Assembly (NCBI GenBank): GCA_963796455.1 | Contig: CAWCLO010000002.1 | Span: 128,001 to 192,000 of the forward strand | Reading direction: 5' to 3' | Length of the DNA stretch: 64,000 nucleotides | Source: Candidatus Sulfomarinibacteraceae bacterium | Lineage (GTDB): Bacteria > Acidobacteriota > Thermoanaerobaculia > Thermoanaerobaculales > Sulfomarinibacteraceae | Shown: positions 1 through 64,000 of the stretch, piece by piece | How positions within the stretch are numbered: position 1 is the stretch's first letter | How the letters are laid out: every line of letters begins with the position of its first letter | Program-made: the position numbers and the translations under genes | Notes under the pieces: generated by a model | Database searches by the model: none | What the model was told of the DNA's origin: nothing | The model's input: the letters and a program-made list of their open reading frames with translations, nothing else

Positions 1-2
1 CT

Positions 3-2537
3 GGTCGTTGGTTAGCCCTGGCTGGGCGCGAATTCAAGGGTTCGGCGGGGCGCCTGGTTTTTTTTGCCGCCTGTCTCTCGGTGGGGGTTGCGGCGGTGGT
101 CGCAGTTGCCGGTTTGTCGCGGGCGCTCGATCACGGGATCCAGGCCCAGGCGCGACAGCTTCTGGCTGCGGATATCGCAGTCTCCAGTCGGCGACCGATC
201 CCAGCCGAGGTCCTCGAGGCGATCGACGGATTGGCCGGTGCCGATCGGGTGGAGATTCGAGAATTGCCGAGCGTTGTTTCGTCACCCTCACCAGACGGTG
301 CGCCCGGTCCGTCGCAGTTATGCGAACTCAAGGCAGTGGGTGCGGGGTATCCGTTCTACGGCGAATTCTTGAGTGAGCCGGCCGGCCCGCTCGCCGAGCT
401 TCTGGCGGGCGATCAGGTGCTGGTCGACAGAGAGCTCCTGTCGAGGCTCGGTGTGGCCATTGGTCAATCGATTCGCGTCGGCTCGGTCGAGCTTCGTATC
501 GCCGGGCTTGTCGAGGCCGAGCCGGATCGTCTCGAGGTGGGTTTTGCGCTCGGCCCGCGGGTCCTCCTGTCGCTTGAAAGCCTCGAAAAGAGCGGGCTGA
601 CGGGTCTGGGCAGCCGGGTTTCGTACCAGGCTCTCGTGCGGCTGCAGCAGGGCGTAGAATCTGATGCCGTCGCCGCCGCCGCCGAGGTGATTCGAGAGGC
701 GACCGCAAACCCCGAATTCCTCCGGGTCGAGACCTTTTCAGAGGCCCAGCCCGCTTTGCGGCGGGGAATCGATCGGGTCGAACGTTTTCTCGGTCTCGTG
801 GCGCTGCTGTCATTATTGATCGGCGGGATCGGAGTGGCCCAGGCGGTCCGCGCCTGGCTTGCCGGACGACTCGATGCCATCGCCGTCCTCAAGGCGGTTG
901 GAGTGAGGCCGCGCGAAGTCTTTACCCTCTATCTCGGACAAACGGCCCTTCTCGCTTTCGTGGGGAGCGCGGTTGGCGCGGTGGCCGGGGCATTGGTGGC
1001 CAGGGCGGTGCCCGGCCTGCTTTCTGATCTGATGCCGGTGCGTATCGAAGTGGGTTGGCAACCGGTCGCAATGCTTCGTGGCGTTTTGCTCGGAGTGGGT
1101 GTCGCTGCGATCTTTGCTCTGCGGCCCCTGATCGATGTCCTTCGCGTGCCGCCGGTCCGGGTGTTGCGGCGGGATGCCGATCCATTGCCGGTGAGCCGCG
1201 GCGTGGCCGTTGTTCTGGCATTGGTCCTCGGCGCCGGGATCGCGACGACCGCGGCAGTCCAATCAGGTTCGCTGATGCGGGGTCTGCAGTTCGCCGTCGG
1301 GATCGCCGTTGCGACCCTTCTGCTGGCGGGAGGTGCCTGGCTGGTGATCCGATCGGTGGCCGGCCTGCCGCGCGATCTCGGATCGGTTTCGCTGCGCCAC
1401 GGTCTTGCCGCCCTGGCGCGCCCGGGCTCGGGAACCCTCGGCGCGGTTGTCGCTCTCGGTCTAGGGGTGTTGACCGTCCTCGGCATGTTTTTGATCCAGG
1501 GCCGGTTGACCGCCCAACTCGATGCGGAACTGCCTGATGAGGCGCCGACCGCCTTTCTGGTCGATATACAACCCGATCAATGGGACGGAGTGCAGGCTGT
1601 CCTCGAAGAGGCCGGTGGCGAAGACCTCGAGGCGGTGGAAGTGGTGATGGCGCGCCTGCAGGCGATCAACTCGGTTCCGGTGGGAGAGTTGGTGGCCCGT
1701 GCCGATGAAGGGACCCAGGATCGCCGCTGGGTGCTGACCAGGGAGCAGCGGCTGACGTGGCTGGAGACTCTGCCCGAGGACAACGTGATCCTCGAAGGGG
1801 AGTTGTGGTCGGTGGATGACCGCGATGAGGTCAGCATCGAGAGAGATTTTGCCGAAGATCTCGACGTGGGTGTCGGCGACACCATCACCCTCAATGTCCA
1901 GGGGGTGCCTCTCGAATTGTTGGTCAGCACCATCCGCCAGGTTGACTGGACCCGGTTTTCGATCAACTTCTTTTTGGTTGTGGAGCCTGGCGTGCTTGAT
2001 CATGCGCCGGGCTTTCGCATAGCCACTGTTCGGCTGCAGGAGAGCGCCGAGCTTCCAACCCAGGATCGGCTCGCAGCAGCCTATCCCAACATCACCATGC
2101 TGCGAATTCGAGAGGTCCTGCTCAAGGTCGTCAGCATCCTTCAGCAGCTCGGTTTTGGGGTGCGATTCATCGGCAGCTTTACCGTGCTGGCGGGCATCGC
2201 TATTCTCTTCGGCTCGGTGGCTGCCGGGGCGGTGCGACGCAGCAAGCAGGTCGCCCTGTACAAGACGCTGGGGATGACCCGGGCGCAGGTGGCCGCGATC
2301 TTTGCCCTCGAATACGCGTTGGTCGGTCTGGTGGCGGGTGTGATCGGGACAGTGGGCGGCGTCGCGCTGGCCTGGGCGGTGACCCGATTCGGTTTCGAGA
2401 TCGTGTGGGCGTGGTCGCCGGTGGCGCTCGTGATCTCGGTGCTGTCGGCCACTCTCCTCAGTGTGGTTGCGGGTCTGGCGGCCAGCACCCGTGCCCTCGC
2501 TGTACGTCCTCTGGCGGTGCTCCGTCAAGGGGACTGA
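3..2537 (+). CDS. ABC transporter permease, FtsX/MacB-like (YbbP-type); 5' end truncated by window edge
   Basis: Frame is open back to position 3 (GRWLALAGREFKGSAGRLVFFAACLSVGVAA). Two permease halves with 'IAVLKAVG' and 'VALYKTLG' motifs; 'AFLVDIQPDQ' and 'WTRFSINFF' are typical of YbbP-type permeases. Confidence 0.9.
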   Translation, partial: GRWLALAGREFKGSAGRLVFFAACLSVGVAAVVAVAGLSRALDHGIQAQARQLLAADIAVSSRRPIPAEVLEAIDGLAGADRVEIRELPSVVSSPSPDGAPGPSQLCELKAVGAGYPFYGEFLSEPAGPLAELLAGDQVLVDRELLSRLGVAIGQSIRVGSVELRIAGLVEAEPDRLEVGFALGPRVLLSLESLEKSGLTGLGSRVSYQALVRLQQGVESDAVAAAAEVIREATANPEFLRVETFSEAQPALRRGIDRVERFLGLVALLSLLIGGIGVAQAVRAWLAGRLDAIAVLKAVGVRPREVFTLYLGQTALLAFVGSAVGAVAGALVARAVPGLLSDLMPVRIEVGWQPVAMLRGVLLGVGVAAIFALRPLIDVLRVPPVRVLRRDADPLPVSRGVAVVLALVLGAGIATTAAVQSGSLMRGLQFAVGIAVATLLLAGGAWLVIRSVAGLPRDLGSVSLRHGLAALARPGSGTLGAVVALGLGVLTVLGMFLIQGRLTAQLDAELPDEAPTAFLVDIQPDQWDGVQAVLEEAGGEDLEAVEVVMARLQAINSVPVGELVARADEGTQDRRWVLTREQRLTWLETLPEDNVILEGELWSVDDRDEVSIERDFAEDLDVGVGDTITLNVQGVPLELLVSTIRQVDWTRFSINFFLVVEPGVLDHAPGFRIATVRLQESAELPTQDRLAAAYPNITMLRIREVLLKVVSILQQLGFGVRFIGSFTVLAGIAILFGSVAAGAVRRSKQVALYKTLGMTRAQVAAIFALEYALVGLVAGVIGTVGGVALAWAVTRFGFEIVWAWSPVALVISVLSATLLSVVAGLAASTRALAVRPLAVLRQGD

Positions 2538-2542
2538 CGGAG

Positions 2543-3434
2543 AACCACCAAGACACCAAGGACGGACACCAGGAAAACCACAGAGGCACAGAGACACTGA
2601 GAGAGAACGCCCGCAGATCACGCAGAGAGACCCAGATTGATCATCTTTTTCGCTATCGTAGCTATCGCTATCGCTATCGCTATCGCTATCGACTGGAGAC
2701 TGACCGGATTTGCCCACAGATCTCCCAGATGACCCGGATGGCCGGCGTCGCAACCACAAAGACACAAAGACACAAAGCAGTCACGCCAAGAAAACCACAG
2801 AGGCACGGAGGCACAGAGAGAGAGAACGCCCGCAGATCACGCAGATAGACGCAGATCCATCGCAAAGAACGCAAAGAACGCAAAGTCGTAAAGACGCCAA
2901 GGCGAGTTGACCGGACTTGATGCGACGTTGCCATCAGTGTCGGCAGATCGACAGACGATCTCCGATCGCCCGTCGCCGGTGAGAAGCGGGGTGCCTCCAA
3001 TCGCCAGCGCTCGGAGTCACCCCGCGTCCCACCGCCCGGCACGCCCACGGCGTGCCGGTTCTGCCTTGGATCGGTGACGTCATCCCTTGATTGAAGAAAA
3101 GAGGAGGAAAGAGGCGAGACCTGCGCGGTCGCGCAGGCAGCTGGGTCAGGAAACCGTGACGAAAGCTCGTTTTCGGAACAGTTTCCTGACCCAGCTGTAC
3201 CTGGCCGCCCCTGGCGGCCAGAACCTCGCCGGACTGTGGATGGTCCGGGAAGTCCTCTGCGTCTCCGTGACTCTGCGCCTTTGCGTTAAGAACTCGAGAG
3301 GCTGACGCCGCGTGTTTTCAGCGGTCGGTGATGTTCCTGCAATCAGTCTGTCATCTGCGTCTATCTGCGTGATCTGTGGGCAAATTGCGCGGCTTTGCGT
3401 TTGCGATGTCTTCGCGCCTTTGCGTCTTTGCGTT
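2543..3434 (+). repeat. Composite intergenic element, copy A (short-repeat arms in inverted orientation around a hairpin core)
   Basis: Left arm has CACCAAG, CAC(A/G)GAG, CGCAGAT, GCTATC x5 (2661-2690), CACAAAG and CGCAAAG arrays. Core is about 2935-3137. Right arm carries the reverse complements, e.g. ATTTGCCCACAGATC 2708-2722 vs GATCTGTGGGCAAAT 3371-3385. Confidence 0.9.
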
Positions 3435-3559
3435 GAAAAGATAGATCGGCGAGGAAGTGAACTCGATGACACAATTTGCCGGGAGCCTCCGTTCTCAAGT
3501 GATTCTGGGCCTTTGCGCTGCCCGTCTGTGCTTCTGTGGTTGTCGCGGACCCGGAGAAC

Positions 3560-3916
3560 TCAGAAGGGCTTGGTGATGGCCAACCAGGCGGCGAGTCCTC
3601 CGAGGATGGGCAGCCCGGTCCAGATCACCACCGCCCACTCGGGTTTGCGCCGCAACGGCACCACGGCCATCGCGAGAATCAACCAGAGACCGAACTTGGC
3701 CCACGCCCAGTTCGGAATTGCACCAAACATTTTCAGCCTCGCGAGCAGTCCGAATCCGGCAACCAGAACGATCACGAGGGCAACGCCGTGGGCGACCCCG
3801 GCGAGACGCCGAAGCTGGCTACTGGTCGTGCCCGCAGTTGCAGCCAGCGTGCCGAGGGACGTAAAGAGAAGAATAATCGCGAAGACGTGCAGCACCCGAT
3901 AAAACTCGTAGCTCAT
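3560..3916 (-). CDS. Small integral membrane protein (about 4 TM; SirB2-like hypothetical)
   Basis: MSYEFYRVLH start with GGAGG upstream; four hydrophobic segments; 'WAWAKFGLW' motif. Confidence 0.7.
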   Translation of the reverse strand: MSYEFYRVLHVFAIILLFTSLGTLAATAGTTSSQLRRLAGVAHGVALVIVLVAGFGLLARLKMFGAIPNWAWAKFGLWLILAMAVVPLRRKPEWAVVIWTGLPILGGLAAWLAITKPF

Positions 3917-3987
3917 CAAAGCCTCCATCCCGAACAACGTAATTCGAATGCCGGCATTCCCTGGTGTAGGATCCCGGTGGAGTGTAT

Positions 3988-4431
3988 ATGAACCGAGTCG
4001 CCTTCATACTTCTGTTAATCCTGGCCGGATGCAGTCATGTTCCGGTTGCCGAGGAGGCCCCAATGACCGGTGTCGTGTTTTTCAAGACCGAGCGACTCGA
4101 GGACCTCACCCGCTTCTATACCGATCGGGTCGGCACCGAGTTGTGGATGGATCAAGAAGACTGCCGCATCTTCCGCCACGGGCAGTTTCTCTTCGGTTTT
4201 TGCCAACGTGAGACGGCCGAGACCTGCGGTGTGCTGACCTTTGTCTACCGCGGCCGCGAAGGCGTCGACCGGATGTACGATTTGTTTCGTGATGAGGCCC
4301 TCGAAGAACCGCGAGACAACCCGCGCTATCCGATCTACAATTTTTTCGCGCGCGACCCTGAGGGCCGGTTGATCGAGTTTCAGTTCTTTTCCGGTGACGA
4401 TGTTGACTGGTCCTACGCTGATTCTCGATGA
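3988..4431 (+). CDS. VOC/glyoxalase family protein with possible lipoprotein signal
   Basis: 'FYTDRVG' and C-terminal 'FFARDPEGRLIEFQ' VOC motifs; N-terminal hydrophobic stretch ending LAGC; alternative start ATG 4063 with GAGGAGG. Confidence 0.85.
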   Translation: MNRVAFILLLILAGCSHVPVAEEAPMTGVVFFKTERLEDLTRFYTDRVGTELWMDQEDCRIFRHGQFLFGFCQRETAETCGVLTFVYRGREGVDRMYDLFRDEALEEPRDNPRYPIYNFFARDPEGRLIEFQFFSGDDVDWSYADSR

Positions 4432-4504
4432 CTATCAGGGCACTGCTAAACTCTGATCGTGGTCGGGCAGCCGGCGATTCAACGGCCCCTCCCGGGAGAC
4501 CAAC

Positions 4505-4951
4505 TTGGAACTGAGCGAAGTCTTTCAGAGCTGGGAAGAAGATCTGGTGGATGAGGCGGTGACCGAGTTGCGCCACGCCAGGCTGCAGCACTACATCGCC
4601 GATGGCGACTCGGTCACGCGTTTGAGGGTTGGAAGGTTCATCAACCGTGCCTTCGAGTGTTTTGCCATCCGGCGGGCCGATCCGATGATCGAGCACGCGG
4701 AACAAATCGCCAGGGAACGCTTTTCGGCGGGCTACGATCTCTTCGAGGTTCAGACCGCGATCAACGTGATCGAGGAAGCGCTGTGGAAACGCATCCTCTC
4801 ATCCGTCGAGCCGGAAGAGCTCGCCCATGCGCTCGGGATGGTCAACGCCATCTTCGGAATGTCCAAGGATGTGCTGGCGCGGACCTACGTCTCCTTGACC
4901 ACGAACCAGGAAACTCCGCGCAAAGAGATCGACGAGATCCTCGACGGTTAG
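4505..4951 (+). CDS. Hypothetical all-alpha protein (RsbRD N-terminal-like)
   Basis: TTG start after GGGAG; coding-like composition; 'ARERFSAGYDLFEVQ' resembles RsbRD_N-type helical domains. Confidence 0.6.
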   Translation: MELSEVFQSWEEDLVDEAVTELRHARLQHYIADGDSVTRLRVGRFINRAFECFAIRRADPMIEHAEQIARERFSAGYDLFEVQTAINVIEEALWKRILSSVEPEELAHALGMVNAIFGMSKDVLARTYVSLTTNQETPRKEIDEILDG

Positions 4952-4966
4952 GTCGCGCACGCGACC

Positions 4967-5523
4967 GATGCTGGATGCTGGATCTGGCACGGCGTGGCCT
5001 GTAGGGAGAAGCCGGAGAAACCGCAGATCACGCAGATAGACGCAGATGGCAGCCGGACTTCCTGGGAATCCCTGTGCATGCGAATCTCACCTCCCGATGT
5101 CATCCTGAGCGGAGCCCCTCAGGGGGCGCAGTCGAAGGATCTATGAGATGGAACGGAAGATTCTCAGGCCGTAGGCTTGCCGGCCGGTGGGAAGCGGGGT
5201 GACTCCGAGCGCTGGCGATTGAGGTCACCCCGCTTCTCACCGGCGACTGGCGATCGGAGATCGTCTGTCGATCTGCCGATACCGATGGCACCCTCGCACG
5301 AGTTCGGCGACCTACCCTTTGCGTTTCTGCGACTTTGCGTTCTTTGCGGTTCATCCTGTGTTTTTCTGTGTGCTCTGTCGGCCATCGTGTTTGCGACGAG
5401 GCCGTTTGCGATGGATCTGCGTCCATCTGCGTGATCTGCGGGCGTTCTCTCTCTGTGTCTCCGTGCCTCCGTGTTTGCGGCGTCCCTATCTGCGGCCATC
5501 TGTGTGATCTGCGGTTTCTCTGA
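4967..5523 (-). repeat. Composite intergenic element, copy B (inverted, internally deleted)
   Basis: Core 5228-5277 is the reverse complement of 2942-2991 with one substitution. Terminal inverted repeats GAGAAACCGCAGATCAC(G/A)CAGAT at 5015-5037 and 5498-5520. Contains one REP-like arm at 5096-5142. Confidence 0.9.
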
Positions 5524-5537
5524 CCGACGCCGCACCC

Positions 5538-7319
5538 TTATAGATTGCGCACTTCCTCCGGGATGTCCTTCCAGCTCATGAACTGCAGATTGCAGAGTCG
5601 AAACTCGAGCCGGCCGTCCTCGCCGCGCACCAGAGCACCATCGGGCCCCATGGATGTCAGAAGATGCTCGGGACGAAGACGCAAGGCCTCGACTCCCAGT
5701 TCTTCGAGGCGGTCTTCCAGGCTTTGCACCACATGCATCGATTCGTCGACGGAGAGCAGCATACGCTCCACCGCCGCCTCCACATTCAAGGACCGGTAGA
5801 CCGAAGCCTCCGACTCCTCTTCGGTGTGGACCGGGCCGTCCCACTGGTCCCAGATGGTGACGTAATTGCGCCCGGCCTCGAGGATCGGCTCACCATCGGG
5901 AGACAGAATCTCGGCGTGGCTGTGGAAGCGGCTGGGGTCGAAGAGCGATTCTTTGAGTTGCGACCGATGACCGGTGCGATAGATGGCTCGGGGCAGGATG
6001 GTCCTGACTGAGTGGCGACGCAGCCAATAGGCCAGTGCCACTTCCTCGAAGGGGCTGTTGAAGCCGCGGGCCAGAAGTTGAAATCCTTCCGGACCGAGCG
6101 CCGCATGCTCCGGGTATTCACCTACGCGCGACACCTTCCATACGAATCGGACGTTGTCCTTGGTGGTCGTGAGATAGGTCTCGTGGTTTTCCCACAACCT
6201 GATCTGGGGTGTGGTTCGCCACCTCTCCGGCAGAAAATAGTCAAAAAGATCGGGGTCGCGACCGACAACCCACAACGCACCCCCGGTGCTTTCGCTGTGG
6301 CCGAAAAGATAGTCGATTCCAAAGATCCGCGACGCTCTGAGGTGTTTCGGAAGCCGTTTTAAGGCCCCGGTCCCGGTGACCGCTTCGATCTTGATCTGTT
6401 GCCGTTGGCGTTGGTATTTGTGGTGGCGCTTTTCGAGGATTTCCCGCTCGTATTCGGGTGTCCGCTCCATGAGCTCGAAATCGACCATTCCCCACTGAAT
6501 CTGATCGTCTCTTTTGACGAGGTTTTCGCGATCTTCGACTTCGACGATCACGTGCACCGGTTTCATGTCGAGAACGAGAAAACCCTTCGCGGCGGACGCA
6601 TCGATCGCGCGCTGGTTCAGGGCGAGCACCTGATCGTGAGTCAGCCAACCGTTTTCTTCGGCCAGACAGACATCGATGCCCTGCAGCCATTCGTAGACCA
6701 TGATGTAGTCGCGCATGATGTCGATCGCCATGCCCGGGTGTTTGGCCACCTTGTTGGCGATCCGCCACTGGAAACGACCGGTCTGGGATGGCTGCCACTT
6801 TTCGGGCGGCACATAGATGGCGAGCGGAATCTGGGTCTTGACCTCGAGACCTTTGGGGCCGCGCTTGGAGTGGCGCAGTTCGTCCACCAGGGCAAACTCT
6901 TCGAAGGGCCCGTTGAACTCGCAGGACAGGAGATCCCGGATCGCCTTGGTCTCGATGGGCACCTTCTGGCCGACCCGGCTGAATTTGACCACCACCACCA
7001 TGTATTCGCCGTCGATGGGTTTGGTCGGCGAAGCATAGACCGCGCCGGTTCCTTCGAGGATCTCGCGGTGTTTGCGGAACCACGCCAGATCGTACCAACT
7101 GTCGGGTTGGAGATGCTCGGAGCGGGCAAATCCATCGCCGGTCAGATAAAGATCGGCCCCGGACTCGGTCACTGTGTGGACGTAGTCGACCCCCAGGACG
7201 TTGACCAGCTGCGCATCAGGCGGCAGATTTCTGATTGCGACCGGGGCGCCGGAAGATCGAACTTCGGCGATCTCACGGGCGCGGGCGCGTGGATCGGTTG
7301 TGGATTGATCGGTGCTCAT
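5538..7319 (-). CDS. Hypothetical protein with two tandem protein-kinase-like domains (second degenerate)
   Basis: Internal duplication: VVVKFSRVGQ..FNGPFEE..PLAIY vs VWKVSRVGE..FNSPFEE..PRAIY. First domain has LDMKPVHV and VDFE kinase-like motifs. Start MSTDQ with GAGG upstream. Confidence 0.7.
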   Translation of the reverse strand: MSTDQSTTDPRARAREIAEVRSSGAPVAIRNLPPDAQLVNVLGVDYVHTVTESGADLYLTGDGFARSEHLQPDSWYDLAWFRKHREILEGTGAVYASPTKPIDGEYMVVVVKFSRVGQKVPIETKAIRDLLSCEFNGPFEEFALVDELRHSKRGPKGLEVKTQIPLAIYVPPEKWQPSQTGRFQWRIANKVAKHPGMAIDIMRDYIMVYEWLQGIDVCLAEENGWLTHDQVLALNQRAIDASAAKGFLVLDMKPVHVIVEVEDRENLVKRDDQIQWGMVDFELMERTPEYEREILEKRHHKYQRQRQQIKIEAVTGTGALKRLPKHLRASRIFGIDYLFGHSESTGGALWVVGRDPDLFDYFLPERWRTTPQIRLWENHETYLTTTKDNVRFVWKVSRVGEYPEHAALGPEGFQLLARGFNSPFEEVALAYWLRRHSVRTILPRAIYRTGHRSQLKESLFDPSRFHSHAEILSPDGEPILEAGRNYVTIWDQWDGPVHTEEESEASVYRSLNVEAAVERMLLSVDESMHVVQSLEDRLEELGVEALRLRPEHLLTSMGPDGALVRGEDGRLEFRLCNLQFMSWKDIPEEVRNL

Positions 7320-7414
7320 GAGCCCTCTTTTCACCGTGGATTATCTCAGATCATCTGCGTCATCGACCCGGAATTCCACGGAGGTCACAGAAGTCGCCTG
7401 TTTGTTCGAAGCAG

Positions 7415-8477
7415 GATGCACGATGCTGGAAGATCCCGCTGTCGGAGAAACCGCAGATCACGCAGATGGACGCAGATTGATCATCGCTATCGCTATCGCT
7501 ATCGCTATCGACGGGAGACGGACCGGATATGCCCACTGATTACCCAGGTGGACCCAGCCAAGAACGCCGCAAACACGAAGACACAAAGACACGAAGGCGC
7601 CACACCAAGAAAACCACGGAGGCACGGAGACACAGAGAGGGAACACAGAGAGCTGGCGAAAAGGCTGACAGAACACACAGAAAGACACAGAAGCCATCGC
7701 AAAGGTACAACCGGAGTGCAGCCGGGACGGCTGCACCACCATGGTGGTGCACGCGTCTCGCGTGCACATGGTTGAACCGCAAAGTACGCAAGGAACGCAA
7801 AGTCGCAAAGACGCCAAGGCGCGGTTGCCGAGATTGTGGGAGGGTGCCGTCAGTGGCGGCAGATCGACAGACGATCTCCGATCGCCCGTCGCCGGTGAGA
7901 AGCGGGGCGCCTCCGAACGCCAGCGCTCGCAGTCACCCCGCATCCCACCGTCCGGCACGCCTCCGGCATGCCGGATCTGCCTCGCATTGGTGACCGCCTT
8001 CCTTGATTGAAGAAGAGGAGAGGAAGGAGGCGAGACCTGCGCGATCGCGCAGGCCGCTGGTTGACGGCCAGGACCTCGCCGGGCGAAGGAATCTTCCGGG
8101 AAGTTCTCTGCGTCTCCGCGCCTTTGTGCCTCTGCGTTAAGAACGCGACAGGCGGCAGCTGCGTGGGTTTTGAGCTGGCAGCTTCTTTTCAAGATGTCAT
8201 CCTGAGCGAAGCGCCTTTGGCGCGCAGTCGAAGGATCTGCGGCTCGACTCGAGGTCTTAGTCACCTGTCTCATAGATCCTTCGACTACGCCCCCTGCGGG
8301 GCTCCGCTCAGGATGACATCGGGAGGCGACATTCGCATCCACATTGATTCCTACGAAGTCAGGCTGTCATCTGCGTCTCTCTGCGTGATCTGCGGTTTCT
8401 CCGACTGAAACTCCCCGGTGCACGGAATCGGGTTGGGCCGGGCCGATCCAGCATCCACTATCCAGTATCGAGTATCG
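7415..8477 (+). repeat. Composite intergenic element, copy C (longest)
   Basis: 37-bp terminal inverted repeats 7441-7477 / 8369-8405 (first 26 bp perfect); GCTATC x4 at 7486-7509; core 7858-7907 identical to 2942-2991; outer inverted GATGCTG-type heptamers. Confidence 0.9.
8193..8320. repeat. REPIN-like element (two inverted GTCATCCTGAGC...GAAGGATCT arms)
   Basis: GATGTCATCCTGAGCG at 8193 and its exact reverse complement ending at 8320; AGTCGAAGGATCT / AGATCCTTCGACT also pair; each arm contains a small GC hairpin. Confidence 0.85.
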
Positions 8478-8504
8478 TGTGGTCGCAAGATGGGGAGGTG
8501 GGGC

Positions 8505-9953
8505 GTGTCCGAAACTCGACCAGGTGAACGAGAGGTCACGCTGGCCCAGGCCGCACTGCCGGTGGTCTTTCTGCTTGCCCTGATCGTTTACGGTCTGGTT
8601 CTTCGGCCCCGCCTCCAGGGCCTCGCGCCGTTCCCGCTCGAGATCGTTTTCATCCTCGCTGCTTCATTTGCCATCGGTCAACAACTGCTGATGGGCTACC
8701 GATGGACCCAGATTCAGGCGGCAATCGTTGCCAAGCTCGGCAAGGCGCTACCCGGGTTCTTCATCCTCTTTCTGGTGGGTCTCGTCATTTCGAGCTGGAT
8801 CATCTGCGGCACCATTCCCATGCTTGTCTCCATCGGGCTCGAGATCATCAACCCGACATTCCTGTACATCCTGGCCTTTCTGGTGCCGGTGGTCTTCTCC
8901 TTGCTCACCGGGACCTCCTGGGGTTCGGCGGGAACCATCGGGGTGGTGATCATCGGCGTCGCCACGGCCATGGAGGCGAACCTCGGCATCACAGCGGGCG
9001 CCGTCATCGGCGGAGCATTCTTCGGCGACAAGATGTCTCCGCTGTCGGACACCACCAACATGGCCGCTCTGGCCACCGAGGTGAATCTCTACGATCACAT
9101 CCGCTCCATGATGGTTACAACCATGCCGTCGGCGCTGGTGGCTTCGGCGGCTTTTTTGGTGCTCGGAATCGTTGATCCTCCCACCGTGACGGCCGCCGAT
9201 CTCGGTGCGCTGGCGCCGTTTCAGGAGACCTTGAAGGCGACCTTTCATTTCAATGTGACCCTGCTGATCCCGCCGTTCATCGTGCTCGCGGGCTCGCTTC
9301 GGAAGAAGCCGATCCTGCAAACGATGATGGTGTCCATCCTGACGGCATCCGGGCTCGCCCTGATTTTTCAAAAATTCACCCTGGACGATGTGATGCAGAG
9401 CCTGTACCGCGGATTCGATATGGGCATGGCATCGTGGGTTGCGGAGGTGCCACCGGAGGTTGCGGAGCTGGTCAACCGGGGTGGGCTCTACGCCTTGATC
9501 GACGCCATTGTCGTGGCCTTCACGGTCTTTTTTTTCGTCGGTGCGCTGGACAACATCGGCGCAATGCCGCTGATCGTGGGCAGGGTCTTCCGTTTTGCCC
9601 GGACGAGGACCAGCACCATTCTCGCGTCCCTCGCCGCAACCGGTTTCACCAATTCGCTGACATCGAATCAGTACGCCACCAGCTTCATCATCGGTGATGC
9701 GTTCAGGGGTGCCTACGATCGCCTCGGCATCGACCGCTCAGTATTGTCGCGGTCCATCGAGGATTACGGCACCATGCTCGAGAGTCTGGTGCCCTGGCAT
9801 CCAACCGCCGTCTTCATGGTGGGCACCCTGGGCGTTGCCTGGGCCGACTATTGGCACTGGCAGCTGCTGTCGCTCACAAACCTGGCGCTGGCGCCCGCCC
9901 TCGCCATCCTCGGCATCGGCTGTTTCTACTCCGATGAGAAGCCTGCCAACTGA
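8505..9953 (+). CDS. nhaC: Na+/H+ antiporter, NhaC family
   Basis: 'TGTSWGSAGTIG' and 'GAFFGDKMSPLSDTTN' signatures; multi-TM; GTG start 8505 after GGAGGT. Confidence 0.9.
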   Translation: MSETRPGEREVTLAQAALPVVFLLALIVYGLVLRPRLQGLAPFPLEIVFILAASFAIGQQLLMGYRWTQIQAAIVAKLGKALPGFFILFLVGLVISSWIICGTIPMLVSIGLEIINPTFLYILAFLVPVVFSLLTGTSWGSAGTIGVVIIGVATAMEANLGITAGAVIGGAFFGDKMSPLSDTTNMAALATEVNLYDHIRSMMVTTMPSALVASAAFLVLGIVDPPTVTAADLGALAPFQETLKATFHFNVTLLIPPFIVLAGSLRKKPILQTMMVSILTASGLALIFQKFTLDDVMQSLYRGFDMGMASWVAEVPPEVAELVNRGGLYALIDAIVVAFTVFFFVGALDNIGAMPLIVGRVFRFARTRTSTILASLAATGFTNSLTSNQYATSFIIGDAFRGAYDRLGIDRSVLSRSIEDYGTMLESLVPWHPTAVFMVGTLGVAWADYWHWQLLSLTNLALAPALAILGIGCFYSDEKPAN

Positions 9954-9975
9954 TACCCAGCGTGATCGTTCGGAC

Positions 9976-10137
9976 AACCACGGAGGCACGAAGGCACAGA
10001 GAACCACACAGAGTTTTCTGAGACTTCGCGATGGCTCGTTTCATCACGACCGGCCACGGTGGACCATTCAATTCGGTGGTGGCTATTGTATGAATTCTTC
10101 TCTGTGCGGTCCTCTGTGCCTCTGTGTCTCTGTGGTT
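9976..10137. repeat. Mini element: 38-bp inverted CAC(A/G)GAG arrays around an 86-bp spacer
   Basis: 9976-10013 vs reverse complement of 10100-10137 match 32/38, all differences A/G; lies between convergent nhaC and the CocE-family gene. Confidence 0.85.
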
Positions 10138-12055
10138 AGTTTTCTTTGACGATCGGCAGCACGACCTTCGACGGGTGGTCCGGAGAGAGGTGAACGGTAT
10201 TGGTCGCCACCACACCCTCGGTCTCGTCGTAGTTCTTACCGCCGGTATTGAGGTTGCGGGTGAACCGCGGGAAGTTGCTCGACGAGACCTCGACCCGGAT
10301 CCGGTGTCCCTTGTCGAAGTAGTTGCTGGTCGAGAGGGGGCTGAGCTTGATTTCGTAGACCTCGCCCTCCTCCATGAAAACCTGTTTGTCGAAGCCCTCA
10401 CGATAGCGGGCCCTGAAGATGGTCTCGTCGAGATTCCACGCCTGACCTTCGGTGTCCACATCCACCAGTTTGACGGTGAAGTCGGTGTCCTTGGCGTCGG
10501 AGGAGACATAGAGGGTGACCTCGATCGGACCGCTGACCTCGACCCCCTCCTCGAGCACGTCGGTGCTGTAGACCAGAATATCGTGGCGCGCTTCCATCCG
10601 CCGTTGGTCGAAGGACCCTGCGTTGATGGCGTTGCCGGTGCAACAGACGTTACCGCCGTAGGACAGGACCGGGTTCATGGGATCATAGGTGAAGGTGTCG
10701 CTCTTCTTCGCAGAGGGTTTGTCGGTGCTGAGCAGGCCGTCGCCATAGAGGCTGTTGGCCCCTTTGTCGCTGTCGAGATAGTAGGTCACCATCTCGGTCC
10801 CGGCGGGCGGCCAGCTGGTTGACGAGTTCCACTCGTTGGAGCCCATCGTGTAGTACTGGACCCTGGGCAGTGTTTCGAGAATGCCGTTTTCTTCACCCTT
10901 GAGCCAGTAGTCGAACCAGTCGTAAGTCAGGTCTTCGTACTCGAGCCGCGCATCGCCCATGTTGCGTTCGCCGACAATGGTCTCTTCCTTCGAGCGGCGA
11001 AATCCACAATGCCCGACCGGGGCGATCAGCGCGTACTGGTTGGCTGCCACCTCGGGGTCCTTTGCGTTCTCCCTGACGTGGTTGAAGAGCGCCAGATTGG
11101 GGCTGATCGAGACGTCGTACCACGACATCCACCAGAAGCTCGGAACTCCGAAATCTTCGTCGTCGTGGTAGAGACCGCCCTTGTACCAGGCCGGGTCGTT
11201 GGGGGTGCGCTGGATCATCCGACCGCCGGTGGCGTTGGCGGCGGGATCGGCAAAGATACCTTCGGGCCCTTCGACCGAGCGCATGAGGTCTTCGACCGGC
11301 AGGTGCCAGAAGGCCTCGTCCCAGTCGACTTCCGGGTACTCGGGCGCGAGATCGAAGTACTTGGAGAGGCGGATGATGTCCTCGCGGTCGATGTCCGGCG
11401 AAAATGTGGGTCGCTGGGTGTTTTGGACCCCATAGAGCCAGGAAAAGAAAAGCATCTGCTCGGCGCCGCCGCGGTACCAGTTGCCCTGCTCGTAAAAGTC
11501 ACCGACGCGGCCGATGCCGGCGCCAAAACCCTGCGGCACCATGGCCGCATGGGCGGGATGATCGAGGGCGGCCAGACCCATCTGCCACTCGGCCGTTGAC
11601 GAGCACCCGAGAGTTCCCACCTTGCCGTTGGACCAGCCCTGGTGGACGATCCAGGTCAAGGCGTCGTAGCCGTCGGTCTTCGGCGGACCGAGGAGATCCC
11701 ACTCACCCTCGCTGAAATACCGGCCGCGTTCGTTCTGGACGACCATGGCATAACCGCGTTTCACTGCAGCGAGAGCCATCCGCAGCCCCCGGGTCTGCGG
11801 TTCGCCATCGCGGTAGAGGTTGAAATTGTAGGGTGTGCGAACAAAGATGGTCGGCACCGGGCCATCCGCGTTTTTGGGTCGGATGATGTCGGTGGCGAGG
11901 GCGACGCCGTCGCGCATTGGCATCATGACCTTCGGCTCGTAGATGGCGATTTTTTCGAGCGTCTTCATCACGTCCTCGCTCCCCTGGGCGGAGAGCGCGC
12001 CGGGCATCATCGCGGTCGCGACGCAGCACAGAACCAAAACGGTGAATTTTTTCAT
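10136..12055 (-). CDS. CocE/NonD family hydrolase (peptidase S15-like), secreted
   Basis: Signal peptide; '[11 protein letters not shown]', 'RTPY', 'RGRYFSEG', nucleophile 'GCSS', C-terminal '[15 protein letters not shown]'; GAGGAG RBS before MKKF. Confidence 0.92.
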
Positions 12056-12096
12056 AACGTTTTTCTCCTCATTGGTGCATGCCATTCGCAGGAGAC

Positions 12097-14139
12097 TCAT
12101 GACGGATCCACCGCGGCCGGGCGAGGTGGATGGACATAGGCTCTCGGTGCGATATAGGTCGCCAACGTGACCGGCTCACCCCTGAGCCAGTGGCTGAACC
12201 ACTCCAATGTCAGTTGGTATCGAAGGGTCACGTGGTCATCACCCCGAATACCGTGCTGCTCGTCCGGGAAGTTGACATAGACCGAGGGCACACCGACCTT
12301 CTGCAGCGCGGTGAAGAGCTGGACCCCCTGTTCCGGTCGAACCCGCCAGTCGTTGTTGCCATGCAGGACCATGGTCGGCGTTGTGAAATTCTCGGCCGCC
12401 CACAGCGGTGAATTGGAAAGGTGGGTTTCCTTGCTCTGCCACGGCATGCCGCCCATCTCCTTTTCGGAGAAGAACTGCTCATCGGTGGTCCCGAAGAAGG
12501 AGACCATGTTGGAAAGACCCGCGCTCGAGACCGCGCCCTTGAATCGGTCGGTATGGCCGATGATCCAGTTCGTCATATAGCCGCCGTAGGAGCCACCGGT
12601 GACCCCGAGCGCCTCAGGATCGGCCACGCCCATCTCCACCACATGATCGACAAAGGCCATGAGATCGGCCATCGGTTTGGTGTGCCAGTCCTGGTGGATG
12701 GCATCGGCAAAAGCCTGGCCGTAACCATCAGACCCGCGCGGGTTGGTGTAGAGAACGGCAAAACCGTTGGCGGCCATCAGCTGGTTGGAGAATCGGAACG
12801 ACGGGCTCGACATGCCGTGGGGGCCGCCGTGGATCGACAGGATCATCGGCACCGGGGTCCCTGCTTCGAACCCGATCGGTCGCATGAGCCAACCCTGCAC
12901 CCGGTCGCCGTCGGTTGTGTCGATCCAGATCTCTTCGGAGGCACTCACCGGACGACCGGCCCACCACGCTGACGCTTCGTCGGTGAGCTTTTTCACGGTA
13001 CCGAAGGCGACTGTCCAAAGCTCGTTCGGGATCACGTCGGTGGAGCCCTGGAGCACGAAGTGCTCGTTGTCCAGGACATTGAAACGGGAGATCACCGGTT
13101 CATTGGCCACCGTGTGGAAGACGTCGGGTTGTTGGAGCCCCACCCATTGGAGATCTCGGGCGCCATGGCTCGAGGCGGTGAAAAAGATCCGGTCGCTGCT
13201 CGGTCCCCAGACAATTGAACGGACCGTGCGGTCGAGGCTCTCGGTCAGCACCCGCTCGTCGGAACCATCCCGGGCCGCGGTGTGGATCTTGTAGTTTTCG
13301 CTCTCGTAGTTGTACTCATAACTCGCGCGCCAGGCGATGCGTTTCCCGTCAGGACTGAAAGCCGGGCTGTGATCCGGGCCCGGGTTTTTGGTGAACTGCC
13401 GGGTAGTACCGGTTGCCACATCGACGATGAAGACATTGGTGTCGATGGTGTTCCACCACTCGGGCGAACGGTTGGAGACGTAGGCGATCTCCTTCGAGTC
13501 GGGGCTCCAGACCATGGAGTGGTCGCCCTCGTCGGCGCATTCACCGTCGGTAAGCTGTTTCGCCTCGCCGCCGTCGGCGGGAATCACGAAGACCCTCTTA
13601 CGGGTGCCGTCGTCCCAGCCGCGACCGAGGTGGTAGAAACGCGGATGGACCGCGTAGCGCACGTCGCCGAATGCTTCGCGTTGCGCCTCACTGTGGAGCT
13701 CACCGACCGACGACGTGAAGGCGATCGTTTTCCCGTCCGGCGAATACAGCGGGGCCGAGGCACCGCTTTCAACACCCGTGAGGCGGCGGGCCTCACCGCC
13801 GTCGATGCGGATCGCGTAGATCTGGCTCTTCTCGTCCTCTCCCCGTTTGGCCGAGAAGATGACCGTCTTACCGTCCGGGCTCCAGCTGTAGCCCTTCTCG
13901 ATCCCGGGGCTTGATGTCAGCCGCCTCGCCTCGCCTCCGGTAAAGGGTCGGAGATAGATGTCCCCCACGTCTTTCTCGTGAACCGGGCAATAACGGGTCA
14001 CCGAATAAGCGACCCACAGACCATCGGGTGAGACCTGTGGCGCACCCACCGAAACCTGCTTCAGGTGATCGGCAGGAACGAGCGGCCCCAGATCGTTGGA
14101 TTGAGCGCGAGGAACAAAAAACAGAACGACGAAAACCAA
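12097..14139 (-). CDS. S9 family peptidase (acylaminoacyl/dipeptidyl aminopeptidase-like) with beta-propeller; start uncertain
   Basis: Repeated 'SPDG' propeller motifs; 'IHGGPH', 'NPRGS', 'GGSYGG', 'DWRV', 'EQHG' catalytic Ser-Asp-His motifs. Confidence 0.92.
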
Positions 14140-14369
14140 TACACGGATGACAGATGTATCACGACGAGACCCCCTTCCAACTCCGTGGCCATCGTAGACC
14201 TCTCCACCGTTTCTGCCAAATTGACGGTTCGATCAAATGAGAAAGGGGGGTGCGGGGCGATCGATTCGGCTCGATAGCCTCGATGCGGGAGTCCAGGCGC
14301 CCCACCCACGAAGGCGGGCGTCATGGGTGGTTCTGTATCGCCGAGGGTCTGATCCAGAGCCTCGAGGTC

Positions 14370-14991
14370 GATCCTGGATGCTCGATGCTGGATCGACCGG
14401 CCCAACTCGATACCGGGTGCCGAAAGAACTTCGGTCGGAGAAACCGCAGATTACGCAGATGGACGCAGATAACTTCCCGGTAGGAGCTTCCGCCCGGCGA
14501 GGCCTGCGCGACCGCGCAGGCCTCGCCTCTTTCCTCCCCTCTCCTTCAATCGAGGAAGGGTGTCACTCATGCAAGGCAGAACCGGTGTGCCGGAGGCGCA
14601 CCGGTCGGTGGGGAGCGGGGTGACTCCGAGCGCTGGCGATCGGGAGGCGCCCCGCTTCTCACCGGCGACGGGCGATCGGAGATCGTCTGTCGATCTGCCG
14701 ACACTGACGGCACCCTCGCACAAGTTCGGCGACCTACCCTTTGCGTCTCTGCGACTTTGCGTTCTTTGCGGTTCATTCTGTGTGTTCTATGGGCAACCGT
14801 GTGTGCGACGAGTTCGTGTGCGATGGATCTGCGTCCATCTGCGCGATCTGCGGGCGTTCTCTCTCTCTGTGTCTCCGTGCCTCCGTGGTTGCGACGTTCT
14901 TGGCTGTATCCGGGTCCATTTGGGTTATCTGTGGGCAATCGTTTTTGCGACGAGAGCATTTGCGATGAATCTGCGTGATCTGTGGGCAAAT
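14370..14991 (-). repeat. Composite intergenic element, copy D (inverted)
   Basis: Core 14650-14699 is the exact reverse complement of 2942-2991; CGCAGAT arrays inverted at both ends; outer GATGCTG-type heptamers homologous to the right end of copy C. Confidence 0.9.
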
Positions 14992-15130
14992 TGAACTGTC
15001 CTGCGCTGGCTCCGTGGCTGTGTTCTTGTTCGGGAGTCAGCGGGCTATAGGAATACCCCGGCGGCGCGAGACGATTGCGGGATCATCGGTCTCAAGATGG
15101 CCTCGGCTCACTGAGATCCGTGTCGTCCTC

Positions 15131-15487
15131 TTATTCTTCCTCTTCGTCCGGGAGGGGCTCGCCGGTCATGGGGTCGACGCGGATCTCGTACTCTTCGCCG
15201 CCCACGACGTACTCGATCTCCCACACCCCGTCCTCGAACTCCACTTCGGTGATGGCGGTGTGGTCGCCGATCTCGAGGCTGGCGATGATGCCGGAAAGAG
15301 GCAACGAGCCCTCGGGTGGCACCTCCAACTCTTCCCCTTCTTCAACCTCGCCACCCTCGAAGTCCTCCGTGTAAACGACATCCTCTGTTTCGTTCCCAGA
15401 GGGTGTCGAATCCGGGACCTCGGACTGGGGCACACAGGCCGCCACCGAGACGATCAAAAACGCGACGAGCAGCATCTCTTTCATCAT
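15131..15487 (-). CDS. PepSY domain lipoprotein
   Basis: Lipobox VAAC; acidic linker; 'ITEVEFEDGVWEIE..IRVDPMTGE' PepSY pattern. Confidence 0.8.
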   Translation of the reverse strand: MMKEMLLVAFLIVSVAACVPQSEVPDSTPSGNETEDVVYTEDFEGGEVEEGEELEVPPEGSLPLSGIIASLEIGDHTAITEVEFEDGVWEIEYVVGGEEYEIRVDPMTGEPLPDEEEE

Positions 15488-15525
15488 CAGAATCTCCATT
15501 CGATTGGCGCTTCGAGATTGGGACC

Positions 15526-16086
15526 TTACTTGCCCTTACCCTCGAGGATATTTTTCCACTTACCGCCGAGCTTTTTGAGGATGTTCTCGACCTGTTGGGT
15601 CTGCTTCTGGGGTTTGTCTTTAACCTTGATCTTCCCGGTGCCATGCCAGACAATTTTCTTTTCCACCGAATCATAGGCGTCGATGATCAGGGTGCCGACT
15701 TCGTAGGTGTACTCCTGGGTCGTTGAAGTCGAGATTGCCGGGTAGCCGCCCCACCCGTACCAGCCGCCCCAGTAGCCGCCATATCCATAGCCGGTGGTGG
15801 TGTAGCCTTTCTTTTCTTCGGAAATGAAGTGGTAGGTCACGTAGATGTCCGGGTTCTCCTCCACCTCGGCGAGCCCACCGTCGCGAAGCGCCTTTTTGAT
15901 CATCGTGACAATACGATTGTGCATGATCTCGGTGCTTTTGACCTGGCTCTCCTGGGTTTCGACATATTGGAAGGTCGCGATGTTCTCGAAGTCGAATTCA
16001 TGGGCATAGAGAACATCGACCTTCTGAGCCATCGCCGGGATCGTCGCCAGGACGGCCAGGATCGTGATCGTAAGAACCTTTTTCAT
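15526..16086 (-). CDS. DUF4136 domain exported protein
   Basis: Signal peptide; Gly/Tyr/Trp-rich insert; 'YEVGTLIIDAYD..KKIVWHG' typical of DUF4136; AAGGAG RBS. Confidence 0.85.
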   Translation of the reverse strand: MKKVLTITILAVLATIPAMAQKVDVLYAHEFDFENIATFQYVETQESQVKSTEIMHNRIVTMIKKALRDGGLAEVEENPDIYVTYHFISEEKKGYTTTGYGYGGYWGGWYGWGGYPAISTSTTQEYTYEVGTLIIDAYDSVEKKIVWHGTGKIKVKDKPQKQTQQVENILKKLGGKWKNILEGKGK

Positions 16087-16214
16087 CAAACCGCTCCTTT
16101 CAGGTGCCAACGGTATCTTCGCACTGTTCTCGCAAAAGTTGCCCCTATACTAAGCTGCTCCGGAGGCACCAACAATCGGGGCGTGGGAAACAACATTCGT
16201 GTTCCCGATGTGAT

Positions 16215-18092
16215 CTATTCGAGGCTCGCCTGGGCGTTGGGGTGCGCACCATCTTGCGTGTCCGGGACGGGCTCGAGATCAACAAGGGCGTGACTCTCGA
16301 GGATTTCGAGGGCCGCTCCTTCCGAGACCAGGACGATCAGTCGATCGAGGTGTGCGAGATCGGGATCTGCAACCCGGAGATCGGGTTCGTCGTTCCGGTA
16401 GCCGAGCAGACGGAGCACGCCTCCGGCGGAATCCTCCTCCGCGAGGTGGAGCGCTTTCACCGTCTCGGATTGCCCCGGATCGATGGTCAGTTGGCGGAAG
16501 CCACCGCTTTCGATCCGGCGAATCCACGCGGGAATGTCAATGCTGCCGCCGCCAACCAGATCGAGCCAGGCGCGGGACCGTCGTCCGAGTTCTTCCGGTG
16601 GTCGCTGGATGGCGACCACCGGGTGTTCGACCCCGAATTCGGCCCGCACGAGTTCGGCCACCAGGAGGTTGAGCTCGTCGTTGGTGGTGGCGGCCACGAC
16701 CCACGAGTCCCGTTCGAGTCCGGCCTCCTCATATGTGGCGGCATCGCGGGCGTCGCCGACAACGACCCGCAGGTCGTTTTTGCGGAATCGATCGAGCCGC
16801 CACGAAGTTCCGTCGACGACGACTGTGGTCCGGCCGCCGTCTCTCAGGAGACGCGCCAGGCGCTCGGTCAACGCGTTGGCGCCGACCAGGACAGCCCGCC
16901 GCCGTGCCGGGTCAGCCGTGTAGCCGAGAATCCTTGGGAGAACCAGTGCACCCACAGTGGAGAATATGCCGGTGGCGAGAATCGTCAGATACACCAGACC
17001 CTCCATCTCGACCGCGCCGGCGATACCCGCCTTGCTCATTTCGCGAGCTGCCAGCGAGGCCACCGCGGCAGCGACGATTCCCCGCGGTGCGGTGAGGCCG
17101 ATCACGGTCCGGCCGCGGAGGTCGAGCTGGGAGGGCCAGATGGAGAGGGCGACCGCGAGGGGCCGCACCACCAGGATGAGAGCGGCCACTGCGAACAATC
17201 CGCTCCACCCGAGGGCCAGGACCGAACCGAGATCGAGTTGTGCCGCCAGCAGAATGAAGAGCATCGAGATGATCAGGGTCGTGAGCTGGCCCTTGAAGGC
17301 CCGCACCGAGACCAGATCCGGAAGTTCCGCCGCCGAGATCGTCAATCCCATGACCATCGCGGCCAGGATCCCGGACTGCGGCGCCTCGTGCTCGGCCACC
17401 ATGTAACAGAGCATGAGCAGGGCCAGAATGCTGAGGTTGCGCAGTTCGCCGCCGACCAACCTGGATTTCAAGATGAGCTTGGCCAGGGCTCCGGCGACAA
17501 AACCGAGCACGATGCCGGTGGCGGTAAGACTCATCACTTCGGCGGTGAGGGCCTGGAAGGGAATGCCCGTGCGACCGATCCACTGCAGGACGAGATAGGC
17601 GAGAATGGCGCCGATCGGGTCCACGATCAGACCCTCGGACAGCAAAATAGTCTTGACCTCGCGTGGCGCGATGAGGTGCCGCAGCAACGGCACGATCACG
17701 GTTGGACCGGTGACGGTGACGATGGCGCCAAACAGCGCTGCGGTGGGCCACGGCATCGCGACGAGCCAATGGGCGACGGCCGCCGAGGCGACACCGGTCA
17801 CCGCGACGCCGATGGTCAGCAAATTGCGGACCGCCGCGCCGACGCTCTTCAATCGTTGCGGGTCGAGAGACAGACCGCCCTCGAAGAGAATGATCGCCAC
17901 CCCGAGATGGATCAACGCCTCGAGCGAAGGACCGAGCGCCTCGGGATGCACGAACCCGAGACCGAAAGGACCAAAGGCGATGCCGATCAAAAGCAAAGGG
18001 AGAATGGCCGGCAGCTGGAAGCGCTCGGCAATGATCTGGCCCGCGATGCCCAGGGTCACCGCCGCCACGAATGTCGTCATGATCGTTTCCAA
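16215..18092 (-). CDS. Cation:proton antiporter (CPA1/NhaP-type) with C-terminal TrkA_N/RCK domain
   Basis: 'IILFEGGL', 'VTGPTVI', 'EGLIVDPIGA', 'APRGIVAAA', then 'VVGDA..ATTNDELN'; start TTG 18092 or ATG 18080. Confidence 0.88.
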   Translation of the reverse strand: METIMTTFVAAVTLGIAGQIIAERFQLPAILPLLLIGIAFGPFGLGFVHPEALGPSLEALIHLGVAIILFEGGLSLDPQRLKSVGAAVRNLLTIGVAVTGVASAAVAHWLVAMPWPTAALFGAIVTVTGPTVIVPLLRHLIAPREVKTILLSEGLIVDPIGAILAYLVLQWIGRTGIPFQALTAEVMSLTATGIVLGFVAGALAKLILKSRLVGGELRNLSILALLMLCYMVAEHEAPQSGILAAMVMGLTISAAELPDLVSVRAFKGQLTTLIISMLFILLAAQLDLGSVLALGWSGLFAVAALILVVRPLAVALSIWPSQLDLRGRTVIGLTAPRGIVAAAVASLAAREMSKAGIAGAVEMEGLVYLTILATGIFSTVGALVLPRILGYTADPARRRAVLVGANALTERLARLLRDGGRTTVVVDGTSWRLDRFRKNDLRVVVGDARDAATYEEAGLERDSWVVAATTNDELNLLVAELVRAEFGVEHPVVAIQRPPEELGRRSRAWLDLVGGGSIDIPAWIRRIESGGFRQLTIDPGQSETVKALHLAEEDSAGGVLRLLGYRNDEPDLRVADPDLAHLDRLIVLVSEGAALEILESHALVDLEPVPDTQDGAHPNAQASLE

Positions 18093-18336
18093 TGTCTGTC
18101 CAGGTCCTTTCGGTGGACCATGATAGTCGAGCCTGGTTGCTCTCCGGCCAATGACCTCTGAAAAGCAGTCGACGATGCAACGAAATCGCGTCTCGATTGC
18201 CCGATGATTCGGAGAATAGGGTCGGACGCGATAGTCTCTTGATGGCACGCAACCACCGGTTGCGCCACATCGTCAAGTTGGTTGGATGACCAAATTGTGC
18301 GGGCCCCGTTGATCGCCGAACTGAAAGGGAAACACC

Positions 18337-19683
18337 ATGAGCGATACCAAACAAAAAAACACCATGTCTCGACGCGGCTTCCTCGCGGTGGGCAGCGCCG
18401 CCGCGGCGGCTTCGGCGCTGCCCCTGCACGCCGCGGACGACGCGGAAGAAAAGGCGCCCGCAATCAATAACTGGCGCACTCTCGGCCGTACGGGCTTCAA
18501 GGTGTCCGATGTTTCAATGGGTGCCGGTGCATCGGACTCGAACATGATCCGCTACGCCTACGATCACGGGATCAACTACTTCGACACCGCGGAGTCCTAC
18601 GGCAACGGCAAGCACGAGAAGCTCATCGGCGAGGCCTTGAAGCACATGGATCGCTCGAAGGTCTTCATCACCACGAAGCTCGAGCTCAAGGAAGGCGACA
18701 CCGAGCAGACCATTCTCGACCGCTATGCAAAATGTCTCGAGAGGCTCGGGACGGAGTATGCCGATGCGCTCTTCATGCACGCGGTCTACCACGTCGAGAC
18801 CACCAAGAACGAGGGTTTCCACGCTGCGATCAAAAAGCTCAAGACCGACTCCAAGGTCCGGTTCGACGGGCTCTCGTGCCACGGGCCCCGCAACGACGAA
18901 CAGGAGAGCATGGAGAAGGTCCTGGGCGCCGCCATCGAGGACGGTCGTTTCGATCTCATGCTCATGTCATACAACTTCATGAATTCTGAAGAGGCGGAGC
19001 GGGTCCTGGCGCTGGCCAAGGCATCGGGCGTCGGCACCACCGCCATGAAGACGGCGCCGGGCGCCGCCGAGATCCCCGATTTCGATCCCGAAAATCCCAC
19101 CGGCGATCTCCTGGCCTATATCGAACGCAAGGAGAAGGAAGGGCAGTCGAGGGAGAAATCCATCGAAGAGATCCAGGGGTGGTTGGCCGATCAGAAGAAG
19201 GCCTACGATGACACCGCACCCTTCCGCGAGAAGTACGGGCTGACCGACCGCACCGTCATGCGGGACACCGCCATCAAGTGGGTCCTCCAGAACCCGGACA
19301 TGCAAACTGTCTGCGTAGGCATGCGGGACTTCGAACAGGTGCAGCGTTTTGTCGCACTTTCTGGATCGACGATGAAGCTGGCCGAGGCGCGCTTCCTCGA
19401 GGACTACCGGCTCGCCCACAACAGTCTTTATTGTCGTCACGGTTGCTCCGAGTGCCTCGGAAAGTGTGCCGAACGCCTGGCGGTGAGCACCATCATGCGC
19501 TACTCCTACTATTTCACCGGTCAGGGTCGGGAAAAAGAGGCGATCGGCAAATATGCTCGCCTCGGCGATTCGAACGGCGCCCGTTGCATGGGCTGCAGCG
19601 CGCCGTGTACCGGAGCCTGTCCCTATGGCATCGATATTCGTGCAAACGTTCTGTCCGCTCATTCGCTCTTGACCGTCATCTAG
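18337..19683 (+). CDS. Aldo/keto reductase with Tat-like signal and C-terminal 4Fe-4S domain
   Basis: SRRGFL; 'RTLGRTG', 'GINYFDTAESYG'; C-terminal CxxxCxxCxxxC and CxxCxxxCxxxCP clusters. Confidence 0.9.
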   Translation: MSDTKQKNTMSRRGFLAVGSAAAAASALPLHAADDAEEKAPAINNWRTLGRTGFKVSDVSMGAGASDSNMIRYAYDHGINYFDTAESYGNGKHEKLIGEALKHMDRSKVFITTKLELKEGDTEQTILDRYAKCLERLGTEYADALFMHAVYHVETTKNEGFHAAIKKLKTDSKVRFDGLSCHGPRNDEQESMEKVLGAAIEDGRFDLMLMSYNFMNSEEAERVLALAKASGVGTTAMKTAPGAAEIPDFDPENPTGDLLAYIERKEKEGQSREKSIEEIQGWLADQKKAYDDTAPFREKYGLTDRTVMRDTAIKWVLQNPDMQTVCVGMRDFEQVQRFVALSGSTMKLAEARFLEDYRLAHNSLYCRHGCSECLGKCAERLAVSTIMRYSYYFTGQGREKEAIGKYARLGDSNGARCMGCSAPCTGACPYGIDIRANVLSAHSLLTVI

Positions 19684-19692
19684 GAGCTGGAA

Positions 19693-20508
19693 TTGAAAAA
19701 ACTCAGTCTGTTCTTCGTCGTGTTGGTGGTCGTGACTCCCGCGGCCGCCCTGGACTTTCCCGAGATCGAGGGGTGGACCCCCGACAGCGAGGTGAGCTCC
19801 TATGATTCGGACTCTCTGTGGGAGTACATCAACGGGGCGGCCGAGACCTTCATGCAGTATGGTTTTCAGGGTCTCGAAACCGCAGAGCTTTCCCGCGATG
19901 GAGTCACCGTGGCCGTGAGCATCTACGACATGGGCACCCCGATCAACGCGTACGGAATCTACCGCACCGAGCTCCCCGATGACACCAAGCCGCTGTCGAT
20001 CGGCGCCCAGGCGGTCGTGTCGCCTCCTTACCAGGCCCTGATGGCCAAGGACCGGTTCTATGTCAAGGTGGATGTCTACGACGGCGAGATGGACGACGTG
20101 ACGGGCAAGGTGGTTCTCGAGACGGTGGCCCGATCGCTTCCTGGATCGAACGGCATGCCTGCGGAGTTTTCCAAACTACCGACCGCTGGGAGAGCGGACG
20201 GGTCGGAACAGTTTGTCCGCGAGGGCTTCCTCGGGCTTGCCGAGCTCTCGCGCTGCGTATCGGCAGAGTACGAAGACGGCCGCAAGCTCTTTGTCGTGTT
20301 GCCTGCCCCTGGTTCCAGCGCGGATGCGACGTGGAACACCTTGGCTTCCAAATGGATGCCCGTGGCCTTCGACGGCGCTCCCGTGCTCGCCAAAAAGGTG
20401 CCCTACACCGGTTTCGTGGGTGTGATCCGGAAGGGCGACGGCATCATCGGGGTGGTGGGGGCGGAAAACGAAACCGAGCTTGTCGAGATCTTGTCTTTGA
20501 TCAAATAG
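19693..20508 (+). CDS. Exported protein, DUF6599-like
   Basis: Signal peptide; 'LWEYINGAAETF..YGF' and 'IYDMG..NAYGIY' motifs; TTG start after AGGAG, directly behind the AKR gene. Confidence 0.75.
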   Translation: MKKLSLFFVVLVVVTPAAALDFPEIEGWTPDSEVSSYDSDSLWEYINGAAETFMQYGFQGLETAELSRDGVTVAVSIYDMGTPINAYGIYRTELPDDTKPLSIGAQAVVSPPYQALMAKDRFYVKVDVYDGEMDDVTGKVVLETVARSLPGSNGMPAEFSKLPTAGRADGSEQFVREGFLGLAELSRCVSAEYEDGRKLFVVLPAPGSSADATWNTLASKWMPVAFDGAPVLAKKVPYTGFVGVIRKGDGIIGVVGAENETELVEILSLIK

Positions 20509-20541
20509 AATCGAAGCGCTTTATCGACAAAGGGGTCCGTC

Positions 20542-23731
<3,190 letters not shown>

Positions 23732-23754
23732 TCAGCCGGGAGGGAAGGGCCGGT

Positions 23755-25209
23755 TCACCGTCGCCAGAAGGTGGGGTAGAAAATCACCAGGGCCGAAAAC
23801 ATCTCGAGTCGACCGACCAGCATGTTCCAGGCGAGAAACCACTTTCCGGCGTCCGAGATGAAGGCGTAGTTCTCGGATGGGCCCACGTCGCCAAAGCCTG
23901 GGCCGATGTTCATCAGCGCGGCGATCACCGAACTCATGGCGGTGATGGCGTCCATGTCGGCGATCAGGACCATGACGATGCCGCCGCCGAGCACCATGAA
24001 GATGTTGACGATGAAGTAACAGACGGCCAGGCCGATGATCATCTGATCAACCGGCAGACCGTTGACCCGGACCGAAATCACCGCCAGCGGTTGGAAGAAG
24101 AGCTTCTTGATCGCGCCGACCATGTACTTCCAGATCAAGACGTAGTGAATGACCTTGATGCCGCTGGTCGTGGAGCCGGCGCAGGCGCCGACGAAGCAAA
24201 CGGCCAGCAGGAACATCTGGGCGGCCTGGGGCCAGAGTTCGTAGTCTGTGGTGGTGAAACCGGTGGTGGTCAGCAACGAGGTGACCTGGAACGCGCCGTA
24301 GCGCAGAGAATCTGCGAAACCGTAGGTGCCTTCCCGCCACAGGATCCAGGATGTCGCGCCGCAGAAGAATAGGGTGAAACCGATGTACCAGCGCAGCTCG
24401 GTGTTGATCTTGAGCGCTTTCCAATTGCCGCGGGCGGCGAAGTAAAAGAGCATGAAGGTGACGCCGCCGAGGAACATGAAAAGAGTGATGATCCAATCGA
24501 AGTAGGCGCTGTTGTAGTGGCCGATGCTCGCGTTGTAGGGCGAGTAGCCGGATGTGGAGACCGTGCCGAAGGCGTGGCAGAGGGAGTCGAAGAGCGACAT
24601 GCCGCCGAGGCACATCAGAAGGGTCTGCACCGCGTTGAGTGCCAGATAGATCACCCACAGGTAGACGATGGCGTCGCGGTTGCGGGGGGTGAACCTCTCC
24701 TTGGTGAGGACCTGTCCCGGGCTCGACTCGGCGCGGAAAATCCGGAGGCCGCCGACGCCGTGGGGGAGGAAGATGATGGTGAGGGTCAGGAAGCCCATGC
24801 CCCCGAGCAGGTGGGTCTGGCTGCGCCAGAACAGGAGCCCGTGCGGTAGGACCTCGATGTCCGTCAGGATGGTGGCGCCGGTCGTGGTGTAGCCGGACAT
24901 CATTTCGAAGAACGCGTCGGTGAACGACGGGATGCTGCCGTGGATCATGAACGGCAACGCCGACACCGCGGAGATGACGATCCACCCGAAGGCGGCGATG
25001 ACGATCGCGTCGCGGGTGTCGAGCTCGCGGGCATCTCTGAATTTGAGCCGCAATGGCAACCCGACGGCCGCAGCAACCGCTGCGGAGATCAGCAGGGCGT
25101 GCAGGTCTCTCTCACCGTAGATGATGGAGCACAGTGCGGGAATAACCAGGGCCCCCGCCGTCACCAACAACAGGGTGCCCATAACGAAGGCGATGGAGCG
25201 GAAGTTCAT
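23755..25209 (-). CDS. trkH: Trk potassium uptake membrane protein
   Basis: 'FFEMMSGYTTTGAT', 'LTTTGF', 'GACAGSTTSGIK', 'NIGPG', 'MLVGRLE'. Confidence 0.95.
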   Translation of the reverse strand: MNFRSIAFVMGTLLLVTAGALVIPALCSIIYGERDLHALLISAAVAAAVGLPLRLKFRDARELDTRDAIVIAAFGWIVISAVSALPFMIHGSIPSFTDAFFEMMSGYTTTGATILTDIEVLPHGLLFWRSQTHLLGGMGFLTLTIIFLPHGVGGLRIFRAESSPGQVLTKERFTPRNRDAIVYLWVIYLALNAVQTLLMCLGGMSLFDSLCHAFGTVSTSGYSPYNASIGHYNSAYFDWIITLFMFLGGVTFMLFYFAARGNWKALKINTELRWYIGFTLFFCGATSWILWREGTYGFADSLRYGAFQVTSLLTTTGFTTTDYELWPQAAQMFLLAVCFVGACAGSTTSGIKVIHYVLIWKYMVGAIKKLFFQPLAVISVRVNGLPVDQMIIGLAVCYFIVNIFMVLGGGIVMVLIADMDAITAMSSVIAALMNIGPGFGDVGPSENYAFISDAGKWFLAWNMLVGRLEMFSALVIFYPTFWRR

Positions 25210-25216
25210 TGACGGA

Positions 25217-26607
25217 TCACCCGAGCACGAGGTTCTGAAGATCGCGCAGGTGATCGGATGTGCAGACCGCGAGCACCAGGTCGCCGGGCAGGAGGTGGGT
25301 CGAGCCGACCGCCGTCTGCCACGACTCTCCGCGCGCGTAACCGCCGATAATAATCCGGCCCTTGAGGCCGCTCGGTCTGGTAGAGCGGCTTGCGGGTGAT
25401 CGGAGCGTCGTCACCGACCACCAACTCGACCACCTCGGCTTCGAATCCGTGCAGATGGGCGACCGAGAGCAGCTGTCCCCGGCGGATGTATTTGAGGATC
25501 TCATTGGCGGCCAGGACCTTTTTGCTGAGCACGATGTCGGAGCCCATGGTCGTGGCCAGGACGAGGTACTCCTCACGCCCGACCAGAGCGATCGTCTTGG
25601 TCTTTTTCAGCCCTTCGGATCCGGCGTGGTCTTCGATCACGCTTCGGGCGAGCACGCAGGACATGATGTTGGTTTCGTTTTCGCTGGTGGCGGCGACGAC
25701 GGTGTCCATATCGAGCAGACCGGCCTGGAGCAGGACATCACGCTTCGACCCGTCGCCGTGCAGGAACTCGGTGTTCGGCAGCGTGTGCGAGAGCTCTTCG
25801 GCGCGCTGCTCGTCGCGTTCGAGCAGGCGAACCGGGAAGACGTTTTCGAGCAACTGGGCGACCCGGCTGCCGACCAGCCCGCCGCCGATGATCAGAACCC
25901 GGTGCTTCGTCGTCCTCCGGGAGATCCGCCATCTCGATCAGTTTCGGCACGTGCTCGGTTCGGGCGAGAATGTAGGCGTTGTCGCCAGGCCGCAGTTCTT
26001 CATCACCGCCGGGAATGATCGTTTTGATGCCGCGCGCGATGGAGACCACCCGGAAGTAGGAGTGGTCATATTTCTTCGCCAGATCCTTGAGGTTGGCCCC
26101 GGCAAACGGCGAGCCCTCGTCGATCCGCATCCCGACCACCTGCATCTGCCCTTCGGCGATATCGATGACCACGTTGCCGGCGCGGATCTTGAGGAGCCGG
26201 GCGATCTCCTGCGCGGTCAGCTCCTCGGGGCGGATCACGAGATCGATCTCGAGGTCGTCGGCGGTGAGGATGGCGTCCTCGTTCCAGAGTTCGAGAGAAC
26301 GAACGCGGGCGATCTTGCGGGGGATGCCGCAGCGCTCGGCAATCAGCGCGCCCATGATGTTGACCGAATCGTTGTCGGTGACCGCGATCAGATAGTCCAT
26401 CTCCTTCGCATGTGCTTGTGCCCAGGTGGTAAAGCTCATGGCGTCGCCGCGGATCAGCCGCGCGTCGACCACGCCGTCGGCACGGTGGATCAACTCGGGG
26501 CTCTGCTCGATCGCGGTGATGGCATGGCCTTCGTGGCTGAGTCTTTTGGCCAGATAGAACCCGACGCCGCCGAGACCGAGGATCAAAATGTTTTCGTGAT
26601 TTTTCAT
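25217..26607 (-). pseudogene. trkA: Trk potassium uptake NAD-binding protein with two +1 frameshifts (pseudogene or sequencing error)
   Basis: GLGGVG RCK domain in the first frame; second 'VLIIGGGLVG' domain continues after a shift near 25915-25925; last segment 'GLKGRIIIGG..GDLVLAV' after a shift near 25375. Span 1391 nt = 463 codons + 2 nt. Confidence 0.9.
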
Positions 26608-26717
26608 GCTGTTGCTGAATGTACTTCAGATTCTCCGCGAGAGCGACCCGAGTTTTTGATCGCGAGAGTGGTCGAGGGCTCGGTCAGGGCGTGGAAAAAC
26701 ATCTCGACCGGTTCACC

Positions 26718-26771
26718 TTGACATTGGCGCTCGGACTTCGCACGATAGATATACGAGCGACAACTCATTTT
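26718..26771 (+). promoter_or_regulatory. Candidate sigma70 promoter and operator of the TetR gene
   Basis: TTGACA-N17-CACGAT (26718-26746) followed by CGAG-N6-CTCA; the same motif recurs near 26880-26893. Confidence 0.45.
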
Positions 26772-26801
26772 ATTTATCTACTTCGGGAAACGAGGTCGAC
26801 C

Positions 26802-27560
26802 ATGCCGAAGGTTGGAACGCAAAATACTCAATCTAAAATAACTTCGAAAATGAGTGACATGGTCGATGGGCCGCTAAAACGAGTAAAACCTCATATTTCA
26901 GACTGCGCGACCCGCCGGTCTCCGCGGCAGAAACGCGCGAGGTTGACCCATCGAGCGATCCTCGAGGCCGCCGCAACCGTCATCGACGAAATCGGCTGGG
27001 ACAAGGCCTCCACAAACCGGATCGCGGAGCGGGCGGGCGTTTCCATCGGTTCGCTCTATCAGTATTTCGGCAACAAGGAAGCCATCCTCGCGGCCCTGCG
27101 GGAGGAGCATCGCAAGGAAGTTCACGTGGTGGTCGGTTTGGCGCTCGATCGTCTTGATGATCCTGCGGTGCCGGTGGAAGAGGCGCTGCGTGGGTTGTTC
27201 GAGGAAATGATCGGTCTCCACAACGACAACCCGGTCCTGACCCGGGTTCTGGCCGACGAGGTGCCGCAGAGCATTGGCGGCCAGGATGTTGGTGAAGAAA
27301 GCGACCACCTCGTACGATGGTTGAAACGGGTTCTCGAACATCGTCCCGATGTGAGGGTGCAAAACGTGGAGGCTGCGGCTTACATCATGGCCACCTCGAT
27401 CGAGGCCCTGACCCGGCGGCTCGCGCACGAGACACCGAAAGGAACGAAGACCGATCTCATGATCGACGAGATGGTCGCCATGTTTTCGTCGTATCTCACC
27501 GGCCGACGATCGGTTTGGCGCAAGGTCTTCGGATCGATCGAGTTGGACGCCGACTCCTGA
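26802..27560 (+). CDS. TetR/AcrR family transcriptional regulator
   Basis: 'PRQKRA..ILEAAA..STNRIAERAGVSIGSLYQYFGNKEAI' HTH; start uncertain (26802 or later). Confidence 0.92.
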   Translation: MPKVGTQNTQSKITSKMSDMVDGPLKRVKPHISDCATRRSPRQKRARLTHRAILEAAATVIDEIGWDKASTNRIAERAGVSIGSLYQYFGNKEAILAALREEHRKEVHVVVGLALDRLDDPAVPVEEALRGLFEEMIGLHNDNPVLTRVLADEVPQSIGGQDVGEESDHLVRWLKRVLEHRPDVRVQNVEAAAYIMATSIEALTRRLAHETPKGTKTDLMIDEMVAMFSSYLTGRRSVWRKVFGSIELDADS

Positions 27561-27584
27561 ACCCATCCGAAGGCCTTCTTCGCC

Positions 27585-29033
27585 TCATTGGCGGTCGATG
27601 GTATTCAGCGGGAACAATTCGGAGGGTGAGTGCTCGCGCTCCATGATGGAGGCGATCTCTGCGATCACATCGGGGTGCTGTTCGGCCACATCCGTGGACT
27701 CGGACATATCGTCTTCGAGGTTATAGAGCTCGATCGAGGTATCACCATCTGCGAGTCGTGGCCGAATGCCCTTCCATTTGCCGACCCATACCGCCTGATG
27801 GCCGCCGTATCCGGCAAACTCCCGATAGAGAAAGGCGCGATCCATCTCGACTCCGTCGAGCAATGCGGGACTCAAGTCGAGCCCATCACCGCTTTCCTCC
27901 GAGCTACCGGCCAGCGACAGGAGCGTCGGCATCCAGTCTTCGAAACCCGACAGGGTGGAATTCACCGAATTCGTTTTGACCCGGCCCGGATAGCGCACCA
28001 GAGCGGGCACCCGAAGACCACCCTCATAACTCGAGCCCTTGAGACCGCGGAGCGTTCCGACCGAGTCGAAGAACTCGGCCATCGGTCCGAGGTAGGTGGT
28101 GCCGTTGTCCGAGGTGAAGACCACGATCGTGTTGTCGGCCAGCTCGAGCTCGTCGAGGAGATCCAGGATGCGACCGACATTGCGGTCCATGCGAGTGATC
28201 ATGGCTGCGTAGGCGGCACGGGGTGTGAAATGCGGCGTATAGCGAGCGTCCGCCGGTGGGTCCTCCCAACCAAGGGCAGTGTACTCGGCCAAGGAATCAT
28301 CCGGCACGTGGAGTGCGAGGTGAGGAATGATGGTGGGGTAGTAGAGAAAGAAGGACCGGTCCCTGTTGTCATTGATAAAGGCGAGCGCCTGTTCAGCGAT
28401 CCGATCGGAGGCATAGTCCGTGCCCTGGAACGGCGCATAACTCGATGGATCCGCCGGATCGGCATTCTCGGCAAGTTTTGCGTGTCCAGGCACCGGAGGT
28501 TCGTTGTTGAGAGCGATCCGCTCGTTGTCGTCCCAGAGATAGCCGGGGTAATAACTGTGAGCATGGCGTTGGCAGTTGTAGCCGAAGAACCGGTCGAAAC
28601 CCTGTTCGAGTGGATCGCCTTCGGAGCCGGGGAAGCCCAGACCCCATTTGCCGAAGATCCCACTCGTATAGCCTCGCTCGCGCAGCCTCTCGGCCAGCGT
28701 CACCTCGGTCGCGGGGATCGGCGCCTGGCCTTCCGGTTGGATTTCTTTGTTGTCGCGGACCCAGGCGTGACCCGGGTGTTTTCCGGTCATGAGGACCGCC
28801 CGCGAAGGCGCGCAAACCGGCGAGCCGCTGTAGTGGCGTGTGAACCGCATGCCCTCCGCCGCGAGCCGATCGATGTGAGGTGTGCGAATCTTTTCCTGGC
28901 CGTACGATCCCAGCTCTCGGTAGCCGAGGTCGTCGGCGACAATGAAGATGATATTGGGTGGTGGATCGGCTTTGCGGCACGAACCGAGCGGGAGCACAAA
29001 AAGACACAACAGGATGCGCAGGATGGTTCGCAG
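27585..29033 (-). CDS. Arylsulfatase (formylglycine-dependent), probable lipoprotein
   Basis: 'PNIIFIVADDLG', 'CAPSRAVLMTG', 'GKWGLG', 'FTSDNG'; extending to CTG at 29033 completes MRTILRILLCLFVLPLGSC. Confidence 0.92.
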   Translation of the reverse strand: MRTILRILLCLFVLPLGSCRKADPPPNIIFIVADDLGYRELGSYGQEKIRTPHIDRLAAEGMRFTRHYSGSPVCAPSRAVLMTGKHPGHAWVRDNKEIQPEGQAPIPATEVTLAERLRERGYTSGIFGKWGLGFPGSEGDPLEQGFDRFFGYNCQRHAHSYYPGYLWDDNERIALNNEPPVPGHAKLAENADPADPSSYAPFQGTDYASDRIAEQALAFINDNRDRSFFLYYPTIIPHLALHVPDDSLAEYTALGWEDPPADARYTPHFTPRAAYAAMITRMDRNVGRILDLLDELELADNTIVVFTSDNGTTYLGPMAEFFDSVGTLRGLKGSSYEGGLRVPALVRYPGRVKTNSVNSTLSGFEDWMPTLLSLAGSSEESGDGLDLSPALLDGVEMDRAFLYREFAGYGGHQAVWVGKWKGIRPRLADGDTSIELYNLEDDMSESTDVAEQHPDVIAEIASIMEREHSPSELFPLNTIDRQ

Positions 29034-29153
29034 GATCGGCCTCCAATTCCTCAGCCGACCTGCATCTCACTACAGCGAAGCCGCAGTCGTCAACCCGTGA
29101 TAATCTCGCTGGCAGGCGAGAAGCATCGATGGCTCGAATCGGGAGTCGACGGC

Positions 29154-29378
29154 ATGATTCAGCAAACCTGTCAGCACTGCCAACACTTTGTCGACGACCC
29201 CGCCGCCATCGAGGTTGAATTCCCCGCTTCCACCATCCTGGGAACACTCTACGCATCGGTCCGCGGATCGGCGGGCATCTGTCTCGATCGCGACCGTTTT
29301 ATGGACCCGGTCTCGGCCGCCGACTGTCCGGCCTTCGTCGCGCGGGGAAAGCCCTCCGGAGTGGCCCCTTCCGAATAG
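29154..29378 (+). CDS. Small Cys-rich hypothetical protein (74 aa)
   Basis: ATG after GGGAG; fills the gap between two minus-strand genes; CxxCxHF..GIC..DCPAF with four Cys. Confidence 0.6.
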   Translation: MIQQTCQHCQHFVDDPAAIEVEFPASTILGTLYASVRGSAGICLDRDRFMDPVSAADCPAFVARGKPSGVAPSE

Positions 29379-29411
29379 ACGCCGCCCAGGGAAGGGAACC
29401 CTGTGGCGGAT

Positions 29412-30734
29412 CTAGAACTTTTCGTACTCTCCAACCATCCCGAAATCCGTCGCGGCGCTTTCACACCAGTGCCCGAAACAATCGAGGTGGTGCCCGGGGA
29501 CCAGCACGAGGTGGTTGCCCAGGGGAGCGCGCAGCAGATCGGCGGCCTTGCCGCCCCGCGTGAGTTGGATCTCAGCCTGGGTGCGGCAGAGGTTTTCGGC
29601 ATTGCCGGATCGCAGGATTTCGCCCTCGGCCAACCACACCCTGTCCATCTCCTTGCCGCCTATTCGCAGCAGGGTGACCTGGCCCGGCGGGAGTGTGCCT
29701 TGAATCCCCACGCCGAGCCCCGACTCGAAGTGCGACCGAAGACCATAGCTCGAGACCAGCGAGCGCGGCACGGTGCAGTGGGCCAACCAGAGCGTGTTGC
29801 GCTCCGGATCGAGCTGTGCGGGATTCGCCATCCACGGTGTTTCATCGACCAGCAAACGCGCCCAAAGCAAACCGATGGTGGAGACCAGATCGCCCTCACA
29901 CCCTGCGATGACACCCTCGTCGGTGAGTTGAGCCAGACCGAAACACCCGGTCGTCTTCTGGTTCTGGACGAAATCGAAACAACGAACCGTCAGCGCATCG
30001 AGATCGTGATCGACGACGATCTGTTGAAGTGCGAGGTAGACCCTGGCCACATCCCGGATGTCGGAAGTTGATGGTTCGAAAACCCCGCTGGCTCCCGCGA
30101 TGAGTTCGTCGGCGTGCTCTTCGAGCTCTTCGTCGCAAATGGCCGCCATGGTTTTCACCACCCCGTCCATCTCCACCGGGACCACCGTGGGGCCCCAGGT
30201 CCTGCGGACTGTCGACGCATCGGGCATGCTGGCCACGAGCCAATCCGACGGCTCGCCCACCAGCCCGATACGGGCGCGCCGAAGGGCCCGCCGGACTCTC
30301 TCTTCGTGTGCGGCCTCGGTGATCATTTGAAGACCGGAACCGTCCTCGGGCCCCTCGAGATAGAAAATCCGCCCCGGGGTTCCGTCCTGTTGCAGCCGGG
30401 CCAGGACCTCCAGGGCCGCAGGCAGCGAGTTGTTGCCGGGGTGGGCGATCAGGAAAAGCGATTCGTCCGGCGTTGCACCGTGATGTTCCGCCCACCAGCG
30501 GAGAACGACCTGTTCGCTGCCGCCCGTTGCTACCAGCAGGAATGGCGGGATGCCGTTATCAGGCAGCGAGTTCGAATCACAACTGTAGCCGCCCAGCTCT
30601 TCGAGAGAGCGAAGATATGGGCCGATGATCTTCTCGAGTTCGTCCGTATCGAGGAGAGTGCCCGGATGTACGGAGACGATGCCGAATTTCTGGTCCATTG
30701 AAGCCATCCTGCGATCCGTTCCATCTTCTGTCAA
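29412..30734 (-). CDS. L-fucose/L-arabinose isomerase-like protein
   Basis: 'NNSLPAALE', 'PSDWLVAS', 'TVRCF', 'AGCEGD', 'LAHCTVP', 'SHFESG', 'LGNH'; true start may be 30707 or 30698. Confidence 0.8.
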   Translation of the reverse strand: MTEDGTDRRMASMDQKFGIVSVHPGTLLDTDELEKIIGPYLRSLEELGGYSCDSNSLPDNGIPPFLLVATGGSEQVVLRWWAEHHGATPDESLFLIAHPGNNSLPAALEVLARLQQDGTPGRIFYLEGPEDGSGLQMITEAAHEERVRRALRRARIGLVGEPSDWLVASMPDASTVRRTWGPTVVPVEMDGVVKTMAAICDEELEEHADELIAGASGVFEPSTSDIRDVARVYLALQQIVVDHDLDALTVRCFDFVQNQKTTGCFGLAQLTDEGVIAGCEGDLVSTIGLLWARLLVDETPWMANPAQLDPERNTLWLAHCTVPRSLVSSYGLRSHFESGLGVGIQGTLPPGQVTLLRIGGKEMDRVWLAEGEILRSGNAENLCRTQAEIQLTRGGKAADLLRAPLGNHLVLVPGHHLDCFGHWCESAATDFGMVGEYEKF

Positions 30735-31471
30735 CTACTCGCGTCGGTGCCGTCGATCTTTGACGCTGCGCGCCGGTCACTCGTCGCCAGGAATGAACTC
30801 AGTGCCCTGATGGCCTCGGGTCTGATGACGATTCCGGGGCGTTTCGAACGGAGATGTGTCAAAACTTCGTTGAGGGAATCGCATAGTCCGCTGGCCGCGA
30901 GGTAGGCGCCGACCGCCGTCGCGGTCCGCGAGTAGCCGACCTTGCAGTGCACATAGACGGTTCCACCCGACGCGACCCGGTCGCCGATAAACGCGACGGC
31001 TTCCTGAAGCTGGACTGGTGTCGGTGCGGTCAGGTCGAGAAGCGGCACATTGTGATACTCGAGGGCGAGCAGCCTGGCGGTCTCGCTGAACTCCGCCGTG
31101 AGATCCAGAACGGCGGTTGCACCGGTCTGGATCAGCGCGGCGCACTCCGGTTCGGTCAGGACCCTGCCCATCAGTAATCCGGGGGCGGCCTCGTCCCAGG
31201 GGCTTGAATTCCGCCGGTAGTAACATAGCGACAAGTGTTGGCCCAGGAGCGTCGGCGCCATCATGAAAAGGACGTGCTTTGGAAGGGCCCCCTTCCGTTT
31301 GCCGTAGATGACCGGGCCCACACCAAGGTAGGCGACCACCAGGGCGAGCATGGAAAGGGCCGGCCAGATCAAGGGACTGGTCCAGGGCCAACCGCCCACG
31401 GTCAACAGGGTGGTGAACAGCACGCCCGCAGCGTAGTAAGCGGCGACACGGGGGTTTGCGACGGTTTTCAG
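30731..31471 (-). CDS. Membrane-anchored dual-specificity phosphatase (C-terminal part of YnbD-like protein)
   Basis: 'VYVHCKVGYSRT' (HCx5R) and 'AVLDLTAEF' preceded by hydrophobic segments; start uncertain (possible CTG at 31471 after GAGAGGA). Confidence 0.8.
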   Translation of the reverse strand: MKTVANPRVAAYYAAGVLFTTLLTVGGWPWTSPLIWPALSMLALVVAYLGVGPVIYGKRKGALPKHVLFMMAPTLLGQHLSLCYYRRNSSPWDEAAPGLLMGRVLTEPECAALIQTGATAVLDLTAEFSETARLLALEYHNVPLLDLTAPTPVQLQEAVAFIGDRVASGGTVYVHCKVGYSRTATAVGAYLAASGLCDSLNEVLTHLRSKRPGIVIRPEAIRALSSFLATSDRRAASKIDGTDASS

Positions 31472-31514
31472 TTGAGTTGATCCTCTCGTCCCGGGAGCGG
31501 CCGTTGGAGCCCTT

Positions 31515-32606
31515 TCAAATGGCATAACCCAAACGGTCGAACACTTCCCTCCATCGGTGGGCGACGAGCTCTTTTTCGTTTGCCGCCAACGGCAAGCGGT
31601 TCTTTTTGTAGTCGCGCTGGCTCTCGAGGTACTCTTCGAAATAGGGCCTGGCCGCTCCAAAATCCGCCATGCCGAGATCACGGTAGATCCCCGCCAGCGT
31701 CCCGATCGGGTCCTCCTGGAGCGAACGGAAACCCACATCGACCAACTCATCCTCGCCCAGGTCACCGCGCTGGTCGAAGAACGCGTTCATCAGTAGGGGA
31801 TAGGATTCGAGGATGTGCCGTGCGACACGGTCCCGCTCGGTGCTCTGCAGTCCCCAGGCCTCCTGGGCCTTGAGGTAGAGGTGTACAGAGGAGGCAAATA
31901 CCTTGTAAGGGTCGCGATGAATATGGATGAAACGACAACCCGGAAACATCTGTTTGAGGAGGGTGATTCTGGCGGTGTTGGCAGGGTTTTTCAACAGCAA
32001 CGGCCTGCCCGGTTGCTCGAGCTGGACCTTTCGCAGAAAGTGAAGGTACTGCCGTTTCCACGTTTCGATGAGCCCGACATCGCCATCGTCGAACAACACC
32101 GCGTCGTTGAAGATCCGGCCCATGCGGCGGGGGAAAAACGATACGTGATAGAACGAGAGCCGGCCGACGGAGGTCAGCGCGAGCTCCTCTTCCCATGGCA
32201 CATCAGCAGCGACGGGCACGTTGTCCATCAGGCGGGTCGGCGGCAACATGCCCCCGATGCGGCCCTTGATCGAGTTGGGGAGGATCAGAAACTCGTGTGG
32301 CATGGCAGCTTGAAGTAGGGTCACCCGTGCGAACCGTGGATCCCGGCTCATCAGGTTCTGGAGATGGGTCGTGCCGCTCCGCCAATGACCGATGATGAAG
32401 ATCGGCGGAGGCTCGATGGGCTGGTTTCGAATGCGTCCGGCAAACCTCGCGGCTGCCGTCCACCGGACCGGGAGCCGCATTACGGTCATCAGCAACAGAT
32501 ACAGGGCCCGCGGAACATATTTGGCGTCGCACCCGTAACTCGAGATCAACGCCAGCAGATTGGCGGTGCTGCTCGAGACGAGGGGATGCACCAGGTCCTG
32601 GTTCAT
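31515..32606 (-). CDS. PAPS-dependent sulfotransferase
   Basis: 'PIFIIGHWRSGTTHLQNL' 5'-PSB loop, 'LLKNPANT', 'FIHIHRDPY'; ATGA overlap with the upstream gene. Confidence 0.9.
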   Translation of the reverse strand: MNQDLVHPLVSSSTANLLALISSYGCDAKYVPRALYLLLMTVMRLPVRWTAAARFAGRIRNQPIEPPPIFIIGHWRSGTTHLQNLMSRDPRFARVTLLQAAMPHEFLILPNSIKGRIGGMLPPTRLMDNVPVAADVPWEEELALTSVGRLSFYHVSFFPRRMGRIFNDAVLFDDGDVGLIETWKRQYLHFLRKVQLEQPGRPLLLKNPANTARITLLKQMFPGCRFIHIHRDPYKVFASSVHLYLKAQEAWGLQSTERDRVARHILESYPLLMNAFFDQRGDLGEDELVDVGFRSLQEDPIGTLAGIYRDLGMADFGAARPYFEEYLESQRDYKKNRLPLAANEKELVAHRWREVFDRLGYAI

Positions 32607-34336
32607 GCTTTTTTCGCTCTGGAAACCGTGAAGATGCCGTACTCGTCGATCTTCATCTCCAGTTTTTGCAACCCGACCGAACGCAGCAGTTCATCCATCT
32701 CCGCCTGCGAGCGTCGGCGCATGATCCAGGGAACCCCGTCACGGTTGGGCAGCGTGCGCGCGATCATTTCCACCTGGGGATGCCACGGCTGGCAGGTGTA
32801 GATGAAGTCCCCGTCATCCTGGAGGATCCCGGCGATGCCTTCGAGCGAAGCGATCAGCATGGCGTTGTCGGGGAACAACTCGTAGAGACCGGAGACGATC
32901 ACGATATTGGGACGTGGTGTGACAGCGAGGATCGATTCTTTGTCGAAGGCGTCGCCCTGTTCGAAAACCACGTTTTCCAGATCGAGTGCCGCTGCCGAGG
33001 CGCGGCCCTGTTCCAGGTTGCGGGGCTCCCAGTCCCGAAGCACTGCGCTGACATCAAGGGCGCGCAGCTCGACGAGAGCATCCAGGACATAGCGGCCACA
33101 GCCGGTCGCGAGGTCCAGGATCCGCACCGGATTGCCGGTGCCTGCGAGGCGCTCCGCCGAGTTTCTGAGCATGGCGGCCAGATGGGTGCGCCGGTCGCGA
33201 ATGCCTTTCCAGCCCACGGCATCGAGATACCCGCGATCGATCAGGCGGCCCAGCGGCGTCGTGCCCCTTGCAGTGTTGTCGTACACGTAGTCGAGCGACC
33301 TGCCCGAATCGAAACCGGTTTCGAGCCCGATCCGGATACCCTCGCTCAGCCGGCCGCCGGTGTTCATGCCGAATCGCTGCAGTTTGTATCCGAGCCCGCG
33401 AAGTATAGGGGCCGGCTGCCGCAGCAGATCGTACTCCGTGCGCGTGTATCCCCCCTGGTCGGCACGCACGAGGGCCGAGCGGTCCATATCACGCTCGAAG
33501 CTTTCCATCAGGAATGCCCGCGCATCGTTGATGGGTTTGGCGCGATCCTTTTCGTAGAGGATGGCGTGAAAGAAACCGGGGTAGTACTCCATCTGCTTCT
33601 TGGCGGAAGAGAGCCCTTCATAGAATTGCCGCTGCGCGGAGTTCTTCACGACCCAATCCGATCCGCCGGAAAGAACCAGTGTCGGCGTTTCGATGGCGCC
33701 GGCGTCCGCCATGACGCGGGTGGCCGTGTCATGCAGTTCGAGCAGGATGTTGACCGCAATGTCGCGCGTGATCAGCGGATCTTCGTCATAGGCCCGGGAT
33801 TGCTCGGGGTCGTGGGTCAGCATCTTCGATTTGACATAGCTGCTGATCGTCGCGTCGGGCTTGAAGCGCAGCAACAGACGGAGAAACGGAATCGCCAAGG
33901 GCACGTAGAGTTTGATGCGAAAAGCGGGTGCGGCCAGGACCATCGAGCGGATCCGCGGCGCGTAGTCGTGAACCCATGTCGCGGTGGTCACGGCGCCGAC
34001 GCTGTTGGCCACGATGGCGATGTTCTCCATCGGGATATTGTGCTGCTCGCAGACGTGGTGGACGAAGGCATCCAGATCGCGCACGAGAGCCGAATAGCTC
34101 GGGGCGTGTCCGCGATCGCCCGGCGATTTCCCGTGTCCGCGGTTGTCCCACGAGAAGGCCCAGAAGTCGGGCATGTCCAGCGAATCCAACAACTCCTGAA
34201 GCCGTCCGGAGTGTTCGTGCCCGCGGTGAACAAGGATCAGTGCCTTTTGACTGCTTGTGGCCGGCGCCCAACTTCGGCAGAAGAGCTCTGTGTCGTCCCA
34301 TGAAGTGAACACTCCTTCGCTACAAGCTCGTGCCAT
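32603..34336 (-). CDS. ynbC: Bifunctional alpha/beta hydrolase - class I SAM methyltransferase (YnbC-like)
   Basis: 'HRGHEHSGR', 'ANSVGA', 'GFDSG.SLDYVY', 'ILDLATGCGRY', 'SGLYELF', 'QPWHPQ', 'MRRRSQAEMD'. Confidence 0.9.
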   Translation of the reverse strand: MARACSEGVFTSWDDTELFCRSWAPATSSQKALILVHRGHEHSGRLQELLDSLDMPDFWAFSWDNRGHGKSPGDRGHAPSYSALVRDLDAFVHHVCEQHNIPMENIAIVANSVGAVTTATWVHDYAPRIRSMVLAAPAFRIKLYVPLAIPFLRLLLRFKPDATISSYVKSKMLTHDPEQSRAYDEDPLITRDIAVNILLELHDTATRVMADAGAIETPTLVLSGGSDWVVKNSAQRQFYEGLSSAKKQMEYYPGFFHAILYEKDRAKPINDARAFLMESFERDMDRSALVRADQGGYTRTEYDLLRQPAPILRGLGYKLQRFGMNTGGRLSEGIRIGLETGFDSGRSLDYVYDNTARGTTPLGRLIDRGYLDAVGWKGIRDRRTHLAAMLRNSAERLAGTGNPVRILDLATGCGRYVLDALVELRALDVSAVLRDWEPRNLEQGRASAAALDLENVVFEQGDAFDKESILAVTPRPNIVIVSGLYELFPDNAMLIASLEGIAGILQDDGDFIYTCQPWHPQVEMIARTLPNRDGVPWIMRRRSQAEMDELLRSVGLQKLEMKIDEYGIFTVSRAKKA

Positions 34337-34499
34337 TGTCCTCACCCTTCCCCGTCTTGCGGCAGGTCCCGGCGGCGGTTTGTGTGGTTATCGGGAAAAG
34401 TGACATCAGTACTATTCATGTTAGCGGACATCGTGCTGGGTCGTGGTCTCGATGCCCGCCATCGGACTGACAAGTCGCTGCAATTCCGGGCCGGCTCGT

Positions 34500-35450
34500 T
34501 CAGGCGGATGGCAGGGCGTCGACGACTTTTTCCATCCGGCGGAGGGTTGCTTCATCGGGGAGTTCACCGTAGGCGGCTCCCATGTTGTCCAGCATGTGTT
34601 TCGCCTTGCTGGTCGCCGGCGTGACGCAGGTGACCGCCGGGTGAGCCGCCACATATTTGAGAAAGAATCTGCCCCAGGTGTCGGCGCCGAAGTCTGCGGC
34701 CCATTCCGGAACGGTCCTTCCACTCACGCGGGTCCAGAGTCTGGATCGACCAAACGGGACGTAGACCAGCACGGCGATGCCGAGATCCTGCGCGACGGGC
34801 AGGACGCGCTCCGCCGACGCACGGTTGTCCACGGCGTAGTCGACGCCGATGAAATCGATGGGGTGTTGGCGCATCGCTTTTTCGAGATCTCCGTGGCGGC
34901 TGCTCCGCGTGGAGGTGGTTCCGATGTACCGGAGCTTGCCGCTCTCCTTGGCTTCCTGAACCACGGGCATCTGGGTCGCGAGATCGGCGAGATTGTGGAC
35001 CTGGATCAGATCCACCGGCTTTTTGCCGAGCCGTTCGAGTGAACGTTTGACCTGGGCCCGCGCTTCGTCCCCATCGGCCTTCCCCGTTTCCCGGGAAGCA
35101 ACATTGACCTTGGTGGCCCAGAAGATCTTGTCGGTCACTCCCAACTCGCCGGCGATCTCGCCGCAGACCTTTTCTGAGGCGCCGTAGGAGGGAGCGGTGT
35201 CGAGGACGGTGCCGCCGTTCCGGACCAGCGCTTCGATCACGCCCTGAAGGGCTGAAATGTCGTCGCCACCTGCGACCTTCCGAAATGATGCGGAACTCCC
35301 CAACCCGACGATCGGCAGATGTTCACCCGTCTTCGGGATCGCACGGGTGATGAGAGCGCTGCTTTCGAAGGCCCGGAGCAGGCCGGGTGGAATCGCACAG
35401 GCCGCACCGGCCAGGGCCGCGTTCTTGAGATACTCACGTCGTGTCCACAT
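34500..35450 (-). CDS. Aldo/keto reductase with Tat-like signal
   Basis: MWTRREYLK after GGAGG; 'LDTAPSYG', 'ATKV', 'DLIQVHNL', 'PAT'. Confidence 0.9.
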   Translation of the reverse strand: MWTRREYLKNAALAGAACAIPPGLLRAFESSALITRAIPKTGEHLPIVGLGSSASFRKVAGGDDISALQGVIEALVRNGGTVLDTAPSYGASEKVCGEIAGELGVTDKIFWATKVNVASRETGKADGDEARAQVKRSLERLGKKPVDLIQVHNLADLATQMPVVQEAKESGKLRYIGTTSTRSSRHGDLEKAMRQHPIDFIGVDYAVDNRASAERVLPVAQDLGIAVLVYVPFGRSRLWTRVSGRTVPEWAADFGADTWGRFFLKYVAAHPAVTCVTPATSKAKHMLDNMGAAYGELPDEATLRRMEKVVDALPSA

Positions 35451-35577
35451 TGAGGTGCCTCCTTCAGTCAATCCGATCATGCAGCCGAAGCAAGCGATCT
35501 GCGGACCAGATCCGCCGGGGCTTCGGAGAAGAAGTAGAATCTATCGTACTCGCGCCGTGATCTTCATGGAGGAACGA

Positions 35578-37212
35578 ATGAAATCAAGGATTCTTCTGCT
35601 GTCTGGCCTCATCTTGCTGAGCGGTCTCTACCCTCCGGTTGATGCGTGCACCGTCATCGGCGTCGGCCGCGAGGCGAGCGCGGATGGTTCGGTCATCGTT
35701 TCCCATACCGACGCCGGTCCGAATTCACGGATCTTTGTCGTTCACGGTCGAAGCCACGAAGCGGGTGAGATGGCGCCGGTCTACTGGGGGCTCGTCGAAG
35801 CCGACCGCCCCATCGACGACTTCGGCGATGTGCTCGGCCACATCCCGCAGGTGGAGCGCACCTTCACCTATTTCCACTCGGCCTATTCGCAGATGAATGA
35901 ACACCAACTCGCGATCGGCGAAAGCACCACCTCGCAGCGCAAGGAGCTCGATGTCAAAAAGGGCGAGGGCGAGCAGATCATGACCATCGAACAGGCCCAG
36001 ATCTTCGCCCTGCAGCGAACGACGAAGGCCCGGGATGCGGTGCTGCTGATCGGCGATCTGATGGAGCGCTACGGATTCTTGCCGTCCATGGACGGTTCCG
36101 AGACGCTCGTCATCGGGGACCCCGAAGAGATCTGGATCTTCGAGGTCTTCGGGGTCGGACCGGAATGGACCCGCTCGAGCGGCAAACCGGGAGCGATCTG
36201 GGCCGCCCAGCGACTCCCGGACGACCACGCCTGCATGATCCCGAATTGGAGCATCATCAAACAGATCGACGCCGACGACGAGGCCAACTTCCTGGTCTCG
36301 GCCAACTACAAACAGGAGGCCATCGACCGCGGCTGGTACGACCCGTCCAGCGGTTTTCCTTTTGTCTGGCAGGAGGCCTATGCGCCCATCCCGCGCGAGT
36401 GGGCCACCAGCCGATTCTGGTTGTTTCACACCACCTTTGCACCCGACGAGGACCGCTGGCCGAAACGATCTCCGGTGAAGAACCCGGCACAGACGGTCGA
36501 CCAGTACCACCAGTACGTGGAGCCCTTGTCCACCTATCCGGTTTCCATCGCGCCCGAGCAAAAAATCTCGGTCCTTGATGTCATGGCCTTCCAGCGCTCC
36601 ACCTACGAGGGCACCATCTACGACATCACCGCCCAGTCGCCGTGGTTGGTCCCCGACGACGAGGGGAAGATGATCAAGAGCCCGTTGGCGACCCCCTTCC
36701 CGAACAAGGACCTGCAGGCGTTGCTCCATCTCACCAACCGCCGTCCGGTGGCCCGGCACATGGGCCAGTACGGCATGGTGACCCAGCTCAGGAGCTGGCT
36801 GCCCGATGCGATCGGGGGGGTCTACTGGGTCTATCTCGACAACCCGTACTTCAGCCCCTACGTTCCCATCTATGCCGGCGTCCAGGAGACCTCGGAGAGC
36901 TACCGGATCTACGACCCCGACGCTTACAGCGACGCCTCGGCTCGGTGGGCGATCGACTTCGTCGACAACCTCGCGAACTTGAGGTTCCAGGAGGCGATCG
37001 TCGATGTCCGGGCCGAACGTGAGCCCTTCGAAGAACGACTCTTCGCCGACCAGGAGAAGATCGAGGCCGAGGCCCTGCGCCTCTTCAGAGAGTCACCGGA
37101 TGCAGCCAATGAATATCTGACAGACGTCAGCCAGTCTGCGATGGATGAAGTTCTGCAGATCTACACCAGGTTGCGCGCGACCTTGATCACGAAGTACACC
37201 AACAACCGATAG
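35578..37212 (+). CDS. Dipeptidase, peptidase family C69 (Ntn hydrolase), secreted
   Basis: Signal peptide followed directly by catalytic 'CTVIGVG..ASADGS'; 'MNEHQLAIGEST', 'ALQR', 'PYVPIY'; GGAGG RBS. Confidence 0.9.
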   Translation: MKSRILLLSGLILLSGLYPPVDACTVIGVGREASADGSVIVSHTDAGPNSRIFVVHGRSHEAGEMAPVYWGLVEADRPIDDFGDVLGHIPQVERTFTYFHSAYSQMNEHQLAIGESTTSQRKELDVKKGEGEQIMTIEQAQIFALQRTTKARDAVLLIGDLMERYGFLPSMDGSETLVIGDPEEIWIFEVFGVGPEWTRSSGKPGAIWAAQRLPDDHACMIPNWSIIKQIDADDEANFLVSANYKQEAIDRGWYDPSSGFPFVWQEAYAPIPREWATSRFWLFHTTFAPDEDRWPKRSPVKNPAQTVDQYHQYVEPLSTYPVSIAPEQKISVLDVMAFQRSTYEGTIYDITAQSPWLVPDDEGKMIKSPLATPFPNKDLQALLHLTNRRPVARHMGQYGMVTQLRSWLPDAIGGVYWVYLDNPYFSPYVPIYAGVQETSESYRIYDPDAYSDASARWAIDFVDNLANLRFQEAIVDVRAEREPFEERLFADQEKIEAEALRLFRESPDAANEYLTDVSQSAMDEVLQIYTRLRATLITKYTNNR

Positions 37213-37228
37213 TGGTGTCTGGGCTCGC

Positions 37229-37603
37229 CTAGCGAAGGTCCGGCGGCACCAGATCCTGCCGGATGATCTCGGCGACGATCGCTCCCGAGCTCCTTGCAAG
37301 GGTTGTCGCCAACTTCTTGACGGCCGTGCCTTCCTGGAAGCCCGACCGGAGCAGCGCACGATCTTCCTCGCTCCACGGCAGACCGGAGTTCTTCGGTCTT
37401 CCGAGTTCGAGGTTGTTCCGGCGCCTCGCCTCGACGCTCAATGGCGGCCGCTTCGAATTTTTGACGAATTCGAGGATCGAAAACAGTGCCCGGATCACTT
37501 CCGGGTCGTTGTACGGGCTCTCCGGTGAGAAGACCTCTCCGGTGGTGGGGTGGATACCCTGCGCGAGGGTGTTGACGATCTTACGGGATTCGTAGAGTTC
37601 CAT
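37229..37603 (-). CDS. Hypothetical protein with C-terminal Myb/HTH-like motif
   Basis: 'LAQGIHPTTGE..VIRALF' N-terminal part; 'GLPWSEEDRALL..LATTLARSSGAI' three-helix motif; AAGGAG RBS. Confidence 0.75.
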   Translation of the reverse strand: MELYESRKIVNTLAQGIHPTTGEVFSPESPYNDPEVIRALFSILEFVKNSKRPPLSVEARRRNNLELGRPKNSGLPWSEEDRALLRSGFQEGTAVKKLATTLARSSGAIVAEIIRQDLVPPDLR

Positions 37604-37698
37604 GTCACGCTCCTTCTCTCGTGGGCTACCGGTGAATTCTTACCGGCGGGCACCATGAGTCTGGGCGTGGACGGGTTGCCCGAGGGGCGAGCGTAAAT

Positions 37699-37727
37699 AA
37701 AGTATAAGTTGAATATCGGATTGTCAA
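37699..37727 (-). promoter_or_regulatory. Candidate sigma70 promoter for the 37229-37603 gene
   Basis: Minus strand TTGACA-N17-TACTTT in an AT-rich patch about 95 nt upstream of the start. Confidence 0.5.
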
Positions 37728-37828
37728 GGAGAACGAACTGCTGTCCAAAATAAATCGGCATGTCGAGTCGCCCATGTGACAACCCGAGGATGACGGGTTG
37801 GTTGTTGGCCTATCCTGTTCGCGATTGG

Positions 37829-37961
37829 CCCGTACCCGCACCCGATCCCGATCCCGATCCCAAATTGCAGCGGCAGCGATAGGGTCCAGCGACAGCGACA
37901 GGCAACAGCGAACAGGGACAGCGAACAGGGACAGTGATCAGCGGCAGCGGCAGCGGTCAGG
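37829..37961 (+). repeat. Short tandem repeat arrays upstream of the four-helix-bundle gene
   Basis: CCCGNN hexamers 37829-37864, then degenerate CAGCG(A/G)/ACAG(C/G)GA 6-7-mers 37868-37961. Confidence 0.85.
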
Positions 37962-37976
37962 AGTACAGGCGGCAAA

Positions 37977-38116
37977 ATGGCCACCTCCGGGTCGTTCAAA
38001 GGAAGGGGTAGCCGGTGGGCGGCCGATGTCAAGGACAGGCAGGGTGCAGGGCATCCTTGACATCGGCCACCACACCGGCTTGTGGCAAAGGGCATGAACG
38101 ACCCGGAGGTGACCAT
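37977..38116 (+). promoter_or_regulatory. Long rod-like hairpin enclosing the SD and start codon of the four-helix-bundle gene
   Basis: Nested perfect inverted repeats: 37982-37998/38095-38111 (17 bp), 38010-38017/38073-38080 (8 bp), 38021-38035/38054-38068 (15 bp), plus ATGG/CCAT at the base. Confidence 0.85.
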
Positions 38117-38468
38117 GTCCAACGCCGCGAGGAACACCAACCTCGTTGCCCACTCGAAAGCCCTCGAAGCAGCAGGCATCGCGATCAAACTCGTGATGAG
38201 AGTTCCCGCTCCGCTGAAATCCATAGCCGATCAGGTCATCCGGTCGGCAAGTTCGGTCCCTGCGAATCTGGCAGAAGGGCACGGCCGAGTTGGGAGAGAC
38301 CGGTCGAACCACTGGAGAATCGCATACGCCTCGGCGAAAGAGGTCGACAGCCACTTGAAGCTCCTCGCTCGCGCCGGGGCGGTCAACCGGAATGGAGCCA
38401 GTGAAGCGATGAAGGCCTTCGATCAGGTCCGTGCGATGACCTGGCGGCTCTTGAACCCGAAAATGTAA
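38115..38468 (+). CDS. Four-helix-bundle protein (23S rRNA intervening-sequence protein family; Avd-like fold)
   Basis: 117 aa; hallmark 'DQVIRSASSVPANLAEGHGR' and 'IAYASAKEV'; GGAGGT SD before ATG 38115. Confidence 0.92.
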   Translation: MSNAARNTNLVAHSKALEAAGIAIKLVMRVPAPLKSIADQVIRSASSVPANLAEGHGRVGRDRSNHWRIAYASAKEVDSHLKLLARAGAVNRNGASEAMKAFDQVRAMTWRLLNPKM

Positions 38469-38469
38469 G

Positions 38470-38587
38470 CGCTGTTCGCTGTTCGCTGTCGCTGCCCCGG
38501 CCGCTGGTCGCTGCCGCTGTCTCCTGTTCGCTGATGCTGTCCGCCGGTCCCTGTCGCCGTCCCTGAACGCTATCCGCGACTCTGTCT
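38470..38587 (-). repeat. Short tandem repeat array downstream of the four-helix-bundle gene, inverted relative to the upstream array
   Basis: CGCTGTT CGCTGTT CGCTGT CGCTGC..CCCTGT begins 1 nt after the stop codon; reverse complement of the upstream ACAGCG/ACAGGG units. Confidence 0.85.
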
Positions 38588-38654
38588 TGGACAAGAGTCG
38601 AAGAGAACCCAACAAAATGGGTGAGGGGGTTCGTTGCGCGCGGTGAGGTGCCGC

Positions 38655-41336
38655 TCACTCAGTCGTCGGCGACTCAACACCTTCCTTGGTAGCGGTGAAC
38701 TCGAATTCGCCCCTCCCGCCCGAACCCGTCCCGGTGATCTCCCCGCCTTCGAGCCGTCCTTCGAACTCCATTTCAGAGACATCGTCGCCGCTGTCACGAA
38801 TCGCCGTGAATCGCAGGCGCTCTCCGTCGAACGAAACATCGCTCACATCGGCCTGGCCGAAGACAAAGGACATGGAGCCAGCGATCTCATCACCATCCAA
38901 TACGAGCTCCAGGCCGAAGGGCTGGATCCGCCCGTCGGCGTCGAGCTCACCAATCCAGCTCCCGATCAGGTCCTCCAGGTCCTCGGCCGTGGCCTTTGTG
39001 GAGTCGATCTCGGCTTTCTCGTCCTCGTCGAGCTGCTCGGCATCAAAGACCCACACCCCCCTGCCGTGGGTGGCGATGACGATCATCCGGTCCCTGGGGT
39101 GGATGGCCAGATCGTGCACGTACGCGAACGGGAGGTCGCCCAGGACCGCCCAGGTCTCGCCGCCGTCATTGCTGATGTAGACACCGGCATCTGTACCGAG
39201 GTAGAGCGTTTCTTCATCGTCCGGATCTTCGCGTATGACGTTGACGGGACCGAGGGGCACGTTGCCCGAGATGTCGACCCAGGTTGCTCCGAGGTCCGTC
39301 GATTTCCAGACGTAGACCTGGAAATCATCTTCCCTGCGGCCGGTCTGCGTCATGTAGACCGTCCCGAGATCGTGCTCGGATGAAACCAGCCTCGAGACCC
39401 ATTTGGCCGGCACCGGGGGAGCGCCGATCTCCGTCCACTCGCCGCCGCCGTCCTTGGTCCGCCAGATCCTGCCGTCGTCGGTTCCCGCGAAGATCAGCCC
39501 GAACCTGAGCGGAGATTCGCTGAGTGCGGCGATGGTCTGGTAAGCGATATCGCCGCGTTTTGCGGCGACGTTGTGGGACAGATCCGGGCTGATGCTGACC
39601 CAGGTGTTGCCCCGATCCCGCGACATCATGACGTTGTGCATCCCGTGGTACACAATGTCCGGGTTGTGGACCGACAGGATGGTCGGCGTGATCCACTGCC
39701 CCAGCGGTTTGTCCTCTCCCGGGAAGGGTGGAGGAAGACAGGTCTTCGTATCGGACCCGTCGAAGCTCTGTCGCTCGAGATTGCCGTAGAAGGTGCTGGC
39801 ATAGACCGTGCCGTCGCGCGGATCGACGGCGTGGGAGGTGCCTTCTCCACCGAGCGCGTCGTCGAACGGGATCGCTTTGATCTTCGCCCGGCCCTCCGAA
39901 ATGTCGACGGTGCCAACACGGCTGCCGTGGTCCTGAATCGAGCCGAAGACCCGAAAGGGCTCGTTCATGTCGTAGGCCACGTTGTAGAACTGGGCCAATG
40001 GCAAGGCCTTGAGCGGGATCTTCCAATTCTCCCCGCCGTCGTAGGAGATGGACAGCCCACCGTCCTGGACGTTGAGCAGGTAATCGCTGTTGGCAGGATC
40101 GATCCACAAACCGTGATGATCCCCGTGCATTCCCGTCAGGACCTCGGCGGTCCTGCCGCCGTCAGAGGACACATTGAGGGCCAAACCCATCGTGTAGATG
40201 CGATTTTCATCCTGTGGATCGACCCTGATCTGCGCGAAGACCCAGCCGTAGGTCCCGGAGTGGTTCTCCATAAACTTCTTGGTTCTTTCGTCCAGCCCGC
40301 TGACCTGCACCCAGCTCTGCCCACCATTTTCGCTACGGTAGATTTTGGCGCCTTTGATCCGATCCTTCATCGGACGACCGTAGGCGTCCTTCTGGCCCGG
40401 CTTGGCCTTCTTTGCGATCTCGTAGCTGTCCACATAGGCATACAAGACCTGAGGGTTCGACGCCGCGATGTCGATTCCGATGCGACCTCGGAGCCCGGCC
40501 TCCGGCAGACCGGTATTGATCTGTTCCCAATCCTCTCCGCCATTGGTGGATTTCCACACTCCGCTGTGTTCATGGTCGGGGAGGACCCTGGGGTCGCTCC
40601 ATTTCAGCCGCGTCCGCTGCCAGGTCGTGCAGTAGAGGGTGTCGGGCTCGGTGGGATCGAGGACCAGGTCGTTGACCCCTGTTTCGTCATCGATAAACAG
40701 GATCTTCTCCCAGGTTACTCCCCCGTCGGTGGTCTTGAACAGACCGCGTTCCGGGTTGCCGGTCCACTCGTGGCCGCCCGCCGCCACATAGACGATGTCC
40801 GGGTTTTCGGGATGAATGCGAATCCTGGGTACGGTATGGGATTCCGCGAGACCCATGTTCTTCCAGGTTGTGCCCCCGTCCGTGGTCTTGAACACCCCGC
40901 AGCCTGGGTTGGAGCTGCGGAAAATGTTGGCCTCGCCGGTGCCCACCCACACCACATCCGGATTGACCGGATCGATGGCGATATCGCCGATGGATGCGCA
41001 GGGCATGTCGTCAAAGACGGGATCGAAGGTCGTGCCCTCGTTGACGGACTTCCAGACCCCGCCCGTGGCGGCGCCGAGCCAGATCGTGTACTGCTGTCCC
41101 CTGGGAGAAACGGCCTCGACGTCGGTACACCGGCCGCTGATGTTCGTGGGGCCGAGGTAGCTCCATTTCATCGCCTTGAACGGCGATTCGGATTTCATCT
41201 CCATGTGCCGCTGGTGCATTTCCAGCCGCGTCTCGCCGTCCGGAATCGGCTCTTTGACTCCGGAATCGGCGGCTGAACTCCATGTCCCGAGGCATACCGC
41301 GTGAATGAAAAACAGAGCGGAAAACTTGGCCTTCAT
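38655..41336 (-). CDS. Secreted BNR/Asp-box repeat (VPS10/sortilin-like) beta-propeller protein
   Basis: Signal peptide; 'GPTNISGR'; many S/T-x-D-G-G-x-T-W Asp boxes; 'HGDHH', 'ATHGRG'; extra C-terminal beta domain. Confidence 0.9.
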   Translation of the reverse strand: MKAKFSALFFIHAVCLGTWSSAADSGVKEPIPDGETRLEMHQRHMEMKSESPFKAMKWSYLGPTNISGRCTDVEAVSPRGQQYTIWLGAATGGVWKSVNEGTTFDPVFDDMPCASIGDIAIDPVNPDVVWVGTGEANIFRSSNPGCGVFKTTDGGTTWKNMGLAESHTVPRIRIHPENPDIVYVAAGGHEWTGNPERGLFKTTDGGVTWEKILFIDDETGVNDLVLDPTEPDTLYCTTWQRTRLKWSDPRVLPDHEHSGVWKSTNGGEDWEQINTGLPEAGLRGRIGIDIAASNPQVLYAYVDSYEIAKKAKPGQKDAYGRPMKDRIKGAKIYRSENGGQSWVQVSGLDERTKKFMENHSGTYGWVFAQIRVDPQDENRIYTMGLALNVSSDGGRTAEVLTGMHGDHHGLWIDPANSDYLLNVQDGGLSISYDGGENWKIPLKALPLAQFYNVAYDMNEPFRVFGSIQDHGSRVGTVDISEGRAKIKAIPFDDALGGEGTSHAVDPRDGTVYASTFYGNLERQSFDGSDTKTCLPPPFPGEDKPLGQWITPTILSVHNPDIVYHGMHNVMMSRDRGNTWVSISPDLSHNVAAKRGDIAYQTIAALSESPLRFGLIFAGTDDGRIWRTKDGGGEWTEIGAPPVPAKWVSRLVSSEHDLGTVYMTQTGRREDDFQVYVWKSTDLGATWVDISGNVPLGPVNVIREDPDDEETLYLGTDAGVYISNDGGETWAVLGDLPFAYVHDLAIHPRDRMIVIATHGRGVWVFDAEQLDEDEKAEIDSTKATAEDLEDLIGSWIGELDADGRIQPFGLELVLDGDEIAGSMSFVFGQADVSDVSFDGERLRFTAIRDSGDDVSEMEFEGRLEGGEITGTGSGGRGEFEFTATKEGVESPTTE

Positions 41337-41548
41337 GTTGTTCCTCCAACCTCAACGCGGAGCTCCGCGAACCGGTCAATCGTCGCAGAGTTCGTTGGGG
41401 TCGGCAACAGCGGATGCCGCACCTCCCGTTGCAGCCGGCTTTTCGCGATTCATGATTCGAGCGTCAGTTGAATTGCTGTGCCCGCAGTCTGCGACCGTGT
41501 TTGCCGATATAGTCGTCATTGTTCGGTACCAAGGTGGAGAGGTGCAGC

Positions 41549-42307
41549 GTGATTGCTCACGAGATCCTGATCGAAGCATGCGTGAACTCGGTCGAGTCGG
41601 CGATCGAGGCCGAGATCGGCGGTGCGCATCGGGTGGAGCTGTGTGACAACCTTTTTGATGGCGGCACGACCCCGAGCATCGGTGCCATGGATGCCGCGCG
41701 TGACAGGCTCGAGATCGACCTCAGCGTGATGATTCGCCCCAGAGGGGGAGACTTTCTCTACTCGGATCTGGAGCTGGAGATCATGAAGGCCGACGTGGTG
41801 GCGGCGCGTGCCGCGGGCGCCGACGGGGTCGTTTTCGGCATGCTGAGGACGGATGGTGCGGTCAATGTGGAACAGACGCGAGAACTCGTGGAACTCGCAG
41901 GGCCCATGAGCACGACCTTTCACCGCGCCTTTGACATGTGCGCCGATCCTGTGGTGGCGCTCGCCGAGCTGATCGCACTGGGCATCGACCGCGTGCTGAC
42001 CTCGGGTCAGCGTCCGTCAGCTATGGAGGGTGCGGCGCGCCTCAAAGAGCTTGTCGACACCGCCCGCGGACGCATCGTCGTCATGCCTGGGGTGGGCATC
42101 GATGCGTCAAATATCGCCGACCTCATCCGGCGGACCGGTGCCGGCGAGTACCACGTCCTGGCCGAGCGTCGGGTCGTCAGCGGCATGGTCTTCCAGAACC
42201 CTTCGGTGTTCATGGGATCTGACCCGGAACAACCGGAGTTCGAACGCCCCGTTACCGACAGCGAGGCGATCCGGGCGACCGTCGAAGAGGCGTCACGAGC
42301 CCGATGA
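41549..42307 (+). CDS. cutC: Copper homeostasis protein CutC
   Basis: 'GAHRVELC', 'GGTTPS', 'VMIRPRGGDF.Y', 'TFHRAFD', 'RVLTSG'. Confidence 0.95.
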   Translation: MIAHEILIEACVNSVESAIEAEIGGAHRVELCDNLFDGGTTPSIGAMDAARDRLEIDLSVMIRPRGGDFLYSDLELEIMKADVVAARAAGADGVVFGMLRTDGAVNVEQTRELVELAGPMSTTFHRAFDMCADPVVALAELIALGIDRVLTSGQRPSAMEGAARLKELVDTARGRIVVMPGVGIDASNIADLIRRTGAGEYHVLAERRVVSGMVFQNPSVFMGSDPEQPEFERPVTDSEAIRATVEEASRAR

Positions 42308-43879
42308 CGGCACCAGCCTCGCGCTGAGGTCCGGGGTTTCCATGTCCGGGTCCAGCGGAAACATAGGTCGCATGATGCGCCGGTAGTCCAGCCGCTCGAG
42401 ATCCTGGTCGACGCCACCGGGCGTGAGAGCCATGATCCAGTCCGCCCTCATGTCGTAGAGCTCGGGAACCAGATATCCGATCTTGACGATGACAATGTCC
42501 GCGCCTCTCGGATCCAGCCCCAGCCGGGTGAAATCCTCCTCGAGGTGATACGGCTTGCGCTTCTTGGTGACGATCACCGACACACTTCCGGTCCGGATGA
42601 CGACCTCGGTTTCGGCGTACCGATCGCCGTGTACGATGGACGTCACTTCACCTGAAAGAAGGATCGGGGGGGCAAAACGATCATCGACGGCGGCTCCCAC
42701 GTGAGCCTCGACCGGCTGTCCGACACCGGCCGCGACGGCCGCCTCCACCAACTCCGGTCCTGGAATCGAAGCATAGATCAGGGAGGGCCCGTCAGCCGTC
42801 CCGAACTCGTCTCGCTCCAGGATCTCCTGAAGCGTCCAGGTGACGTCGCCGGCTCCACCGGCGGTTGGGTTGTCTCCCATGTCGCTGATCAGGAAGGGCC
42901 GTTTCTCGCTCCGGATGGCCTTCGAGATGCACTCTTCGAAAGTCGCCACCGGGGCCACAAACTCGAATTCGGAGCGGAGCTCCCAGAAACTTTCTGCAAG
43001 TTCTTCTGCGGTGGACGTGACGACCTCCTCGTCGTCCCCTGTGACCATCACAACCGCGTGGTTCCGAGGCTCGTCGGCCCAGGCGTACCCGACCCAGATG
43101 GCGGCGTCGATCACGCCCGCCCGGGCGGCGGCGGGTGCGACCTGGGCATAGAGGCTCTTGCCTGGTTCGATGCGGGTGCTGGTCTTCTCTCCGGGCAGCA
43201 GGATCGGTACCGGGATCCACGCCTTGAAGGCCGGTTTGCCCCGGCCTCTTTCGATTCTCGACAGGAGGTTTTCCGCCGCCCGCTGCTTTGATTCGATGGC
43301 GTCCTCGTGGGGCGCCAGGCGGTAGCAGGTGATCAGATCGGTCTGCTCGGCCAGTCTCAACGAAACGTTGCCATGCAGATCCATGCTCGTTGAAATGAGC
43401 ACGTCAGTACCGATCACCTCGCGGATTCGGGTGATGAAATCTCCTTCGGGATCGTCGAGGCCGACCACACTCATGGCACCGTGAATATCAAAGAACAGAC
43501 CGTCGTAGGGGAGGTTCTGTTCGAGCCTCTCGAGGGTTTCCCCAACCAGGGACTCGTAGGCCTCCCGGGTCACGATCCCACCGGGAAGCGCATGGCCCCG
43601 CAGGGTCGGAATCCACTCGGCCCGCCTTCGCATGGGCGAATCGGCGCTCAAGAATGGATAGTAGCCAAAGACCTCGTCGCCCCGCCTGGCGTGGAAGGCC
43701 TCCGCATGAGTCTGCGCGGGAGAAAAGGTGCTCGATTCGATGGCCAACCCCGCGATGGCGATGCGTGGCAGCGTCGCGGTTCCTGCGCCTTGATCGACCC
43801 CAGCATCGCCGGGCCCGGAGCACGCGGTCGCCACGATCCCGAGCACTCCCAGTTGAAGGGCAACGAAGACATTTTTCAT
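42293..43879 (-). CDS. M81 family metallopeptidase (MlrC-like), probable lipoprotein
   Basis: 'IESSTFSP', 'DIHGAM', 'DPEGD', 'MDLHGN', 'YRLAPHED', 'DMGDNPTAGGAGD'; lipobox ATAC. Confidence 0.9.
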   Translation of the reverse strand: MKNVFVALQLGVLGIVATACSGPGDAGVDQGAGTATLPRIAIAGLAIESSTFSPAQTHAEAFHARRGDEVFGYYPFLSADSPMRRRAEWIPTLRGHALPGGIVTREAYESLVGETLERLEQNLPYDGLFFDIHGAMSVVGLDDPEGDFITRIREVIGTDVLISTSMDLHGNVSLRLAEQTDLITCYRLAPHEDAIESKQRAAENLLSRIERGRGKPAFKAWIPVPILLPGEKTSTRIEPGKSLYAQVAPAAARAGVIDAAIWVGYAWADEPRNHAVVMVTGDDEEVVTSTAEELAESFWELRSEFEFVAPVATFEECISKAIRSEKRPFLISDMGDNPTAGGAGDVTWTLQEILERDEFGTADGPSLIYASIPGPELVEAAVAAGVGQPVEAHVGAAVDDRFAPPILLSGEVTSIVHGDRYAETEVVIRTGSVSVIVTKKRKPYHLEEDFTRLGLDPRGADIVIVKIGYLVPELYDMRADWIMALTPGGVDQDLERLDYRRIMRPMFPLDPDMETPDLSARLVPSSGS

Positions 43880-43928
43880 GTTGGTTCTCCCGACGTGGCC
43901 ATCAGCGTAGAGCTGCAGCTGCGAGACC

Positions 43929-45194
43929 TCAAGCGGCCACAGCGGTCTCGGCCTGTTCCGGTTCGACGATCTCGTCTTCGATGGACTTGATCGACGGCAC
44001 CAGAAAACCTCCGACGCCCATCGCCAGACAGGCGAAACCAGCCGCTGCGTACAGGGCTCGAATGCCGACCATCTCCGCCACAGGAGCGGCGATCATGAGC
44101 CCGAGGGGCGCCATCGCGCCGCAGGCGCTCATGTAGAGGGTGAACACGCGCCCCTGGATTTCCGGAGCCACGGTCGCCTGAAGCACAGCCTGAATTGGTC
44201 CGTTGACGCATGGGATGGTCACACCGAGAATGACGATACCGGCGAGCGCGGCACCGGCAGAAGACGCCGCGCCGAGGATCAGGGTGCCGATTCCGGCCAC
44301 CAACAGACCGACGAAGGTCGTGTGGATCCGTCGCTGAAAACCGCCCCAGACCCCAAGCAGGATTCCGCCGGCGATGGTTCCGATACCGAATGCCGAGTTC
44401 AACCAGCCCAGCCGAACCGCCCCACCGCCCTGTTCAAGCACCAGCAGCGGCAGCAGCGCGAAGGCGGGAACCATGCACAGATTCACCAGCATGGCCATCA
44501 TGACGAGCGGCGTATGACCACGGCGAGCGCGGAGATAGCGGACACCGGAGCGCAGGTCGCCAACGACGGATCGAAGCCCCGGGGAATCGTGATCGCTCGG
44601 ACGGCGCTCCGGCTGCGGGATGGTGATGAACGCCAACGGTGCGAGTGCGACGAGAGCGGTGGCGACATCGACCATCATCACCGCTGCCATTGGCAGGGTG
44701 GCAACCAGCAGTGCGCCGATCGGGGCGGTGATGATCAGCGCTCCGCCCTGGACCGCCTGTTGGAGCCCCTGCACCCGGGTCAGGTGGCGCTCGGGCACCA
44801 TGAGCGTGGTGGAAGCCAGCATGGCCGGCGCGTGGAAGGCCCCTCCGAGGGCGCGGACAAAAAGCACCACCATCGCCAGACTGTAGGGGACCGGTCCGAC
44901 CCAAAAAGACAGCGCCAGGAGAGCCGACGCGATGGCGACGAGGGAGTCGGCGAGCCACAGGATGCGCTTGCGATTCCAGCGATCCACCAACACGCCGATG
45001 AACGGACCGAGCACGATTTGAGGCAGGAGACCGACAGCCGTCGCGGCTGCCAGCACCGCGGCCGATCCGGTGGATACCGTCAACCACCAGATGAGCGCGA
45101 ATTGAACCGCCTGGCTGCCGAGCAGCGAGAGGGACTGGCCGGCGATCAGCACGAGAAAGGGTCGCATCGGTCGATTTTCGGTTTTGGGATTCAT
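43929..45194 (-). CDS. MFS transporter, DHA3/macrolide-efflux-like
   Basis: 'GQSLSLLGS..VQFALIWW', 'GVLVDRWNRK', 'QGRVF'; about 12 TM; GGAGGT RBS. Confidence 0.9.
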   Translation of the reverse strand: MNPKTENRPMRPFLVLIAGQSLSLLGSQAVQFALIWWLTVSTGSAAVLAAATAVGLLPQIVLGPFIGVLVDRWNRKRILWLADSLVAIASALLALSFWVGPVPYSLAMVVLFVRALGGAFHAPAMLASTTLMVPERHLTRVQGLQQAVQGGALIITAPIGALLVATLPMAAVMMVDVATALVALAPLAFITIPQPERRPSDHDSPGLRSVVGDLRSGVRYLRARRGHTPLVMMAMLVNLCMVPAFALLPLLVLEQGGGAVRLGWLNSAFGIGTIAGGILLGVWGGFQRRIHTTFVGLLVAGIGTLILGAASSAGAALAGIVILGVTIPCVNGPIQAVLQATVAPEIQGRVFTLYMSACGAMAPLGLMIAAPVAEMVGIRALYAAAGFACLAMGVGGFLVPSIKSIEDEIVEPEQAETAVAA

Positions 45195-45211
45195 GGGCCA
45201 CCTCCAGTTCT

Positions 45212-45285
45212 GATTTTTAGAATATAGGGCATACATTGATTATTAGCAAATATTTGAATAATAAATTTTATGCTAGGATTCAATC
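45212..45285. promoter_or_regulatory. AT-rich divergent promoter/operator region between MFS and HTH regulator
   Basis: Strongly AT-rich; imperfect inverted repeat TAGCAAATATTT..AAATTTTATGCTA around 45244-45275. Confidence 0.5.
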
Positions 45286-45309
45286 GAGAACTCGGAAAGG
45301 ATCGAACAA

Positions 45310-45957
45310 GTGGATGATCAGACCGCCGGCAAGCTAGAAATCGACCGGTCCTGGGAGCCGGAGGATATGTACACGATGACCAGCCTGGAGCAGGTCAAGG
45401 TCGTCGCTGATCCTCTGCGCGTCAGCATCCTGGAGGCGCTCTGTCTGGAAGCCAAGACCACGAAACAGGTCGCCGAGCTCCTGGGGGAGAAACCGACCCG
45501 GCTGTACCACCACGTGGATGCGCTGTCGGAAGCGGGGCTGATTCGCCTGGTGGATACCCGTCAGGTTCGGGGAACGGTGGAGAAGTACTTCCGGGCGGTG
45601 GGCAGGGCGTTCCGGGCCGATCCCGGGATCTTCCGCCAGGCCGACGCGGGCGACGAGCAGAATCAGGCTCTGGCGGACGTGGCCGCGACCATGCTCGAGA
45701 GAACGGCCGGGGAGGTGCGAAACCTGATCCTCTCCGGGCACGACATCACCTCGGGAGAGGACGGCATTCTGAGCTACGTCGAGGTGCGGGCGTCCGAATC
45801 AGAGATCCACGAGATCAACCAGCGGCTCATGGATTTCCTGAAGGACCTCGAGGAGAACTGCTGCAAAGGGGAGCCGTCTGAGGGTGATCGGCGCTATCGG
45901 CTCAACCTCGCCTGGTTTCCACTCGATCGCACGAACAGGGATTCAGACGAGTCGTAG
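45310..45957 (+). CDS. ArsR-like winged-helix transcriptional regulator
   Basis: 'ADPLRVSILEAL..TTKQVAELLG..LYHHVDALSEAGLI..EKYFRA'; divergent from the MFS gene. Confidence 0.88.
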   Translation: MDDQTAGKLEIDRSWEPEDMYTMTSLEQVKVVADPLRVSILEALCLEAKTTKQVAELLGEKPTRLYHHVDALSEAGLIRLVDTRQVRGTVEKYFRAVGRAFRADPGIFRQADAGDEQNQALADVAATMLERTAGEVRNLILSGHDITSGEDGILSYVEVRASESEIHEINQRLMDFLKDLEENCCKGEPSEGDRRYRLNLAWFPLDRTNRDSDES

Positions 45958-46003
45958 AGGCCGGGCCCCGGGGAATCAAGCTCATCGACCGAGGACGGAC
46001 CGT

Positions 46004-46906
46004 TCACTCGAGGCTGAGCAGGTACTCCGCAATGGCGCGCAGCTCTTCTTCGGGCAGTTCGGCGAGATTCATCTGAATGTCGGCCATGCCGCCGCTCGAG
46101 AGCTTGTCGTAACCGAAGGTCTCCCCGAACTGCAGCGCCAGGACGAGATCCGAAGCGTCCGAGTATCGACCGCGGCCTTCCATGTCGAGGAGGCCCGGTA
46201 CCGTTCCTTCGCCGCGCGGGTGGGCTCCACCGGCCATCGCCCGGCTCCGGTCGGGGATCATCAGCGCGTTGCGGGGGGTGTGGCACTCCCCGCAGTGGCC
46301 GGGTCCGTTCACCAGGTAGGCGCCACGGTTCCACGTCTCGGTGCTCTCCGGGTCCGGACGGAACTCCTCTGCACCCGAGGCGAGCCGCTTCCACAATCCG
46401 ACCCCTCGCCGAGCCAGGCCTGGCATTGGAATATCAGGGGTGCGCGTCGGCGAACGAACCGGTTCGAGCTGCTGCAGGTAGGCCCAGAGGTCGAGCACAT
46501 CCTCCACCGGCATGATGCGGTACGAGGTGTAGGGGAATGCCGGGAAATAGTGCTGGCCGTCGGGCGAGACCCCACGGGTCATGGCATCGACGAACTGCGC
46601 CGCCGTCCAGTTCCCGAGCCCGGTCTCGGGGTCGGGGGTGAGGTTGCCGGGCCAGAAGGTGCCCACCGGTGTATCGAAAGGGGCATCGCCGATCGGTGGA
46701 CCCGTGACGCCCGCGGCGGTCGCCGCCTTATGACACGAGATGCACCCGCCAACGCGATACAGCACCTCGCCTCGGGACGGGTCCGGGTCGTGGGGCGGTA
46801 GCATTCGATCGCTTGGACGAGCGACCGTCAGGACGACGAACAACATGACCGTCAACGCCGCGGCGACGGCCAGCGCCGCCACCAGAGGTTTTGCTCGAAC
46901 GAACAC
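46004..46906 (-). CDS. Diheme cytochrome c
   Basis: CISCH and CGECH; 'NLTPDPETGLG.W', 'YFPAFPYTSY', 'RGAYLV'; N-terminal anchor. Confidence 0.9.
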   Translation of the reverse strand: MFVRAKPLVAALAVAAALTVMLFVVLTVARPSDRMLPPHDPDPSRGEVLYRVGGCISCHKAATAAGVTGPPIGDAPFDTPVGTFWPGNLTPDPETGLGNWTAAQFVDAMTRGVSPDGQHYFPAFPYTSYRIMPVEDVLDLWAYLQQLEPVRSPTRTPDIPMPGLARRGVGLWKRLASGAEEFRPDPESTETWNRGAYLVNGPGHCGECHTPRNALMIPDRSRAMAGGAHPRGEGTVPGLLDMEGRGRYSDASDLVLALQFGETFGYDKLSSGGMADIQMNLAELPEEELRAIAEYLLSLE

Positions 46907-46908
46907 CC

Positions 46909-47364
46909 TCAGTCTTTTGGCAGACGATACAGGTTGTGGCAGCTCTTGCAGCCGGAGCCGAGCTTGCCGAGCGCGGGCCCGAATGCTGCGGCCTCCGTCA
47001 CCGATTGCAGATCCACCGCCGCCTGGTGGGTGCTCTTCATGAGCTGGTCGAACTGGGCGCGATCGCTCCAGATCTTCGGCTTGGCCCAGGTCGGGACCTC
47101 GCCTTCACCGCTGCCCTCGGGGAAAAGCTTTTCGGCCTTCTCGATGTGGCCGGCCATTTTCAACGCGTTGGTCCGGACCACCTCGGCGTCGAATGGCTGT
47201 TCCTTTTTGGCGATGGCGGCAAAGGTCATCATTGCCTCGCGAACGCCCTCCATCTCTTTCTGGCGCTCTTTGATGGTCTCGGTGGCTGTCATCGCGCCGG
47301 CCGAAATCGTGATCACGATCGCCACCGCGACCGCACCCGCTATCTGGAGTTTCGTTGTTTTCAT
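46909..47364 (-). CDS. Cytochrome c'/c556 (class II)
   Basis: Signal peptide; 'RQKEM', 'LFPEGS', 'AKPKIW'; C-terminal CKSCH..YR. Confidence 0.92.
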   Translation of the reverse strand: MKTTKLQIAGAVAVAIVITISAGAMTATETIKERQKEMEGVREAMMTFAAIAKKEQPFDAEVVRTNALKMAGHIEKAEKLFPEGSGEGEVPTWAKPKIWSDRAQFDQLMKSTHQAAVDLQSVTEAAAFGPALGKLGSGCKSCHNLYRLPKD

Positions 47365-47485
47365 GGTTTCGTTCCTCCTCGGTCATAGAACCGCATTGAT
47401 GGCGTCCGCATTTCCACGAGCTGGTTGGGCTTGATTCAAGATCGATTCATTTTTCCAGTTCTCTCGTGCCGAGACGGCAAGGAGC

Positions 47486-48256
47486 TCAGAACTTCCCGTT
47501 GTCGTTCCGCCACTGGTCGCGGGGCGGAATGGCCTCGATGGTGTCCCAATGCTCGGCGATCTTGCCGTCGGCGACCCGGAACAGATCATAGAATGAGCTG
47601 TGCTGGCCGGCGAGGCTGCCTTCGCTCACCACCAGTACGAAGTTGCCCTCACCGAGCACCCGGTGAACACGATCGAACTTCATGACGATTCCTTGTTTGG
47701 ACCACTCCTCCAGAGCCGCGCGGAGGCCGGAAAGACCATCGCCGAATTGCGGATTGTGCTGCGTGTAGCTGTCGCCATCGAAGTACCCGGCCAGCTTCTC
47801 CATCCGACCATTGACGAGAATGTCGTTGACAAACGTGCGGACGAGCTCCTTGTTGTCTTCGGTCTTGTCGAGGTCCGATGGTGTGGTGGGGCCGTCGGTC
47901 ATGGTGTGCCCGCTCGGGTTCGGACCATCGGGTTTTTGCTGGATGTTGTCCCAGTGCTCGACCGTCAGGTCGTCCTCGAATCGAAAGACCTCGAAGCCGA
48001 TCTTCGAGGTCGAAAAATCGTACTCGGTGTGGGCGAAAACATAGTCACCATCCTCAAACACCCGCACGACCTTGACGCGAGGTGATGTCTTGGAAAGCCG
48101 CTTGAAAAGCGCCGCCAGACCTTCGCCCCCCTCGTGGGTTCCGGGGTTGTGCTGGATGTATTTATCGGGATTGACGACCGCCACAGCCGCCGGGTCTCCC
48201 GTCTCGATGCCTTTCAGTAGGTCCTGAATCTGTTGTTTTCGATTTGCTGTGGTCAT
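47486..48256 (-). CDS. SnoaL-like/NTF2 fold protein with two domains
   Basis: Twice 'YxQHNP' and 'EHWD'; AAGGAG RBS. Confidence 0.88.
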   Translation of the reverse strand: MTTANRKQQIQDLLKGIETGDPAAVAVVNPDKYIQHNPGTHEGGEGLAALFKRLSKTSPRVKVVRVFEDGDYVFAHTEYDFSTSKIGFEVFRFEDDLTVEHWDNIQQKPDGPNPSGHTMTDGPTTPSDLDKTEDNKELVRTFVNDILVNGRMEKLAGYFDGDSYTQHNPQFGDGLSGLRAALEEWSKQGIVMKFDRVHRVLGEGNFVLVVSEGSLAGQHSSFYDLFRVADGKIAEHWDTIEAIPPRDQWRNDNGKF

Positions 48257-48312
48257 GAAGACTCTCCTTGAGTTGGTGTGGACGGGTTTGGTGTTTCTCC
48301 GTCGACTTCAGC

Positions 48313-48382
48313 TATAATGTGGCGTATGGGCACTTTTAATAAGTATGCACGAATTTATGCATTAGTCACCTTTTAGTAACTA
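48313..48382. promoter_or_regulatory. Candidate -10 box and palindromic operator for the HxlR regulator / SnoaL pair
   Basis: TATAAT at 48313-48318; TAGTCAC-N6-GTAACTA (1 mismatch) at 48363-48382 in an AT-rich divergent spacer. Confidence 0.55.
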
Positions 48383-48394
48383 TGGAGAGATCAC

Positions 48395-48730
48395 ATGAAG
48401 GACCCGGAGATTCGCTGCCCGGTCAGCCGCACCCTCAAGATCATCGGCGGCAAGTGGAAACCGCTGATCATCTACCACCTTGACTGGGGCGAACGGCGTA
48501 ACGGTCAATTGCGGCGCGCGATCCCCGCGATCACTCAGAAAATGCTCACCCAGCAACTGCGCGAGCTCGAACAGGATGGGCTCGTGGAACGGGAGATCTT
48601 CCCGGTGGTGCCGCCGCGGGTGGACTACAGGCTCACCGATTTGGGGAAGAGCGTGCTCCCGGTGCTCGAGGCCATGGCGGCCTGGGGAGTGGCTAACGAA
48701 GACGTCTTCCCGGCGGTCGTTGACCTCTAG
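48395..48730 (+). CDS. HxlR family transcriptional regulator
   Basis: 'CPV..IIGGKWK', 'ITQKMLTQQLRELE.DGLV.R', 'PPRVDY.LT..G'. Confidence 0.95.
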   Translation: MKDPEIRCPVSRTLKIIGGKWKPLIIYHLDWGERRNGQLRRAIPAITQKMLTQQLRELEQDGLVEREIFPVVPPRVDYRLTDLGKSVLPVLEAMAAWGVANEDVFPAVVDL

Positions 48731-49058
48731 CTGAGAACGCAGTTCTCGACCAGCGACACACCAGCATCTGACGAGTCGAGGCGACCGGACCGCACGGATC
48801 CGGGGCCGCAGACGGCTCACGTCCTGTTCTCCGAGAACTCGGAATCCCGCGAGCTGAGGCAGACGCATCTGAATGCCCAGCACCTGCCGGAATCCATGGC
48901 TGCAACGGATGGCGGGGTTGAGGACTTCACGGTTGGCAAGACGACGAAAACCGTGGAGTCTCAACGTCAATCCGATCGATCAGAATCGGGGCAATCCTCG
49001 AGCAGCCGAGTGCTATAGTGAGTCCGCAAACCGTCCAAAAATTTGAAGGAGGTGAACG

Positions 49059-50558
49059 ATGAAACAGGTGTTGGAGTCGTTCGTGGACCAGGCCCTCGCG
49101 CGAGGCCCTGAGCTTCTGGCCGCAGTCGCGATCCTGGTGATCGGCTGGCTGGTGGCGTTGGCCGTGTCGTTGCTGGTGCGGGTGCTCCTGAAGAGAACGG
49201 AGATGGACGATCGGCTGGCCGCCTGGCTTGTCGGCGAGGAACGCGCCGACGCGATCGAGATCGAGAAGTGGATCTCGCGCGGCGTGTTCGCCCTTCTCAT
49301 GCTCTTCGTGCTCGTCGCCTTTTTTGAGGTTCTAGGGCTGCGAATGATCACGGAGCCTTTGAACCGATTCCTGATCGAAGTATTTGAATACATACCCAAC
49401 CTCATTGGACCGGCAATCCTGGTTGTCGTCGCGTTTTTGGCCTCCAACGGACTCCGGTTCGTGGTTCGGCGGTTGGTGTCGGCCTCAAAGCTGGATGAGA
49501 GGCTCGCGGCTCAGGCAGGCCTCGAGGAGGGTGAGGCGCCGCCGTTGTCCAAGACCATGGCCGACGCCGTGTACTGGGTCGTCTTTCTGCTCTTCCTGCC
49601 GGCGATCCTCGGCGCACTCAAGCTCGAAGGCCTTCTCGGACCGGTCCAGGGGATGGTCGACAAGACGCTGGCATTCCTGCCCAATCTCCTGGCGGCAGGA
49701 GTCATCCTGGGCGTAGGTTGGCTTTTGGCTCGGATCGTCCAACGCATCGTCGGCAACCTGCTCGCGGCTGTTGGTATGGACCGCCTTTCGGAACAGGTGG
49801 GGCTGTCAAACGCTCTCGGTGAGCAGAAGTTATCTGGTTTGATCGGTCTCGTGCTCTACGTTGTCATCCTGGTTCCGGTTCTGATCGCGTCCCTCAATGC
49901 CCTCGCTCTCGAGGCGATCACGCGCCCGGCGAGCGAGATGCTCAACACATTCCTGTCTGCGCTGCCTCTGATCTTCGCCGCTGCATTGGTCGTGGTCATT
50001 GCCTACTTCGTGGGACGGGTTGTGTCCGGCCTCGTTACCGGACTTCTCTCCGGTGTCGGCTTCAACAAGGTCCTGGTCAAGCTCGGCATCGGACCGGAAC
50101 CCGACGAGGGAGAGCGCACCCCGTCCGAGATCGTCGGATACCTGGTCCTTGTGGCGATCATGCTCTTCGCCGCTGTCGAGGCGGTCGGTCTGCTGGGCTT
50201 CGACGTCCTCGCCACATTGGTGACGCAGTTCATGGTCTTCGCGGCCCATGTCTTGCTGGGCCTGATCATCTTCGTGATCGGATTGTTCCTCGCCAATCTG
50301 GCCAGTAAGACCGTCCTGGCGACTGGAGCCAGCCAGGCATCGCTGCTGGCTGTGGCGGCGCGGGTGTCGATCCTCGTGCTTGCCGGTGCGATGGCCCTTC
50401 GGGAGATGGGGCTGGCCAACGAGATCATAACTATCGCATTCGGGCTCGTGCTCGGTGCCTTTGCCGTCGCCACCGCCGTCGCGTTCGGGATCGGTGGGCG
50501 CGACATTGCCGCGGAAACCCTGCAACGATGGAGGAATGAACTGCGATCTAAAGCCTGA
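49059..50558 (+). CDS. Membrane protein with repeated conserved TM-helix units (MscS-associated, CmpX-like)
   Basis: Repeated 'P.L.AA..IL..GW' units; C-terminal 'AVAFGIGGRDIA'; AGGAGGT RBS; possible extended -10 TGCTATAGT at 49011. Confidence 0.85.
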   Translation: MKQVLESFVDQALARGPELLAAVAILVIGWLVALAVSLLVRVLLKRTEMDDRLAAWLVGEERADAIEIEKWISRGVFALLMLFVLVAFFEVLGLRMITEPLNRFLIEVFEYIPNLIGPAILVVVAFLASNGLRFVVRRLVSASKLDERLAAQAGLEEGEAPPLSKTMADAVYWVVFLLFLPAILGALKLEGLLGPVQGMVDKTLAFLPNLLAAGVILGVGWLLARIVQRIVGNLLAAVGMDRLSEQVGLSNALGEQKLSGLIGLVLYVVILVPVLIASLNALALEAITRPASEMLNTFLSALPLIFAAALVVVIAYFVGRVVSGLVTGLLSGVGFNKVLVKLGIGPEPDEGERTPSEIVGYLVLVAIMLFAAVEAVGLLGFDVLATLVTQFMVFAAHVLLGLIIFVIGLFLANLASKTVLATGASQASLLAVAARVSILVLAGAMALREMGLANEIITIAFGLVLGAFAVATAVAFGIGGRDIAAETLQRWRNELRSKA

Positions 50559-51028
50559 CGGCACGAATATCTCCTCGACCTCACACCCGACGCAATTCAG
50601 GTGCGGTTGCATTGAGCTTTTGGTGAGTTGATCGCCGATGCAGGTGGAACTCTTCCACGCTGCAGCAGCGTCTGATGGCCAGCGGTTTGCCGGAACTGCG
50701 ATTCGATCGGCCATGCGCTGTTGGCGGAGGGTGGCTGAAGGTGGGGTTGGAGGGTGGGAGCAACACGTCGCGAGGCCACCGTCGGCGCGAGGAGGAGGGC
50801 GCATCTGAGGGCGGGGAAGACGGGGTCGCCTCCTCGCCGTGGCAGCGCGCGGACGGACAAAAAATCTCCCTCCTGGGCCGTATGCCGCAGGAGGGTTACA
50901 GCTCAAACCTGGCGTTTACCAGGTGACGGTCGCCCGGGTTTTGCAGCGGCGGATCGTCGCCCTCGACCGCGATCGGATCGCGGCGACGACGGCACAGCCG
51001 AATCCCGGCGGGTCCGGATCGTGGATGG

Positions 51029-52072
51029 CTAGAGGGTGTTCATCTCGGCGTTGCCGAAGTTTCGGCCGTAGAACTTCATATAGTCGACCTTGCGCTGCAG
51101 AGCATCGATGACGACCCGACAGAAGTTGATTTTGGTCATCTTCTGAATGCTGCCGAGCCCGCCCGGGCTGAAGACATTGATCTCCATCAGCTTGTCGCCC
51201 ACAACATCGAGTCCGATCAGGAACATCCCGTCCTGGACGAGCTTTGGCCGGACGATCTCGGCGATCCGCAAGGCGTCCTCGGTGACCTCCGCCGGAGCCA
51301 GTTTGCCGCCTGCGTGGATGTTGCTCCGCATGTCGTCGCCGTGGCGGACGCGCCGGAATGCGGCGTATTTGCCCTTCACCTGGAGCGGCCGCCCATTCAT
51401 CATGAAAAGCCTGGTGTCGCCGTCGGCCGCGGCCGGGAGATATTCCTGCGCGATGACATAGCCGTCGCGGGACACCGCGTCGATCATCTGGTTGAGATTC
51501 GGCAGGTCGTCCGGCCGGACCAGAAAGACGCTCGCGCCGCCCGAGCCCTGGAGTGGTTTGAGGACGATCGTGCCCATCTCCTTGGCAAAGGACTTGATCT
51601 CGTTGTTGTCGCGGGTGATCAGGGTGTGCGGCCGCACCTCCTCAGGGAAGAGCTGAAGGTAGATTTTGGATGAAGCCTTGGCCAGTCCGTTGGGGTCGTT
51701 GAGCACGATCACTCCGTGCCGCATGGCGATCCGCCCGAACTCGGTGGCGATGGTCGAGGCCCACGGTCGTTTGATGACATCATCAGACGGCACGTTTCGC
51801 AGCATCAACACATCGAGGTCGTCAACGGTGATACGGGCGGACACGGCCTTGGATCCCTGGATCTCCTTGAAGAAGGTCTCGTGGGAGCCGTAGGATTTCT
51901 TCGACACGGTCCGTGCACGGGCACGGATGAACTCGTCGGAGTCATAGGCCAGATCACCCACTCCGAATACAAATGCCTCGTGGCCCTTGTTGATGGCTTC
52001 ACAGGCGAGCCGGGTGGTCGTAAAACCGGCCTTTTCGGTCGCGATATCGTTGACCAGGAATCCTATCTTCAT
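51029..52072 (-). CDS. Glutathione synthetase-like ATP-grasp ligase
   Basis: 'MLRNVPS', 'NDPNGL', 'VLKPLQGSGG..VF', 'QEYLP', 'GDTR', 'RSNIHAGG', 'GLDVVG', 'EINVFSPGG'; ATGA overlap with the upstream gene. Confidence 0.88.
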   Translation of the reverse strand: MKIGFLVNDIATEKAGFTTTRLACEAINKGHEAFVFGVGDLAYDSDEFIRARARTVSKKSYGSHETFFKEIQGSKAVSARITVDDLDVLMLRNVPSDDVIKRPWASTIATEFGRIAMRHGVIVLNDPNGLAKASSKIYLQLFPEEVRPHTLITRDNNEIKSFAKEMGTIVLKPLQGSGGASVFLVRPDDLPNLNQMIDAVSRDGYVIAQEYLPAAADGDTRLFMMNGRPLQVKGKYAAFRRVRHGDDMRSNIHAGGKLAPAEVTEDALRIAEIVRPKLVQDGMFLIGLDVVGDKLMEINVFSPGGLGSIQKMTKINFCRVVIDALQRKVDYMKFYGRNFGNAEMNTL

Positions 52073-54000
52073 TTCTTTCTCCTTTGTATCAAGTCGGTGA
52101 CAGACAGACCGCCGCGCGCGTTCTGCAGCCGTTTCAGCGCCTCGGGGTCGCCCATATACCGTGGTGTCAACGGTGGTTCGCGAAGGACTCCGCGCCACCG
52201 CAGTTCGCGCACGATCGGGATGTGATTGGCCGCGATCTTTCCAACAAAAAGCTGTTCCAGGTCGCCGCCGGAAGAGACATATTTCAGGATCTGGACCAGA
52301 CCGCGGAGATAGACCGCGTCCTTGGTCAGACCGCCTCCCCGGTAGGTTCTCATCGTGATGGCGAATGCCGTTCGCTCGCCGAAACCGAAGCGTTCGTCGA
52401 GCTGGCGAAAGCACTCGATAAATGTCGCACCGTCGAGCATGATCCGAGCGGCGACGACCCGGGCGGCCAGAAGCCGCAACCTCGGCTTGCTGAGCCCGCC
52501 CACGAGATACTCGGAAAAAACGGCCAGGCCTTCCTGGAACGCATCGTAGCCGGCAAGCCCGGCGTAGAGATGGCGCAGTTTCTGCGCCCGCCCGTTGTGA
52601 TAGGTGAGCACATGGGTCCCGACCTCGTGCTGGATCAGCGCCTCGACCCGGGAGCTCGGAACGCTGAGCCGGGTGCTGATCAGAAGGTTTCCCTGAGACA
52701 CCATCAGACCGGTTATGTCGGGTCTGATTTCGACGCCTGCTCCGATCTCCGGCATCTGGAGCCGGAGGAATTCGATTTCCCGCCTCGCGCGATCGGCAAA
52801 CTCGGCAGCACCCACCTTGTGACCCGAAGCCCCGTCGCGGCTTCGCGGAGGAATCGCCCGCAGGATCTCGAGAGCCAGATCGTAGAGTTCGTCCTCGACC
52901 GCCCCGTATTGCTGGATGCTTTCGTGGACGAAGCGTGCGGTGTTGCGGTCCTGCAGCATGGTGATCTGGCGTTCGATGTCGTCGAGTTTCTCCCGGAAAA
53001 TCATCGCCAGTGCGGGGTCCTCGATTCGCTCGACCGGGGTCCGGTAGAGCGTGCGTTTGAGCACCAGCGGCTCCGCCGGCAGGGGCCGGTAGTGGAACGC
53101 GGGTGGTTTCTCGAATTTCTTTCGCTTGAACGCGTTCCACGCCTGTTCGACGTTGACCGGTGTCACCTGGAGCAGGAAGTCGAAGGCCTCGGCGGCATCG
53201 GCAAGCATCCGATCGACGTCCCAGACGGCTTTAACGACGGCCCGCCGGCCGAGGGCGTGAAAGTGAGGCGGCCGGTGGGTTGTTTTGCTGATGGTGAACT
53301 GGAAAAGAGCACGGCGCAGGGCGACCGTCACCTGCCGGCGGAGAATTCTGAGGATCCTGGGGAAGATTTCCAGGGTCGCGGGGTCGCGAAAGATCGGCGA
53401 GATCTCGAGACCATAGAGATAACACCCAGCCCGCTCGGCGACCTCGGGGGGTACGACCGAACGAATGCCTCTGGGCCCGATCCTGTTGGTCTTTCGGGTC
53501 GAGACCCGCGCTTTGCGTCGATCGAGCGTGACCCGGCTCAGAGCGGACTCGAACGCGTCCGTGATCGTGGTGTCCGCGGTCCGGCGCTGCGCAAGAATCT
53601 CAAAGGCCGGAACCATCTCGGCGGAAGACACCGGGCCCTCCGTTTCGTTGCCCGGACCCGCCCACAGTTCGAGGATCAAAAAGGCCCCGAACTCATCGAT
53701 CATGACATCGGCAACCGTCCGTACGAGATCGGCGATCTCCGGCTGCAGCTTCTTGTCCTCGGAGCAGAGGAGATAAGAAGCTTCGCTGGTGGCGAAACGG
53801 TAGGTGCCGGGATCGGTGGTCTTGACCGGATTTCGATAGATGCACAGGAAGGGAAGCTGGCGGTCGATGGCGATCCGACCCCACACCGGCAGCGTCCGTC
53901 GCACACCCTTGTTTTCTCGGAGCCGCGATTCAATGGTCGCGAGCAGTCGCTTCGAAACGGTTTTCGGCCTTCGCGGCCCGGCGGATGAACCCTCGTTCAC
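52069..54000 (-). CDS. QEGLA-motif / DUF1704 metallopeptidase (MATCAP-like)
   Basis: 'HEVGTH' (HExxxH), 'QEGLA', 'R.YRGGGLTKDAVYLRG', 'LFVGK'; GTGA overlap with the upstream gene. Confidence 0.88.
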   Translation of the reverse strand: MNEGSSAGPRRPKTVSKRLLATIESRLRENKGVRRTLPVWGRIAIDRQLPFLCIYRNPVKTTDPGTYRFATSEASYLLCSEDKKLQPEIADLVRTVADVMIDEFGAFLILELWAGPGNETEGPVSSAEMVPAFEILAQRRTADTTITDAFESALSRVTLDRRKARVSTRKTNRIGPRGIRSVVPPEVAERAGCYLYGLEISPIFRDPATLEIFPRILRILRRQVTVALRRALFQFTISKTTHRPPHFHALGRRAVVKAVWDVDRMLADAAEAFDFLLQVTPVNVEQAWNAFKRKKFEKPPAFHYRPLPAEPLVLKRTLYRTPVERIEDPALAMIFREKLDDIERQITMLQDRNTARFVHESIQQYGAVEDELYDLALEILRAIPPRSRDGASGHKVGAAEFADRARREIEFLRLQMPEIGAGVEIRPDITGLMVSQGNLLISTRLSVPSSRVEALIQHEVGTHVLTYHNGRAQKLRHLYAGLAGYDAFQEGLAVFSEYLVGGLSKPRLRLLAARVVAARIMLDGATFIECFRQLDERFGFGERTAFAITMRTYRGGGLTKDAVYLRGLVQILKYVSSGGDLEQLFVGKIAANHIPIVRELRWRGVLREPPLTPRYMGDPEALKRLQNARGGLSVTDLIQRRKK

Positions 54001-54782
54001 AGCTTTTCGAGCTCGTCGAGGACGCCGGGAACCGTCGATTCGAGCGCCCGGCCGACCGCATTTGCCAGTGCCTGATCGGCCACTCCGGTCCATTCGTCCA
54101 TAAAGAACTTCTTGACCTCGATCGACAGCACACATGCCGACTGCGGAAAGGTCTGATGTGCCCACCGGCCGTGGTTACCGCCTCGAAAACGGATGTTTTC
54201 GCGCACGTCGAGAGCACCGCCTGGAAAATCGTAGGCTCCGAGATCGGCCATGAAGCGATCGATGACCGGAGCCCATGCGCTGCGGTCGGCGATCGTTCCG
54301 GTTCCGACATTGACCTGCGGGTTCGCCAGCGGATCGGCCTCGGGGCCGCCGGGCCCATCCCGCCGGTGATTGTAGGTGTGGAGATCGAACACGACAAAAC
54401 GGCCGTATCGTGCGGCCAGATCGGAATAGAGTTCCTGGAGGGCAGCGTAGAAAGCATCGTATTCGGCCACCGATTTCTCGGCAACTTCCAAGGGAACTTC
54501 GCCGTGCCAGACCTCGAGCCCCCACGCGTCGTCCGGAGTCAGATAAACAGCCTTTTCACGGGGGCGATTGAGATCGACCTCGAATCGCGACCGCAGCCCG
54601 ATGACCCGGGTCGGCGCGACGATTGTCCAGCCGCCTGTCCATGGATCCTCCTCGCGCAAACGACCGGCCTCGTCGAGCGCCATGAGGCGCAGGGCGTCGG
54701 CGCGCACCTCGTGCCCATCGTGGATCGCTGTCGCCACGAGAGGCCCGTCACCCTTTTCCATCACCCAAATTCGGTCCGCCAT
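53997..54782 (-). CDS. N-formylglutamate amidohydrolase family protein
   Basis: 'ATAIHDGH', 'REEDPWT', 'SRFEVDLNR', 'DLHTYN', 'EN.RF.GG', 'IEVKK'. Confidence 0.9.
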   Translation of the reverse strand: MADRIWVMEKGDGPLVATAIHDGHEVRADALRLMALDEAGRLREEDPWTGGWTIVAPTRVIGLRSRFEVDLNRPREKAVYLTPDDAWGLEVWHGEVPLEVAEKSVAEYDAFYAALQELYSDLAARYGRFVVFDLHTYNHRRDGPGGPEADPLANPQVNVGTGTIADRSAWAPVIDRFMADLGAYDFPGGALDVRENIRFRGGNHGRWAHQTFPQSACVLSIEVKKFFMDEWTGVADQALANAVGRALESTVPGVLDELEKL

Positions 54783-54940
54783 CGGTCCCTCTTTCATGTG
54801 TGATTTCCGGGATCCTGCAGTGTAGCAGTTATCTTGCCGGATGATTCTCCTGCCGCGAAATTTTTTTTTGTGAGGATTCAGCCGCCCTCGGGATAGGGCA
54901 CCACCGGGCATAATCCGTCCTCCTGAGGTATCGTGATGGG

Positions 54941-57247
54941 ATGAATCCGTCAGGGCTGACCAGGTTGTTTTCATCTCCGTCCGGCGAAAGCTCGCAGAGT
55001 CCAAAGCTCGGCACCTTTGTCGGTGTGTTCACGCCGACGATCCTGACGATCCTCGGCGTCATCATGTACCTCCGTTTCGGCTGGTTGGTCGGACACCTCG
55101 GTCTGATACGCGTGGTCCTTGTCGTCGCGCTGGCCAACGCCATCACCTTCATCACAACCCTCGCGTTTTCGGCGGTGGCGACCAACGCCAGGGTAGGCGT
55201 CGGCGGCGCCTACTTCATCATTTCGCGTAGTCTTGGCCTCGAACTCGGCGGTGCCATCGGGGTTCCGCTCTTTCTTTCGCAGGCCTTTTCCGTGACCCTG
55301 TACGCCTACGGTCTCGCCGAATCGTTTCGGTTCGTGTGGCCGGGGTTGCCGTTGTTGCCGGTGACGTTGGTGGTCGTGATCGCGGTCGGGATTCTGGCCA
55401 TGACCGGCGCCGAACGCGCGCTCCGGGCGCAGGTCGTGCTGATGGGTTTCGTAGGGTTGTCGCTGATTGCTCTGACGATCGGTGCCTTGGCGCGCTCCTC
55501 CGAATCGACGGTTGTGCTTCACCCCCCTACCGGCGACGTCGGATTCTGGGTCGGTTTCGCGGTTTTCTTTCCCGCCGTCACCGGGGTGATGGCGGGGCTC
55601 GGGTTGTCCGGGGATTTGCGCGATCCAGGTAAAGCGATCCCGCTCGGGTCGATCGCGGCGGTGGCGACCGGTTTCCTCGTGTACCTTCTGATTCCACTTC
55701 TTCTTTCCATCGGTGCGGATCCCTCCGATCTGCGCGATGACCCGATGGTCTGGTCGAGGGTCGCCGCCTTCGGACCGTGGCTGGTGCTCCCCGGTTTGTG
55801 GTCCGCGATCTTCTCGTCCGCGGTGGGATCGATCCTGGCCGCTCCGCGAACTCTGCAGGCACTGGCCCGGGATGGCATCGCTCCGAAATTCTTGTGGCGG
55901 CCGACGGGTGATTCACGGGAGCTGTTGCCGGGGATGGTGGTGACGTTGGCGATCGCTGTCGGTGCGGTTTTCCTCGGCAACCTCAACGCGGTGGCCGCGG
56001 TGGTTTCGATGTTTTTCCTCACGGTCTATGGCACCGTGAACATCGTTGCCGCCTTCGAGATTCTGAGCGGAGACCCGTCGTGGCGTCCGAAGATCAACGT
56101 CCCGTGGCCGGTGACTCTGGCCGGTGGCCTCGCCTGTATGGTCGTGATGGTCCTCATCAGTCCAGTTGCGGGCCTGCTCGCCCTTGTGGCCGAGTTTTCC
56201 CTCTGGATGTACCTGTCGCGGCGAGCGCAAAAAGCGCGGTGGGGCGACGCGCGGCGCGGTCTCTACGAGGCATTGATACGGTGGGCTCTCATCCGGCTCA
56301 ACGAGCGGCCGATCAGCGCCCGCAACTGGCGGCCGCATATTCTGGCGTTTGTCGTCGACCCTCTGAAGGAACTCGATCTCATCCGTTTTGGCGACTGGTT
56401 CAGCCAGGGACGGGGCGTTGTGACGGTCTGCAACCTGGTGGTCGGCGACCTCGCGAGTGACGAACTCGACCTGTCCAGCCGCCGCAATCGCATCAAGGAA
56501 GTGATCGACGCCGAGGATATCGTGGTCTTCCCGGAGGTCGACGCGGTCAACGATATCGTCGAGGGGATTGTCAATGTCAGCCAGGCCAACGGCATGGCGG
56601 GGATGGCGAGCAATACGGTGCTTCTCGGATGGCCGGAGTCGATCGCCCTCCGGGCCGAGTTCCTGCGCGTGATGCGCAAGCTCGAGTTCCTCAAAAAGTC
56701 GTTCGTGTTGGGCAGGATTCGGCCCAAGTACATGTTTCGTCGGGAGAACCCGAAGATCCACGTGTGGTGGGGAGGGCTGGAGCGCAACGGCGACCTCCTG
56801 CTGCTGCTTGCGCATCTCTTGAACTCGAACGCCGAATGGCGCGGCGCGACGGTTGAGGTGATGAGTATTGCCTCCTCCGAGCTGATGAAGACACGCACCG
56901 AGACCTACCTCAAACAGCTGATGCCCGAGATCCGCATCGAGGCCGAGGTGCATGTCGTGCTCAAACCGAAGGGGGAATCGGTCACCGAGGTCATCCATCG
57001 TGAAAGCGCCGAGGCGGCGGCGGTCTTCCTCGGGCTTCAGGTGCCCGAGATCGGTGACGAGGAGGCGTATGCGGAAAGGATCGAGCGACTCGCCGGAGAA
57101 TTGCCGGTGGTCTTTTTCGTCAAGAACTCGAGCCTCTTCGTCGGCGAGCTGCTAGAGACGACCGAGGCCGCTATCGAGGACGATGAGACTGAGGAAGACG
57201 AAGCTGAAGACCCTCCAGTGCGCGACACCCTGCCGCTGCCGGAGTAG
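54941..57247 (+). CDS. Cation-chloride cotransporter (SLC12/NKCC-like, APC superfamily)
   Basis: 'GVFTP..LTILGVIMYLR', 'GGAYFIISRSLG.E.GGAIG', 'FFPAVTG..AG..LSGDL', cytoplasmic 'NWRPHIL', 'NTVLLGW', 'IHVWW'. Confidence 0.9.
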   Translation: MNPSGLTRLFSSPSGESSQSPKLGTFVGVFTPTILTILGVIMYLRFGWLVGHLGLIRVVLVVALANAITFITTLAFSAVATNARVGVGGAYFIISRSLGLELGGAIGVPLFLSQAFSVTLYAYGLAESFRFVWPGLPLLPVTLVVVIAVGILAMTGAERALRAQVVLMGFVGLSLIALTIGALARSSESTVVLHPPTGDVGFWVGFAVFFPAVTGVMAGLGLSGDLRDPGKAIPLGSIAAVATGFLVYLLIPLLLSIGADPSDLRDDPMVWSRVAAFGPWLVLPGLWSAIFSSAVGSILAAPRTLQALARDGIAPKFLWRPTGDSRELLPGMVVTLAIAVGAVFLGNLNAVAAVVSMFFLTVYGTVNIVAAFEILSGDPSWRPKINVPWPVTLAGGLACMVVMVLISPVAGLLALVAEFSLWMYLSRRAQKARWGDARRGLYEALIRWALIRLNERPISARNWRPHILAFVVDPLKELDLIRFGDWFSQGRGVVTVCNLVVGDLASDELDLSSRRNRIKEVIDAEDIVVFPEVDAVNDIVEGIVNVSQANGMAGMASNTVLLGWPESIALRAEFLRVMRKLEFLKKSFVLGRIRPKYMFRRENPKIHVWWGGLERNGDLLLLLAHLLNSNAEWRGATVEVMSIASSELMKTRTETYLKQLMPEIRIEAEVHVVLKPKGESVTEVIHRESAEAAAVFLGLQVPEIGDEEAYAERIERLAGELPVVFFVKNSSLFVGELLETTEAAIEDDETEEDEAEDPPVRDTLPLPE

Positions 57248-57439
57248 CCCAGTTGTCTGGGGAGATGTTCGGTGGTGCCGAAAAGGAAATTCTCGTTACT
57301 CTTTGCCGCGCGCGACGACCCCGTTTTCGCGTATCCGACCCAGTGCTAATACGACAATGCGCTGGAGGGAAAGCGCCTTGCCCGTGTGGCCGTCGACCGT
57401 CTTCGTCGGTTGGATTGCCCAAAGGCTGAATCGCGCCGT

Positions 57440-58375
57440 CTAGCCTGGCAGCGATTTCGGTTTCATCAAATTGTCTTCCATCATCTTGAGCTCGTCGATG
57501 CCCGAAATGATGATTTTGGGATCGATTTGCAGCTCTTCGGCCGGCGCCTTGTCGGCGTAGTCGATCTGCGAAAGCACGTATTTTATGCAGTTGAGGCGGG
57601 CCAGCTTTTTGATATCGGATCGTACGATCGTCCACGGTGCGATGGTGCGGTTGCTCTCCGACAACATCTGAAACTTCCTCACGGTGTACTGGTCCCAGAG
57701 TTTTTGAGCCTGCTCGTCCACCGGCGAGATCTTGTACTGCTTGAGCAGGTCGCCGTGGCGCGATTTGAAACGCCTGAGCTGTTCCTTTTTGGAAACCGAA
57801 AAATAGAACTTGAAGAGTTTGATCCCGCCCTTGACCAGCAGGCGTTCGAAAAGGGGCACGTCCTTGAGGAATCGCTTGTTCTCCTCGTCGGTGCAAAAAC
57901 CCATGACCGGTTCGACCATGGCGCGGTTGTACCAGGACCGATCGAAGAACACGATCTCACCCGCCGCCGGGAGATGCGAGACGTAGCGCTGGAAATACCA
58001 CTGGGTGCGCTCCCGGTCGCTCGGTTTTTCGAGCGCGACCACACGCGCTCCACGAGGATTCATGTGTTCGGTGAAACGCTTGATGGTGCCGCCCTTTCCG
58101 GCCGCATCGCGTCCCTCGAAGAGCATCACGATCCGCATTCCGTCCGAACGGACCTTGGACTGCATCTTCATGAGCTCGATCTGGAGCTTGTGCAGTTCAT
58201 TTTCATAATCGAGGGTGAATTCCTTCACCCAAATCGGCACCCGGTCGTTGTTTTCGGTCTTTTCGCTGTTTTTGAACGCCGTGTGCTCACGCAACTTGGC
58301 CCGCTTTTTTTGCGGCCCTTTTTTGACCGCAGAACCCTTGGACCGCGAGGTCTTTTTATTTGGTGCGTTTTTCAT
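57440..58375 (-). CDS. ppk2: Polyphosphate kinase 2
   Basis: 'FEGRDAAGKGG', 'WYFQRY', 'FDRSWYNRA.VE.VMGFC'. Confidence 0.95.
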   Translation of the reverse strand: MKNAPNKKTSRSKGSAVKKGPQKKRAKLREHTAFKNSEKTENNDRVPIWVKEFTLDYENELHKLQIELMKMQSKVRSDGMRIVMLFEGRDAAGKGGTIKRFTEHMNPRGARVVALEKPSDRERTQWYFQRYVSHLPAAGEIVFFDRSWYNRAMVEPVMGFCTDEENKRFLKDVPLFERLLVKGGIKLFKFYFSVSKKEQLRRFKSRHGDLLKQYKISPVDEQAQKLWDQYTVRKFQMLSESNRTIAPWTIVRSDIKKLARLNCIKYVLSQIDYADKAPAEELQIDPKIIISGIDELKMMEDNLMKPKSLPG

Positions 58376-58415
58376 GGTGGTGGGGCTCGCCTCCCCGGGG
58401 TCGGCACCGCTCTGT

Positions 58416-59390
58416 TCAGCGGATGAACTTGCCGTACTTCCGTTTTTGTTTTTGCATGTTCTTGATTTCCTTGTCGCCTCGGATGACGATGTCGGGATTC
58501 GGCGAAAAATCGAGGGTCCGGCTCCGACCCGTGTACTTGATCTGTTTCAAAATGAGTTTGATGGTCTCGAGCCGGGCCAGTGCCTTGTCGTCGGAACGGA
58601 TGACCCACCAGGGAGTTGCCGGTGTGTGGGTCTTTTTCAGGAGGCGATATTTCACCTTGGTGAACTCGTCCCAGAGATCCTGCGCCTGAAGATCAACCTC
58701 GCTCAGTTTCCACTGCCGGAGAGGGTCGTCTTTTCGCCTTTTGAAGCGCAACGCCTGCTCGGCCTTGGAGACCGAGAAATAGAGCTTGATGAGAAAGGTC
58801 GTTTTGTCTGCGATGATCCGTTCCTCGTAACCGACGACCTTGTCCATAAAGCGTTTGTATTGTGCCTTGGTGCAGAAACCCATCACCGGTTCGACCAGCG
58901 CGCGGTTGTACCAGCTCCGGTCGAAGAGCACCATCTCCCCGGCGTGGGGAAGATGTTCGATATAGCGCTTCATGTGCAGCTCGGTCCGCTGTTGGATGGT
59001 GGGCTTCCCGAGGGCGATGATCCGGTATCTCTTCTCGTTCATATAGCGCGTGACGCGGCGGATTGTGCCGCCCTTACCCGATGCGTCGCGTCCGTCGAAA
59101 AGGATGATCGCCTTTTTGTTGGTGCGTTCGAGATGTTGTTGAAGCTTGATCAATTCGGCCTGGTAGGGCTTGAGGACCTCGGATCTGAAGTACTTGATGA
59201 GAGCCGCATCGAGCACCTCTTTGCGGTCCTTTTTTTTCATGCCCTTGTGAACGGATTGGATCTGTTCGACCGTGGTCGTGGGATCGACCGTCGGTTCGAT
59301 CTTCTCGATGACCGCACGGATCCTGGAGGTGGACCCCTCGGACATCTCAGGGCCTTTGATAACTTGTTTTTTCTTCGATCTGGGGGCCAC
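58416..59390 (-). CDS. ppk2: Polyphosphate kinase 2 (second paralog)
   Basis: 'FDGRDASGKGG', 'FDRSWYNRALVEPVMGFC', 'PLRQWKLS'. Confidence 0.93.
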   Translation of the reverse strand: MAPRSKKKQVIKGPEMSEGSTSRIRAVIEKIEPTVDPTTTVEQIQSVHKGMKKKDRKEVLDAALIKYFRSEVLKPYQAELIKLQQHLERTNKKAIILFDGRDASGKGGTIRRVTRYMNEKRYRIIALGKPTIQQRTELHMKRYIEHLPHAGEMVLFDRSWYNRALVEPVMGFCTKAQYKRFMDKVVGYEERIIADKTTFLIKLYFSVSKAEQALRFKRRKDDPLRQWKLSEVDLQAQDLWDEFTKVKYRLLKKTHTPATPWWVIRSDDKALARLETIKLILKQIKYTGRSRTLDFSPNPDIVIRGDKEIKNMQKQKRKYGKFIR

Positions 59391-59529
59391 TTCGTCAACC
59401 TTCCATTGTCCTCAGGAGTCGGCCCTCAAGTATAACGAATCCGGCGCCGCGCCGGGCGCACCAGAGCCCCTCAACGGTTGACTCTCCGGGTCGATCCCCG
59501 TCCCTCGATGAGGCCGCTGAGTTCGGTGG

Positions 59530-60837
59530 CTAGAGCATCCCCGAGAGCAGGGTCGCAATTCCCAGAAAGCTGAAGAACCCGACGACGTCGGTGACTGTGG
59601 TGAGGATGATCGATGACGACTGCGCCGGGTCCTGTCGGAGAGCGGTGAGAAGCATCGGGATGGCGGCGCCGGAAAGCCCGGCGGCGACCATCGAAAGGAT
59701 CATCGAAATACCGATGACCAGCGTCAGTCCCGGTGAGCGGCTCCACAGGTAGACCGCAGCGGCGGTCGAAACTGCGACCGCGATACCGTTGAAAAAGGCG
59801 ACCCGTCCTTCCTTGCTCGCAACTCTCAGCCACTGCCGAACCCGAACCTCACGCAGCGCCAGACCGCGCATGGTCACGGCCAGAGCCTGTGCGCCGGTGT
59901 TCCCGGACTGGCCGGCCACCACCGGAAGGAGGACGGCGAGGGCGGTGAAGCGCGCGATCGTGTCTTCGAACAGACCCACGACCGACGCGGCGAGGAACGC
60001 GGTCAGGAGGTTGACCTCGAGCCACGGCAGCCGTTTGCGAACCGCAAAGCTCACCGGTGAGAGCGCCCGCTCTTCGCTGCTCGCGCCGACCATGCGCTGG
60101 ATATCCGCGGTCGCCTCCTGTTCGACGACGTCGAGGAGAGAACGGTTGCGGATATAGCCCACGAGACGGCCGGCAAAATCCACGACCGGGAGGGCCAGGA
60201 TCTTGTGCGATTCCAACAACTCCATGACCTCCGATTGCGAACCGGTCGCCTGCACGCTGACCAGCGGGCCGGTGACGAGGTCGAGGAGCCGATCGTCCGG
60301 TTCGGCGATCGCGAGTTCCTGGAGGGTGACCCGGCCGACGTACACGCCATCCGAATCCACCACGTAGATGTTGACGATGCGCTGCTCCCGATGCCTACGG
60401 AGTTCCGCGAGGGCATCCGAGACCGACCGGTCGCCCGCCATCATGGGAACCCTCGGGTCCATGATGGCCCCGGCCGAATCGCTCGGGTAGCTGAGGAGGC
60501 TCGAGATCTCGCTCGCCGTTCTTTCCTCGAGCTGGTCGAGGATCTCCGCCCTTTCGCTCTCCTCGAGGCGGGCCAGAATCGCGGTCGAGCGGAGAGGATC
60601 GGCGGCCGCAAGAAGATCCCGTCGCGAGGCGGCGTCGAGTTCTCGAACGACCTCGGCGGCGGTACTGGTCTGCAGATGGTCGAGGAGCAGAGCGCCCGCT
60701 CGGGTCGGCAGCGAGACGACAAGTTCCGCAACCTCCTTCGGCGGTACGCGGTCGAGCTGTGCCACCGCCTCGGCAGTGAAACTGGTGATGAAATCTTCTG
60801 CCAGAAGCGAGGCCGCGCCCACGGCGTTGGTATTCAT
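59530..60837 (-). CDS. mgtE: Magnesium transporter MgtE
   Basis: N-domain, CBS pair, 'RLPWL', 'GQSGNTGAQ', 'DPA.SS', 'TTVTDVVG'. Confidence 0.93.
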   Translation of the reverse strand: MNTNAVGAASLLAEDFITSFTAEAVAQLDRVPPKEVAELVVSLPTRAGALLLDHLQTSTAAEVVRELDAASRRDLLAAADPLRSTAILARLEESERAEILDQLEERTASEISSLLSYPSDSAGAIMDPRVPMMAGDRSVSDALAELRRHREQRIVNIYVVDSDGVYVGRVTLQELAIAEPDDRLLDLVTGPLVSVQATGSQSEVMELLESHKILALPVVDFAGRLVGYIRNRSLLDVVEQEATADIQRMVGASSEERALSPVSFAVRKRLPWLEVNLLTAFLAASVVGLFEDTIARFTALAVLLPVVAGQSGNTGAQALAVTMRGLALREVRVRQWLRVASKEGRVAFFNGIAVAVSTAAAVYLWSRSPGLTLVIGISMILSMVAAGLSGAAIPMLLTALRQDPAQSSSIILTTVTDVVGFFSFLGIATLLSGML

Positions 60838-61667
60838 CGGGCACCCCCATTCGCCGGTTCCGAGCCGACCGTGGAGAGGGCTTCGATGGCGCTGAAGAGA
60901 CTCGACCAGTAGACCTCGCCGAGGTCGAGCAGCGCGCTCATGGCCGTCTCCGATCCAGCCGCCCCCCGCGAGGGCGACGGCGCGGCGCGCAGCATCTTGT
61001 GGCGAATGACGCCGATGAATGCGCCGTGATCGTCAACCACCGGGAGCGCGTCGAGATCGGCCCAGGCGCCGTGTTGGTGGACGACGGCCATCGAATCCGC
61101 GGCGGTGATGCTCTGAATCCGGGTTTTCATGAGCGATCGAAGGAGTTCAGCGTCCGGTTGGGCTGCGAGTTCCCGGCGATGAACGACCCCAACCAATCGG
61201 AGCTCTCGATCGACGACGTAGACATACGGAAACCTCGGATCGTCGACCCGTGATCTCGCCTCGGCGACGGTCATGTCGGCGTCGAACGGGATGACTGAGG
61301 TATCCGCCACCGACCCCGCCGTGCCTGCGGGGAGGGCGATGGCACTACGGACCCTCCGTTCGAGAGGTCGCGGAAGCGCCTGCAGAACCCTCTCTCGGAC
61401 TTCGGCCGAAAGCCGGGATAGCAGCATCACAGTCTTCGTCAGCTCGAGCTGTTCGACGATCTGGGCGGCGCGTTTGGGTTCGAGCCTGCCGAGGACTTCC
61501 GATGCGAAGTCGGGCCAAAGTTCCTTGAGAACTGGCGCTGCGATTTCGGGTTCGAGTCCGCCGACAAGGGCTGCGACGTCTTCCGGTGGGAGACCTTTTA
61601 CGCGCAGGGCCGCGGCGCGCGGATGGGCGGCAACGTAACGGTGAGCGAGCGAAAGTGTGGCGGTCAT
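60834..61667 (-). CDS. MgtE N-terminal + CBS domain soluble protein
   Basis: Helical MgtE_N-like repeats, then 'YVYVVDRE..LVGVV' and 'LPVVD..G.FIGVI'; ATGA overlap with mgtE. Confidence 0.8.
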   Translation of the reverse strand: MTATLSLAHRYVAAHPRAAALRVKGLPPEDVAALVGGLEPEIAAPVLKELWPDFASEVLGRLEPKRAAQIVEQLELTKTVMLLSRLSAEVRERVLQALPRPLERRVRSAIALPAGTAGSVADTSVIPFDADMTVAEARSRVDDPRFPYVYVVDRELRLVGVVHRRELAAQPDAELLRSLMKTRIQSITAADSMAVVHQHGAWADLDALPVVDDHGAFIGVIRHKMLRAAPSPSRGAAGSETAMSALLDLGEVYWSSLFSAIEALSTVGSEPANGGAR

Positions 61668-61668
61668 T

Positions 61669-62478
61669 TCACGACGCCTTGAGCAGTACGGCGAGGCTGT
61701 CGTGGAACCGGGCGGCCGGGACCATCACCCGCCCTTCTTTCGATTCGACAATCACCGCGGTCGATGTCATCTGGACGATCGAGCCCCTGATCCCCTCGAT
61801 TTCGATCTCTTGACCGACGCGACACACCTGCGCGACGTACCTCGCCGCAACGATGTTGGCTACCGCAGACCGCGCTCCGAGCGCAAAGGCGAGACCGCCG
61901 GCGGCGAGAATCGAACCCAGAGTTACGGCGAGCACCAGTTCGAGGATCCGGCCCTGGATCCCGAGCTGCTCGAGCGCCATGACGCCCGCAATGGCGAGGA
62001 TCAAGGCGTGGGCGGTGCCCGCGAGAACCTCGGCCTGGGCCTCCAGCCGCATGACGGTCGCCCCCCTGGCGACCAGACCGCGAGCGATACGCGCCACCGC
62101 GAAGCCGCCGACCACCAGCGCCACCGCCGCGATGATGTTCGGCAGATAGACGGCCAGCCTGCTGAAGAGGTCGGTGAGAATCGGCAGACCCAGAATCTCG
62201 ACGGCTGCCACCACGACGAGAATCAGGACGACCCAGAAGACAAAGGAACCGATCACCGCCGGCAGGACCGAGAGCGCACCGCGGGCGCCGGATGCGTCGT
62301 CCTGCTCGGGTCCGAGCGGGAGACGATTCAGAAGCCGACCGCTCAACCTCTTCCCGACCACTGCGAGGAGCTTTGCGACCACCCAGCCGATTGCGACCAG
62401 TACCAGCGCTCCGACGATTGCCGGAATATGTTCGGGAACCGCGTGCAGAATCGCGTCGAGCCATTCCTTTACTCTCAT
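61669..62478 (-). CDS. Small-conductance mechanosensitive channel-like protein
   Basis: TM-helix repeats, 'LAFALG..VANIVA', 'VGQEIEI.GI.G.I'; AGGAGGT RBS. Confidence 0.85.
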   Translation of the reverse strand: MRVKEWLDAILHAVPEHIPAIVGALVLVAIGWVVAKLLAVVGKRLSGRLLNRLPLGPEQDDASGARGALSVLPAVIGSFVFWVVLILVVVAAVEILGLPILTDLFSRLAVYLPNIIAAVALVVGGFAVARIARGLVARGATVMRLEAQAEVLAGTAHALILAIAGVMALEQLGIQGRILELVLAVTLGSILAAGGLAFALGARSAVANIVAARYVAQVCRVGQEIEIEGIRGSIVQMTSTAVIVESKEGRVMVPAARFHDSLAVLLKAS

Positions 62479-62767
62479 TGTGACCTCCTGTTTGATTAGA
62501 ATCCCATAGCGGAGGACTCCGATGACAGTGGAAACAGAGTCTGAGGCGATGAAATTCGCCGTGCGTCTCGGGGCGAACGTTTTTTTGTCCTCTTGAACGG
62601 CTTCCCGTCGAGGGCGACCCACTTTCGCCGGCCGGTTGAACGGTGACGGTCTCGGAGGTCGCGCAGCGGCGTATCAAGAAACTCTGTCTCGAGCGCGACA
62701 TCGAGGAATCGAAAGAGGAAAGATGATCGCCTGACAGTTGTGGTAGGTTTCAGGAGGGCTGTTTCCT

Positions 62768-63796
62768 GTGCAAACACTGCGGCTCGAGGCTTCGCAACTC
62801 GGTGCCCTCACCGGTGCACTGATGACCTGGGGACCGGTATGGGCGCCGGTGGAGACCGAGCCGGGAGTCTTTACGTTGCAGGTGGTGGACGATGAGGCGA
62901 CGGCCCGTCCCGACGCCCTGCGTACCGTGATTCCGTTCAAAAAGCTCCTCCTTCCGGCGAGCTTCGCGATGGTCAGGGGAGGTTTCGGCGACCCGGGCCG
63001 TGCCGATGACCTTGCGGGTGAAGCTGGTCGAGGACCGCAGGTGCTCTTCGGAGCGCACGCCTGCGATATCCATGCCCTGAAGATCCTCGATCTCCTCTAT
63101 CTCTCCGACTATGCCGATCCGTACTACGCCGCGAACCGCAACCACCTTTTGGTGGTCGGATTCGGGTGCTGGCCGGATGACAAGTGCTTTTGCGACTCGC
63201 TCGGAACTTCGACCTCGGACGACGGTTTTGATCTTGCTCTGACCCCGCTCGACGGGCGATTCCTGGTGACCGTGGCGACTTCGAAGGGCGATGACGTGGT
63301 GCGGTCCTGCCGGCACCTCTTCGAGCCCGCCACCTCCGACGACATCGGTGACTACCTGATCCGGTTGCGCGAACGGAGAGCAGCCTTCAAATTGCGGCTC
63401 GACGTGACCGACCTGCCCTACGTGCTGGAGATGAAGAAGGAGGACCCGGTCTGGGACGAACTGGCCCGCAAGTGCCTGTGTTGCGGCTCGTGCTCGATGG
63501 TCTGTCCGACCTGTTCGTGTTTCAATGTCGCCGACCGGATCGACGAGGATGGCACGGCATCTCGCATCCGGTCGTGGGACTCCTGCCTCTATCGTGACTA
63601 TGCGGTGGTGGCCGGAGGCCACAACTTCCGCGCCGATCGTGGGGACAGGGTGCGCACACGTTATTACCACAAGCAGGAGGCCTTCGTACGAGAGTTCGGT
63701 ATGCCGTCGTGCGTCGGCTGCGGCCGCTGCATCGAGAACTGTCCCACAGGCATCCACGTCGTCGAAGTCTTCCAGTACGTGCGGGGTGAGCTGTGA
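62768..63796 (+). CDS. 4Fe-4S subunit of sulfhydrogenase (HydB-like) / anaerobic sulfite reductase (AsrA-like)
   Basis: 'FG..ACD', 'CFC.S.GT', 'CLCCGSCSMVCPTCSCF', 'R.WDSC', 'CVGCGRCIENCP.GI'. Confidence 0.9.
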   Translation: MQTLRLEASQLGALTGALMTWGPVWAPVETEPGVFTLQVVDDEATARPDALRTVIPFKKLLLPASFAMVRGGFGDPGRADDLAGEAGRGPQVLFGAHACDIHALKILDLLYLSDYADPYYAANRNHLLVVGFGCWPDDKCFCDSLGTSTSDDGFDLALTPLDGRFLVTVATSKGDDVVRSCRHLFEPATSDDIGDYLIRLRERRAAFKLRLDVTDLPYVLEMKKEDPVWDELARKCLCCGSCSMVCPTCSCFNVADRIDEDGTASRIRSWDSCLYRDYAVVAGGHNFRADRGDRVRTRYYHKQEAFVREFGMPSCVGCGRCIENCPTGIHVVEVFQYVRGEL

Positions 63797-63999
63797 CCGT
63801 GATTCGAAGCCCGGCGGGCGACGGCGGGCGCGAGCTGGCCACCGGCTCGAACCCCTACCTGCCGGCTCCGGCGCGCATCCTGCAGGTCACCGAGTTGGTA
63901 CGGGACACCCACCTCTTCGAGCTGCGATTCGAAGACCCCCCGCTCGCCGCCGCCTTCACCTATCGCCCCGGCCAGTTCGTCGAGCTGTCGGTCCTCGGG
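63793..63999 (+). CDS. FAD/NAD-binding subunit (HydG/AsrB-like), 3' end truncated by window edge
   Basis: GTGA overlap; translates to ..NPYLPAPARILQV..THLFELRF..FTYRPGQFVELSVLG; not in the ORF track because it has no stop in the window. Confidence 0.85.
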   Translation, partial: MTVIRSPAGDGGRELATGSNPYLPAPARILQVTELVRDTHLFELRFEDPPLAAAFTYRPGQFVELSVLG

Positions 64000-64000
64000 G

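Follow-up and report, generated by a model that had tools for sequence, protein, structure and literature searches.

MICs and MITEs with ends of the IS4 family (IS4Sa) are the described elements closest to the locus reported here. Excerpts of PMC3129680 and PMC2266710 describe elements that are bounded by the inverted repeats of a real IS4 and contain no transposase, as is the case for our cassette. MICs and MITEs are moved in trans by a cognate transposase (excerpt of PMC3129680), and subgroup IS4Sa is given CA ends and 8-10-bp repeats (PMC2266710, excerpt with Table 1). The cassette also resembles them in its 9-bp duplications, its passenger gene and its gene-less miniature derivatives. It differs from them in having 58 intact copies under purifying selection, in a passenger that is a repeat-armed four-helix-bundle unit found also in ISL3 ends or in none, and in its preference for a 7-mer microsatellite holding ATSCWGSAT. 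ORF-bearing intervening sequences (IVS) of 23S rRNA, known from Coxiella and Leptospira (S23p), are alike in the protein family (PF05635) and in the complementary sequences that enclose the gene. PMC4990558 states that RNase III cuts the Coxiella IVS, whose ORF is decaying and whose protein is seemingly not made. In contrast, the cassette is intergenic, multicopy, transposon-borne and absent from the 23S gene; its arms are degenerate word arrays without co-variation, its ribosome site is strong but sequestered, and its ORF is conserved and not decaying.

Promoters on single-stranded plasmid DNA (Frpo/ssi of class 1, and classes 2 and 3) also have a long stem-loop before a gene. In the available portions of PMC9849209, PMC12672017 and bioRxiv 10.64898/2026.01.09.698686, the folded strand places -35 and -10-like boxes, and the stem-loops that rebuild these boxes act as promoters on incoming plasmid DNA. 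Our candidate, likened to them by layout and not by sequence, sits in the cargo of a chromosomal transposon and not in a plasmid leading region, and only TA is left of its -10. The accessory protein Avd of DGRs, as well as Xcc0516 and BT_0352, has the four-helix-bundle fold of the locus protein, but identity to Avd is only 7-11% and the DGR reverse transcriptase is missing from the assembly: no reverse transcriptase (PF00078) was found in the genome of the locus (G000). Our literature search, which covered main texts of mostly open-access journals, found no paper describing the cassette family. As a type of transposon the cassette is ordinary, and its cargo and regulation are the interesting part.

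We analysed a window of 64,000 nucleotides from the contig CAWCLO010000002.1 (positions 128,001 to 192,000) and conclude that the locus is a non-autonomous IS4Sa-type mobile insertion cassette with an unusual, selected cargo. In our fuller reading, to which we give a probability of roughly 0.68, a cassette with IS4-family ends and 9-bp duplications, moved by a borrowed IS4 transposase, carries an older cargo of arrays, hairpin and gene that is expressed from single strands. The unit spans 37,736-38,600 (865 bp), and other copies in G000 are homologous to it from about 37,740 up to 38,600. The original prediction had given it as 37,829-38,587, which falls short of the true ends, where the inverted repeats and the decayed 9-bp duplication lie. 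The parts of the locus are as follows; L198 is an autonomous IS4 described below.

37,727-37,735, plus strand: left copy of the decayed 9-bp target duplication, AGGAGAACG, 7/9 identical to 38,601-38,609
37,736-37,754, plus strand: terminal inverted repeat, matching the IRR of the autonomous IS4; its first base differs from the C of the family
37,755-37,828, plus strand: subterminal sequence derived from IS4, with a weak alignment to the L198 IRR region
37,829-37,861, plus strand: outer 6-mer array, CCCGAT/CCCGCA
37,866-37,960, plus strand: left CAG-word array (arm), 95 nt
37,977-38,116, plus strand: leader hairpin, folding at -93.8 kcal/mol as RNA and about -56 kcal/mol as DNA
38,005-38,032, minus strand: putative fold-back (single-strand DNA) promoter on the template strand of the gene
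38,115-38,468, plus strand: four-helix-bundle gene (PF05635/TIGR02436), 117 aa
38,470-38,575, plus strand: right CTG-word array, the reverse complement of the left words, 106 nt
38,581-38,600, minus strand: terminal inverted repeat, matching the IRL of the autonomous IS4
38,601-38,609, plus strand: right copy of the decayed target duplication, AAGAGAACC

Terminal inverted repeats of about 19 bp thus enclose both the gene and the arrays. The arrays are not the termini of the cassette here and lie internal to these IS4-type ends. The locus copy is worn, as is seen in its changed first base, in an extra base at 38,599 in the right terminal inverted repeat, which is absent from a related contig, and in its duplication, which is kept at 7/9 and does not fit the target consensus ATSCWGSAT. 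In other copies the outer array is of the GTGYCC type, and the GTGYCC word also flanks the gene in the sister family.

A scan of G000 for these ends found 107 left ends and 176 right ends, 82 of which could be paired. We scored the 78 paired elements that had no second left end inside and were under 2.5 kb. A 9-bp duplication was exact in 21 of them and had at most one mismatch in 38; shuffled end pairing averaged 7 and never exceeded 14, and duplication lengths of 8 and 10 gave 0. Of 27 sites outside microsatellites, 10 had a match of 9 bp, and lengths of 8 or 10 gave no match. The target consensus, derived from 49 sites, is a palindrome. In G000 the family has about 210 loci and makes up 1.9% of the genome, and 58 of the 71 copies with a start are intact. 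The prediction that the locus is a mobile cassette is supported by the related loci, the transposon ends and the target duplications. The copies are old, with a median nearest-neighbour identity of 93.6%, and only 2 of the 58 reach 99%.

The cassette carries a passenger gene and lacks a transposase. A complete IS4 that shares its ends, L198:1376-2786 (1,411 bp), was located in the same-genus genome G017; it was reached by an end-motif scan of collections, which gave an IS4-type fragment, and then by a PF14294 search. Its protein is a DUF4372 IS4 transposase (NF033592, 251 bits, cut-off 115) with a YREK-type motif, and no matching target duplication was seen at L198 itself. The CA ends and 9-bp duplications fit subgroup IS4Sa. 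A transposase of the L198 type was detected in 1 of 25 genus genomes (G017 only), and a cognate transposase was not found in the G000 assembly, which is 90.5% complete (best tblastn E of 4.2, no PF14294 match). Since the cassette has IS4 ends without a transposase of its own, it was likely moved by a borrowed one. Movement would have been by cut-and-paste in past bursts, with the IS4 transposase acting in trans; that the bursts are past is suggested by the age of the copies and the missing transposase in the G000 assembly. The only PF01609 transposase in G000, on contig C7, was rejected as the cognate enzyme because its ends differ. This transposase belongs to an IS with its own ends at G000:C7:290,900-293,800, and a frameshifted transposase, IS110-like by eye, lies beside it at the contig end.

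An empty site for the locus was not found, as none of 24 genus genomes has an orthologous flank. The cassette sits a few bases upstream of the likely -35 box of a 124-aa gene on the minus strand (37,232-37,603), which has no Pfam or NCBIfam match and is present in varying contexts in 11 of 24 same-genus genomes. No cassette match lies within 1.5 kb of its orthologs in these 11 genomes, but synteny is broken there. In eight sequencing runs the two flanks were not seen joined directly. Three runs have contigs that bridge a junction and include the cassette, and in one RNA run a contig spans the left junction, which as a contig cannot show transcription.

The locus protein passes the cut-offs of PF05635 (55.3 bits, cut-off 33.8) and TIGR02436 (57.5 bits, cut-off 24), and an in-frame ATG at 38,094 is an alternative start that gives 124 aa. 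The protein model has four helices and a pLDDT of 93.6. Its best structural matches are Xcc0516 and BT_0352 (2GSC, 2RLD; TM 0.78-0.84), and the match to Avd (PDB 4DWL, 8UB7) is weaker (TM 0.75-0.80, E about 0.1). G000 has 70 PF05635 matches, 67 of them above the cut-off, and about 60 full-length proteins are 85-97% identical to the locus protein. Avd binds nucleic acid. By analogy with Xcc0516 and Avd, the locus protein is likely oligomeric. PF05635 is a large family (4,049 proteins at E <= 1e-10) with solved structures, for which no function is known, and the cassette offers a handle on it: 58 diverged, selected copies per genome, three wrappers, and a conserved hairpin with a prediction, that of transcription from the single strand, which is cheap to test. 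For the IS4-ended form, L198 is a named transposase that could mobilise it, and gene, hairpin and arms are separable.

Purifying selection acts on the gene. Among the 58 intact copies in G000 the pairwise dN/dS is 0.144, and the ratio is 0.14 for shared changes and 0.55 for singleton changes (p = 2e-4). Many gene-less short elements carry target duplications of their own, and in 27 of 48 short elements (a count by eye), which lie at separate sites, the gene is replaced by one and the same hairpin. The gene-less derivatives with their own duplications indicate that the gene is dispensable in cis for IS4-type moves. Copies recombine with each other, as four-gamete incompatibility increases with distance, from 0.45 to 0.62, and none of 300 permutations was as low. 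Gene conversion could therefore blur the selection argument, and a strict inference of selection in cis is weakened.

The leader hairpin contains the ribosome site. Its 22-bp outer stem (37,977-37,998 with 38,095-38,116) covers the Shine-Dalgarno GGAGG at 38,105-38,109 and both candidate start codons, and since this stem covers the ribosome site, read-through transcripts would be translationally silent. The inner stem pairs 38,018-38,035 with 38,054-38,071, and a set of 123 unique leaders shows compensatory changes in the inner stems. As DNA, the stem-loop folds at about -56 kcal/mol over 155 nt, with TTGACA in the stem. The candidate promoter consists of the -35 TTGACA (38,032-38,027), a 16-nt spacer and a weak -10 TACCCC (38,010-38,005). 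On the template strand, the 3' arm of the hairpin has TTGACA, 16-18 nt, and then TA at an internal loop. The template-strand TA at this spacing is found in 63/64 leaders of the own genome, 77/82 from elsewhere in the family and 8/8 from the sister family (parsed from 66, 95 and 10 unique leaders, respectively, and oriented by the gene), and it is never found on the other strand of the same leaders. Where TTG is kept on a single strand, that strand is the template in 20 leaders and the other one in 4, although kin among these are not independent. In the own genome both strands retain TTG (62 and 64 of 64), and both discordant cases go against the template strand, so the asymmetry rests on the relatives, which are not independent of each other. 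Only 5 of 148 leaders have a T as the last base of the -10, and a consensus promoter scan does not call the -10. Because this T is mostly absent, promoter function is likely and not established.

From these features, the hairpin is likely a fold-back single-strand promoter that switches the gene on from single-stranded DNA only. The template strand would fold back during DNA uptake, transfer, repair or cruciform extrusion, and TTGACA and the unpaired TA would then form a promoter. From there, polymerase would read through the 5' arm into the gene, and the resulting transcript, lacking the blocking 5' arm, could be translated. The protein may act on single-stranded DNA and favour the establishment of an incoming copy, which would explain the selection on many redundant copies. 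A counterpoint to the promoter part is that our search of plasmid and phage collections, the home of known single-strand promoters, gave no cassette match.

The two arms are built from complementary words. The left array has 14 CAG and no CTG, with five ACAGCG/ACAGGG, and the right array has 12 CTG and no CAG and begins 1 nt past the stop. Aligned in inverted orientation, the two arrays score 62, whereas 1,000 dinucleotide shuffles average 20.6 and reach at most 40. The proposed 117-codon four-helix-bundle gene between inverted short-repeat arrays is therefore real, with an array match far above shuffles, and the right array follows the stop and complements the left words as described, at a measured 106 nt. 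The predicted pairing of the arms around leader and gene was likewise obtained on folding 37,800-38,620 (z = -7.0, 20 shuffles). Arms are inverted in 27/27 own copies and in 20/20 copies of the relatives G014 and G008. By eye, all four other four-helix-bundle genes and three GxxExxY genes in G000 also have inverted arrays of their own words, with no visible ends. Paralogs thus do have inverted flanking arrays, as the original prediction required. Rfam gave no match within the window.

The unit occurs beyond this genome. Element matches were found in 18 of 24 same-genus genomes and in 3 of 16 sister-family genomes; records titled Candidatus Sulfomarinibacteraceae are among the relatives that have the cassette, and copy number among relatives ranges from one broken match (G001) to about 70. 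Of 28 loci of relatives that we examined, 17 (in G014, G008 and G005) have two ends of a non-IS4 type, and 13 of these 17 show an 8-bp duplication at one mismatch or fewer. ISL3 elements have GG ends and 8-bp repeats. The autonomous partner of these ends is L243, a 1,303-bp ISL3 found in a metagenome scan (NF033550, 295 bits), and G008 encodes a relative. IS1595 was considered as the partner of the GG-ended relatives and rejected, because four loci had no such ends and ISL3 fits. G004 has 47 element matches; among 30 loci, an IS4 end was found in 0/26 upstream and 0/28 downstream windows, and a clear ISL3 end in 3/28 downstream windows, with positive-control scores of 35-39. Since most G004 copies have neither IS end, IS transposition leaves them unexplained. 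G040, of the sister family, has 46 element matches, and the loci read there have the same hairpin plan with different letters, lie in direct GTGYCC arrays and lack both IS4 and ISL3 ends. The inner unit of the original prediction therefore occurs outside IS4 ends. A tree of 113 sequences, rooted on the sister family, included 8 of the 58 own copies and placed the IS4-ended copies in a single clade (FastTree support 0.997); the ISL3 labels of this tree came from a loose pattern that includes false positives, and only the IS4 clade was used. As read from these sequences, the core of hairpin and gene is older than its transposon ends. Retro-type spread was considered and rejected, since neither G000 nor G004 has a reverse transcriptase and the apparent 5' truncations are internal deletions: nine seemingly 5'-truncated G004 copies retain left-arm words.

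These data allow the alternatives to be weighed. The original prediction had proposed an IVS-like RNA, in which the arms pair in the transcript, leader and gene are cut out (RNase III) and the protein binds arms or leader. The predicted fold, the inverted arms of the own, G014 and G008 copies and the complementary, RNase III-cut borders of the Coxiella IVS (PMC4990558, in part) agree with this proposal, and any left arm forms a duplex with any right arm at -112 kcal/mol, against -70 for shuffled arms. However, a copy's own arms pair no better with each other than with arms of other copies (n = 38; p = 0.92 for alignment, 0.84 for energy), and their lengths correlate at -0.27 (n = 38). Arrays are direct in 10/10 sister-family loci, and in G004 they are inverted in 10/18 and direct in 6/18. 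The direct arrays of the sister family and the missing co-variation both argue against an excised IVS-like RNA. The single 23S gene of G000 (C10:140,644-143,654) has no PF05635 match. In well-paired columns of the hairpin, A-C mismatches number 20 and G-U 11; A-C is thus not the rarer of the two, and there is no sign of RNA-specific pairing. We therefore consider an excised RNA highly improbable, and the arrays probably represent landing sites or padding that was inherited, not a processing stem.

The G004 and G040 copies speak for another idea, namely that the core of hairpin and gene is itself selfish and transposase-free, spreading by single-stranded uptake, fold-back expression and recombination into repeat-word arrays, with IS4 and ISL3 ends as later rides. 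We regard this as unlikely. The core is conserved across three chassis, and the seven other solo four-helix-bundle and GxxExxY genes of G000, all armed and without visible ends, also count for it. The uptake genes comEC and dprA are present in the genome, as they are in most control genomes. On the other hand, the ends in G004 and G040 may be lost or belong to a third family, in G000 the family moved with IS4 ends whether it held the gene or not, and we know of no catalytic activity of the four-helix-bundle fold; the missing reverse transcriptase and the internal deletions also count against such spread. Its most specific form, in which the promoter fires only on incoming single-stranded DNA, the Avd-like protein settles this DNA into arrays of its own words, two Acidobacteriota-type families were colonised and IS4 and ISL3 ends were captured separately, is equally doubtful. 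If true, it would give the 'IVS protein' family a function and would account for both ORF-bearing rRNA intervening sequences and repeat-armed cassettes. A service to the host, for example in the response to single-stranded or invading DNA, appears still less probable to us. Here host selection, dosage or harm from missense subunits would keep the gene, and the transposon ends merely multiplied it. Selection even on singleton changes, the size of the protein family, and whole-gene loss that is common and tolerated while missense change is depleted would all be expected from it. Against it are the wide range of copy number among relatives, the six of 24 same-genus genomes without a DNA match (four of the six under 90% complete) and the lack of a conserved gene neighbourhood. 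The IS4 cassette with an older cargo has counterpoints of its own, as G000 has no cognate transposase, no empty site was found and the duplication of the locus is 7/9; it is nevertheless the reading that we prefer.

Several observations concern the targets and ends of the preferred IS4 cassette. The period of the target arrays tracks the length of the duplication: 7-mer arrays of the ATCCAGC type go with the 9-bp IS4 target in G000, which starts and finishes in AT, and 8-mer AACGTT arrays go with the 8-bp ISL3 target in G014 and G008. The target microsatellites could be footprints of insertion and excision (period 7 = 9 - 2 for IS4, and 8 for ISL3). An end is abutted by 50 of 118 target arrays, which fits a target preference as well as footprints. 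The same IS4 ends also enclose other cargo, REP-like hairpin elements of 260-370 bp without the four-helix-bundle gene (L063-L092, in G008, G012, G021 and G024). The end motif occurs as well in records titled Bacteroidota, Thermodesulfovibrionales, Chitinivibrionales, Verrucomicrobiota and others. L130 and L153 are near-identical IS4-ended cassettes from a contig titled 'uncultured Alphaproteobacteria', which reflects either transfer or mis-binning.

Close pairs of two four-helix-bundle subfamilies on opposite strands were seen in G040 (C500, C393, C52, C26 and C411) and G036 (C86); they are tail-to-tail where read, and their arrays alternate words with a small recurring hairpin. In the window, intergenic blocks at 2,540-3,460, 4,960-5,520, 7,410-8,000 and 14,370-15,000 consist of concatenated short-word arrays around hairpins. 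Their words (CACAGAG, CGCAGAT, ATCGCT, CACAAAG and CGCAAAG) are the words that arm solo GxxExxY and four-helix-bundle genes, and one such block gives 60 blastn pieces genome-wide, 27 of them on contig C4. At 9,975-10,140, inverted CACAGAG / CTCTGTG arms stand around about 100 bp without a gene, and this arrangement resembles a gutted cassette of the GxxExxY type.
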